DNA of 57,208 bases, counting the filler, from Trichosphaerium sp. ATCC 40318 (Eukaryota > Protista > Tubulinea), in the NCBI GenBank assembly GCA_038496445.1. It is 2 parts of 2 records of this genome, joined end to end, with 100 filler letters (N's around TTAATTAATTAA, not from the genome) between each part and the next. Parts side by side here need not be neighbours in the genome. Positions count along the whole stretch, not along the records: positions 25,749 to 57,208 come from JALMLS010000265.1; 1 more part is not named here. One strand, 5' to 3'. The notes under the pieces were generated by a model. The model did no database searches and was not told the DNA's origin. It saw only the letters and a list, made by a program, of their open reading frames with translations. Shown one piece after another: positions 1 to 57,208 of the stretch; positions within the stretch are counted from its first letter, which is position 1; each line of letters begins with the position of its first letter. The translations under genes were made by a program, and so were the position numbers.

Positions 1-995
1 TATAAATCCCACTAAATTCCTTTGTTTAGGGTTTTTTAAGGTAATTTGTGAAGAATTCTTATTTTTATTTTTTTTTATGGCAGGATTTTTGATAGAATTA
101 CCATAATATTTCCCTTAAATATGGAATTTTCAGAATTATTGTACAAAATCCAGCAAATAATGTTCTAATTTAGTTAGGGTTAGGGTTAGGGCTAGGGGTG
201 AGGTTTATGAAAGTACAAATTAAGTTAGGGTTAGGTTTAGTTTTATATTTGCAAAAAACCATTGACACCTTAGGTACATAGGTTTTTCTAGCGACAATAT
301 CCACATGCTATTATTAAAGGTGCAAAAAACAATGGTACAGGTTAAGTGCGTTAATCCAAAAAGTAACGGAGAACGCGTTTTAGGTGGTTTGAAAAATCAC
401 TTAAACATAACTATCTCTTACTTATCTGTTTTAGGATGATTAAAGCATTGCAACAGCTTATTACACCATTAAAGAATGTATTTAAAGCATTAACTCCAGT
501 ACGTTGTTTTAAAGCTATTTCCACTTAATTTATCAAAAAACCCTACGCGTTCTTAATTTAGCATTTACAACGCATTAATTATTGTTCAGGCTCTCAAAAC
601 AACAATGCGATCAAATTACTTCTTTCGTTTATGAAGACACGATGTATTTAACTTGTACGTGTTATTTAGGATGTTTGTATTTGTAATGATCATAAAATAA
701 AATGACTTTGCGTTAAATCTGAACCAAAGTATCGAATAATATTTTGTGGTAATTTATAAAGTATTTTTTATTGAAATCTACAAAAAATACATAAGAAATG
801 CTATAAAGAATACATAGAGAATTCTATATAAAATACATATGCAATTCCAAAAGTAATACTCTAAGAATTCTATGGGTAATACTTACGGAATTTCATATAA
901 ATTCAATGGGAATGAAGGAAGAGTTTTTCCGTCTACTTTTCCCATAGGAAAATAGGGTGGATTACTTAAAAATTCCCATTTCTATTTTACTACTG
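1..995. mobile_element. Right part of a non-autonomous TIR element (CAGTA-terminus family) carrying TTAGGG-like repeats; other end outside the window
   Basis: Ends ...TTCCCATTTCTATTTTACTACTG (rc CAGTAGTAAAATAGAAATGGGAA), similar to the TIR CAGTACTAAAATAAAATGGGAA of the 11293-12202 element. Ends exactly where the inverted-duplicate match starts (996), i.e. inside an exon of the duplicated gene. Internal TTAGGG tract at 171-240. Confidence 0.7.
171..240 (+). repeat. Degenerate interstitial telomere-like (TTAGGG)n tract
   Basis: TTAGGGTTAGGGTTAGGGCTAGGGGTGAGG...TTAGGGTTAGGTTTAG. Confidence 0.85.
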
Positions 996-2084
996 ATGGT
1001 AAGTGTGCCTAACTCAATTAGTATAGCCTGATATGGTAATACTTACTCTTATATCATTAATAAAGTTTTTGTCATCTTTAATTTTAACCTCTAATTCCTC
1101 TAATGTCTCACCAAAACATTTACATAATAAGGTCTCAAATACACTCCATGGCATCAATTTTGCAAAAAGACCTGTAGCACCTTTGTGATATTCACTATAA
1201 ATGAGTAAGTATATATATTGTAATGTATTAACTTACATAAACCCATATCTTTCACCATTACCATCCACTACAGCACCATATTGAATTATATATTCTTGTA
1301 GCTTTCTGAAAGTGTCATAATGATCTTCTTTTGCAATACAAAGCCAATCCTCTCCTAATAAAGATATTAAATCAAATATAATAAAAAATAAATAATATTA
1401 TGACAATGGATCGGTCCGATCCGTTTACGAAACAAACAAATATATATTACAGAACGGATCAGTTCGATCCGTTTACAAAACAAAAATTAATATATTTCGA
1501 TAATGGATCAGTCCAATCCGTTTACAAAACAAAATAAATATATTTTGATAATGGATCGGTCCGATCCATTTACGAAACAAAAATAAATATATTTCGATAA
1601 TGGATTGGTCCGATCATTTACGAAACAAACAAAAATATATTTCGATAACAGATCGGACCAATCCAACTATCAAAAATTATTTTTTTATTTATATATAAAA
1701 TATAAATATTTTCAAAATAATATTTTGGTGATGGATCGGTCCGATCCAAATATAAAACAAAATAAAATTTGTTTTACTAACGGATCGGTCCAATCTGTTG
1801 TCAAAATATAATATTATATGTTATATATAACATAAAAACTTAAGTCAGCAAAAGTAAACATTCAATGAATTCCATAAAATTTCTCAAAATCAAAAAACTC
1901 TTCAAATTGATTTCTTTTAGGCTTATTAGCCTTAATTAATTTTAAAAGCTTAATTTTAAAGGTTTTAAATTTATTTGAGTACCTATTTTATCTTTTAGCT
2001 CTTTAGCTGCCATTTTGTTCCCTGAGGCTTCTTGAGTGTGTGATGTCTTCAAGGCTAGCTGTATGTGCCTGCTGTGCTTCTCAT
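996..2084 (-). pseudogene. 5' fragment of the unknown multi-exon gene (copy of 17719-18812), cut at 995 by the TIR element
   Basis: Inverted copy of the first exons of the 17719-21899 gene. Confidence 0.7.
1406..1797. repeat. Array of 8 palindromes (GGATCGGWCCGATCC-like), mostly 48-49-bp period
   Basis: Copies at ~1406, 1454, 1503, 1551, 1600, 1648, 1731 and 1780; inverted copy of 18008-18402. Confidence 0.95.
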
Positions 2085-2306
2085 CAATTAATCAAAGTCA
2101 AAATAAGTTCGTCGTCCGCGATATTTTCATAACAGAGAAAACTATGTTATGAAGTTACTATGATTCGACTTGGGCATTTTTTTTGTTTTTTTTTGAATAT
2201 TGAACTTTTATTAAAAAAATAATGTATAAAAAATATAATGAATTGGAGAGAAAAACTTATATCATAGAAATTTGTTTGTTTAGTAATTAATTATAAACAT
2301 ACAAAA

Positions 2307-4940
2307 CTATATTATAAGGAAAAAAACTGATTTTTTCACAAATCCTAACTTTGTTCCTTGACTTTCCATGACTGTACCAATGCACATGCTTGTTACACAC
2401 TCATATACAAAGACATTCCACTTTTACCGAACAAAATACAAATACATTTTTTTTTAGATTCCAATTGTGGAAGACGCCAAGCTTTAAAAACTGTCCTTGC
2501 TGATGCCGATACCTTCCAAGTACCATCCTTTGATTTAACAGTGTTGTACCAAATCCATTTGGCATGAAGCACTTGTTTATCAAGGTAAGGCATCGAGGCA
2601 TCCAAACTTAATTTTTGTTTATGAGACAACAGGTGTGTTCCTTTTAAATACTCTAATAAAAAGATTAAACCAATGACGTGTAATAAAATCAACCATACTT
2701 AAAAACCACACCATTTTTTCTCTTCTATAAAATGCTGGTGTTGATACAGTTGTAGTTGTCGAGTTATCTTGTTCAATCTTCAAGGATCGGCACACCTCAT
2801 CAAATTTTCCATTGTATGAAAGCAATAGCCAAGGAATTTCTTTACTTCCTATATCTCTATTTTAAATGTTAATATACACCAAATGGTTGTTCATTACTCT
2901 ATTTTATCATGGTTTTTAGATGAGGCTTTTCAACTTCTAATGGTAGCGTGTTTTGACTCACAGGCATATGTACTAATAATAAAATCACTTTGAAATAAAA
3001 CACTTTTCCAACTACATACCTAAAGTGTTTAAACACTCCAAACTTTCTACACATGTACTCGTAATGGTAAAAGACATGAAAGTTTATTGTATTGATGTTT
3101 AAGTCTAAAAATAAGCATTAATTGAAACACAATGTTAAGACAAAGTACCAGGAAAACAAACAGTGATTTTATGCATAAGTCGCTTGTAGTGTTCTGTCAA
3201 CGATGCCACCTGTTCTTCATACAAGTAATCTTTTGTGTCAATACTATATAAAACAGTAATTCTTTCCTAGTACAGGTTTAAACAATAACATATTGTAGTA
3301 AATACACACCACATTGTCATCAAACGCTTAGGTAAGATGTTTCGAAAAACGAGAGTAGCCATCTGAAGAAAAGAGCGTGTATCAACTCCATCCCAACTGA
3401 CATCCACCATGCATCCTTTATCATTCCACACCGTTTCATTCTATGATTTTAATTTGTCAATTGTGAAGGATAAAAAGTCTTGTATCACTTACTTGCCAAG
3501 CTTTTGTTTTGACGTCTGATGTATTTGATTCTGTTTTGTATTTTCTTACGAAAAGGTTTTATTCCTTGTAATTGTTCCATAAATCTTAATGTTTCAATGA
3601 TTATTGTTTGTCCTATGTCCAATATGATGTTATGAAACGGACAATAAGGAGAGTCCAAAAAGAAATCAAAATTGCACTTTAAAAGTTTGCTAAAGGGCGA
3701 CTAAACAAACATTAGACAATAAAAAACCCAGTCCAAGCAATCACCTGTAAGTTAACGCTGTAACATGAAGTGATGTGTTTGTTGTAGGAATACTTGGCTA
3801 AGTCATCCAAGGTTTCTTGTGTGTTACGATAAGCAGCAATAAGTGCACTGGGATTAGTTGTATTTACTTAAAGAATCTTTCTCACACGGCATATTCTGCA
3901 TGGATGATAAGATGTGGTAGACATCATCGCTGTTTACAAGTGTCAATAGCAAAATATAATACATAAACTCACATATAAGTCGGTTTGATCCTGGACTATC
4001 ACCAAGTATCTTTGTCAACCTCAAATAAACTGTATAATACTGCACAATTTGTTAGTTCAAACTTTTGTACATTAACACCTAACCTTTTGTTCACTTTTAA
4101 TATAACACCGCATGCCGTTATAAACATTCAAAAAATCTTGTACTACGTGCTCCAACAAATCTTCTTCATGGTGACACTTTGGCAATACAGCAATCATCAT
4201 TTTGCCTGTGGTACCTGCGCTTTAGGCAAGTTCCATACAACAAGGTACAATGGACCAAAACTGTCTTTCTTGTCGTATGTAAAGTCATCTTTGCTTATGT
4301 ACGCTTGGTTTAACATGTGAGTATACAACATTTCAATATGCTACTGTAATCCCATACCTGGAAGCAAAATGGTGTTTTTTTTATCCGCTTGGTACTCTTC
4401 AAGTACATCATGAAAAACTCGCTTGATTTGGGTACCTGTTTCTGGACCTCGAAGCACATTTTTAACTGTTGTTAAACTGTCATCTCTTACAATGGATACA
4501 GTAGAAGGTGTAAACGACACACATTCTGCTATGCTATCTCTTTTATGTAGGTCATAAAGAGTTCTTTTAATGTGTTCAGAAGGTGCAAAGAAAGGTATAG
4601 AGATCTTGGATATAATGGCGTTTGTTTTCTTATTCCTCTTTGAAACTGTAATCTTCTTGGTTTGAAGCTAAGCAAAAACTAAACTGGTCAACTTTTTGTG
4701 CAATGAACTAAAATTGTTGTTTGTACCTTATTCTTTATCACGCCAAACAATTTGCCAATGGAGCAGCTTATTAAATCTAAACGGATTGTATTAACAAACA
4801 GTACAACAGTAATGGTAGCGTGCTTTTTTTAGGCATGCCAAAAGAGGGCAGTACTGCGTTAAACAATGTCCGAATCTTTTCAACAATATTTTGATAACTT
4901 TTTCCATTTTCAAAGCAAATAAAAGATAGCCAAACATTTC
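2307..4940 (-). pseudogene. 5'-truncated copy of the CACTA/EnSpm-like transposase gene
   Basis: Inverted duplicate of 14854-17495; lacks the C2H2/acidic N-terminus. Confidence 0.75.
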
Positions 4941-7900
4941 AAGTTAACGGATATCTTGGGGTAGCTGTGAATCATTGGAGTGAAAGTGATTGTAGATCTC
5001 CTTTGTCTTTGTATGTGTTCTTGTTGATTGGAATCTGTTTGACATTACCTTTTGGGTCCACAATTGATGCTGTCAATAATGAAGTGTTGTGAACGCCATC
5101 GAAAGCCACTTCAAGAGTTGTAGGTATGTTAACATACAAGAAAAGAAACTTTCAATCCTAAATAAAAAACTCAGAATGCAACTATAATAAAATTACAAGA
5201 GCTGAGCGTACTGAGTGGTTTATCATCCTCAGACTTTGTCATCATTGTAAAACTATGTCATCTTGTAGTTGCCATTGTCTTCTGGTGAGAAAGTGACATC
5301 ACAAGAGCCATTAACAAGTTTGTCTGGCTCTACAGTTGTTTTTGCTTCATCAGGGTTTATAGTGGTGACATACAATTTAGAATCAGTGTCAACGTCATGA
5401 CAACTTGATTCATTCAATGATATTTTGACATGAGCGTCATCACCGACAAAACATTATCTGGTGTAATATCAAGTGAAGTGACAGCTTCTAATTATATTGT
5501 AAGAAAACAAACAAAGAGTATGAAAGCACATATGTACCTTTCTTTGCTTCAATGCTGAATGATTGTTCAAAAACTGGATCATTGTATTTCAAAAGTCGCT
5601 AGGCATTCCACAAATACTGTTGGTGTTACGACAAGAGATACCTCCAATCCTTTGGAATGTTAGAGAACTTGTAAAGGTCTTGGAGGTACGCAGCAAGTTT
5701 AAGCAGTCACTACCATAAAAGAAAGGTGAGTTTTCTGTAAAAATTCAATAACAAGTTCAATCTAGTGTTAAAACAGACACCAGTTGTATTTGTAGTCTGA
5801 GCACATCGTGTTTGTAATTGGGTATTTGGTAACAATATTATCATTGGCTCTTGTTAGTACTGAGACAGGTGTTTTAGTTGAAACTTTTGTATGGCTAAGA
5901 GGTGTTTTATAGTTACAACTGAGGTTTGGGTTTCCAAGAAAAGAAAATGAGTAAACGTGTAATTGGATTGGCTGGCACATAAAAAACTTTGAGCTTACTG
6001 GCGCCTGTCACAGCAAATGCATCGGAGGTTTTAATGAATAGAAGCTGTTTCCATCAATTAAAGTGGTTGATATGATCTGTTGAAGGTGAGGATAACATCA
6101 GCATCTAAAGAAAGTTTGTCAACTCAGAAAAGAAAAAAAACAAGTTGAGTAGCTCCAAGACTCAATAATACCCTAGACGGTGGATGCCTTTGATTAGCAA
6201 GGTAAACTGCTCTTCAGTTCTGACGCTACATTGTTTTCTTCTATTCTAGCAGCTCTTAGAGCTTGGATGATATCCTACGATACAAGTGTGAGTACGCCAT
6301 TGCGTGAAGTATCAGGCGTACTTGTGTTACATCATGAGGTGGTGTTGGAGGCATTTGGTTTTGAGGTGTTTTTTGTTATTGTTGTGGTCGTGATTATCGC
6401 TGATTGTGGCGTATTTGGAAAGTTTTTTGATTGTGGCGGGATGGAAAATGTGTTGATTGCGGCGTGCTTTGAAAGGCTGCAGTTTGTACATCTGGTGTAT
6501 GTGGAGAACTGAATTGTGGTGTTCCTGCAGCAGAAAATTAGGATAAAAAGTACAGATTAAAGCTTTAGTACCTTTACATTGCTCTATGTTTGCTCTGTGT
6601 GTACTTGCCAGTACCCCTTGGTCAAGCGATCTATTGGGTTGTGGTGGAGGATTAAACCTTAGAGCAGAGCCACTTCGGGTGAGCAAGAAACACTGGTTTA
6701 GGTCCTAGATAAAAATTAATTAAATAAAAAGGCTCAGCATAGTAATCATTATCATCTGTTACAGGTTTGCTAACCAATTGGCTGTAGCGCCATATTGAGA
6801 GAAAATCTAATGCCATTGGAGCGCTTTACCTTGAAAAGTCCATGTGGGACAACCACCTCTTATCCTGCCGATCGTGTTGTTGCGTATCCCTGTATGTGAG
6901 CGGTTTTGAGTTCAGGACTGACCCTTTTTCGTTGAATGTGTTTGGGTTTTTTTTGAATATATGAAAATTGTGTTTACCTTGCTGAACCATCACCTCCTTG
7001 TATAGGCCGTTTTGAATGTGGCTGGCGATGGCGCCTTTGACATCATTGATGAACTCATTGTGTCTTTGACAGTCGCCGCAAGAGTGTGTTAGTGCGAACG
7101 CTGTTGAGTTTTAAATAATTCAAAAAAAATACAGAGAAAAACGAGTTTGTTATTTTTAGAGACAGAGGTGGTTTTGAGTTCTAATGCAACTGACGTACTC
7201 TACACTTTCTAACAATGACAACAGATTGGTGAAGAACAATTGCTTGGTGATGTTGTCTGCTACTGATGCTGTGGTTTCCATCCTTGGCAGATACTTCTCA
7301 CATCTTGTTTTTAATGGCTTTCCGAGTTAGCATGGACATCCTCGCTGCAGTGATTGAACGCATCTTGGACAGGTCGCTACTGGCGACTACCTTCAGCTGA
7401 ATCATCACTCCTATGTGCATACTTAGAAAAAAGTAACCTCAAAAGAAACACGTACCACAACCATGTGCTCTGTAGCGCCTAATAACAGATTAATTTTGAT
7501 TTTACTGTACTTACGTGATAGCGGCTGCCACCAAAGTGTAGTTCAAAATGTCATACCTGCTAGACTCTCGTTATACTTTGATTCGCCTTCTCTACCCCAT
7601 GTGTACTATGTTAAAGCAGTGGTCTAATAAACGCTATACATGGCATAAACTAACTTCTGATAAAGCCATTTCAAACAAAAAAATTGTAATGAAGAAGCTT
7701 TCTCGTACCAATCCTCAAATACATCTCTGGTTACATGAGGCTCAAAATCCCATACTGCACCAGTTTTGCCATATACCTTTGCTTTTTGTGACACGTGATT
7801 AATAAACAAAGGTCACGTGTAAAATAGTAAAAGGCATCTTTCACCTACCAACACGTTCTGCAAACGTATTTGCAAAACCACCGATAACTAAAGCAGTGTA

Positions 7901-8654
7901 AATTTAATTGACAGGATACTTAGTGATATGTACCTTTTGTATTGCCTGCATCGCTGTGACCTAACCCACCAGAAACCATAATACTCTCATTCGCTGAAAT
8001 AGCAGCCGCAATGCCTATGACGCTATTTTCACATATAAGTACCTGAACTCTTTTCACTTGTTAATCTCGTAAAGAATCATGTTCCAATACCTTTGTACTA
8101 TACAAGCCATCATCTGCAAGGTAATATGCAGTAGACCTGACCCAATCATAAATGACGCTGTTAGAGTCGGTTTTACAATACGATCATTCGCTGTCCAAAT
8201 AGTGATCCCTTAGTACTCCCTGACGCGCAAATAACGTATAGAACGCTGTTTAATCTAGCTTCACGAATGTTCACATACCACACAAGTAAAAGGCACGCTA
8301 GGTATGTGCGCAGTTTATACGTGATATTGGTCTTTAGTGGTTGGGGTTAATAATAACTTAAAGCGTTGGTGGCGTGCCTTTGCGGTTGTACAATTGACCG
8401 ACTTATTCTGTCATCAGTACGCAATACTGCCAACATTAATTTGTTAAAGCGGATAAATTCTAACAACCAATAACGTATGCATATTTGCTTTCATCAAGTA
8501 GCGTGTACAGTGACTGTAAATGTACCAAAGACGTGTTTGTGCTAATAAAAATTTTAGTAAAGATTTTTTTTGATTTTGAACGGTTTGCAGGCGTTTTTTT
8601 TATAGGACGACGTTTGAATTTGAATTTTGCTTTGAACTTGCGTGAGGTAACCAT
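4941..8654 (-). pseudogene. Large multi-exon gene of unknown function, with frameshifts and stops
   Basis: Minus-strand exon-like segments with GT..AG boundaries: basic N-terminus MVTSRKFKAKFKFKRR, Pro/Gln/Thr-rich part at ~6330-6690, acidic part at ~5220-5540. Coding-like sequence runs to the duplication junction. No family recognised. Confidence 0.45.
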
Positions 8655-11292
8655 ACCAACACATCTAGAGTATGTACGTTATTGCCGCCAAATATTTGTT
8701 TTTTTTTATCTGTTTGATCTTGGTGCTGTAAGATCATTTATAGCCAATATAAACGTGTAACTGTATTAGCGTTACATGTCTTCTAATCAGCATTAGTAGT
8801 CTCAAGGCCATATAGTCGCACGGACCACATAGTTAGTAAAGACATTGGATTACACGTACGTTTTGCGTTTTTATTTTTATGTTTGATTCTTGACAAAGTG
8901 TCAACAATTCTGTCTATTTTTGAAAAGGAATATTACAGCACTGTAATATCCACGCGTAGAGACAGCATTTGCGCCCATCTAGACTAAAAAACTATGTTTT
9001 TCCAATTTTTTTTTTTCATTGTGGGCGCAATCAGTTTTGAACGTTGTTGTTGATGCTCCAGGACAATATCTTCCAAGCGCTTAAAACAACTTTTTCTGGA
9101 TTTTTTTTTCTCTAACACGCTGCTGACGCTGCAAAAACTGCAGAATCGGCACTGTCTATGTGTGTCAGAACGATAGCATTGCTTTTTGCTACCCTTACAT
9201 GCTGTGGCTACTTTGCAGTTATTGCCACCAACATTTTTTATTTTAACCCACGTGTTTTTTAGGTTAAGGCAATACTTAACTAATACAACGTAATGGAGCC
9301 TAAAGTGACCAATAAAAGGTATGTAATTGTGCACTTTTTTATTTTGCTCAACAACAATACAGAAAACGATCAAACTCTGACACGTCTGACACACGTGTTC
9401 AAAAGAGAGTAGTGAAAATGAAAGTGACTTGTCATGTAAATGACGTTGACAACAACGTGCATGTACGTATTGATCTTTTTGCAGTCAAACTAACGTGGTA
9501 TTACAGAAAGTGGCTTCAAATGCGATCACACGGAAAAAGGCTGTAACTAAGATTCAAAAGGCCTACACAGACCTTGAAGCCATCTTAGAAGCTGCAATCA
9601 CCAGCGAGGGCATGGAAGCAGTCACAGAGTCATGGACTGAACACATTACAATTAAATTAAAAACTTTGTCTCAAAAACACACTGAATGGATCACAAAGAA
9701 ACTTTTATCACCTAACGTAAAAATGCCAACAATCAGAATGTTGCGGAATATTAATGAGGTAACTTGTCATACTTTGTGTTGTGATCTCATTGCTTCATCA
9801 AGGCAAGGCTAAAAGCAAAACAGCACAATATATCTTGTGCTTCTATTGTGCGTATGGCATTCAAACTTCAAAAAAGAAGGCTGGGTATGTGGAGTTTAAA
9901 TGTATTACATTAATCGTTTTATAGAATCAAAAAAACAACCAAAAGAAATGCCACATGGGTACTTAAAACAGTTTTTCTCAAAACCTGATTTAGATTTGGC
10001 TGTTGAATACCTGACAGGCAATGTGCTACCCTCAGGGTATTCAAATCCGGGTAAATAACTCTGGTTTTTATGGTCTTTTTAATATTTGTCAAGGAAAACT
10101 GATTAAATGTCAACCTGATGTCAACCCAAGAATGGTCTTAACTACTACAACAAGTAAATTTATTTTGTTGGACATTCCATGGCACAAGTCTGTTTACAAC
10201 ATACAACTATCAAAATATTCTTTATCTGAAGCTATTTTGGAGGCATGTAAACAATTTGCTCTCACTGTGGATAAAAAACTTAAATACAATGCACGTATCA
10301 ACCATTTTTGTTTTTGTTTTTGATAGTATTAGTTTTGGTCAAAGCCGGGTGATTTGTGGGAAGCCAATATTATGAGAAACTACAAAAGTCAAATGTACGG
10401 CATTGTTGTTTCAGTAACTCCTTTTTCTGGTAAGTGAAAATTGGTGTAATATTTTTTTTGTCATTAATTAGTACATTAGAGAAGTTACGTGGTAATTCTG
10501 AGATTAAATGGCTGATTAAATTGGATGATAAGAGGAAAAAGCTGTTAGACCCTATTTTTAAAGCCCACTATGAAATGATGGACACAGCCAGAAAATTTAA
10601 TACTGCTGAAAAGAACATTCTTATTGAACTCAAAGTACTGCCATTAATCCAATATTTTTATCACTAACAATGATATAGGAATGGTCTCAAGGAGAATCTC
10701 ATTTACGAATGCACAATGATGGGGATGGAGGACAACTTCATAACGTTTGCGGAATCTCTTGTTTTGGCTTTATGTTATTAACACGTAAAACTGCTAACAC
10801 TGCTTCCAAAACAATTATAATCAAGACAGGCATGTTACATCAATAGAAAACAACAATAACAGCTTAGTAACATACACATAGATAGTGGCAACGTTCAAAT
10901 TAGAGGCACAAATTTTTTGTGGGCTTTAAACAATGCTAACCAAGAATCTGAAATTGATGTGAGAAACGGAGATGACTTTGGTCCTGGAGTAGTAAGACAC
11001 TCGGTTTCAGTTACAGTGCCCAAAGGCGTTAGATATTTTTCATTGATTGTAAGACATTTTATGGACATTGACGTAAATACATGTGATCATCTAGCAATCA
11101 AAAAACAGCTCAAGCTATCAAGTTACGCTGATACAGTTTATCATCACCATAACAACCCACTACTACATTATTTAAGTGTAGACCCAAGAAATCCAAGGTG
11201 CTCAGCAAACTTACATTTACTGCACTCGTCTTTGTTCAAGTTACCAAAACCAGGAAATGGACGAACAAAAATTCAACCTGGCACCAAAGTAA

Positions 11293-12202
11293 CAGTACTA
11301 AAATAAAATGGGAAAAAATAAAGGTAATCCCTCAAATTGCCCAAAAAATGAGATATTTTGGGGATTCTCCAATAAATTACACTTTGTAAAATGGTAATTT
11401 TACAAAAAATCCCTTTTAAAGTGGAATTTTGTAAAAAATCCCTGTCGTAGAAGTGTAAATTTACAAAAAATCTCTTTTGTTGTGTAGTTTTATGAAAAAT
11501 CTCTATCACAAAAGTGTAATTTTAGAAAAAATCTCAATTAACTACAATTTTATGAAAAATCCCTGATTTTCAAACATGCAGTTTGTAAAAAAAGTATGCG
11601 TCCAAGTTGTTATGACAAACTTAACATTTTAAGGTCCGTTCCATACTATTTAACAATAATCCCTTTATAAACCCATATACACAATTAATACAATACTAAC
11701 CATTTTTATTACAGCGCTTTAACAATACACCAAAATATCATTAAACTTTCAAGTACGCAGTTAAATGTATGCGCATTTATGATAACATGGTTATATTAGG
11801 TGCTACTAATTTTTGTTACAGAATTAACTTACAGTATACGATTCAACAGCGAGACGACTTGTAATTTTCCCCTAACCCTAACCCCTAAACCCTAACCCTA
11901 TGCCCTAACCCTAATATTTGTATCTACTATGTAAAACTTTAATAAATATTGTGTTTTAGTGTACGACTTTTAATGCAATTCACCAAGGATTTTTGAGAAA
12001 ATTACACCAGGGATTTTTAAGAGATTTACACCAGGGATTTTTGAGGAAATTACACTAGGGATTTTTAAAAGAATTACTCTAGGGATTTTTAAGGAAATTT
12101 CCTTGTCTATTTAGAATGAAATACCCCGGGATTGGTGGTCTAAAATTCCCTTGATTTTTTGTAGGGATTCCCTATATTTTTCCTCTTTTTATTTTAGTAC
12201 TG
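11293..12202. mobile_element. 910-bp MITE, 16-bp perfect TIR CAGTACTAAAATAAAA, 3-bp TSD TAA, CACTA/CMC-like subterminal repeats
   Basis: TIRs at both ends; TAA at 11290-11292 and 12203-12205; AAAAATCCC repeats at the left end and AGGGATTTTT repeats at the right; excision restores the host frame GTKV/IYNTAG. Confidence 0.92.
11871..11913 (-). repeat. Degenerate (CCCTAA)n telomere-like tract inside the MITE
   Basis: CCTAACCCTAACCCCTAAACCCTAACCCTATGCCCTAACCCTA. Confidence 0.85.
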
Positions 12203-13160
12203 TAATCTACAACACTGCCGGGTATCTAACCTCATTTTTTGTGTTAACATAACATTTTGTAGTTTACAAGAAATGGGATTAATATCAGAAAAAAGACATA
12301 CTTTTCAAGGCCACAAAGAACTGGGATTAAAAGTGGTAACTAAAAAAGAAACCTTTGGAAAAGAGTGCGTACCAACTTGTAGATGATTTATTCAAATTCA
12401 ATTTAAGGTTTGTTTATGGCGACTGGGCTTTAGTGTATTCAACAGCGACTGAGATTTCACAAAAAAATCTCAAAGCCTTGATAAAAAAATCGTTAACATT
12501 ACAACATAGTCACGATGATGAGGACAAAGGTTGCACATTTTTCATCACTCCGTGCAATGTTGTGGGTCAATCCAATACAAACAACTACGACTCACTCAAT
12601 TGTACTTCACACATAGTATTTCTATCGTTTATCAATACATTCTAGGTAGTAGACAGCTTGGCATTGTAACAAGATGGTATGTGCACGGATTGGTCTTTTA
12701 TGGCAGACAACCATTGGTGGTGTTTAGGCAAAACAAGCGGCGTGTGAAAAAAATAACAAATCTAACAAGCAAGTTTGTTCTTGATTGCGCATGTTGTAAC
12801 CCACGTCCTCAATTCTTGGATATTTTCACTGACAAAAGTGTTAAACATGAAATGTCTGATAAAGAGATAGTTGAAATAGAAACCTTGCATTGGCAAAACG
12901 TAGCTGACAGCATTCACGGTACATTCACAGTTTGATATTTTTTTTACATAACTTTATTCTATACAGCGTCTCCTATCCTTGAAAGATTCTTTAATGTCAC
13001 AGATGATGTCAAAGACAAGTAAATAGTAAAAGTATTTGTACGATTTACTGTTGACAATGTAAACTCTTACTAGTTTTTTAGGAACAAATTGTATTTGCTC
13101 AATAAATAAACTTAGCAAAATTGACTTGAATTGAAAACCAAATTTAGATCACTTTATTAA

Positions 13161-16100
13161 TACCCACAAAAGACTATAAAAGGCGATTCTGTATATTGTA
13201 GAGACTGTAAACGGTTTTATGAATGCAAATACTATTGGTACAGGCATATTAAAAAGCACAAGCATCATTCGGCGACCTTTAGGGAAGTTGACGACCACGG
13301 TGGTTTGTCCGGCACGTTTTTACCACATTTATGATGTAAATGTTTAATTGTTGTTTATAACGTTTAGGCAACTCTCACTCAAGCGATGACATGGAAATAG
13401 ACTACTATCAAACGGGATCAAACATGTTAAATGAAGTTCACATTGTTGCTACAGGTCTAAAAAAATATACCAGTTTTTTTGGTATATACCACTTTTATAC
13501 CACTTTTTTATACCAGTTTTTTATGGTATATACCAAAAAAAGTGGTATATTTTGACCGAAATATACCAAAAAAAGTGGTATATTGACCAAATATACCAAC
13601 AATATACCAAAAAAAACAGGTATAAAAACAGAAAATATACCACTTTTTTTCACCAGAAAAAAAAAAATATACCACTTTTTTATACCACTTTTTTTAGGTA
13701 TATACCACTTATATACCACTTTTTTATACCAGTTTTTCATGGTATATACCACTCTTATATACCACTTTATGCCTACTTATGGTACACCTGCAATTCCAGA
13801 AAATACACTTTATTTAATACACAGTTTGTGAGTTACAAGTTTTGGACAATGTCCACTACAGTTACATTACTATGGGCGTCTGGAAAATTCGTCCATCTCC
13901 ATGAGCTTGCTGTACCTACTGTAAAAACATGCTGCGCACCTAATAAAAGTGGTCCCACCTGAATCTATCAATTACTAAGGCCTACGGAGGTCGGTTAATG
14001 TATATCAAACGAAAATAAAATAACACTTTGTCTGGTACCCACGAACGTCTGTATAATACCTGCAATATAGTTTCCTTAATGTTGGTACTGGAATCAGGTC
14101 CTGCGGTTTGAATGAGCTTGGTTTGGTTAGATTCTATCATATACTAAGGTCCCTACGCACCGTTCAATGTATGACGTCTATGATCGTTCAACAAGAAAAC
14201 CCATTACCAAAAAGCTCCTTAATGACCTTCTTGAAGCATACCATAAAAGTGGTATATACCAATAAAAAGGTGGTATATACCACATACCATAAAAAGGTGG
14301 TATATACCACTTTATATACCATTTTTAGAAGGTCTCATTATGTGAATAAAAAGTGGTATATACCACTTCCATATACCACTTTTTTATTCACTTAATTTCT
14401 AAAAAAAGTGGTATTTCAAAATGGTATATACCAGTTCATATACCATTTTGTTGAAAAAAGTGGTATATACCATAAAAAAACTGGTATATACCACTTTAAT
14501 TTTTAGACCTGTACAAGTGATGGAGAAAACAATATAAATGATCAAGAAAGCGACGCAAGTGATACAAGTTCCGACAGCGATTCCTCTAGCGACTCTGAAC
14601 ATATTTTTGACAACTCAGCCTACGAATATAATGAAGGTGACTATGACAATGTAGAGTTGTTTTATAACACCAATGAATCAAATGACATTTCATCACATGA
14701 GCAAGTAAATGAAAGTGAATTCTCTGGTACGATACTGTGTTTTATTTAATGTTTATTCATTGCACAGATGAAAATGAACAACAAAGACTGGAGCGAGAAA
14801 ATAGACCACCATTGTTTGCACCTAAAGAAACGTTAGCGAATGCTACCCCGGAAGAAATGTTTGGCTATCTTTTATTTGCTTTGAAAATGGAGTACAAGTT
14901 ATCAAAAGTATTGTGTGAAAAGATTCGGACATTGTTTAACGCAGTACTGCCCTCTTTTGGCATGCCTAAAAAAAGCACGCTACCATTACTGTTGTACTGT
15001 TTGTTAATACAATCCGTTTAGATTTAATAAGCTGCTCCATTGGCAAATTGTTTGGCGTGATAAAGAATAAGGTACAAACAACAATTTTAGTTCATTGCAC
15101 AAAAAGTTGACCAGTTTAGTTTTTGCTTAGCTTCAAACCAAAGAAGATTACAGTTTCAAAGAGGAATAAGAAAACAAACGCCATTATATCCAAGATCTCT
15201 ATACCTTTCTTTGCACCTTCTGAACACATTAAAAGAACTCTTTATGACCTACATAAAAGAGATAGCATAGCAGAATGTGTGTCGTTTACACCTTCTACTG
15301 TATCCATTGTAAGAGATGACAGTTTAACAACAGTTAAAAATGTGCTTCGAGGTCCAGAAACAGGTACCCAAATCAAGCGAGTTTTCAATGATGTACTTGA
15401 AGAGTACCAAGCGGATAAAAAAAACACCATTTTGCTTCCAGGTATGGGATTACAGTAGCATATTGAAATGTTGTATACTCACATGTTAAACCAAGCGTAC
15501 ATAAGCAAAGATGACTTTACATACGACAAGAAAGACAGTTTTGGTCCATTGTACCTTGTTGTATGGAACTTGCCTAATAGCGCAGGTACCACAGGCAAAA
15601 TGATGATTGCTGTATTGCCAAAGTGTCACCATGAAGAAGATTTGTTGGAGCACGTAGTACAAGATTTTTTGAATGTTTATAACGGCATGCGGTGTTATAT
15701 TAAAAGTGAACAAAAGGTTAGGTGTTAATGTACAAAAGTTTGAACTAACAAATTGTGCAGTATTATACAGTTTATTTGAGGTTGACAAAGATACTTGGTG
15801 ATAGTCCAGGATCAAACCGACTTATATGTGAGTTTATGTATTATATTTTGCTATTGACACTTGTAAACAGCGATGATGTCTACCACATCTTATCATCCAT
15901 GCAGAATATGCCGTGTGAAGAAAGATTCTTTTAAATACACTAATCCCAGTGCACTTATTGCTGCTTATCGTAACACACAAGAAACCTTGGATGACTTAGC
16001 CAAGTATTCTTACAACAAACACATCACTTCATGTTACAGCGTTAACTTACAGGTGATTGCTTGGACTGGGTTTTTTATTGTCTAATGTTTGTTTAGTCGC

Positions 16101-17495
16101 CCTTTAGCAAACTTTTAAAGTGCAATTTTGATTTCTTTTTGGACTCTCCTTATTGTCCGTTTCATAACATCATATTGGACATAGGACAAACAATAATCAT
16201 TGAAACATTAAGATTTATGGAACAATTACAAGGAATAAAACCTTTTCGTAAGAAAATACAAAACAGAATCAAATACATCAGACGTCAAAACAAAAGCTTG
16301 GGCAAGTAAGTGATACAAGACTTTTTATCCTTCACAATTGACAAATTAAAATCATAGAATGAAACCGGTGTGGAATGATAAAGGATGCATGGTGGATGTC
16401 AGTTGGGATGGAGTTGATACACGCTCTTTTCTTCAGATGGCTACTCTCGTTTTTCGAAACATCTTACCTAAGCGTTTGATGACAATGTGGTGTGTATTTA
16501 CTACAATATGTTATTGTTTAAACCTGTACTAGGAAAGAATTACTGTTTTATATAGTATTGACACAAAAAGATTACTTGTATGAAGAACAGGTGGCATCGT
16601 TGACAGAACACTACAAGCGACTTATGCATAAAATCACTGTTTGTTTTCCTGGTACTTTGTCTTAACATTGTGTTTCAATTAATGCTTATTTTTTAGACTT
16701 AAACATCAATACAATAAACTTTCATGTCTTTTACCATTACGAGTACATGTGTAGAAAGTTTGGAGTGTTTAAACACTTTAGGTATGTAGTTGGAAAAGTG
16801 TTTTATTTCAAAGTGATTTTATTATTAGTACATATGCCTGTGAGTCAAAACACGCTACCATTAGAAGTTGAAAAGCCTCATCTAAAAACCATGATAAAAT
16901 AGAGTAATGAACAACCATTTGGTGTATATTAACATTTAAAATAGAGATATAGGAAGTAAAGAAATTCCTTGGCTATTGCTTTCATACAATGGAAAATTTG
17001 ATGAGGTGTGCCGATCCTTGAAGATTGAACAAGATAACTCGACAACTACAACTGTATCAACACCAGCATTTTATAGAAGAGAAAAAATGGTGTGGTTTTT
17101 AAGTATGGTTGATTTTATTACACGTCATTGGTTTAATCTTTTTATTAGAGTATTTAAAAGGAACACACCTGTTGTCTCATAAACAAAAATTAAGTTTGGA
17201 TGCCTCGATGCCTTACCTTGATAAACAAGTGCTTCATGCCAAATGGATTTGGTACAACACTGTTAAATCAAAGGATGGTACTTGGAAGGTATCGGCATCA
17301 GCAAGGACAGTTTTTAAAGCTTGGCGTCTTCCACAATTGGAATCTAAAAAAAAATGTATTTGTATTTTGTTCAGGTAAAAGTGGAATGTCTTTGTATATG
17401 AGTGTGTAACAAGCATGTGCATTGGTACAGTCATGGAAAGTCAAGGAACAAAGTTAGGATTTGTGAAAAAATCAGTTTTTTTCCTTATAATATAG
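13161..17495 (+). pseudogene. Intron-containing CACTA/EnSpm (Transposase_21/Plavaka-like) DDE transposase with N-terminal C2H2 finger, interrupted by a MITE
   Basis: C-x2-C-x12-H-x3-H (CRDCKRFYECKYYWYRHIKKH), acidic linker, then ISKDDF..DSFGPLYLVVWNLP, ILGDSPG, HPCRIC and DIGQTIIIE, matching the CACTA-type D..S...Y....NLP / GD.P / C..C / D..H...E motif series. Start codon not found. Confidence 0.7.
13452..14511 (+). mobile_element. 1060-bp MITE, 12-bp TIR CAGGTCTAAAAA, 2-bp TSD (TA), dense subterminal GGTATATACC palindromic repeats
   Basis: TIRs at both ends; TA at 13450-51 and 14512-13; excision restores the frame NEVHIVAT/SDGENN; second copy at 24848-25648. Confidence 0.93.
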
Positions 17496-18812
17496 TTTTG
17501 TATGTTTATAATTAATTACTAAACAAACAAATTTCTATGATATAAGTTTTTCTCTCCAATTCATTATATTTTTTATACATTATTTTTTTAATAAAAGTTC
17601 AATATTCAAAAAAAAACCAAAAAAAATGCCCAAGTCGAATCATAGTAACTTCATAACATAGTTTTCTCTGTTATGAAAATATCGCGGACGACGAACTTAT
17701 TTTGACTTTGATTAATTGATGAGAAGCACAGCAAGGCACATACAGCTAGCCTTGAAGACATCACACACTCAAGAAGCCTCAGGGAACAAAATGGCAGCTA
17801 AAGAGCTAAAAGATAAAATAGGTACTCAAATAAATTTAAAACCTTTAAAATTAAGCTTTTAAAATTAATTTAAGGCTAATAAGCCTAAAAGAAATCAATT
17901 TGAAGAGTTTTTTGATTTTGAGAAATTTTATGGAATTCATTGAATGTTTACTTTTGCTGACTTAAGTTTTTATGTTATATATAACATATAATATTATATT
18001 TTGACAACAGATTGGACCGATCCGTTAGTAAAACAAATTTTATTTTGTTTTATATTTGGATCGGACCGATCCATCACCAAAATATTATTTTGAAAATATT
18101 TATATTTTATATATAAATAAAAAAATAATTTTTGATAGTTGGATTGGTCCGATCTGTTATCGAAATATATTTTTGTTTGTTTCGTAAATGGATCGGACCA
18201 ATCCATTATCGAAATATATTTATTTTTGTTTCGTAAATGGATCGGACCGATCCATTATCAAAATATATTTATTTTTGTTTTGTAAACGGATTGGACTGAT
18301 CCATTATCGAAATATATTAATTTTTGTTTTGTAAACGGATCGAACTGATCCGTTCTTGTAATATATATTTGTTTGTTTCGTAAACGGATCGGACCGATCC
18401 ATTGTCATAATATTATTTATTTTTTATTATATTTGATTTAATATCTTTATTAGGAGAGGATTGGCTTTGTATTGCAAAAGAAGATCATTATGACACTTTC
18501 AGAAAGCTACAAGAATATATAATTCAATATGGTGCTGTAGTGGATGGTAATGGTGAAAGATATGGGTTTATGTAAGTTAATACATTACAATATATATACT
18601 TACTCATTTATAGTGAATATCACAAAGGTGCTACAGGTCTTTTTGCAAAATTGATGCCATGGAGTGTATTTGAGACCTTATTATGTAAATGTTTTGGTGA
18701 GACATTAGAGGAATTAGAGGTTAAAATTAAAGATGACAAAAACTTTATTAATGATATAAGAGTAAGTATTACCATATCAGGCTATACTAATTGAGTTAGG
18801 CACACTTACCAT
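14854..18812 (+). repeat. Right arm of the ~3.95-kb inverted duplication
   Basis: Reverse complement of 996-4940. Confidence 0.97.
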
Positions 18813-21800
18813 TTCTTACAAATAACAAACAACCAATTGAATTTATAGATGCCATACAATCAGATTATAAAGCATCTCCAAAAAGGTGGTTTAACCTTGT
18901 TAAAAGAAAAGCAGCTGAGACAGATGAAGCCTTTTTCACACGATTTTCCAGAAGAAAGCATATTTGGAGTCTTCTAATCAAACTTGAACTATTTCCAAAA
19001 GCTGTTGGTCTACAACTTGCTAATGGTAACCACTATAAAGGGTTTTTAATGAAATACTACAGAAAGTCTTTGATGATATCAACTATGAAAGAGACAGATA
19101 ATTATCAAAAGTATGTATTAGTTTATTGCAATTAGTTAATCTACTATAGGTATTTGATGACAACTGGCCCAAGTTGTTTTACATTACCTGATAATTACCA
19201 AGAATTATTTAAAGAAGATGATCATTTTATTGATATTAGCAATAAAACATACACACCGGCAGAAAAAGCAAAAAGTTTGACAGTTCCATCAATGTCAGAC
19301 CTTGTGTGCTTTTTACCAGTCAGAGGTTTTAATTTAGAAAACTTTTTATTACAAATGGCAGCAGCTACAAAAGCAAGTCCACCACACAATAGAAAAATAT
19401 TATTGGTCGAAAGTGGCACTTTATATGTACCAGGTGGAAGGAAAGGAAAACCTCAAGTTCATCTTGGTTTTTGTCTTGGTGATGGCTCTCATGGTTTACT
19501 AGCATCTTTATGGTACAAATACTCATACACAATAACTAATATTTATTTTAGTATTTTGAAAAAGGATTTTCAATTAAAAACTGTGGGTTGGTTGTCTGTG
19601 CGTGTGAGATTAAATAGCATTATATCCTTTTGTGCAGCATGGAACAAATTGAGACAGGCCACAAAAGATAGTCATCTTTTAGATAAAATGATATTTTGTT
19701 ATGATAAATTTTGTGAACAGTATGGATTAGAAAAAGTACGATATCAATATAAATCATATCATTTACCTAAATGTAGAATGGCGATTTTTCTGTGACAAGA
19801 AAGTCTCCTAGGAAACCTGGTGTAACTTTTCAATCAGTAAGATTATTTTTATTTTCTATTGTACTAATAGTTTAGGTGTATAACTTTTGTGATCTTGGAG
19901 TGTCAAACCTAGTAAGAACTCCCAGAGAGTTTAAATTGATTGTAAGAGGAGGGACTTTTTTGCATGGTATAGATAAAGATCTTATTGAATTGATGGGTTT
20001 ACAAGCAACCTCAGTACAAATAGTTGCACATGCACATAACTACTAACTATCTATATAGTTAAATAGACTGCCTACAGGCTTTAATCAAAGATGGTTTGGA
20101 GATATATTTTGGGTTAAAGCTCCTAAAAGGATGAGAATAGCAGTACGTACAAAGTTCAAACATTAGCAAAACTAAATTTGTAATAAAATACATGATGTTT
20201 TGTCAACGGATCGGACCAATCCGTACACGTAATATATCTTATAATGTTTCACCAACGGATCGGTCCGATCCGTACACGTAATATATCTTATAATGTTTCA
20301 CCAACGGATCGAACCGATCCGTACACATAATATATCTTATAATGTTTCACCAACGGATCGAACCGATCCGTTTACGTAATATATATTTCTGTGTTTTATT
20401 AACATGTCAAACTGATTTGTAGAAAAAAAGTTAATATGTTATATTATTAATATGTTTAGTTTTTAAAAGCTGTTGGAAATAGACAGTATACATGTGATCC
20501 CAAAGCTAAACAGAAGTTTAAACAATACATAAATGCAAAAAACACACTAGAAGCTGTACAATTTTTTCAATAACACAATATTAACATATATTTGTAGTTA
20601 TGGGACTTTGTTAAAACACACTTAAAACAAGACCCTTTAACGCACAGAGATATCATGGCTTTAGATGATACAAATCACCTAAAAAGGCTATACACATTTG
20701 ATCCCACCCTATTATTTCCTCCTGCAGAAGGTTGGCCACCAGCAAAAGATAAAGACCATCCTTTGGCTCAACAAAGGAAAAGCACAGAGGAATTAAACTA
20801 TTCAAATGATTCAGTAACAGTGGCAATGGGTTATAATTGCTTACAAGCATATGACAGCTATTATTCTGAGCACAAGCACATTAGTATACACTTTCAATTT
20901 ATAATATTAATACTAAATATATACTAGGAAAAACACTTCATAGCAGAGTTATTGAAAATATGAAGAAATACAAGGAAAAAAAGCAGAAACAAACAAAGTC
21001 AGCTAAACAAAGCAGAAAACCATTAACTGACCATGAAAAAGCTGCTACATCTCATTGGAGCAAACATTATGGTAAAGACAAGACAACATTGGCAGGTAAA
21101 ACATCATTTTATACATTTAAATACATAACTATTTGTAGCCAAAGTAAAAGTATATGATAATTATAAAAGACAAAAAAGATTCTCATCAATCTAATAAATC
21201 CAGCGAAAATGCTGATATTGTTGTTGATGATGATGATGATGTGAATATGCAAGATGTAAACACTTCAAGTTCAACAAAAAGAACCTCTACAAAGGCACAA
21301 AAAACATCAAGTAGAAAAACAAAACAGAAAGAGGAAGAAGATGAGTCATCTTCATCATCAACAGAACATGACAGAGAAGATAATGAATTTAATCCTTCAG
21401 ATTCTGAACAAAACATTGATGATGTTTCAAAAAAAAATACAGATTCTATGTTTGAGCCATCTCAATCTAAAAATGTTGAAGAACAAATGACAATGGTTAT
21501 AGATAAAATATTGGAAATTGGAGAATTTGTTTCTTATTCAAAACCAGAAGATTCAAATGTTGTGCAAATCACAATTGATGTACATCCTAGCAATGTTGCA
21601 TATCAAAAACTTATTTCTAGTAAGTAATACAAAATATATCCATATTTATAATATTAGGTACTCCTTTTATACAATCACAAAGGCAAATAGAACATACACC
21701 AAGTTATGATGAAAGTGAAAGTGACAGTGAAAATGAAGATGATGAAGAAGAAGAAGAAAAAGATGTGCAAAAAGGACCTGATATACAGCGAATATCTCCA

Positions 21801-21899
21801 AGGAAAACACAAAAAAAGAAAAGCCTGGAAAACCACCAAAAGGCCAACCAACAAAGAAAAAAAGAAAAAGAATTGCAAAAAAATGAACACAGTATATGA
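17719..21899 (+). CDS. Large multi-exon protein of unknown function with charged low-complexity C-terminus; probably the accessory ORF of the Sola-like element
   Basis: About 13 exons join in frame at GT..AG sites (…KIGEDWLCIAKEDH…, AHLPFLTNNKQ…, YLMTTGPSC…, VYNFCDLG…, LWDFVKTH…). Convergent with the transposase, stops ~53 bp apart, and shares its intronic palindromes. Start uncertain (17719 or 17791). Confidence 0.72.
18008..18402. repeat. Intronic array of 8 GGATCGGWCCGATCC-like palindromes (~49-bp period)
   Basis: Lies in predicted intron 17822-18453. Confidence 0.93.
20206..20371. repeat. Intronic array of 4 palindromes, exact 49-bp period
   Basis: Copies at 20206, 20255, 20304 and 20353 within predicted intron 20143-20459. 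Confidence 0.95.
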
Positions 21900-21952
21900 A
21901 GATGTGATATATTTTGTTAGTTAGAAAAATTAAAATAAAATTTATTTACTTT

Positions 21953-24847
21953 TTACACATGATGTACTCTGTTTTCTATATCTGGTCCTCCAATAAATGC
22001 TGTTTGATCATCATTTGTATTTTCCATTTCTCTAATAATAGCATCTTCATCTACATCCATGTTGGAATTGTGCTTTAGAATATCACTTATTGTAGGTTGT
22101 TCTTCATATCCATCAATTGTGTATTGTTCTCTATGAAACAAATTCCATAAATCATTCTCTGGTGGTGGAGTATAGACTGTATCTGTTCTACCTTTAGGTG
22201 GACGACTGGCAGGCTTAGGATACAATGTAGTGGGACTTGTTGTATCTAGTTGAAATTGGCGTGCAAGACTGTATATATCCCAAGCTTTGTTTGGTTTAAG
22301 TACTCGTTTGTTTACAACCATTTGTTTTGTATCTTCATCAAATGTAGAATAAGTGCAAGGCAAGTTGCTGAAAAAAACCAATGGTGTATTTTTTGCTCTA
22401 CTGTTGTGCATATCAAAGATATGTTTTTTTGCTCCTATTGCTATTTCTGATGTAGCTACCATGTGCACCTTGCCATTGGTTCCTTTTAAAATCCTATGGG
22501 GAAAAAACATGTAAGTTATACACTTTAACAGAATGCATACATTATTTCTGCCATTCCTCTTAAGTGTAGTGCTTTTTTATTGCCTTCAGTATCTTTACTT
22601 GGTGTTCTCCATCTTTTAATGAAAGGTTTGATATTTTTAAATTCAGGTTGTTTCATTTCTACTCCACTCACATTTTCAGGTGCATTATATAAATCATGTA
22701 TGTGTTGCATAGTAGTAAGCTCCCTGTACATGAAGTTAATCTTTTTTAACAATACAATTGTATGTAAAAATATACCTTGTGGATGATGCTAGCCTGACAG
22801 TGGCAAAAGCACGATCATTAGGCAAAAATGTATGGCCAATTCGTAAATACCTCAAAGTTACAGATAGAAACATATTTCTATCAACAAGCTCGCAATAAAA
22901 CTTTATCAGCTCCCAACATTTGTTTTGAGCTGTGCAATTATCAGACCACATCACCAAATGCCTTTTTTTATTCTTTATGGACATAAGATGCTTGTAAATC
23001 ACAGAAATAGTTTGATGCGCCTTTTTTTCTCCTATATATTCAGACCAATAATAGATTGTAGTTTGTTTTGTGCTAGCATCATAGATGCCAAGTGGATTTA
23101 TTGATAGTGACCTAAGCTCTCAAAATTAGTCTTATGATTGTAACTTTATAATACTTTTTTGTACCTCAAATAAAATTGTATCTGTGGTTGGTCTTTAAAC
23201 TTTGGCATGCTTGTCATTTGCATATAATCTATTGACAACACTGTGGATGTGGCTCTTTTCCAAGTCTCATACAAATGCCAAGTATCATAGTAACGTGGAT
23301 TAAAAAGGCCAATATTTTTTGTTGTGTGAAATGAAGGCTCACTTTCATATCCCTCCCAACTTACTAAATATCGAACATCTGTAATTTTACGCTTTTTTCT
23401 TCTTTTTCTTAGTGGAGGGGCCTTTCGTTTTTTAGTATTACTTTGTGGTAAAATTGAGTGTTGATCAATCTCTGTTCTGGTGTGCACAGTCATACCCAAT
23501 ATGCCATTTATGAAATACTCTTTGTTTTCATCTTCTATTGTACCATATTGCCAGCCTACTGGATTGTTATACCAATCTGCATGTCCATTTGTTTTAATTG
23601 CACTTTTCCAATAACTTTCTAACTCTATAATATCTTTCACATTTTGTTTCATATATAACAGTGCAGGTAGTTTTAATTTAGTTTGAGTTTCTTCATCAGT
23701 GTGTTTTAATTCTTCTCCCATATCAAAACGCATAAATTCAGTACGTCTTGTTGCTATTGCATGGTGTATAAACTGTCGTTCTTTTAAAGCTTTTCTTTGT
23801 TGGATAGTTATTGTTCTGTCTGCATATTTGCATTTATACCAAAAACAAATGTTACATGCATCTTCTCGAGGTTTTTTGAATTTAAACACACCTTTTGTAT
23901 ATTCCATAAAATATCTACAATAAAAATAAACTTTACAACAATCATCAATAAATACCTGTGAAATGTACTATATGAAAGTACATTATTGTTTGGATCAATG
24001 TTTGGATAATTTTCCATATCTTCTTCAGCAGGCATTGCTTTGTGCCAGTTATTTTCCTTGATTAAATTTTTGTACATAATTGTTTCAGTAAGACCTACTG
24101 AAAAATACCAGTATGTTTTATAATTTGCCAAAGCATAATGACTTTTTTGTACTCTGTGTTTTTTTATGAAGGTATGTATTGTTTTTATCATAGTAGCACT
24201 TTTTCTAAATATTTCATAAGTTTAGACAACATAAAACAGAATGTTATATAGACGGATCGGTCCGATCCGTTAACGAAACATACAATATATTGTTATGACA
24301 AATATTTATTGTAAGCTTATAAGTGATGGATCGGTCCGATCCGTATACATAACAGATGATGCGTAGTTACTTCAATCAAACGAGTACCTATTTGATTTAT
24401 TATTGTGATAGCCTCTTTTATCTTCAACAAATCCTAGTTTTTCTGTTCTAAACTTATTGATTGAATGCAATGGCCCATGACTTATGCCATATACACTTTT
24501 AAAAAAAGAACAACATACTTTTTGTTTAGTGCCATTTCCATAAAATATATAATAATTATTTGATGTTTTTCCCTCTTTTTGATATATCCCTCTGTTCAAA
24601 ATACCAATTTTATCCTTATAACTACCAGCAAAGTAATAAATAGCTTTTAAAGCATATAAGTAATCTTTGTCAAATTTGCTCCAACATTGTCCATTACATT
24701 TACATCTATGTATCTTTTTTTCCATGAATTTTTCCCAATTTTCATCAGTACATTTTTCTGGTTTAATCACTTCTTTGAAATCTACACACAATGTTTCATT
24801 TTCTGCTTGTTTTGAAATTAATTGACTTTCATTGAATATTCCTGGAT
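21953..24847 (-). pseudogene. Sola1-like DDD DNA transposase with inserted chromodomain-like segment; 5' end interrupted by a MITE
   Basis: Motifs CKC..QCW, KVCCSFFKSVYGIS, DKRG, KPREDACNIC, SIDYMQ..P....QFYLR, YWSE, WSDNCTAQNK and GHTFLPNDRAF; multi-exon; frame stays open up to the MITE junction at 24848; one A-run frameshift at ~23020. Confidence 0.75.
24252..24344. repeat. Two GGATCGGTCCGATCC palindromes in transposase intron 24205-24387
   Basis: ACGGATCGGTCCGATCCGT at 24252 and ATGGATCGGTCCGATCCGT at 24326. Confidence 0.93.
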
Positions 24848-25648
24848 CAGGTCTAAAAATTAAAGTGGTCTCATACCAGTTTTTTCATGGTATATACCAC
24901 TTTTTTCAACAAAATGGTATATGGACTGGTATATACCATTTTGAAATACCACTTTTTTAGAAATTAAGTGAATAAAAAAGAGGTATATGGAAGTGGTATA
25001 TACCACTTTTCATTCACATAATGAGACCTTCTAAAAATGGTATATAAAGTGGTATATACCACCTTTTTATGGTATGTGGTATATACCACCTTTTTATTGG
25101 TATATACCACTTTTATGGTATGCTTCAAGAAGGTCATTAAGGAGCTTTTTGGTAATGGGTTTTCTTGTTGAACAATCATGGACGTCATACATTGAACGGT
25201 GCTTGTCCTCCTTAGTATATCATAGAATCTAACCAAACCAAGCTCATTCGAACCGCAGGACCTGATTCCAGTACCAACATTGAGGAAACTATATTGCAGG
25301 TATTATACAGACGTTCGTGGGTACCAGACAAAGTTTTATTTTATTTTCGTTTGATATACATTAACCGACCTCCGTAGGCCTTAGTAATTGATAGATTCAG
25401 GTGGAACCACTTTTATTAGGTGCGCAGCATGTTTTTACAGTAGGTACAGCAAGCTCATGGAGATGGACGAATTTTCCAGACGCCCATAGTAATGTAACTG
25501 TAGTGGACATTGTCCAAAACTTGTAACTCACAAACTGTGTATTAAATAAAGTGTATTTTCTGGAATTGCAGGTGTACTATAAGTAAGCATAAAGTGGTAT
25601 ATAAGAGTGGTATATACCATGAAAAACTGGTATAAAAAAGTGGTATAT
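24848..25648 (-). mobile_element. Second (inverted) copy of the CAGGTCT MITE, truncated at the contig end
   Basis: Begins CAGGTCTAAAAATTAAAGTGG; near-identical to the reverse complement of ~13710-14511. Confidence 0.93.
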
Positions 25649-25748
25649 NNNNNNNNNNNNNNNNNNNNNNNNNNNNNNNNNNNNNNNNNNNNTTAATTAA
25701 TTAANNNNNNNNNNNNNNNNNNNNNNNNNNNNNNNNNNNNNNNNNNNN
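25649..25748. other. Artificial contig linker (N44-TTAATTAATTAA-N44)
   Basis: Exactly 100 bp, symmetric, with a six-frame stop cassette. Confidence 0.97.
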
Positions 25749-27700
25749 TCTATCTAAACGTACTGGTACATAGTATGCGATAATCATTGCAACAATGATC
25801 AATAGTATGAATCAACACACAGCTAGGCCAATGACCAAGTACTTCCACCAACCTGAACACGTGTTTTGATGCTCATAGCAACTGAGAATTTTGAAGATGT
25901 CTGTTTGATTGAAGATTCTACTTTTTTACAACTATCACTATGAACAAAAAGTATATCTGAGAATCCATCTGTTGAATTAATACAACTGTACTCAAATAAA
26001 GTTCGCTCTGTGTCTTGTTTCTCATCCGTATGGACAACAAGTGTTCCAGAAGGAGTAAAGCAACCTTTTAAAACAATGTGAAAGTATGAGTATGACGTTT
26101 CAATACCTGTAATGTTGACACGTCCTCCTTCACGAAAAGTGACCTTGTGGTTTGTTGTGGAGTTGTAACTTCCATTAATTGCAATTGATCCGTTTATCTC
26201 AATAGTTAGTGGCAACCCAAAGGTTGTAGGACCACTCATTGGTGCAATTGTTTGGGGCTTTGTTGTGTGATTTTGCTGGCACTACAGTTGGACTCATACC
26301 GGTAGGAGGAGTAGGCGGTGCACTTGGCGTGTCTCGAAGAAGACTAAACTGAATTAGGACCACATAAAAATAACTGTTGTACGAATTTCGCTGTTGAACA
26401 TTTGCGCCAACTATAGACACAGTAACATTGTTCGTGGAAATAACTGGACCATATCCGTTGTTAAAGTCAAAAAAGTAAAGTAAATCAGGATTCATTGTAT
26501 TAGGAAGTATGCCAATTCAAGAAGCTCGTCATCTGATAGCTCCTTTTTTAAAACAATTAAAAAATAGTGAAAAGGTTGTTGTTAGTACTTGTTCCAAATA
26601 CTCAAGTTGTCAATGTCACCCTACAACAGTGGTTCAATAAGATATAAAAGTTTAAAACAAATAACTTACAGAACCAAATCGAGCTACAGTACCATTACGT
26701 AGACAACCAATCACGAAATATCCTTTGTTGTTAAAGACTCATTAGTATTAACTATTTTAAGGGATTGTGTACCTTGTCTGAGTGAGAGAGGGGATGTAAG
26801 CCGTATACACTTCTGACTACTGTGTTGTTTGATATTGTCTTTAGTGAAATCTTATTTTTGGCTACATCACGTGAACAATAAACATAAATCTGTGTATTGG
26901 TCAGAACATATCCTTTACAATCTTACTTACCCATTCATTTGCAGGCACTTGTGGGTGAATGGTTGAATCAAAGGTGTTAGGATATTGATCCCAAAAGCCA
27001 TTGTTGAAAGTATCAAACGCAAGTTGCCGCTTGGATAGTGAGGGGAAGAAATTGCCAATGCTAAACATACTACCATTGTCATGACCTGTAAAGGATATTG
27101 TCGAAAAGATACTGTGTAGGTTGCAATCCGCGAAAGAACAGTCTCTACTCACATTAGAATAGAAGAGATATCATTAAATATAAAAGGCAACGAACTTGTC
27201 AAAGTTTATCCAGGCGCCAACTGAAATTATAGAGTTGCTATTGAAGTCTTCGCCCTCAATAAGAATACCGCCATCCCCCATATCACCTGAAAAGTGCGCT
27301 GCCATACCGGCTGGATTGCCTTTTACTTCTAAAGAAAGAAGTCAGTTTCTGGCGTTAAACAAATAATTTATTTCAATACATACCACTGGTGCATACTGTT
27401 GCCATAAAAAACGTGACCACACACAAATACTTCAAAAACGACTGGCGTTCCCTGGAATACATTTATAATTATTCTGGAATGTATGTTGTTTCTTTTAGTG
27501 GTTGCTATGATGACAGTGTTTGAAGTGAATAGAATTGGAGTTGGCTTAACAATTGTAGTGTTTGTTTTGTGAGCAACAAAGAACGCACAGCTCTTGGCGA
27601 TGAAGTGATGAACAGGTTGATTCTTGCCTTGACAGTTTTTAAATATATTTTCCAACAATGCGAATAAAACTAGCGTGAGAGTTCGTGTTGTCCAATGCAT
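25749..27700 (-). CDS. Secreted or type I membrane protein with a LamG/concanavalin A-like domain; 3' end truncated at the contig edge
   Basis: Signal-like N-terminus MHWTTRTLTLVLFALL; ISVGAWINF, VPANEW and GDIDNLSIWN..LSDDEL LamG-type motifs; Pro/Thr stalk; hydrophobic C-terminal segment. Confidence 0.6.
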
Positions 27701-27884
27701 GTGCCAACATTAGCACAAGTACGGAACTTCTGGTAGTAGTTTATACAGCGTTTGGTGTCAACGTATTAAAAATACAACTCAACGTTTTAACAAGGCAACC
27801 AAAGTGAAAAATATTTCGGCAACTTTTGGGCAGTTTTGGGAGAAAACTCATGACATTTCATTTGCTATTCGTATTTGTTTTAAA

Positions 27885-28843
27885 ATGGCTAGACAACAAG
27901 TCTGTAAGGATAAGTATAATGCCACTTCATCATATATACGTACAACACTATCAAATGAGCCATATCAAAGGTGGACAAGTATAAACTGGACAAAAACGCA
28001 AGTGAAGTTAAAAACGCTGCAATGGCTCAGAATAAACCTATTTTATGGAAATTGTTGTTGATTACTTTGAAAAACCAGAAACGGGAGTTTGTTGACTTGG
28101 AGGTATGGCCAAAAAACAATGTTTTTTTTTTTTTTTTTTTGCTGTGATTTCGAAAAAAGGTAGAATCCTGCGAAGCGGGTTACTCTCTGATGAACGTGTT
28201 ATTGATCGTATAAATAGAGGATTTATACCTTATGCTCTTAATGTAACAGATGGAAGTCATATGTTCCCTGTTAATGATATATCAGCAACTAAGGAGTTTC
28301 GTCGAATTCAAAAAATTCACCCTCATTTTAAAAAAGGATTCGCTAGCATCTCCTTACTGTCACCTGATGGAAAGTATAAACTTGGTACTATCGATCCTGT
28401 TCGCGAAAATGTACGCCTATTTTTTTTTCTCCAAGTCACGTGATAAATTAATCTTGTTGATTTCAAAAAAGATGGAGATGCAACTTTCCTATGCTGCTTT
28501 TGACGCTTGGGTTATAAAGTGTATGGCGAAATTTGAGCTTGTAAAACAAATGGAAGCGAAATTCCAATCCGGAAACATGGGGTGGTATGAAGGATATAGG
28601 GAAACTGACAAAGCAAGTACGTAAAACGCTTCTCAAAAACTTGAAATATTGATTGTCGTGGTAGGGATTCGCAGAAGGCTTTGAGTGGTTTAGAAATTGT
28701 AGTGATTTATTGAAGCAATTAAAAGCAGCTAATACTACCGATGACGATGTTATAGACATAGCTAATTGTGGCTTACTTGGTAAGCAATGTTGTTTGCAAT
28801 AAACGACGACAAGTACTACTGTTTAATAGCACAACCGAAATGA
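27885..28843 (+). CDS. Thioredoxin-fold selenoprotein (SelN C-terminal-like, CU motif)
   Basis: MEIVVDYFEKPETGVC[TGA 28093-28095]LG-intron 28103-28159-GRILRSGLLSDERVIDRINRGF resembles the SelN SCUGSGRTLR region; SECIS-like hairpin downstream. Two homopolymer indels must be assumed upstream of the Met at 28045; true start uncertain. Confidence 0.75.
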
Positions 28844-28868
28844 TGAGCTTGCTCCTCAACAACTAGAC

Positions 28869-28941
28869 CAACAACTTGCCATGAAGGATGTGCACAAATC
28901 CCTTTTTTTGGGCCTGCACTACCTGACTTTTAAACTTGTTG
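28869..28941 (+). promoter_or_regulatory. Eukaryotic SECIS element (type II)
   Basis: Helix I CAACAA/TTGTTG; core ATGA (28881) and TGA (28924); helix II AGGATGTGCA/TGCACTACCT; unpaired AAA 11 nt after the core; mini-stem CCC/GGG. Confidence 0.8.
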
Positions 28942-29276
28942 TAAATTGTTTTTGAATTAATAAAGCACCTGTTCTTGGCTTTTTCATGCTCAAAATACTA
29001 AGCATTTTTATCATTAACTGATTGCTGTTACCTTTGTGTTCGAGTTTGAATAACAGCACTTCGAATTAGCACGTTTGCATGTCAAAGTTCAACAATGGCT
29101 TTTGACATAATACAACTTGGGTATATTTACAAAGTGAGCATTCTTTTGATAAAGTGGTACTTGTTTATTCAAGTTAATTGACGAAATACCTTGCGACCTT
29201 ATTGGGTCATAATGGCACGACCAAGGAAACTACCGTTCTGCAGACTTATAAAAAGTAAAAACTGCTTTGATGCTGC

Positions 29277-29507
29277 TCAACGAAAGAACCATTCCTCTCA
29301 ATCCGGCTACACAGTTAGTATGTCTCAAAAACGAAATAATCATGTGAAGTTCGTAAGGTAACCATAAAAATCGATGTGCGTTTTGTGGTGTCTGTTACAG
29401 TCATATCAGCATCATCGTAACTTTACAACCGTCTTTCTACGTTCCTGTTATTTCGTTTAGACGTACTAACGTTGTAGCCGGATTGAGAGGAATGGTACTT
29501 TCGTTGA
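29277..29507. mobile_element. ~231-bp MITE-like inverted-repeat element
   Basis: ~35-bp near-perfect arms TCAACGAAAG(A/T)ACCATTCCTCTCAATCCGGCTACA, extending to ~60 bp imperfect; TSD not resolved. Confidence 0.7.
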
Positions 29508-29559
29508 CCAACAAATACAAGAAAACGAAGGTGTATCAATTCTGGCACAAAGTATTATT

Positions 29560-30500
29560 AGACTTTTCTAATTGACCTAACATGACAAACTGTTTTAGAG
29601 TCCGATCATCGTAGCAAAATGAATAAAAAAGACAGCATCTATCCGAACAAGGGGTAATAGACCTTATTTCACTTCCAACTGAAATGCTAGTGCATATTCT
29701 CAAACAAGGTATACACTTCGCGCAGGGCAAACATGCCACGTGTTACATGAAATTATCCACAAACACATTGGATATGGTAGAATGCGGATTAGAAGAGAAA
29801 AAGAAGCAAAGATCCTGCTGGTAGTCCATTACTTCGGAATACAACAATTGAATTGAGCCATTGGCTACAAATGACGGACGACTGTGTGAAGTACTTGGCA
29901 GGTGTACATGAGATTGATTTATCGGGTACAAATGTAACAGAAAGGCTTGAAGGTGTTGGGAGGCGTGCGCACAATTATCTTGCCAGAATGTGACTTAATA
30001 CAGATGAGGGCATCAAGGTGTTAGCAGGCGTACAATACATTGATTTATCAGGTACAAATGTAACAGATGAAGGTGTGAAGCTATTGGCAGGTGTACATGA
30101 GATTGATTTACAGCTACAACAATAACAGATTAAGTTTGAGAGCACTTGCAGGTGTACACACAATCTATGTTGAGGAATGCAACTCAATAAAAAATGAGGG
30201 TCTAAAATTGGAGGGTGCACACCTATTCACTTTCATGGCTGTGAACTGATAACAGATGAAGGTAATGCATTCGTAGGCAAAATGTGTACAAGTAGCATGA
30301 AAAGGGCCGTAGACTCATTAAGGTAGAAATGCTATCCCCCACAAAAAGAGCAATGACGCCAGTGTATTTGAATTACAAAGTTAATTGAATATGGAAATGC
30401 TGTTGAGAGAATTTTGAAGCAAAATCTCTAAGTCAACCTGATCTTGATTGAATAGATACCAAATGTAACTGATGAAGTACTTGAAGGTACATGGGAAGCG
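29560..30500 (+). pseudogene. Degenerate leucine-rich repeat gene
   Basis: Repeats such as LAGVQYIDLSGTNVTDEGVKLLAGVHEIDL, with frameshifts and stops. Confidence 0.75.
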
Positions 30501-31076
30501 TACCATAATAACTTGAGAATAGTGACTTAATAATTAACAAGTACTACAGACAAACAACATATTTTAAACACCTACTACATTTCCTCTTGAGATATAGTCT
30601 TTTGTAAATGGTGTACAGAGAGTGCAAGGAATGGTATAATGGCCACTAGGTGAATTCAAGGAGGCAATAAAATTGGAGCCTGATATGTTAAATACAAAAA
30701 AGAAGGAATACAAGGAGTGGCGAAACTAGAGCTCTAAGCAAACGGTTTCTACTTAACCGGTTATGGCAATTCGCAGTACTTTTATTGAGTTGATTTTCGC
30801 TACAGTTTATGTCCAACGCTGTTCAGTACATTATTCTACTGAATCATAGTTGTTAAGAAGTCAAGGTAACCGGCTTGTAACCTGAAAAGTAAGGCCTCTT
30901 GGCGCAACAACAAGCCCTATACAAAAAGATGCGTGACACCATGACAAGAAGGATGACAGAAGCTTGGTAAAGTAATAAGCATTGATAAAATCACGTAGTA
31001 CAAGCTCAGTAAAGTCAAGTGTGAAAATGGTAGACCTGATGTCAATCCATAAAAACTCGACCCCGAAACATTAGCC

Positions 31077-32089
31077 ATGAAGGTGCTGTATGTACTGACT
31101 TCAGTTGGATTGGCTTTACACTGTATATGGACTTTATCAAACTCTTACCGTTTCGCGATCGGCAACCCTAACATGGTTCTACAATCATTTGAGGTAATAA
31201 AAACAATAAGCTTGAGAGCTAAAGACGTTTTTTATCTAATCTAAGTGTAGCCATTGTTAAAGGGTTTAGGACACAACATATCAGATCAGCACGTGATTTT
31301 TACGCCCATGTGACGTTTTAGCTTCGATTTTGTAGGTATTTGGAACGTGTAGCAAAGGAGAGAATAAACTACCATGAAACGTCATCAAAGTATATCATAG
31401 ACCCTCATATCCATTTTGGAACAATCTTTGGTGAGTTTTGCTAACGTATCACGTGATTCATTTTTAATATTTTCTCAAAAAGGCGTGATTGCACTTTTTC
31501 AATTCTCAAAACGTGTTCGACAGAAGTACCCCACATTCCACAGATTATGTGGTTGTATCCTCCCGCTTTTTCTTTTTTGTTTCCTTTCATATTTGTTGCC
31601 AATGTTTTGCCTTAACGTATTCCAGTTCTTTACTACTTTATCGGTGCTTTCTTATGCGTCACTGGTGTTATGCTAGCTTTAAATACTGAACATGATGCTC
31701 ACATACCTATTACGTCTATTATAGTTGCAGTCAGGTATTTTTACTGCATGACAAAGGCCTACATTGCAGCAACAAACAAACGGTTTTCATCTCATTACAT
31801 GTGGAATTTAAGGTCTTTGGGTTGCATCCTCTTCTCCATAATGCAAAGACCTGCTCACATCTTGATACCAATATTTGTTAATATGGATGAGGTACACTAG
31901 GTATGTTAAAACAAGATTACTAACGAGATGTGCTAGCATCCAGGTTTGAGAAACTGGGACATTGTTTTTGGTCTTTCCTTTTGGATGTCTCTTATCGTTT
32001 GCTATGTCGGCACTGAACGTTACATAACCTACATCTTTCCAAAAAATACTTCTACAAGACCAAACAAAGCTGTAGTAAAACTTGAATAA
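31077..32089 (+). CDS. DUF2306-like multi-pass membrane protein (paralogue 1)
   Basis: Spliced HIHFGTIFGVIALFQFSKRVRQKYPTFHRLCG...AYIAATNKRFSSHYMWNLRS matches the DUF2306 pattern H..G...QF..R...HR..G / H..W..RS. Confidence 0.7.
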
Positions 32090-32109
32090 AACGTAGTTGA
32101 CAAGATCTT

Positions 32110-32345
32110 ACTTTCACAATACTTTACCTAAACAATGCTCAGTTTAGTACGTAATATCCTAATATGTTGCCAACAAAATTCCACTTAAGTAACTGATGTC
32201 GGTGTTAAAGCGTTGAAAGGCGTTCATACTATTTTCCTTGATTACACTGCTGTAACAGATGAAGGCATTAAAATTGTTTCTGGTGTTCATACAATAGACG
32301 CTGCAAATACTTCATCACAGATGAAGGTATTCCCAAATGGCTGAA
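32110..32345 (+). pseudogene. Second LRR remnant
   Basis: VTDVGVKALKGVHTIFLDYTAVTDEGIKIVSGVHTID, same repeat type as 29560-30500. Confidence 0.7.
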
Positions 32346-32428
32346 CGGAACTCACAATCTCATTCATTAATAAACAAACAAATATACAGGACCTTTGACT
32401 TTCTACTTTATGTACATATGTTACAATC

Positions 32429-35400
32429 TCACAATTGCTTGTGTTCTATCTGTTGAGCATACTCCATTTTAAGTGCTTCAAAAGCCACAGGAGGTCCTCC
32501 TTGACCAGGACGATAAGCTCCATTCTTTTCTCTCTTTGGCTCAAGGTCTTTTGAGCGTACCATAGCCGCTTGTGTATCCATACCTCTAATCAAATAGTAA
32601 GTCTCTGCAGAGCCAAATTTTCTTCAAAAAAAAGAAGAAAAAAAGAAGAAAAAATGTGTTTCATACCTTGAAGCCGTCAAGATGATCAAGAAGCTTGATT
32701 TTGAGTTGATTTTATATGTCTTCTCTTCATTAAACCGTAGCGTACTCGAAAGCACCTTTGTTATCATTGTCCATCGATGAAAGTTCTCTTTAACAATATC
32801 ATAACATTTATTAGGGCAATTGTTTCTTTTAAAAGCTTCAGCAATCATTTTCAAGTCAACAAGAACTGAGCCCATATAAGGTAAACAAGGACCTTTAGTG
32901 TTAGATAATGCGGTTCTATAGTTTTTATAGTTTTGAGATAAATCAAATAAATCCATAAAACCAATAAAGAGCTGTTGTCTCTGAACAGAAACACGCTAAA
33001 ACAAGAGAATAAGAAAAAAATGAAACTTCTATCTTTTTCTCAGAAAAAAAACAATCAACGTTTGGATTTTTTTGTTGTTGTTTCAGCACTAAACGTACAG
33101 CCCATGTCTTGTGTAGCCTCCAAACAGCAACTGAAGTAAGAACAAAAACAAAGCTCATAGCACCATCAAAGTTGTTCAGTGCAACAAGTTCCTAAAGGAA
33201 GTTAACACTACAAAAAAAAATTCCGAACGGACAAAAAAAAACTCGACATTTTTGGTCGTCCATCCGTACCTGCGTTATATCAATGAACTTTTCTACAGTC
33301 TTTGCACGTTTCCTCTCACTGCTATCCTTTTGAAGCAATAAACTTGTAAATAGTTGTGTAATATGATTCCCAAGTGCAATAAACTCCAAAAGGTTGGGGC
33401 TATTCTTAGACTTGGTTTCTTCTTTTAACCAAGCACGGTCAAGCAATTCCAACGCTGCAATTTTCTACCACAAAATAAGTACCGCTACACGCTAACTTGA
33501 CTTTTTTGTTGCTGTTACGCTAAATGCTCCAAACACAATACAATCATTTTAGTTACCTTGTACAAATTAACTTGGCACACTGTGATCTGCTCCGCAATAT
33601 CTTTTGGGTCCATGTCTAAAATCTTCTTTCTCTTCCAAGAGTGAGTCTTTTGTGTGTGAGAAACACTAGATGTAAGAGACATTGATTTAGTCATCTTAAT
33701 CATAGTACTACGAATCTACAAAAACAACAAAATGAGCCCAAAGGCATATTTAAAAGAGCGCAGCAGACTTCAAGATCGTACTTTCTTAGTAAGGTGAGTT
33801 TGAAGACGTTCTGCCATTTGAGGAACAGCCTTCTTATATTGGAACATAAGAAAGTACTGGTACCTCGCTGTGAGGTCAGGATCTTCCTATAAAAGAGTGT
33901 CAAACTAAAGGCATCACAACTTCGCGTAAAGCCAAAGAAAAGATTTGACCCGAGTACCTTAAAATCAAAAAAGAAATTCGTCACCCATTCGTGAAGGAAG
34001 CTAAAAATCCGTTTTCCAACGGTAGGATCATCATGTTTACTCAGCGTCTTTGATATATGCTCAATAACGTCCTGAGGCATTAAATACTCTCTGTAGTTAT
34101 ACAGAAACACATTAATTTGACTACAAGACTTCTCGTCCACAACGTCAATACCATCATAGTCCTCAGGTACGCCTATAAACCCGACCTTTCGTAAGCAAAC
34201 GTTCGTTGAGAAAACGACGTACCAGCAAAGTAGCGATCGAGAACGTCTAAAATACTTGATTGGGTAACACCTCCTCTAGGAAGTTTTGCTCCAGCACGCG
34301 TTAAAGGATGTAAATGAACTCTGAAAAAGAATGATGAGTAAAAAATACTCCAACTACGTGGAATTCAACACAAATAAAACTACTAAAAAGCACCTGCTGT
34401 AAGTGTCCAATAGCTTGTCAAGCGTACGATACGTAGTACCAAGATAGCTATATGATTGCTTTCCGACACTTAATCGCCGTTTCACAGCTTTACTAACTAT
34501 CCCATGCTTGCGTTTGACGCTCAGAGAGTACGCTGGAGCGTTATTATCAAAGCTCATAAAATAGGTACCCTAAAACGATAAGTTAGGTATTAATAGGCTA
34601 TTAATCCTCAAAGAGTACCTCAGGAGCATCCTTCAGGAGCGTTTTAGTTTCCCTTTCGCTTACGTTCCCAAGAAAAAATCTAAAAAGCCGTCAGAAGCCA
34701 CCAGAAGCGGTTTGAAAATCATAAAACCATTATCATCAATAAAACTAAACTCATACCTCTGCCGTGCAACATCGCCAACAAAAGGCGTCTTACAATTTTC
34801 TGCATTAAGTGCTAAGTAGCCTGCAACAGAAGCAAACGTCTGTTCTCTATTTACAAAAAAATTAACAAAGTTCCGCGTGAATTTGACTTTTTGGCCTTTT
34901 TAGTCGTACCGATGCGTTTTGAGCAAAGTGAAGCCGCAAGAGGAAAGGCGCAGCCATACAGTTTTGACTTGACTTATTATTTGTTTCTCGTCTTCCACTC
35001 GAGCTACGTAATCAACGAAAACGTAACCGGGCATGTTCAAAGAAAATCTAACAATAAAAGTGCCAATTTCTTGATCACTTAGGTGTCTATACGCTTCTTT
35101 ATGCGTCATACATCCATAAAACCTATTGAATATGTCAGAAACGCTGATTTTAGCCTTTTTTTAAACCAAAGTACCAGTTTCGTTCAGTCATAGTTTTTAC
35201 TCTATGTAAACAGTTCCTGAGTGGTCCAAAAACCTTTAGAACTATTAATTATGCTATTTTGATGAATACTAGTTTTACCCTCGTAAATGTAGCAAATGCA
35301 TAAATAGTCACTGATTTGTTAGTTGCACCTAATAAATGGCGCATAAATTGTTTTTGATCTGCTGTAATTGAGTTTTTCCCTTTTGTTCTCAAGTGATCCA

Positions 35401-35739
35401 AAGAATGATTGCTCATCATAGACCAGAATGGTCCCCAAGGTAAATAATACGACTGTAGATGACAATCATTAACTTATAAATAACACGCGGTAAATAAAGC
35501 CTAAAAGCACCAAATCGCACCTCTGCGCCAATATTATTGGCCCAAAAATCTCTTGCGCCTTTTCCAGGGAGTAATGTGCGAAATATAATATTAAGAGCTT
35601 CTCTATCAGCAGTTCTACTCCTCACATTACGCTTCTCGCTTGAGTTCTTCTTTAGTTTTGGTTTTATAGCTTTTTTAACACCTAAACTGCGAGCGCGCCT
35701 ACGCCTGGGCTCGCTAAGCCCTGGGCTGGCCGGACGCAT
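32429..35739 (-). CDS. RasGEF (REM + CDC25) with two N-terminal SH2 domains
   Basis: SH2: FYGYMTHKEAYRHL..QEIGTFIVRFS and FFLGNVSERETKTLLKDAPE-GTYFMSF; REM: FLYNYREY..FLHEWVTNFFFDF; CDC25: DIAEQIT, SPNL, LNNFDGAM, RLHKTW, NYKNYR, PCLPYMG. Confidence 0.88.
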
Positions 35740-36655
35740 TACGCGTGAATACTTTTCCGTTGTATGGATGTGTTATGAAGAGGTGCGGCCCAGAATAGAT
35801 CAAAAAAGTGATAAGCAACGAGTTTTTCTGACTAAGTATTAAATGATCTTTAAAAGTACTACTTAAATACACAAGACCAAATAACAAGCGTAAACGAAGT
35901 GTTTGCAGTGGTTTTAGTTTTTTTCGAAAACCACAGTATTTCTTAAATGGTAGTAAACTTCCTAGTTATCCTCTAAAAAGAATGTAGGAGTTTATAGAGT
36001 TGTTGTGGATATGGTTGTGTTAATTAGTATTGGTGTTTGAGCCATAACAACCCGTTTTAGTTTATATTCTGAATGAGAAAAAGAAGGAGCTAGATTTATC
36101 CTCTGACGCCTCAGTCACAAGGGTGCATGCTCTTGAGCGTATTAACAAGTTTAACAACGAGAAAAAACCGACAGAAAATGGTATCCGCTCTGTGCAACCA
36201 TAGGATTCTCTTTTGTAGTCAGTAAATACCAAATACCGTCATTACTGCAGTAGCCTCAAACACAAAAGAATTTCTTATAATAGGTATGTCAGAATGTTCG
36301 TCGTATAACTTCTTTCGTATTGAATATACTCCACAAGGCGAAGTTTCAATTGTTTGTCCGAAAGTGAGACTGTTTTATTTTTAGCTCACTTTCGAAAATA
36401 TTGTGCAACTTAATAAAATACTCAGGTACTAGAACTGAACCAAACTACCGTAGGCTTTTCAATAATAGCATGTGACTCCAGTTTTGCAAAGTAAGTCGCA
36501 AGCATGTGTCTTAACGCCACGTGATATAAACATATCTTGCCGTCCCTTTTTCACATGTAATCCCAGGTATAGTGATGACTGACTTTGCCAACACAACCAA
36601 TAACGACGGTAGATCCAATATTTGCGTAGTCGTCTTGTCTTAATTTTCTTTGTCT

Positions 36656-38110
36656 GGAGATGTACAGAATGAAATGAATTGATTCCGAAAAAACACGAAA
36701 TGTTCTGAAAAAAACACGAAATATTCCGAAACATTCCGTGTTTTTACCATCTCCAAACCATATCTCATATAGTTGAAGCAAGGTCTGATAGTAGGTAGTT
36801 TATAAGAGCAATGCAGCACAGTTTGTACCAAAAAAAGTGAAGTTGATAACAGCTTTTTGTAATCGCAATAATCTGAGTCAGTACTGCGACTATTTTGCGA
36901 AGTTGTCTAAAGAACAAGAAATGTCATGGTACTCCTGATAGGTTTTGTGGAGAAGTTTTTTTCAGTTAACGTTGTACACGCGACTTTCGTAGTTTTTGTG
37001 TGTTGGAAGTGCTCCTTGCTTGTGCTACAGCAACTTAAGATGGTTTTTGTGCAAAACAATCACTTTGGAAGTGATACGAAACTGATTTGAAAGCACTTTC
37101 TTTTCGCTTCATAACGCCTTGGTAGAAACGCTCTAGAATCACTTGGAAAGTGGTTTGAAAGTGATTTGAAAGTGATTCCAAAACGATTGCTAAGCGCTTT
37201 TTTTCTTCAAAGCGTCAGTATTGGTTGTAATACATCTGAGGTGCACTTGCGAAATAACAAAATTGCAAAAGGTGCACCTACAACATCAAGAGATAAAAAA
37301 ACTCATGTAGAAATCGCTTTGGAATCACTTTCAAATCACTTTCAAACCGCTTTCCAAGTGATTTTAGAGCGTTTCTACCAAGGCGTTATGAAGCGAAAAG
37401 AAAGCGCTTTCAAATCACTTTTGAATCACTTGGAAAGTGCTTGTTATGCACGGAAAACCATCTTGATTTGCTGTAGCACAAGCAAGGAGCACTTCCAACA
37501 CACAGAAACTACGAAAGTCGTGTATACAACGCTAAATGAAAGAAAGTCAAATCACCATATCAGGAACCATTGGGGCAGCATCGCTTTTGAGACAGTTTCG
37601 AAAATTACGACATTTTTGATTTTTGATATTTACGGCATTTCGAGAATCTTTGAGACGTTTTTACTCACCTCAGAACCGTCTTAACCAAAAATTGTTATTA
37701 TGAACATTTAACTAGTATTCTATACTTATAGGCTTAAAAAACATTTTGCGATTCGTTGGTGCTGTGCGGAGGAAAAGTACCGACAGTCAAAGCAATTTTT
37801 TTCAAAACAAACTTTTTCAAAAATTTCGGAATTTCTGAAACTGTCTCAAAAGCGATGCTGCCCCACTGATTGTACTATGTCTCAGAAACACTTCTCATTC
37901 TTTCTATGTCACTTTTTGGAACAAGAACAGCTGCTCACTGCAATGCTCTTGGAAACCAACCAAAAGTTCTTGCTTCAACTGTGTTAAGATGTGGTTGTCC
38001 AGGGCAATCTACTTACCAGTAAAAACACGGAATGTTTCGGAATATTTCGTGGTTTTTTCAGAACATTTTGTGTTTTTTCGGAATCAATTCATTTCATTCT
38101 GTACATCTCC
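36656..38110. mobile_element. ~1.45-kb fold-back/TIR element with nested inverted repeats, possible 3-bp TSD TCT
   Basis: ~92-bp terminal arms GGAGATGTACAGAATGAAATG... at 36656-36747 and 38019-38110; inner arms ~36927-37188 and ~37313-37570; TCT flanks both ends. Confidence 0.8.
37571..37865. mobile_element. ~295-bp MITE nested in the fold-back
   Basis: Perfect ~29-bp TIR TGGGGCAGCATCGCTTTTGAGACAGTTTC. Confidence 0.8.
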
Positions 38111-38506
38111 TCTTTCGACTACAAACGGTTACTCCACTTGACTTGCATAGCTCCAAAAAAAAAGACATTATGTTAACATTAGCCAGAAGCCAACAAATAA
38201 GAAGATTCATTTGAGCTTGTAGCGAAAAACATACTTAAAAAAGTCCAATAAAATAGGAATAAAACACGAACTAGGAAGTAAATCATGCTGTTGTTACGTA
38301 TTTTACTACACTACCTAACTGTGTTTGTGTGTTCATTACTGTACCTTTGGAAAGATGGGTTAAACTTTTTATTCCAAAGATAGAAAAGAGCTAAGTCATT
38401 TTTGAATGAAACACTTTTTGAACCTGTCCCAAGTTGCTTAGACTCTTTAAGCGAGTTTAGTTGTAATTCCCTGATACCTTACGCTTATCCAATCACTAGC
38501 GTCACT

Positions 38507-39980
38507 ATGGCAAAGCCCGATCGTGACCTTCCTGATGGCGTAACGAATATTTTAACAGACGAAGATAAAGTGTCCAGACCACTCTTTAAAGACGGAAAGT
38601 TTGGTAACCCATGGCCGGAATGGAAACAGCACGTTCATTGAGTATACCCTAACCAATCTAAATGGAATTCTAAGGTACCAAATGTCACCATGGGACATTT
38701 TAAAGATGAGAGCAGCTAAAATCCCATCTAAAGAAGTACTGGACAAGGTACGTGTTGTGTCTTTCACTTGTAACGTTTTTAGAACATATCACCTTATAGA
38801 CACCATTATAGGAGCTTCCTACGCATAAACCAACATGGAGTGCTATTAAAAACCCACCTGAAGGCGAAATACAAATAACTTGGATAGGACACTCAACTTT
38901 TTTTATTCAGATGGATGGTGTTAACTTTCTCACAGACCCAGTACGCTCATTAACATATTTTGCCCATAAAACCCAATAAAAAACGTGGTCGGGGAAATAT
39001 TCCGCCTGGTTTATTAAATTTAACAAAATGTTCTAGATTTGGTCTCAACGTGCTTCACCAAGTGCCTTGGTTGGCCCTAAGAGGTATAGACAGGTATATC
39101 TGATAAGTAAAAGGATTCAAGGCTTCTAAAAGTGGGTTCTTGCTTTAGGTTCCATGCAAGATTTCAGAGCTTCCGAAGATTGACTTTGTTGTGCTTTCAC
39201 ATGATCATTTTGATCATCTTGACCATTTTGCTGTTACTCAAATACGTAATAAGGCTCAGTGGATAATACCATTAGGTTAGTAAATCGTCATGTTACCAAC
39301 AAAACCATAATTTGTTGAAAACACTAAAAATCCTCCTAAGGTCTCGGGAAATGGTTCAAAGGTCATGGTGTAAGCAATTTTATCGAACTCCAATGGTGGG
39401 AACAATATAACTTTAATGATAAAGTCAAGATTACGTTTGCTCCTGCTATGCATTGGTCAACACGTGGCCCAGGAACTGAGCGTAAAAGTCTTTGGGGAAG
39501 TTACAGTATTAAAGGGAAATCAAAGTCTGTTTGGTTTGCTGGTGATACCGGTTACGCTGATTTCTTTAAAGAAATCGGTAACACGCTAGGTCCATTTGAC
39601 TTGGCTATTATTCCAATTGGAGCCTATGAGCCAAGGTACGTCAAAATACACCAAGAGTTGTTTCGGTGCTTAATTTTTTTTTTCCCAACAGGAAACTGTT
39701 CCGAGGGCAACATATCAATCCAGCGGAAGCTGTTCAAATTCATACCGAAGTGAAAGCTAAAAAATCAGTTGGTTGTCATTGGGGAACATTTGTATTAACA
39801 GCAGAGGTACTCACTTTGTGTGTTGATTTATTTAGTCTTTTTTTTCTATCTTTATTCTAACTGGATTTTTGGTAGCCTATTCTTCAACCTCGTGAAGATC
39901 TTGAAGTTGCTAAAAAAGATCAAGGTGTTGATAAAGATGCCTTTATAACGTTAGAACATGGTGCAACATCGACAATATGA
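38507..39980 (+). CDS. NAPEPLD: N-acyl-phosphatidylethanolamine phospholipase D-like metallo-beta-lactamase
   Basis: F.NPW, TWIGHST, TDP.WSQRASP, SHDHFDHLD, HWSTR, LWGS, FAGDTGY, PIGAYEPR and HWGTF motifs across exons. Confidence 0.9.
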
Positions 39981-40850
39981 AAGAAAAGTTGCACTACTTT
40001 TAGTAAAAGTGGTTTTTAGATCATTTTGTTTGTTGACAACTGGTTACTATAAATTGTATCTTTGCAACTTGCCTTCAAAAATCTCTTACGTTGTAGATCT
40101 CTGACAAGTTAGGTTCCATTTTGAGCTATTGTTCATCATTGCAATTAGTTTTCCCAATAAAAGGCTTTACTTACTTGCTAGTGCTAGTTACGCAAATAGT
40201 TTCTTTCCAGAACTTCTAGAAATTTCTATTAAGTTGTTTCCAGATCATTTACAAAAAAAGATGTCAAATAATTGTAGGAAGAAAATTATTTTGCCACTGG
40301 GTTTTTTTTTTTTGCAACTTGCTGGATACCCATCGTCCAAGGGCTCTTTAGGGTTTCTGTATTACCCAATTAAATCCATCTCGACAGATTAGATTTAGCA
40401 ATTGCACAAAACTTAAACAGTTGTCACAACACCTTGTTGGGATATTGTGGGTTGCACATGTACCTATTGCATTCTGTTTAGAAAAGCAAAATCTTGAGAA
40501 TTTATCCGGCTATCAAATTACCAGGATTTTGAACCTCTCACCTAGTTTACACTAGATAGGCGAGAAAGAACTTACACTCTATGAAGACTTAAGTACGAAT
40601 AGTTTGAATATTGATTTCTGCTCCAAAAAAAGAACCAAAACAGGCTTGTGGACGTTAAAGAAGTTACAATGTAGGTATTAAATAGCGTTAAATAACTGTT
40701 CGCATTTTTTTGAGGTTAAATGTCCCATATTCTTGTTTTTTGAAGAATACTGTTTTCAAAGCAAATGGAAGCCCAAATATGTAGAATTTTCAAAGTTTAT
40801 TCAGTCACTTGTATTAAACATAAACTAGCGTAGCAACAATTAAAATCGTC

Positions 40851-41625
40851 ATGGTAGGATTAAACACTTTAGCTAGAATTTCAAGCGGATCATTGACAGT
40901 GAGTGATTGTTTTTGTTTCATCTTTTCTATTTATGTTTTTGTTGACACAAGAGACTAAATCACGTTCTAAGGTTGTAGCACTTACTATTATTCTTGTGGC
41001 AACTTTTTATTTCCAAGGAACATTTTGTGTATCTGACGTATATTTTGGTACATGCATACGTCATTCAAAGCTCAATGGTTACGAATTTGGGTAAGTACAA
41101 CGTACCTTGTGCTTCTCTTTTGCTCCGAAATTTGAAACTAAAATCTATTTAGCATGATGCTAGCAGGCGGTATCTTTGGCATTCTTGCATCAGTACTTGG
41201 AGCTTTACCATTTAACGAAAATTCAAAGTATACTTTCCCAGCAGTACGTCATCAAACTTCACACAGAGTTTAAGTTGTGACAAAATTCTACTTGATTTTT
41301 CGTTTTTTTGACAAGTTAGTTCAATGATCTAAACATATTGTAGTATCTCGGTTCTGTTATTACAGCAAATTATTTTCTAGCTAGTGGCGTTGGTGTGTTA
41401 CAAAACCGAGATATATCATTGGCAACAACTAAATTGGCGAATATTGTAATTGTACGTTTCATGTTGTACCTTTTTATCAAGTCCACTGACTTATTGTTAC
41501 AGACTCTGATCTCTTTTAACGCCATCTTTGCACTTGGTTCAATCGCAGTAACTACGTTAACAGCATATATTCATTTGACTAGAAGCAAGAAACAAGAAGC
41601 TGAATTCCAATCACTATCTCCTTAA
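40851..41625 (+). CDS. Small multi-pass membrane protein, unknown function
   Basis: ATG at 40851; several short exons encoding about four hydrophobic segments; ends AEFQSLSP*. Confidence 0.55.
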
Positions 41626-41983
41626 CATGATATGAGCCAATAAAACCTTGTTAATTTAAACGTCAAAATTGCCATTCTTTGTATCTGTTACGCCAAACTC
41701 TCTTGAGCCAGCACTCCGTTTCATGCGAATTCCATCTCTTTTGTCAATTGAAATAGTAGCATTTCAAAAACAACTGGCCATTTTCCATGCCATTGTTTGT
41801 ATCTCTATACAATAAGTACTGTAAAACCGTTTTCATGGCTAGATAAGCTATAAAACTTGGTTGGATTTAAATCACGTGCAAAACGATTGCTATATTTGCT
41901 TGTTTTCCTTTGTTTAGACAAGACGGTAGGGCAGTGTTGTGTTATTAACGGGAGTATAAACTGCTGAGAAAACGAGCTCTGCT

Positions 41984-43002
41984 TTATTCAAGTTTTACTA
42001 CAGCTTTGTTTGACCTTGTAGAAGTTTTTTTTGGAAAGATGTAGGTTATGTAACGTTCAGTGCCGACATAGCAAATGATAAGAGACATCCAAAAGGAAAG
42101 ACCAACACCAATGTCCCAGTTTCTCAAGCCTGGATCCTAAACGAATTTCATCAGCAACCTTGTTTTGTAAGCAAGTGTTTGTACCTCATCCAGGGAAACT
42201 ATAAATAGTAGCAAGACTTGAGCAGGTCGCTGCATGAAAGAGAAGAGAATACAACTCAAAGACCTTAAATTCCACATGTAATGAGACGAAAACCGTTTGT
42301 TTGTTGCTGCAATGTAGGCCTTTGTCATGCAGTAAAAATACCTGACTGCAACTATAATAGACGTAATAGGTATGTGAGCATCATGTTCAGTATTTAAAGC
42401 TAGCATAACACCGGTAACGCTCAGGTAAGCACCAATAAAGTAGTAAAGAACTGGAATACGTTAAGGCAAAACATTGGCAATAAATATGAAAGGAAACAAA
42501 AAAGAAAAAGCGGGAGGATACAACCACATAATCTGTGGAATGTGGGGTACTTCTGTCGAACACGTTTTGAGAATTGAAAAAGTGCAATCACACCTTTTTG
42601 AGAAAATATTAAAAATAAATCACGTGATACGTTAGCAAAACTCACCAAAGATCGTTCCAAAATGGATATGAGGGTCTATGATATATTTTGATGACGTTTC
42701 ATGGTAGTTTAACCTCTCCTTTGCTACACGGTCTAAGTACCTACAAACGATTAACACTGGACTGCGCTCAGGCGTAAAAAACAACGTGCTGATCTGATAT
42801 GTTGTGTCCTAAACCCTTTAACACTGGCTACACTCAGGTTAGATAAAAAACGTCTTCAACTATGGAGTTTATTTGGTTTTATTACCTCAAATGGCTGTAG
42901 AACCATGTTAGGGTTGCCGATCGCGAAACGGTAAGAGTTCGATACAGTCCATAGACAGTGTAAAGCCAATCCAACGGAAGTAAGTACGTATAACACCTTC
43001 AT
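41984..43002 (-). CDS. DUF2306-like membrane protein (paralogue 2, inverted)
   Basis: Highly similar reverse complement of 31077-32089 with the same exon structure. Confidence 0.7.
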
Positions 43003-43216
43003 GACAAGTGTTTATCCACAGTGGGCGGGTACTAGTGTGAGTTTTTTTGTGAATGAAAACCATACCTTCCTAGATTTGTGTTGACCATCTTTGGACTGAG
43101 AATTTGTTGGCCGTGTTTTGTAAATTCAAATAAACAGTGAAGATGTAGCCACAGCTCTCTGTCATCACTAAAAACAAAAGTTACCATGTTTGTACACCTA
43201 CAATAGAATTATTTCA

Positions 43217-43463
43217 GGAATTGACCCGGATCATCAACAAAAAAGATTTTCGATAATCCATTTTTCAAGGTTAGTCATTTTTTTGCTGTGTTTTTTCATC
43301 ACTATGAGCATTCAGTACATTGTGACAAGCATTAAATGTTTAAATCAATTGATAGTATCCATTTTATGAAATATGAGGTATGGAAATTATTTAGGATATG
43401 AGCAATGCCGACTGAACAATGGGATTATCGATAATATTGTTTGTGATAATCCAGGTCAATTCC
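43217..43463. mobile_element. ~247-bp MITE-like inverted-repeat element
   Basis: Arms GGAATTGACC(C/T)GGAT(C/T)ATCA...CGATAATCC at both ends. Confidence 0.55.
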
Positions 43464-44141
43464 AAAGAAATCCTCGAACTGATTTCGTCTGTTAACAACT
43501 ATTGTCTAGCAATTCTCTAATTTTTAATAAATATGATAGCGTTACGATGTCCTCGTATAAACTAAAAAACTCAGCAAAAGTTGGTTAATTACGATTTATC
43601 AAGTAGTAAGTACCACCCATCCTCATGTCAATCCACAAAGGAACTCAAAGAATATCAATGCTCCCTTCACTTTCGTCTTCATCTCCTGTTTCTGTTACTA
43701 TTAAAAACAAAACCAAGCCATTCAAATTTAGTCCATGTAGAAGGTTCAAAAAGAAAAGTAAGTAAAACTTGAATACATTAAAACTTCCTTTGATGAGCAG
43801 CTCAAAACTTCAAGCACGGCTGCAAGTATGAATTTGGCATTTGTATTTTTTGTCAAAATAACGATAAATAGTTGCTACAAAAGTATTAGCTAGGCCCACG
43901 TGATGATATCAACGAACCAAAGATATACAGCTGCTTTTGGTATTTTTATTTTTGCAACTTGCAATGTGGAACTACCAAAGAGGTGCTTATATATACTCCA
44001 AAACATGTAATATCTACAACCCAGAAAAAAGCAACAGTGTAAACAACCAATGAACAATTTATGTCAAACACGTGAAGTAGCAAACAATTTTTATATCACA
44101 CGTGAATTCAACAAAACTGTAAATAAAGATCCTTACCCAAC

Positions 44142-45100
44142 ATGACACTCTTTGCTTTTAGTCGTATGATATATTCATTAGATACAATGCTAGGTAATCG
44201 GTTAGCGATTCAAGTGTCTTTCCTGCAAACGATCATTGAAAGTTCCCAAAAGTTTGGATTCAGGAGAAAACGAAAAAAACAAAAACAGCCATACACATCG
44301 ATCAATGCATCACATAGCACTTTTCGTTACACTCTTGCTTGCGGTGTAAGCCTCTTTAGTACAAATGTATACGGTTAACGAATTCCATAGCAGTACAACA
44401 ACGGCTATAGTATACAATGCGCCCGGTAGTATTACACTTCCATTTCCTCCTTGGACAAGAACTTGCCCAGATGGTGGCATGACGGGTGTTCGCACAATCA
44501 CTACTACAGATCCTAGAATATTTTCTTGGAGGTGCTTTCATGATACTATCGGATTCAATGGTCCTCATACAAACTTTGCGTCTACAATAGGGCTGCCATT
44601 TATTCATCTGTGTCCTCCAGGCTATGTAATGAAGAGTGCGTCTTTTCTCAAAAAGCCGTTTTACCGGAATCAATTCTGACTCTTTTAAGCAATTCGAGGC
44701 ACCGGTTGGTCTGCTGTTAGTAATGACAGGGTATTTAGGCTTCGATGCGAGTACGTTTGCTTGAGTTTTACTTTCATTAAAGGTCGTGCTAGGACGGAAG
44801 AGAGGTTGACATGTCAAACGAATAAAAGCGAGTGGATAGGTATATCACGTGTTCTCAAAAGTTGGATTTGTTTTAATATAACTTCTGTAGACATGTACAA
44901 TCATGTTCCTGGTTTCAACGGCGTCGGTAATATTCTTTGCCCATCTGAAAGACCATATATAACTGGATTCAGAGTGAGCTCTCCAGGGTAAGTGCCTAAA
45001 AAGAAAAATCAAATTTCTAGTTTTTGTGATAAGTTTTTCTAGTGGAGCACCGTCTGATCGTGTATGGTTTATGCAATGTTCCGCTGTAACTTGTACTTAA
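44142..45100 (+). CDS. Small Cys-containing, probably secreted protein with repeated C-P..G..G...R.W/F.C units (weakly dermatopontin-like)
   Basis: Exons 44365-44679, ~44890-44988 and ~45043-45100 (CPDGGMTG..PRIFSWRC; CPSERPYITG..DRVWFMQC). 5' structure uncertain. Confidence 0.4.
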
Positions 45101-45457
45101 ATCTTGGTTTTGTTGTGTTTATAAATAAAGTAAAGTAAACAGTTGAGTGATTGTGTACAGATTCGTTGCTTAAGAATATTGCCTTTAAGAAAGTACAAGA
45201 CAACGTGTTACTATGTGTTATTGTACTCTATCGAAACAACATGCCAGGATTAAAACATACTTGAGGTGTTGCACAAGATTGTGACATAGGATAATCGTTG
45301 AAGACGAGCAGATGCTCACTAGTTTCTAATGCATTCCATTTGGCATGCTCACTGACTGTTTTTGCGTATAGAAAACGCTCAAAAAAAGCTTTTTTATTTG
45401 CTAAAGTACATTTCACGCGGTGTTTTGGCCTGTGTGTTGTTTTGTTTTACAAAGACG

Positions 45458-45954
45458 TTATTTGTTCAGAATGACACGAGGTCTTTTGTTAAATAGATAC
45501 CGCTTGCGCACCACACCAATGACTTCGTAGCTTGGTAGTTGTTCTGACGGCTAAATGACGCGTTATAAGAGAATTTGTTTCATACTGTGTCAAATAGCGT
45601 AGAAGAGGTGCTCACACATTTGTATTGCGTACCATAGTATTTGTGGTGTTATTATCGTCTGTTGACATTGGATCAGGTTTAACATATCCAGCAGGCTCCT
45701 TCTTGCGTAGTATTGCCAATGGTGGCTTGACGTCTTGTACGGCGCCATGTAAACGGAATTTACCAATCTGTAGTTGCGGTTGTGGCTATTGTATTGTTTT
45801 TAAAAAACAAGCGGTGCTAATAGCTTCGTACGCCTTGAATAAACTCTCCAATGTCTTTACTTTGAAGATTTTTAATACCAGGCTCTAATGTCCCTTGAAG
45901 CTCAATAACAAAGTATTCTTTTGGGTCATCTGCTGAACGTACTACAATACGCAT
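45458..45954 (-). CDS. CTF8: Chromosome transmission fidelity protein 8 (Ctf18-RFC subunit)
   Basis: Three exons: YFVIELQGTL..., IGKFRLHGAVQDVKPPLAILRK, YEVIGVVRKRYLFNKRPRVI*. Confidence 0.82.
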
Positions 45955-46130
45955 AACCCCGCCCTTTTTTTAATCGTTTTTATTTCAAAAAATTGTTTTC
46001 AGCGATTTCTTCGCAAAGACTTTGTGTGACACTGTCATTTAGTTATTACATTTCTTTTTCCTAAATACAAGTACTTCTTTGACTATTACAGTCTTTCTCT
46101 ACGTTTTTTCTTGCAATTAGACTGAGAAAA

Positions 46131-49100
46131 ATGTCTAAACGAAAGAATGGCTCGTCAGGCAGTAAGAATAAGCGTAAGAGGCGTAAAAAGTATGATAAAG
46201 ATTTGGAAATGGTACAGAAGGCAGAAAAGCTTGAGCAAGAAATGAGGGAGTTAGAAGCGCTTAATATGCTTCAATTACAGGTACGCAAGCGACATAAGGA
46301 GATGTTCAATTAAATTTAAAACGCAGACAACAGAACTCGTTGATTCCGTTGTTCCAACGTCTGGAACATGCGACGCCTTCGTAAAAAACCTAAAACAAAG
46401 CGCTTTGGACACAGTGAAACAAAAAAAGGTAACAACTCGCCCATACGCGTCCATAATACATAGTAATACAGCTGACATATCTAAAAAGCTATTGTGGAAA
46501 AACCTAGAGAAGTTCGTTCCACCAGAACAGAAAAGCAAGTGTCAACCTTCAGACGCTATCAAAATGGCTAAACCAGACGGCATACGCCTCGTTGGTTCAT
46601 ATTTGCTAGACACGATCATTATATCGGAAACAACAAACGTTGATGTTGTCGCTATCGTTCCAGCCTCGTGCCTACATTTGGATGATCTTAATGCACGCAC
46701 TTACGAGAAAGACATACTGATGTATGCTGCTGGTATGGCTAAACATGTCTCGGATTGGTACGAAGAGATCTTTTAGTTATTTTTTTTTTTCGATTTTTCC
46801 AGAATTGTTTTATTTTTTATTTCGCTAATGGTGAATCATGTAGTGGTTATACATGCTCTGTAGTACCAAGCACTATAGATGGTAGATCACCAATGCTAAA
46901 AATTGCAGTAAAAGGATCTAGTAGCGTAGCATTCGCATGTAACATCCATTTTGGACCTTCAACTCAATTTTTTATCGAAAATGAAGATGTATTGGACGAT
47001 GTTGAAGATCACTTGAGAACGCGTCTACTACGTGAGATGCTTATGTTCCATCACTTGGAACTTGCACATCACTATCTAGACGATCACGAGAACGTTAAGG
47101 AAGCGATAGTACTTGCAAAGGTGTGGCTAGAACAAAGGGATTTATCAACTGGCTTCGATTCTATTAAGGGTTTTATTGTCACCATGCTTGTAGTACATCT
47201 TATCCGCGGTGGTGTTAATGATGGTGCACCACCAGTGCATATTTTTCAGCAATTTCTTCACTTAATACGTGCGTTTGGCAACCAGCAGTATAGCCTTTGT
47301 TTAATCGTTTGATTATTGTTAACTTTTTTTTGATGTTTATTTTAGACCAACAGTTTAACACTGTCATTTATATGAAGCCATTCACTCAAGATGAAGTTGA
47401 CGCAGCAGATCTTATTTCGTTGTGTGAACAATTTCCAGCACATTGTGATAACACTTCTGGGTTTATTGATCCTTCTGGTAGTATTGATTTGGCCATGTTT
47501 TTGGGTTTGCAATACCAAGCAAGAGTACGTTTGTTTAGCATATTTTTTTAGCAATTTTGTGAGCGCACGTGCAAATGAATGTAAGTTTGAGCGTTTTATG
47601 TGAAAAGAATTTGTAGCGTTACAATTTGAAAAGCAGCACAAGACCAAAACAAAATTTACTTTTAATCAGAATCATTTGTGGTTCGTGCTTCATTTTCCAT
47701 CAATACATTTATTTAAGCAATAAGTTTAATTTTCCGTTTTTCGTTCCTTTTTGATTGATTTTGAGCATTGTAACGGATCCTTCGAGTTGGTAGTACTTTG
47801 TTCATAACAACTTGGGTCGTATAGCTCAGCTGGTTAGAGCACCGTGCTAATAACGCGGGGGTCCAGGGTTCGATCCCCTGTATGACCAAGAACCTTTTTG
47901 CCCATCACCGTAGCATGAGGTGTTTCTCATTATTCTTTTGTGAGTGCCGCCACTCTCTAATGATTAGCGCACATTGTCACAAAACTGTATTAAAAACGGT
48001 GCATTACATGGGCTGTGGTGGTGACATTAACTTTTTTTTTTTTCAGTGTATGTAGAAAATTTTGTGCTAATTTTTCCTCTCCCGACTTTTTTCCTTGCAT
48101 CCCTAGCACTTTTTACAATTTTTTTAAGTTTCTAAGACAGCCTAACATTTAACACATCGTGTTGTTGGTTTTTTGTCTCAGTTGTTGATGTCCTCTTGTG
48201 TTACGCATCTGTTCATTCATATTTTTTAATTTTTCTTTATTATTTTGATTAGTTTTCTCATTTTTTTTGCTTTTAGGCAGTCACAGAAGCCGCTAGAACA
48301 CTTGTGTATATGCAAAACTATAAGAACAACTTTTTCGAACGTGTTTTTCTTACAAAGACTGGGTTCTACTACGATTATGACTATTATCTTAGGTACCTCA
48401 ATTATTTTTTTGGTTTTGTACTAATTTCCACTTTAGGATAAGCTTGGATGGTAATCGTCATTACAATGTAGCTTCAATTATATCGCTTCTAAGGCGTGGT
48501 TGGAAAGATAGGGTTTCATCTCTTCATTACGTTGTATCTCAGAAGCCAGCTTGTCTTGTCGTTGGCATGCGATTAGCGCCAACATGTTTTGCACCTGTCG
48601 ATAAAGGACCTGAACCAAGAGATAAGCAAGCCTCGGCAGAGTACTTACAATTATGGGGCAAAAAGTTACCACAAATCCGTCGATTTAATGATGCTAGCAC
48701 AGTTTATGCAATTGGTACGTTACAATTGTTTAAGTTGGAATCTTGCCGATATTCTTTGGTTAACATGTTCGATTTAGTTTGGGCACCTGTTTTAGAGGAG
48801 TTAAAAACGACAAACACAGTTGAGGCAATTGCACGATATCTGCTCTCTCATCACTTTGGCACACCACATAAACACGTAGAGTAAGTAGATTATACACTTA
48901 CGAGCGAATCGTTGATGTAATTACAGGCAATGGGGTGTCTCTTTAAAGTCACTTTTGACAAAGAACAAAACGGACTTCGCAAGCAGTATAAGAACTCATG
49001 GTTCAACTCTTAGTGAGCTTCTAAAGAGACTAGATCTTCCTCTACCTATAACAGAGGTTCTATTCTATGGAGGTATTTGGACAGGATGCAGTCCTTATGT

Positions 49101-51128
49101 ACCACCTCCACATCCTAGATTAAAATCGTATAATTACAACTCTAAAACATACGAGAAACATCGTGATGTTGGTAAGTTTCCACTCTATGTTCAATCAATA
49201 CCTGGTCGTCTAAGGGTACGTATAATGTTTACAAACTCTGTTGGTATACTCAAGGGCATAATAATGACATTTTATAGCTACAAACGTCTCACAACTGGCC
49301 GAAAGAAAAAGAAGCTTTGGATAATGTTAAGTTAGCTTTCGCTATCCGAATTAGTACAGAGTACGTTTACATCAGTTGTTTTTATGAGTACTCTCCTCTC
49401 TTTACTAACAGTGAAATGCATAGGCTGTTTAGAAAGTTTCAAATACGGTCTCGCGTCCACGACAAGTTCATGTACATATTTTTTAAGGGCTATTCTTGGA
49501 AAGTTGGTACGCTGCAAGCAGTCATATTTTGGAAGTTTAAACTTACGGATTTCATAGCGTTGTGGTCCACTGAAGATGAGCAAATAACTCAAAAACTTAT
49601 TGGTATGTGCTTTTTTTTTTGTGATCTCTTGTTTATGTTGCCTTTCTTTCTCTAACTCAGTCAGATGAGGAAGTTTTAACAATCACAAAAGAGGATTTAT
49701 CAAAGCATGAAAGATTAGCTTCAAAAGTTCCTCATTTATCATCACTTGTATTGGTCTTTGCACAGTACGTTGGGTTTTTTTCTTGCTTCTTTGGTGGTGT
49801 ACTTTTGGGTTAATGTGATGTTTAGGCAGCATGTATCATTTGCAGAGGTATCTAGATTATGTAGAAGATGGATGTCAAGCCAAATGTTGTCACCAAATGC
49901 TGTTCCATACGAATTTGTAGATTTAGTGCTCGCCCACATGTATACACATCCATATCCTTTTGTTGAACCCAAATCACCTCTGAATGGCTTCTTGAGGTAA
50001 TAAGCGTTGTAGTATGAAGTATACTAAAAGTTGACGCTACTAGGTACTTACGGTTCCTTGTATCATTTGGATGGGAGACAATGCCTCTTATAGTTGATTT
50101 TCAAGATGGCACAACTGGCGAAGAGATGAGTATTCTACAAGTAAGCAGAAGCTCACTTTTACAAGCTTGTTTATGTGATTAACGTTGTTTAGCGGAAACG
50201 GATTGAGAGGCAGGATGTTGTTGCATATATTATTTACAAAGATGATCCTACAGGCGTTTTCTGGACAAAGGACATTACAGAAGATGTAAGTGAAATGTGA
50301 TTTAAACTGAATTTTTGACTAACGAATTTAGTTATTTAAAAAGCTTCTGCGTTGTGCTAATAATGCTATTGGAGTGATAAAGAACATGATGCATAGTGGA
50401 GATGAAGATTGGTTGAAAGTATTCCAGCCGATGGATCCTGAAGGTAACTTAACAGAATTGTACTTTATCTTCATCCCTCTAAAAAGTTTTGTATAGTTTA
50501 TGATTGCCATATCATGTTAAAAGAAAATTATGTACCTACAACGTTCTTAAACTTACGTAAGAACTACTACAAGGATTTTCAAAATTCAAATACACACTAC
50601 GAGTCTTTGATTCCATGCGAGATTGTAAGTCCTTTTTTATCAACTTTATTTCGGTGACAATAGCTTAAGTTTTCTTTTCCTTAAGTTTCTTGTCTACCCG
50701 CGTAGACACGTCAATAGACAACCAATCTAATATCTCTCTAGGGTAAAGATATCGAAGTTAAAGTGGATAAACCACCTCCTAATCTTCAACATGGGCTTCT
50801 TGTTGACTTTGACCCTGTTCAAGAACTCCTAAGTGTATTACGAACAAAATATGGCAACTTTGCAAACTTTTATTATGATGAAGCTGGTGGCTCTAGGATA
50901 TTTGTAAAATGGAGTAAAGATGCCTTTATGCTACGAAAACCAACTCTTCTCCTTCGAAATATAGCTCCAGTTGAGGTACCAAAGGATGTTTGATGCAACA
51001 AACTCTAATACTATTTCTAGTACTCAAGAAGTAACAAAATAGGATGTATTCCTAATGTATTTGATATACTACATGAATGGCGTATTATAGGTCAAGCTCT
51101 TATCTCCCGAATAGAGCTCAAATCGTAA
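46131..51128 (+). CDS. UTP22: U3 snoRNA-associated protein 22 / nucleolar protein 6 (Nrap family), multi-exon
   Basis: LVGSY, VDVVAIVP, AKVWLEQR, GFIVTMLVVHL, VDKGP, LWG...RRFND, RLCRRWMSSQML, SPLNGFLR and LVDFDPV..FYYD..GG motifs. Confidence 0.85.
47815..47888 (+). tRNA. tRNA-Ile (anticodon AAT), inside the long UTP22 intron
   Basis: Acceptor stem GGTCGTA/TATGACC, D-arm GCTCAGCTGGTTAGAGC, anticodon arm CCGTG-CTAATAA-CGCGG, T-arm CAGGGTTCGATCCCCTG. Confidence 0.95.
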
Positions 51129-51236
51129 TAAAAAAACAAGCACGTGTAAAACCAAAAAATAAAGAAATCGCTAGAGCACTCGTATTCAATTGCCGCTTAT
51201 TGACCGCTGAAGTAAACAAAGTCTAAAAGAAATGCA

Positions 51237-51309
51237 TTATTATACAACGCACGAACCCTAGATCCCCGGTTTAGTAGCATTGAGCTCATACCAGCTGAGC
51301 CGTACGACC
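51237..51309 (-). pseudogene. Degenerate tRNA-Ile pseudogene
   Basis: rc GGTCGTACGGCTCAGCTGGTATGAGCTCAATGCTACTAAACCGGGGATCTAGGGTTCGTGCGTTGTATAATAA aligns to the 47815 tRNA; stems broken. Confidence 0.75.
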
Positions 51310-51717
51310 TTTGCTCTTATTTCTTCTTACATAATAACCGCCTGATATGCATAACTACTCCTACTCTTGTGTCTATCTACCTGATACTCAATAGAATGAG
51401 TACGAATGACTACAAGTCAAGCTGCTCGATTTCAATGAAACTGTCAAAATATTTCTTAGCAAGTTTATACTAGCTTGGTGGGCTACTATTATGACCACAA
51501 TATCTTCTGTGGAAGGTGACTTACTAATATGAGAACTTCTTGTAAGTTGCAACGTCAAAAATGAGCGAATTTTCTTCGGGCAATATAAAAATACGACATC
51601 GGCCGATTTGCGATTGCTCACCTGAAAGTAACCTGAATTTCACCTTGACCTTCATCATGGCAACAATACACGTACACAAATACATATATATGATCATATT
51701 GTTCTAATCAAGCTAAT

Positions 51718-54472
51718 TTGAAGTCTATCAAGGATGATAGTGAAAATGTAATCGTTCCGATGAAGAAAATAGATGAAATGGATCCAGTAAGGACAGATAT
51801 AGACCCACCACGCAATCCAGTATGTATACAAGTTAAACATTTGGATTATAGCGTTAAGGCGCCTTTACGCGATAAAGATGGTACACCAGACGCGTTAATA
51901 TAGCTCGCTGACGCCGTTTTTAGACAAAGTAATAAAAAAATGGGGTATTAAACCAGTAGTCGGCGATAAAGTCATTTTAAACGATGTATCATGCACTTTC
52001 AACCCTGGAGAACTCATTGCAGTTATGGGACCATCTGGTACAACAAAATAGAGCTTTCATAACTTACACATTTGGTTGCAACGCTAACAACACTTAGGAT
52101 CAGGGAAATCGACTTTTTTAGACGTTATGACAGGTAGAGCACACAACGGAACAACAAAGGGTAAGTCATTTCAGTAACAGCCCGAAACACGTGATCTGAC
52201 ATTTAATTTATCTTCTAGGCGAAATTTTGATCAATGGTGTACCACTTGCGAAAGCCAGCAAGGTTTTTAAAAGAGTCTATGGATATGTGAAGCAAGATGA
52301 CTTATTGCTCGCTACAGCCACTGTAAAAGAGACTTTGACTTACGCTGCTTTCTTACAACTACCGAGGAGTATGTCTGACTATGAAAAGAAAGATAGGGTA
52401 ACGTAGCTATTTTCACACGTGTGAAACACGTGATTCTTATATTCTGTGTCATTAGGTTGACCTGATAATCAATGAATTGAATATTGAAAAATGTGCAAAT
52501 ACATATATTGGGTCCGAGTTCATTCGAGGTGTTTCTGGAGGTACCTTGGTCTTTGAGTTTTAGCTGAAGTATCTAATTACTTTGTATAGGTGAACGTAAG
52601 CGTGCTGCTATTGGCAGTGAGCTGATTACAACACCAAGCGTGTTTGTTCTTGACGAGCCAACTTCTGGTCTTGATAGTTCAACAGCGTATGTTGATTGAC
52701 TATTCACTTTGCTGTTGTTCTTGTTTTAACGGCTTTGTGTTAAGGTTTGAGATTGGTAAGCTACTTCGTAGACTAGCAGATTCTGGTAGAACAGTTATTT
52801 GTACAATACATCAACCAAGACAGCATTTATTCGAACTATTTGACAAACTCTTGTTACTTCATAATGGTACATGATTTTTGCTTTTCGTTTTCTCAATTCT
52901 TATTTTTTCGTTTAGGAGATATGATGTACTATGGTAAAGTCGATAAAGTCATACCATTTTTCACACGTATGGGACATCAATGCCCACAGTACTCTAATGT
53001 TGCTGATTATATAAGTACGACTAAATCATGAAAAGAAAGAAATTCATTAATGAATTAATCATAGTTGATTTGGTTGCTGGATCGTTGCCTTCCGCTGCAA
53101 GTGACAGCAACGCAAAAACGTTATCACAGAGTACGCTATATATTTTATTATTATCACGTGATTCTATAATCTAATCTGTCTCAGTCTCTGAAAAATGTCA
53201 CAAATCGAAAGAGTGCAAAAAAGCATTGAAAGCAATAAAACCATTACCTCCACCACTTGATAAGAAGAGTGCTGTCAAAGACGAAGCGTCAACAACTACC
53301 CAATTTAAGTTCTTATTTATGAAGTACGTATTCATTAAAAACACGGTCACCAATTTGCTAACAAGGTTTAAAAGGCAATGGAGAAACAACTTGAGAAATC
53401 CAACTATCCTATGGTCACAACTTTCACAACATATTTTCTTTTCAGTTTTTATCGGATTGATGTACCTACGGTTGGATAAGGACCAAAGTACTATCATAGA
53501 TAGAGGAGCTGGTATTTTCTATGTGTTGTTGACAGTCACATCAGTTCCCGCCTTCACAGCTGCATTTGTTTGTGCGTTTTTTAAAAAAGTTTTTACCCTT
53601 TCTTGTTTTGTTTATTAATTGTTTGTTTCTGTAGTTCCAGAAGAACGTCCTATTTTTAATAGGGAGAGATCAAGTGGTATGTATAGGGTTTTACCGTACT
53701 ACCTTGCAGCAACACTTGCAGACTTGCCTTTCCAACTTTTCTACATTGCATTGGACGCTTCGATAACATACTGGCTGGTACCCTTCATTATTCTCACAGC
53801 TCATTCATTTATGACTTCTTAGATTGGCTTAAATGGTTCATTTACTAAGTTTCTTATCTTCACGGGCTTGATGCTTCTCGGTCTTCTTGTTGTTCAATCG
53901 GTAAACCTTTCAAAATAGTAGCATTTTTTTTCGTGACAACTTTTTTAGGCATCACTTCTTGTTGGCTCTTTCTCTGTTCAACCTGCTATAGCGACATTAT
54001 GGGTCAGTCTTGTATTCTTACTATTTATGTCATTTGGTGGATTCTTCCTAAACACTGGCAATGTCCCTGTATTCTTTAAGTACGCCTTAATCATTCAGCA
54101 ATTTCTTTTTTAGAAAATTCAATTCATCTAATTTATTGTAGGCCACTTGAGTGGATATCTCCTTATAAGTATGTATTCAGAGCGCTAATAGTTAATGACT
54201 ATACTGGCTTAACTTTTGAATGTCCGCTAGAACCTTGCCCTGATATTTGTACGCTACCAATCAATAGCACAATGTCGCCTTCAATGGGAAATGGAACAGA
54301 CACATGTTTTTTACCGTGTATTGGAGCAAGTACTGGGCTGGAAGCATTAGAGACCTTGAACTTCGATGGACATCCTATTTGGATAGATGCTGTTGTTCTT
54401 TTAGGTATGTTAGTGCTGTATAGGGTATTAGCATACCTATCTTTACGGTTCATACCAGTTGGTAAAGACTAA
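51718..54472 (+). CDS. ABCG (White-like) half-transporter, multi-exon
   Basis: Walker A GPSGSGKST, YVKQDD, signature [24 protein letters not shown]; ABC2 membrane domain with [14 protein letters not shown]. Start approximate. Confidence 0.92.
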
Positions 54473-54650
54473 ACTTGATCACCCTTTTTTTGGTTGAACA
54501 AGTAACTTGTAACTTAACAGATTACTTCACTGTACAGTTTTAACCTCCTTGATACTTCTAAATATCAACTGGTTGTATTAAAATAAATCATCTATTTAAT
54601 TGCGCTTGTACAAAGAAAGTGATACAGGTAGGTTACAAAGGGTGTTATTT

Positions 54651-55559
54651 TTAGGTTAAGTTCTTTGATACTTTTCTTTTTTTTGCCTCTTCGTTGTTTG
54701 ACGTGCCACTGTGTTTTCTCTTGTTCGAATTATTTTCTTGCCAATCACACCATTCTTTCCATTGCTGGGCATGTCGTATTCCGCTCTGATATACTTTTCC
54801 GGGTACAGTGCATCCGGATATGTCCTGGCACTTTTCGCAAAAACAAGACCATCTTTTGTATTCACCTGTATTCCTCCTTGAGAGCTTTCCTCCGCACTCA
54901 CGGCATTTGAAAAACTTGTAAGCCATCCAATAAGGGCGTAGCTTAACGCTTCTAACCTTGGTACCATACATTATCATCGAAAACTGACGTGTACAATCAA
55001 CAAGTTGATTCATCTTCTCTTTGTCCAAATCGCAAAACTTCGTTTCTGGGTGTACTTTAGCGCGAAACAAAGCTTCGTTCTTTATGATGTTTCCAACACC
55101 ACCAAACTTTGTCTGATCCATCAAAACATCGCATACCATAGAATCAGAATCCTTACACGTGTCGATCACGTGCGATTTATCAAAATGAGTTGAGCAAATA
55201 TCAAAGCGTTTGTCAATAGTTTTCAACTTTGGGTCGTCCTCCGACCACCACTGGAGTGAGCAGTTACAGAATAGAACACGTGATGACGAACCCTCAATTT
55301 GTAGAGAAAGTCTAATAGTTCTAGGATCAGCCCTTCCGAACCTTACTGAGCCATGCATCATGAAGTGGACGCGTAATAAGCCGTTCCCGAAGTCCAAGAA
55401 TAAGGTTTTACCGTAACTCCAAACTTTTTTGATCGTTTTATCGACAAGCGTCGATTTATCTATTTGTTTCGTGTTTCCTGCTACCGCTTTTACTTTCTTT
55501 CCTTGACATACGTCTCTAGTTGCTATTTTATATCTCTTTAATGTAGGACCTTCTACCAT
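54651..55559 (-). CDS. Fpg/Nei family DNA glycosylase/AP lyase (NEIL3-like MVEGP N-terminus), intronless
   Basis: 302-aa ORF; MVEGP, GKTLFL, HFMMHG, H2TH DQTKFGGVGNIIKNEALF, zinc finger CREC...FCEKCQ. Confidence 0.92.
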   Translation of the reverse strand: MVEGPTLKRYKIATRDVCQGKKVKAVAGNTKQIDKSTLVDKTIKKVWSYGKTLFLDFGNGLLRVHFMMHGSVRFGRADPRTIRLSLQIEGSSSRVLFCNCSLQWWSEDDPKLKTIDKRFDICSTHFDKSHVIDTCKDSDSMVCDVLMDQTKFGGVGNIIKNEALFRAKVHPETKFCDLDKEKMNQLVDCTRQFSMIMYGTKVRSVKLRPYWMAYKFFKCRECGGKLSRRNTGEYKRWSCFCEKCQDISGCTVPGKVYQSGIRHAQQWKEWCDWQENNSNKRKHSGTSNNEEAKKRKVSKNLT

Positions 55560-55927
55560 GACTGTTTGGACGTGACTATAACGCTGCTGGAGTGTTGAAA
55601 ACTAAGTGAAAATGTAAAATAATGCGAATTTTCCGCCTGCAAAATCTTCTACGAAATATCTTATTGTGACATCGATTCTGAGGTTTCTGGAGCTAGCATG
55701 ATATTATAGTACGTCTATTAAAGGTATATAGAGTATTTGATATAATGTAAACAAATGGTGCAATATTTGCTGAACCAAACGTTCCTGTAAACGTGCTTCT
55801 TTTTTTTTTTTTCGCTGTCAAAACGCTGCCACGAGATGAATGACGTATGTTCTTTTGATTTTTTTTTGTCAACCCGTGAGAAACGCTAAGTACACTTTTT
55901 TCACTGACTTCATTTCTAATACTGCTC

Positions 55928-57171
55928 TAGTTGAGATCATAACATAGAAGCTTACATGGTCTCAGTACCAAAACAAATGTGTGTGCACGTGGCATTGCAT
56001 TCGGTGCTTCAAATTGTGAGTAAACATACCAACAATCTACTGGTAAATAATGATCATTTATTGCTCTTTAACGTATGATTCACTAGATAAACCAATGCCA
56101 GAGCTTTTGGTACATACACCAGTTTTTGAAAAATACTCTCTGAGGCCGTGTCCTTGACATTTGCTATTTTCATACATTCTTTTGACAATAGTGCCCTAGT
56201 TTTGGAAAGAAGTGAGTAACATTCCATATCAAATCAATATTGATTTTGTACATACTTGTTCGAACAATACAGTAAACGACGTTCCTGGTGCTTCCGAGTA
56301 ACATTGATCAGTACTGTAATTCTTTGTGATTGCAGGGTTACCAGAGCAGTCTGAGTTGAGGTAATTGAGTATTGTCATATTCAATGGAGGTGGTTGTGAC
56401 TTGAAGAAAAGATAAGAATGATATACCAACATCAACTAAAATAAACAAAACATACAGGGTTAGGCTTGCATGTTACAGAGTACGAAAAATATCCATTTGT
56501 CTCACAATATCCTGTAGGGACGAACTGTACGTCTGTAAGGTCCTCACAGTTTGTTGGAGTGCTAGAGAATGTACGGAAGACTAACTAAATAATACTTAGT
56601 GATTTATAGATTATCTAGATCATACTTGATTGGTATAGTCTGACACGCAATCAACATACCGTATATCTTGGTCGGTAATAGCAGGAAAACTGTTTGTTTT
56701 ACCATAGCACTTGTTGTAAGAACGTGTCACGTTTTTAAACGGTGTACCGTTACAAGACGGTCCTTCGTATACCTATAAACAAATTAGACTCTAACATTGC
56801 AAAAAAAAACAACAGCCTGTGTAACGGAAATGAGTGACATGATACTGTTTTAAAGTAGTTTTTCACTGAAAACAAAGGCCACTGCAACAAAAAAGGTACT
56901 CATTTGCAAGAAAACTCGTAGGCTTCACAGCCTCTAGCTTAAATAAGCTTCAAAACACAAACTAATACCCGCCTTCACCTCTCCTACGCGTGTAAACGCC
57001 ATACAGAGTGGAAACTGTTGAGTTGTAGTCGACATACAAGCGGTGAATGCGAATACATTCATTTGTTCCACGTAGGTACTAAGAAGGACGTACAGCTATA
57101 GAAATTTCATCGGCGGCCAAGGTAGCTAACGCCAGCGATAGAAGGAGTAAACAGGTTGTCGCAATACGCAT
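55928..57171 (-). CDS. Secreted cysteine-rich protein, unknown function
   Basis: Signal peptide MRIATTCLLLLSLALATLA; multi-exon; repeated Y...DC.G.P......C motifs. 3' end approximate. Confidence 0.55.
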
Positions 57172-57208
57172 TTTTTGTTGTGAGGGAATAGCTATTGTTT
57201 GTTTGTTT

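Follow-up and report, generated by a model that had tools for sequence, protein, structure and literature searches.

A chromodomain-like module between the zinc-finger motif and the catalytic core of a Sola1-type transposase gene in Trichosphaerium sp.

Results

A six-exon transposase gene in a repeat-rich locus

The window, i.e. the whole stretch of DNA analysed here (57,208 nucleotides, filler included, from Trichosphaerium sp. ATCC 40318, assembly GCA_038496445.1), contains one copy of a Sola1-like transposase gene, whose features are listed in Table 1. If Met 24725 is taken as the start, the gene comprises about 800 codons, interrupted by five predicted phase-2 introns with GT-AG boundaries, and each of its exons is open in frame. 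Met 24725 is the sole in-frame Met of exon 0; the frame stays open to position 24884, and the tblastn similarity to contig L001 reaches 18 aa upstream of this residue. The gap in L001 that corresponds to intron 1 measures only ~60-75 nt. All protein searches with this gene were run exon by exon. The segment of primary interest (23263-23520) is enclosed by an ORF spanning positions 23146-23907, with the motif PREDACNIC upstream and the block SIDYMQ downstream of it.

Table 1. Features of the transposase gene and of the chromodomain-like module (positions in the window).
Feature	Position	Strand	Basis or remark
Sola1-like transposase gene, six exons	21953..24791	-	six-frame reading; exon order collinear with contig L001
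Exon 0, Cys-rich N-terminal region (HRCKCNGQC...)	24388..24791	-	tblastn to L001, E 1.5e-22
Intron 1, 183 nt, GT..AG	24205..24387	-	harbours the palindromic GGATCGGTCCGATCC repeat unit twice
Exon A	23956..24204	-	homologous to L001, L004 and L002
Intron 2, 41 nt, GTATTT..TGTAG	23915..23955	-	
Exon B: zinc-finger-like PxxDxCxxC motif, helical region, chromodomain-like module, first catalytic Asp	23165..23914	-	
PREDACNIC (PxxDxCxxC motif)	23845..23871	-	conserved in P0002-P0004 and L006 (hhalign E 9e-9)
Chromodomain-like module	23251..23520	-	strand 1 EYFINGILG (23494-23520)
Extra 39-aa loop, strand 1-strand 2	23379..23495	-	gapped in all relatives; only in window copy
NLS-like basic core KKRKAPPLRKRRKKRK of the loop	23386-23433	-	
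Module strand 2, VRYLVSWEGY	23347-23376	-	
Module strand 3, PSFHTTKNI	23311-23337	-	
Module C-terminal helix, PRYYDTWHLYETWKRA	23251-23298	-	
SIDYMQ, first catalytic Asp block	23218..23235	-	D-Y invariant; aligns with AADMQ of L005 (hhalign E 5e-13)
Intron 3, 53 nt	23112..23164	-	position read through in P0001
Exon C, RNase H-like core	22776..23111	-	Pfam DUF7869, E 6.4e-11
Second Asp, in WSDNCTAQNKC	22916-22948	-	exon C
Third Asp, in GHTFLPNDRAF	22805-22837	-	exon C
Intron 4, 52 nt	22724..22775	-	spliced length agrees with intron-less L003
Exon D	22541..22723	-	comparison with L001 (collinear exon order); frame open
Intron 5, 47 nt	22494..22540	-	
Exon E, including stop codon (21953-21955)	21953..22493	-	comparison with L001; frame open

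The locus is surrounded by very recent repeats, including a repeat arm (B') that starts at ~24848 and adjoins the 5' end of the gene, with this piece of the window ending at position 25648. The transposable-element nest that a preliminary description of this DNA regarded as consistent with the reading of methylated histones is real in the sense of repeats, but it does not constitute evidence for targeting. No convincing pair of terminal inverted repeats (TIRs) was found to flank positions 18813-24872, where only arrays of the palindromic 49-bp repeat and pairs of low complexity were detected, and no target-site duplications (TSDs) were found around the gene. Given its single copy, the lack of detectable TIRs and TSDs and a 5' end without an upstream Met, the window copy may be immobile or domesticated. 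A tblastx comparison of the neighbouring region (18813-21955) with the loci of the relatives returned no second gene in common. Likewise, no matches were obtained in Pfam searches with nine further ORFs of the window or in Rfam and tRNA scans of the window.

The catalytic core is of the Sola1 type

The RNase H-like core of the predicted protein matches the Pfam family DUF7869. Inspected by eye and without an alignment score, five Sola1 core blocks (D..P, FY.R, Y.W.E..G+, SDNC..QN+ and GHT) are collinear with the window protein, using as a reference the blocks given for Sola1-1_AP and the core of the aphid protein XP_003249065 in the supplement of Majorek et al. (2014), whereas the blocks of the window core, again by eye, are unlike those of Sola2 or Sola3. 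SIDYMQ corresponds to the Sola1 block FDL..P. The DDD triad is intact, with D230 encoded in exon B, the second Asp in WSDNC and the third in LPND, and a hand count places the first and second Asp ~78 aa apart in the window protein and in Sola1-1_AP alike. Judged by these sequence motifs, the core is that of a Sola1-type RNase H-like DDD transposase, in line with the initial assignment. Neither rve nor reverse transcriptase domains were detected by Pfam in the gene or the ORFs of the window. Our literature search found no paper mentioning DUF7869 and none linking Sola to a chromodomain.

A family profile relates the segment to chromodomains

The minus-strand translation of positions 23263-23520 exactly yields the peptide quoted in the preliminary description (EYFINGILG...KKRKAPPLRKRRKKRK...VRYLVSWEGYESEPSFHTTKNI...), which had been regarded as a chromodomain-like insertion with a conserved aromatic cage. 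Compared alone with the Pfam Chromo profile (PF00385), the segment reached an E value of 0.1 and 13 bits, below the gathering threshold of 25.1 bits, with a match limited to the YLVSWEGY strand. Single-sequence comparison with the PDB returned CDYL, CDY and Swi6 at E 0.27-1, and no Pfam Chromo match was obtained for the four close relatives (P0001-P0004) or their segments. By contrast, when a profile built from the five segments of the family (69 positions) was compared with the PDB, 19 of 19 matches were chromodomains, and the best of them were the methyl-lysine readers CDY1 (E 0.0044), HP1 (E 0.011) and CBX, with alignments that start in the EY.. strand, pass W.GY and reach the third strand. 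In terms of these scores, the resemblance of the single sequence to Chromo is within chance, whereas that of the family is beyond it.

Where canonical chromodomains have TWEP, the segment family has [ST][FY][HRQ]. The cage residues Y24, W45 and Y48 of HP1 correspond, by alignment, to Y134, W187 and Y190 (exon-B numbering), so that the three aromatic positions noted at the outset are indeed kept in the window copy. The same Y/W/Y combination is found in P0001-P0003, while P0004, which lacks the first aromatic residue, has R/W/F and the distant relative L006 has Y/W/W. Over these six sequences, the first position is Y in five, the second W in all and the third Y, F or W in all. The identity of the segment to its counterparts in the relatives (51, 36, 33 and 26%, vs 38, 33, 33 and 35% for the N-terminal region) indicates that it is about as conserved as the remainder of exon B.

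A distant relative carries a canonical chromodomain in the corresponding place

Among 1.8e9 representative proteins, only four relatives of exon B were found, all of which keep the segment, and no similarity to database proteins was detected beyond these four. Searches of other kinds were less productive: a word-index protein search with the 253-aa ORF as a query gave no match, the same search with alignment A1 returned only P0002 and P0004 and with P0002 returned only P0002 itself, and a first metagenome scan with the exon-B alignment retrieved zero relatives. Three paralogues that are 28-34% identical to the window protein occur in one ENA metagenome, and other diverged relatives come from a Logan run and JGI metagenomes. 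Family members as far apart as 26-50% identity, drawn from no fewer than four data sets, have conserved the domain, and none of those found lacks the segment.

L006, whose core is 26% identical, contains a domain that matches Pfam Chromo with an E value of 4.7e-12 and 46.1 bits over profile positions 1-53 of 53. The comparison with PF00385 suggested earlier therefore fails for the window segment itself but succeeds for its positional homologue. The L006 domain lies between a PPKTDCCNTC motif and the first Asp and, hence, in the same place as the window segment; the flanks of the two are homologous (hhalign E 9e-9), and the L006 Chromo domain aligns with the segment of the window family (hhalign E 1.3e-3, BLASTP E 0.013). 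In L005, L007 and L008, which have no chromo module, the zinc-finger motif is followed almost directly by the first catalytic Asp. Correspondingly, the linker between CxxC and the first Asp is 61 aa long in L005, whereas the close relatives have 163-166 aa and the window protein has 205 aa. The lack of the module in these three sequences and the short linker of L005 argue that the chromodomain is an insertion, as had been proposed.

A chromodomain-like fold is predicted for the segment with modest confidence

The AlphaFold2 model of the segment comprises three strands and a short low-confidence helix, with a modest pLDDT of 65.7 overall and 70-82 in the core; a prediction for the whole of exon B (5 sequences) was unusably poor (pLDDT 46). 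In a Foldseek search of the PDB, the segment model placed CBX7, HP1alpha, Rhino, CBX2 and SUV39H1 on top, with probabilities of up to 1.00, TM scores by target of ~0.6 and an rmsd of 2.2 A over 49 columns, at weak E values (0.13 or worse). An exhaustive VIA search ranked the chromodomains of CHD1 and CHD6 first and second with weak Z scores (4.9 at most), and OB-like small barrels at similar Z were interleaved among the hits. Chromo-shadow, CHD and cpSRP43 domains are found among the structural neighbours, with Z scores equal to those of methyl-lysine readers. Among the ten ESM Atlas clusters listed, PF00385 is a common family in seven, and one more is made up of Ty3 Gag-Pol; integrase clusters of the chromovirus type and an rve+Chromo cluster are among the neighbours.

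The 39-aa loop of the window copy consists of 117 nt that begin with GT, end with AG and preserve the frame. It is not favoured as an intron, because it opens with residues (MTV) that line up with conserved positions in the relatives and because in-frame pairs of this kind are common by chance, with 12 of the 24 GTA[TC]..[TC]AG pairs in exon B being in-frame in length.

Discussion

The predicted fold, the family profile, the cage positions and the canonical Chromo domain that L006 has in the corresponding place make it very probable that the segment is genuinely homologous to chromodomains and was inserted into a Sola1 transposase. In the scenario that we propose, one lineage of cut-and-paste DDD transposases of the Sola1 type would have gained a diverged chromodomain of the HP1/CBX/CDY type, which would now separate the zinc-finger/helical region at the N-terminus from the RNase H-like core. 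The aromatic cage of the chromodomain may bind methylated lysine on a histone tail, of the H3K9me or H3K27me type, and such binding could tether the transposase or transpososome to silent chromatin, thereby biasing insertion to heterochromatin in a manner similar to that of chromovirus integrases. The basic loop, predicted to be exposed in the hairpin between strands 1 and 2, may serve as a nuclear localisation signal or provide an additional contact to DNA or the nucleosome. That the module reads methyl-lysine and biases integration is a serious possibility, although we would stop short of expecting it. Taken as a whole, a chromodomain in a Sola1 transposase combined with tethering to silent chromatin appears to be the best explanation, and we consider this blended reading reasonably probable. 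A more far-reaching version, in which an old, undescribed Sola1 clade has an intact-caged chromodomain inside its transposase, reads H3K9me/H3K27me and directs its cut-and-paste insertion into heterochromatin, is put forward tentatively; the chromodomain would then have remained canonical in the L006 lineage and diverged past Pfam detection in the window lineage.

The similarity could in principle be fortuitous, with YLVSWEGY in an unrelated small beta module mimicking the chromo signature, as might be suspected from the Pfam E value of only 0.1 and from VIA Z scores below 5 among interleaved OB-fold proteins. However, this idea is largely refuted and highly improbable in the face of a family profile that retrieves chromodomains exclusively, down to E 0.0044, a canonical Chromo domain with homologous flanks at the homologous position of L006, and ESM Atlas neighbours that are mostly Chromo clusters. 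A weightier but still rather unlikely alternative is that the module is a chromodomain by descent that no longer reads histone methyl-lysine and instead binds DNA, RNA or a partner protein, mediates dimerisation or acts as a spacer in the transpososome, for which chromo-shadow domains, CHD1, cpSRP43 and group II chromoviral chromodomains provide models. It would account for the sub-threshold Pfam score and the replaced TWEP motif, the loss of the first cage residue in P0004, the equal Z scores of chromo-shadow, CHD and cpSRP43 neighbours and methyl-lysine readers, and the internal location beside the catalytic core, which differs from that of C-terminal integrase tethers. On the other hand, four of the five close members and L006 retain all three cage positions, and the top sequence matches are the readers CDY1, HP1 and CBX.

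It is also conceivable, if unlikely, that the locus is no active transposon but a host gene domesticated from a Sola1 transposase, with the chromodomain recruiting the derived protein to chromatin for a host function. Six exons that are all open in frame, intron positions common to L001 and P0001, the single copy in the window and the failure to find TIRs around the gene fit this notion. Against it stand the intact DDD residues and Sola1 blocks, the very recent repeats around the locus and the three paralogues in one metagenome, whose divergence suggests a diversified mobile family. Moreover, a repeat arm may truncate the 5' end, and introns as well as long bodies that carry genes have been recorded for Sola1 elements (PMC12477816).

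A chromodomain-bearing Sola1 transposase would be of interest in several respects. For LTR retrotransposons, the guidance of insertion by chromatin has been documented well, but to our knowledge hardly so for cut-and-paste transposons. If a chromodomain has been retained next to the catalytic core of a Sola1 lineage through deep divergence, such guidance would become testable for the latter by means of one small domain and a few point mutants. Our findings also show that Pfam-based screens for fusions of reader domains and transposases miss diverged cases, as it took a family profile and a distant relative to recognise the window lineage. If our reading is correct, this would be, as far as the literature found goes, the first DDD transposase with a built-in histone reader adjoining its catalytic core, to which the window copy adds its own NLS-like loop within the chromodomain, and an enzyme that targets silent chromatin could be developed into a tool for insertion directed to heterochromatin.

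Fusions of chromodomains to transposable elements are already known in general. The canonical Sola1 transposases (Sola1-1_AP, XP_003249065) have the five collinear core blocks in common with the window protein, which differs in that its RRxEF block and first Asp are separated by ~100-130 additional residues, the chromodomain among them; these residues are lacking in L005, L007 and L008. In Maverick/Polinton and adintovirus elements, the rve integrases have a C-terminal chromodomain. Like the window gene, these are DNA mobile elements with a chromodomain on the integrating enzyme, but they differ in enzyme family (rve), domain position and element type; for the Adintoviridae, the combination of Chromo and rve is mentioned in the literature. 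The relevant passages of Grau-Bove et al. (10.1101/2021.11.30.470311) describe Chromo and PHD readers fused to DNA transposases, including a hAT transposase with a CBX/CDY-type Chromo domain in the sponge Ephydatia as well as cnidarian fusions. As in the window gene, whose module also has its best sequence matches among CDY/CBX/HP1-type domains, a histone-reader domain has been captured by a cut-and-paste transposase. However, the fusions in these passages, in which Sola1 is not named, belong to another superfamily, and the domain of the window lineage is, unlike theirs, too diverged for Pfam-based screens. A further close parallel is offered by the chromodomains of chromovirus (Ty3/gypsy) integrases, such as those of MAGGY and Tf1-type elements (Gao et al. 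2008, as cited in other papers). There, too, a chromodomain is attached to a DNA-inserting enzyme, and the logic to be expected, by an analogy of function alone, would be the same, namely a tether to methylated H3 and insertion into heterochromatin. Yet, the chromoviral domain is fused C-terminally to the rve integrase of an LTR retrotransposon, whereas that of the window protein is internal and N-terminal to a Sola1 DDD core.

Gene structure and superfamily assignment

Six-frame reading combined with a junction-by-junction check shows ORF 23146-23907 to be a single exon within a larger gene on the minus strand. The six exons of this gene are all open in frame and separated by five GT-AG introns of 183, 41, 53, 52 and 47 nt, phase 2 throughout. 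Searches and models were run exon by exon. The related contig L001 has an identical exon order, and the exon B/C junction is read through at the identical codon by P0001, one of four close protein relatives, indicating that at least this intron position is common to both. The only in-frame Met of the 5' region lies at 24725, similarity to L001 reaches 18 residues upstream of it, and a repeat arm starts at ~24848; the window copy may be 5'-truncated.

Features of the transposase locus in the window
Feature	Position	Strand	Remark
Exon 0	24388-24791	-	
Exon A	23956-24204	-	
Exon B	23165-23914	-	
Exon C	22776-23111	-	
Exon D	22541-22723	-	
Exon E	21956-22493	-	stop codon at 21953-21955
PREDACNIC	23845-23871	-	upstream of segment
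SIDYMQ	23218-23235	-	downstream of segment
Basic stretch, core KKRKAPPLRKRRKKRK	23386-23433	-	window-specific; hairpin between strands 1 and 2
49-bp tandem repeat arrays	1375-1830, 17976-18431, 20159-20449, 24221-24369		palindromic core (A/G)CGGATCGGTCCGATCCGT
Inverted repeat A/A'	996-4882 vs 14916-18812		arms ~3.9 kb, 91-100% identity (mostly 100%)
Inverted repeat B/B'	13711-14511 vs 24848-25648		arms at least 0.8 kb, 98% identity, reaching edge of piece
Palindrome GGTATATACC(AC), clusters	13474-13751, 24860-25120, 25590-25648		within B/B' arms
Convergent multi-exon gene	~20600-21900	+	short GT-AG introns; ORF 21154-21627 plus flanking exons
213-aa ORF	19154-19795	+	between arm A' and 49-bp array

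Exon C, which includes WSDNCTAQNKC and GHTFLPNDRAF, matches Pfam DUF7869 (E 6.4e-11). The window protein was compared by eye, without an alignment score, with the RNase H-like cores that Majorek et al. 2014 (PMC3985635) print in their supplement for Sola1-1_AP, Sola2-1_HM and Sola3-1_HM. Sola1 shares five collinear blocks with the window protein ((F/I)D..P; FY.R; Y.W.E..G+; SDNC..QN+; GHT), and the hand-counted spacing from first to second Asp is ~78 residues in both Sola1-1_AP and the window protein, whereas the printed Sola2 patterns DFAENY, TDGCAGQYKN and TSHG and the Sola3 pattern SDNASSYHGN are absent by eye. The motifs thus support a Sola1-like catalytic core, in agreement with the preliminary description. 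TIRs and TSDs were not found around the gene.

A diverged chromodomain homologue upstream of the catalytic core

The peptide quoted in the preliminary description is the exact minus-strand translation of 23263-23520 and lies within ORF 23146-23907 and, as stated there, between the PxxDxCxxC motif (PREDACNIC) and the first catalytic Asp (SIDYMQ). Taken alone, this segment resembles a chromodomain only weakly, scoring 13 bits (E 0.1) against Pfam Chromo over the YLVSWEGY strand, while a single-sequence PDB search returns the chromodomains of CDYL, CDY and Swi6 at E 0.27-1. The proposed match to PF00385 therefore falls below the cut-off (25.1 bits) for the single segment but holds for the family: a 69-position profile built from the five segments picked out only chromodomains among all PDB sequences (19 of 19 hits), led by CDY1 (E 0.0044) and HP1 (E 0.011) and including CBX1/5/7/8, CDYL, SUV39H1, Swi6 and Rhino, as did a longer profile (13/13). 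The alignments span the EY.. strand and W.GY and extend into the third strand, with [ST][FY][HRQ] in place of the canonical TWEP motif.

An AlphaFold2 model of the segment, built from five sequences with P0003 as the first row, comprises three strands plus a short helix of low confidence (pLDDT 65.7; core 70-82). Foldseek ranks CBX7, HP1alpha, Rhino, CBX2 and SUV39H1 at the top of the PDB (probability up to 1.00, TM by target ~0.6, rmsd 2.2 Å over 49 columns; every E at least 0.13), an exhaustive VIA-align run places the chromodomains of CHD1 and CHD6 at ranks 1-2, and PF00385 is among the common families in 7 of the 10 listed ESM Atlas clusters, an eighth being a Ty3 Gag-Pol cluster. Given the low Foldseek and VIA-align scores (Z at most 4.9), with OB-like barrels at about equal Z, the predicted structure is supportive of a chromodomain but not decisive.

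A word-index protein search with the ORF gave no relatives, and an exhaustive search of 1.8 billion representatives yielded only four proteins at E <=0.001 (8e-36 to 1.5e-13), one from a Logan run, the other three being diverged paralogues in a single ENA metagenome. The segment is retained in each of the four and, without its loop, is 51, 36, 33 and 26% identical to that of the window, compared with 38, 33, 33 and 35% for the N-terminal region, so that the segment is no less constrained.

A second metagenome scan, with the catalytic core as query, provided a more distant relative, L006 (core identity 26%), whose exon between a PPKTDCCNTC motif and the first Asp contains a full-length Pfam Chromo match (46.1 bits, E 4.7e-12; profile positions 1-53 of 53). 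The exon upstream of it in L006 shares homology with the window family (hhalign E 9e-9), and the L006 chromodomain aligns with the segment of that family (hhalign E 1.3e-3; BLASTP E 0.013, an alignment that continues collinearly into the first-Asp block). In L005, L007 and L008, by contrast, no chromo module separates the CxxC motif from the first Asp. L005, an uninterrupted 489-aa ORF with DUF7869, joins the window family from just ahead of the first Asp onward (hhalign E 5e-13), and its linker measures 61 residues, against ~150 in L006, 163-166 among the close relatives and 205 for the window copy. Compared with the chromo-less members of its superfamily, the module is thus an insertion, as previously proposed; it is canonical in the L006 lineage and diverged in that of the window.

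Among the six chromo-bearing sequences compared, the alignment puts Y134, W187 and Y190 (exon-B numbering) at the three HP1 cage positions of the window copy, bearing out the earlier assignment; P0001-P0003 have Y, W and Y, P0004 R, W and F, and L006 Y, W and W, leaving the Trp invariant. The loop comprises 12-17 residues in the close relatives, and in the window copy it is extended by 39 highly basic residues, which might serve as an NLS or nucleic-acid contact. The 117 nt encoding them (23379-23495, minus strand) run from GTATGA to TTACAG and have a length divisible by three, as a retained or alternative intron might be. However, 12 of the 24 GTA[TC]..[TC]AG pairs in exon B have an in-frame length anyway, and the beginning of the stretch lines up with residues conserved in the relatives; we therefore treat it as probably coding, subject to RNA evidence.

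Surrounding locus

Two 49-bp repeat copies lie within intron 1 and four ~1.5 kb past the 3' end of the gene; the arrays might be subterminal repeats to which the transposase binds, or else a MITE or satellite unrelated to it. The two inverted-repeat pairs are interleaved and could represent very recent TE copies, an assembly artefact, or long TIRs of a large composite element containing the transposase gene. Palindrome clusters in B/B' lie directly upstream of this gene. The product of the convergent gene is acidic and rich in Ser and Lys, matches no Pfam family and lacks a counterpart in the related loci; the element could carry this as a second gene. The 213-aa ORF has no Pfam match either. 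L006 likewise carries a convergent, Thr/Ala/Pro-rich ORF downstream of its transposase (L006 3412-3999), the gene arrangement seen in the window but with no detectable homology. The N-terminal exon of L006 (375-1214) encodes a long poly-Asn stretch, which suggests an AT-rich protist-like host. In the related locus L003, the same peptide (…RRASSFGPKK / …RRCSSFGPKK) occurs at both ends of the transposase region (58-130 and 1480-1536), hinting at repeated sequence flanking or interrupting the gene.

Implications and comparison with known systems

By homology, the gene is predicted to encode a DDD transposase of the Sola1 type in which every catalytic block is intact and a chromodomain homologue sits just ahead of the core. 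This domain may bind methylated histone tails, which would tether the transposase to silent chromatin and bias insertion toward it. Alternatively, the chromodomain-derived module may have another binding role, or the gene may be domesticated. The TE-nest context invoked earlier stands insofar as the locus is repeat-rich, but the surrounding repeats are no evidence for targeting.

Chromodomains on the integrases of LTR retrotransposons and Polintons/adintoviruses are classic. Chromovirus integrases offer a parallel case of chromatin-directed insertion (Gao et al. 2008), in which the chromodomain acts as a tether in the way it may, by analogy, in the Sola1-type transposase. A preprint (bioRxiv 10.1101/2021.11.30.470311) describes fusions of Chromo and PHD readers to TE proteins, DNA transposases included, among them a hAT with a CBX/CDY-type Chromo in Ephydatia and several cnidarian fusions. 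A literature search, with two key Sola papers outside its reach, found no link between Sola1 and chromodomains. From the known reader-TE fusions, the Sola1 case differs in its superfamily, in the internal position of the module adjoining the catalytic core, in the conservation of the module across deep divergence, and in its escape from Pfam detection in the window lineage.

Follow-up and report, generated by a model that had tools for sequence, protein, structure and literature searches.

A selenocysteine-family gene with a frame broken at three homopolymers in Trichosphaerium, probably recently disabled or locally mis-assembled

Results

The gene and its surroundings

The window analysed here is a stretch of 57,208 nucleotides from Trichosphaerium sp. 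ATCC 40318 (assembly GCA_038496445.1), and the gene described below lies in its second part (positions 25749–57208), a eukaryotic piece of 37% G+C. Using tblastn of homologues against the locus we identified four exons on the plus strand, spanning 27885–28802. Exon 1 (27885–28102, +) starts at the ATG at 27885 and was delineated with the parts of P0013, L002 and L006 that precede the selenocysteine (Sec) position, together with frame translations; the homology occupies one frame at 27885–27995, another at 27995–28042 and a third at 28042–28102. Intron 1 (28103–28159, +; 57 nt, GT..AG, phase 1) has its donor GT at 28103–28104 and its acceptor AG at 28158–28159, and contains a run of 19 T bases. 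Exon 2 (28160–28410, +) encodes 83 aa and forms the conserved core of the protein (..LSD..VI..N..FIP..NVT..FP..GFA..G), supported by HMMER matches of 33–46% identity.

Intron 2 (28411–28471, +; 61 nt, GT..AG, phase 0) leads to exon 3 (28472–28616, +), the first part of which was placed by tblastn with P0003 and P0015 and the second with P0013, P0014 and P0020, the frame switching at a G4 run. Intron 3 (28617–28664, +; 48 nt) ends at an acceptor, tag/GGA, supported by homology in tblastn and read in the sequence. Exon 4 (28665–28802, +) finishes with ..CGLLGKQCCLQ at the stop TAA (28800–28802), and aligns with ..TGLLGRY.. of P0013 and with P0003. An extra intron at 28781–28830, which would end the gene at the TGA at 28842–28844, is possible, but the homologues align through GLLGK. 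Further downstream, the AATAAA at 28959–28964 (+) is a likely polyadenylation signal. We also observed that two of the three introns end in AAAAAAG, not in a pyrimidine tract followed by AG. With about 70 residues ahead of the Sec position, the full protein would be ~246 aa by homology, in keeping with the short stand-alone thioredoxin-fold protein proposed in the initial annotation. Database searches with this gene used its exons singly rather than the joined, spliced protein.

The host is a eukaryote with introns. A neighbouring ABCG-type gene has six exons separated by GT-AG introns of 49–60 nt, with Walker A, signature, Walker B and H-loop intact. On the minus strand at 54651–55559 lies an intron-less open reading frame of 302 aa for a NEIL3/Nei-like DNA glycosylase, which starts MVEGP and contains a zinc finger; with no more than 39% identity in its best database matches, it indicates a host without a close relative in the protein collection. 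The sole tRNA in the ~31 kb piece, a tRNA-Ile (AAT) at 47815–47888 (+), lies between the exons of, or beside, an Nrap/NOL6-like gene (~46.4–49.7 kb).

A predicted selenocysteine codon in a family truncated by gene callers

The Cys codon TGT at 28090–28092 and the TGA at 28093–28095 (+) can be read directly from the sequence. Frame translations showed that the frame containing this TGA is the only one of the three that runs on into exon 2, both of the others meeting a stop within ~20 codons of that exon, and that the product across the 57-nt intron junction is GVC-U-LGG/RILRS. Both translations and splice sites therefore agree with the initial annotation, which had read TGT-TGA in frame with the next exon to give GVC-U-LGGRILRS. 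The in-frame UGA is flanked on both sides by conserved coding sequence, each flank aligning with homologues. We considered whether TGA might be a sense codon in this genome; none occurs in frame in the ABCG or NEIL3-like coding sequences, and the stops checked (3/3) are TAA.

An exhaustive HMMER search with exon 2 against 1.84 billion representative proteins returned 23 matches, 18 of them true homologues with 33–46% identity and five unrelated repeat proteins. Either 12 or 13 of the 18 (proteins P0005–P0023) start at a Met aligned six residues after the TGA, which would be the classic footprint of gene callers halting at a Sec codon. The truncation by standard gene callers that had been anticipated for this gene is thus borne out for the family. 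We then took the DNA of the homologous proteins and of further relatives and translated it upstream in frame. At 11 loci (L001/L015, L002, L006, L008, L010, L013, L014, L016, L018 and L019) the aligned codon is TGA, preceded in nearly all of them by Cys and flanked on either side, in a single frame, by conserved protein sequence, as in EVC-TGA-FGGRVMR, AVC-TGA-LGGRL and KHC-TGA-PGGRAMR. These loci include bacterial-looking and eukaryotic ones. The full-length proteins P0013 (complete at 278 aa) and P0022 have Cys at the Sec position, so that homologues of both the Sec and the Cys kind, as were looked for, align at the TGA.

One of the 11, L019, was transcribed in a cultured marine protist (MMETSP); its TGA is in frame, its 3′ UTR contains a SECIS-shaped hairpin, and it has a long low-complexity N-terminal extension. 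In a Cys paralogue transcript from the same MMETSP sample (L020, 278 aa; JGI 3300016894) we observed no SECIS in the 50-nt 3′ tail. Sec and Cys forms are thus expressed side by side in one protist. Together, the loci with TGA or Cys, the truncated entries, L019 and the hairpins described below constitute the standard comparative evidence for a selenoprotein family. On this evidence we assign the TGA at 28093–28095 as the predicted Sec position of a widespread, uncurated thioredoxin-fold family. Searches of Pfam, NCBIfam and PDB sequences with the exons gave nothing above threshold, and neither exon 2 nor the family alignment brought up anything new in word-index protein searches. The family has no Pfam or NCBIfam model, its weak Pfam matches all being sub-threshold. 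Two eukaryotic members, P0003 and P0016, carry a C-terminal WW domain after a Q/N/P-rich linker.

A SECIS-like hairpin downstream of the stop codon

Folding, and a pattern scan with shuffled controls, identified a SECIS-like hairpin of type II shape at 28869–28941 (+), with the AATAAA 18 nt beyond it. In the fold of 28862–28950, helix I pairs 28869–28874 with 28936–28941 (6+2 bp), the AUGA of the core (28881–28884) sits opposite GA (28925–28926) in an internal loop, and helix II has 8 pairs in 10. An AAA at 28896–28898 lies 11 nt past the core, and a CCC/GGG mini-stem gives the structure its type II character. The elements of a SECIS in a 3′ UTR, namely the AUGA core, apical AA, GA and two helices, are therefore all present by folding and pattern scan, as first described for this locus (ATGA/AAA/GA with both helices). 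The spacing is different: the hairpin had been placed ~25 nt from the stop, and we find that it starts 67 nt past the homology-supported TAA at 28800–28802. The shorter distance fits only the model with the extra intron (28781–28830, TGA 28842–28844), which the homologues do not favour. The first candidate upstream, an AUGA at 28841, was rejected, as shuffled sequences fold equally well (z = −0.3) and its core and helix II do not adjoin.

The fold of 28869–28941 is moderately better than that of shuffled sequences (z = −2.1; 5 of 200 shuffles equally good). With our own pattern scanner the hairpin is the single 'strict' match in 62.9 kb (both strands). Dinucleotide shuffles gave 0.69 strict matches per 62.9 kb, which corresponds to ~0.005 for the 500 nt that follow the stop on the sense strand. 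The same scanner found hairpins at the equivalent place behind L002, L004/5/12/17, L007 and L019, and that of L019, in an AT-rich mRNA, is thermodynamically no stronger than the one in the window (z = −1.3). Rfam cmscan of the whole piece and of 28600–29500 (E ≤ 10) gave no SECIS match. A control on L002, L004, L007 and L012 was blank too, and this negative is uninformative because Rfam misses the strong hairpins behind L002, L004 and L007 as well.

Hairpins of other kinds lie close to the TGA in some homologues. The bacteria-like members L013 (815–875), L016 (2480–2540) and L018 (1226–1286) have a common hairpin ~20 nt past the TGA, the conserved core of which is GCAGUGUGCUC or a close variant of it; it resembles a bacterial SECIS, and Sec decoding seems to occur in bacterial members too. 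In L002 (229–270) and L006 (1206–1247), which are intron-less, eukaryote-like members, a strong stem-loop starts 13 nt past the TGA (z = −4.6 for L006). An open frame of 398 codons upstream in L006 was considered as an N-terminal extension and set aside, since it lies in a different frame.

The reading frame is broken at three short homopolymers

Three runs, A5 (27992), T4 (28041) and G4 (28579), each break the frame by one base in this copy, so that its homology to the family is spread over three frames. The first (27992–27996, +; tblastn and translations) is one base short relative to the homologues and separates ..INWTK from NASEV..; its basis is the 14–15 residues that homologues have between the conserved W and the K of KPI. 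The second (28041–28044, +; tblastn) is likewise one base short and falls between ..NKPI and FMEIVV.., a junction that L008 reads as a continuous KPIFMEIVV in one frame. The third (28579–28582, +; tblastn) has one base extra, between ..FQSGNM G and GGMKDIGKLTKQ. The three frames of exon 1 accordingly read ..RWTSINWTK, NASEV..NKPI and FMEIVV..GVC-U in turn, the junctions overlapping by one base, and in exon 3 the segment GGMKDIGKLTKQ splices in phase to GFAEGFEWF.., as in P0013, P0014 and P0020. Compared with an intact gene, the assembled sequence is off by −1, −1 and +1 base. With its homology split over three frames the assembled copy cannot encode the full ~246-aa protein, and the intact hidden gene, open apart from its UGA, that the initial annotation had envisaged is not what the assembly holds.

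Introns do not account for the frame changes, as the homologous segments abut or overlap by one base. Programmed frameshifting was also rejected: we found no X XXY YYZ heptamer and no stop context of the Euplotes +1 type, and the shifts go in both directions. Among runs of at least 4 bases, 3 of 12 in this gene are off by one compared with 0 of 30 in its neighbours (Fisher one-sided p = 0.019), the neighbour set being the 909-nt NEIL3-like open reading frame and the six cleanly spliced ABCG exons, with A7, T8 and T6 runs among them. This makes a uniform assembly error unlikely. The homologous frames contain no stop other than the Sec TGA, and all splice sites and conserved residues are intact; with nothing damaged besides the breaks, any decay would be very recent. 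By rough arithmetic a pseudogene with three indels is ~40% likely still to be without a new stop, so the absence of new stops is not a strong argument either way. In the upstream minus-strand gene there is an 80-nt overlap (26202–26281) of two long open segments that lie in different frames; it could be due to an intron or to another frame break, and bears on the question of a local mis-assembly of the neighbourhood.

Predicted fold and active site

The AlphaFold model of the Cys homologue P0013 (pLDDT 76) contains, in order, N-terminal helices, a thioredoxin fold and long C-terminal helices. Cys83, the residue aligned with Sec, stands at the start of helix 1 of the fold (84–91), and by alignment the same place may be assigned to Sec in the window protein. 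Foldseek with this model gave the UAS domain of UBXD7, thioredoxins, DsbD-gamma, DsbH, ERp19 and AGR3 as the best matches in the PDB. In the ESM Atlas, the closest clusters are those of Thioredoxin_7/DsbH proteins and of a Verrucomicrobiota family that has no name; feature and structure searches of the Atlas gave only unnamed bacterial and Thioredoxin_7/DsbH clusters, none of them named SelN.

Proteins of the Thioredoxin_7, Thioredox_DsbH (DUF255)/DsbD-gamma, ERp19/AGR and UAS groups resemble the family in fold and in carrying the redox residue where helix 1 begins. In contrast to these, which use CxxC or have lost their cysteines, the family has an adjacent C-U pair, and it further differs in its two ends, a helical W..I.W element being conserved at the N-terminus and a long helical tail following at the C-terminus. 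It also falls below every Pfam and NCBIfam threshold for the curated thioredoxin families. The bacterial thioredoxin-like selenoproteins of the NCBIfam VPGUxxT family (NF041383) are similar in fold and in having Sec at the active site, but the match is marginal (E = 0.005; 16.6 bits against a cut-off of 275) and the motif differs.

Resemblance to selenoprotein N

Human selenoprotein N (SelN) has Sec462 in an SCUG motif, and Gly463, Arg466 and Arg469 are sites of disease mutations (PMC8967691, PMC3541580). In the window sequence C-U-L-G-G-R-I-L-R, the C, the U and the Arg residues at Sec+4 and Sec+7 coincide with those of the human protein, both Arg residues being nearly invariant in the family. 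The family also has a Gly at Sec+3, which we take to correspond to Gly465 of human SelN. The exact SCUG tetrad is not kept, the motif in the window being GVCUL. The initial annotation had called the protein SelN-like and without the long N-terminal part of animal SelN. The second point agrees with our model, which has ~70 residues before Sec and neither the transmembrane segment nor the EF-hand of that part. Of the first, the C-U dyad, Gly at +3, Arg at +4 and +7 and the thioredoxin-like fold stand; against it, none of the 23 matches of the exhaustive HMMER search with exon 2 (1.84 billion representatives) was a true homologue exceeding 330 aa.

The likeness is to the C-terminal thioredoxin-like domain of SelN, with which the family has in common the Cys-Sec dyad, the Arg residues at Sec+4 and Sec+7, a thioredoxin-like fold and a prevalence of Sec forms. 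SelN also has a hairpin by the UGA, the Sec redefinition element (SRE), and the stem-loops of L002 and L006 are similar to it; in the window no SRE-like hairpin was found (z = −0.4 for exon 2). Unlike SelN, the window protein would stand alone at ~250 aa, and the family occurs in bacteria-like contigs too. The searches run here detected no sequence similarity to SelN. SelN was considered animal-specific by Lobanov et al. (2007). SELENON has since been reported in a few algae and unicellular eukaryotes, almost exclusively in Sec forms (Jiang et al. 2020, PMC7539508), and these algal proteins may belong to the same family.

Discussion

We propose that the locus at 27885–28964 (+) is a four-exon gene of a widespread family with a Cys-Sec dyad as its predicted redox centre. 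In working eukaryotic members the SECIS hairpin of the 3′ UTR would recode the UGA to selenocysteine, and in working bacterial members the hairpin just past the UGA would do so. The selenol at the N-terminus of helix 1 would be the attacking residue of a thiol/selenol oxidoreductase and the adjacent Cys its resolving partner. We infer this chemistry from the predicted fold and from the interchange of Sec and Cys among the homologues. In the window copy the Sec codon, the six splice sites, the conserved residues, the SECIS and the poly(A) signal are all retained, but its frame is broken at three short homopolymers, and it is probably either a recently disabled gene or a locally mis-assembled one.

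Which of these two it is depends on whether the breaks are real, and we lean modestly towards real lesions. We give an even chance to the copy having been recently disabled, as a young pseudogene or null allele. Long-read consensus error, however, leaves single-base changes in homopolymers too, and polishing can fail locally; the homologous frames have no stop besides the Sec TGA, and every splice site and conserved residue is undamaged. It is quite possible, if less probable, that the gene is intact and functional and that the three breaks are local consensus errors, the true runs being A6, T5 and G3 and the product the full Cys-Sec protein of ~246 aa. Each break would then be a one-base homopolymer miscount in a gene whose splice sites, conserved residues, SECIS and AATAAA are all in place. 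The same explanation has to confine the errors to ~700 nt while 30 comparable or longer runs in the neighbours are correct (p = 0.019), and to runs of only 4–5 bases, where consensus errors are least expected.

A separate question is whether the protein is a true orthologue of animal SelN in which the transmembrane and EF-hand part at the N-terminus has been lost or was never present. The shared C-U, Gly at +3 and Arg at +4 and +7 would fit such an origin, as would the thioredoxin-like fold with a UAS domain as the top structural match, the algal SELENON reports with their near-constant Sec (PMC7539508), and the SRE-like stem-loop just past the UGA in L002 and L006. We nevertheless find orthology doubtful, given the HMMER search without a true homologue above 330 aa, the ~70 residues before Sec compared with ~460 in human SelN, and a window lacking an SRE-like hairpin. 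The link to SelN is one of motif and fold (C-U, Gly at +3, Arg at +4 and +7). 'SelN-like' reasonably describes the way in which the protein probably works, but membership of the SelN family is not established.

It is improbable that the lesions are real and a shorter selenoprotein is nevertheless made, from the ATG at 28045 through the Sec UGA and an unshifted exon 3 to an alternative acceptor at 28673–28674, which lengthens intron 3 to 58 nt and restores the frame of exon 3. That frame is indeed open from 28045 to the TAA at 28800–28802 (~193 codons, with GT-AG introns of 57, 61 and 58 nt), and the ATG lies near the start of strand beta-1, so that the canonical thioredoxin core would be kept and a helical N-terminal part of ~55 residues lost. 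Yet bacterial and eukaryotic members alike conserve the W..I.W/KPI region that would be lost, a segment of exon 3 that is conserved in homologues would be destroyed by its 12 replacement codons, and a rescuing AG is estimated to arise by accident with a chance of ~1 in 5. We consider it very improbable that this was never a selenoprotein locus, with a TGA that is simply a stop, or a Cys codon hit by a nonsense mutation, and a hairpin that is a chance AT-rich fold: the unmatched Rfam model, the moderate z of −2.1 and the Cys forms P0013 and P0022 could be read in this way, but Rfam is equally blind to the strong hairpins of L002, L004 and L007, TGA is the usual state of this codon in the family (11 loci), a Cys codon precedes the window TGA as it does there, and only ~0.005 hairpins this good are expected in the 500 nt past the stop.

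The initial annotation was right in kind, in that this is a Sec-family gene that gene callers would miss, and too optimistic about the state of the copy. With SELENON-like selenoproteins already reported in unicellular eukaryotes, the kind of protein found here is already known, and the picture at the level of the family, which spans bacteria and protists, is uncurated and is systematically truncated in databases, is the more interesting by-product. We suggest, as a tentative possibility, that this is an ancient stand-alone Cys-Sec thioredoxin-fold family of bacteria and diverse protists, its entries nearly all truncated at Sec, from which the catalytic domain of animal SelN was drawn. Systematic mis-annotation and the lack of a Pfam or NCBIfam model mean that a profile spanning the UGA would recover many hidden selenoproteins. 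In this genome, an intact SECIS beside a broken frame would be either a marker of recent selenoprotein loss or a flag of a local assembly fault. SelN is a human disease gene, underlying SEPN1-related myopathy, and to our knowledge neither its structure nor the way it catalyses its reaction has been worked out. If its Cys-Sec domain has a small and soluble relative that stands alone, and that occurs in bacteria and in natural Cys forms as well, structural work and enzymology would be eased, and the origin of the domain would be dated to before the animals.
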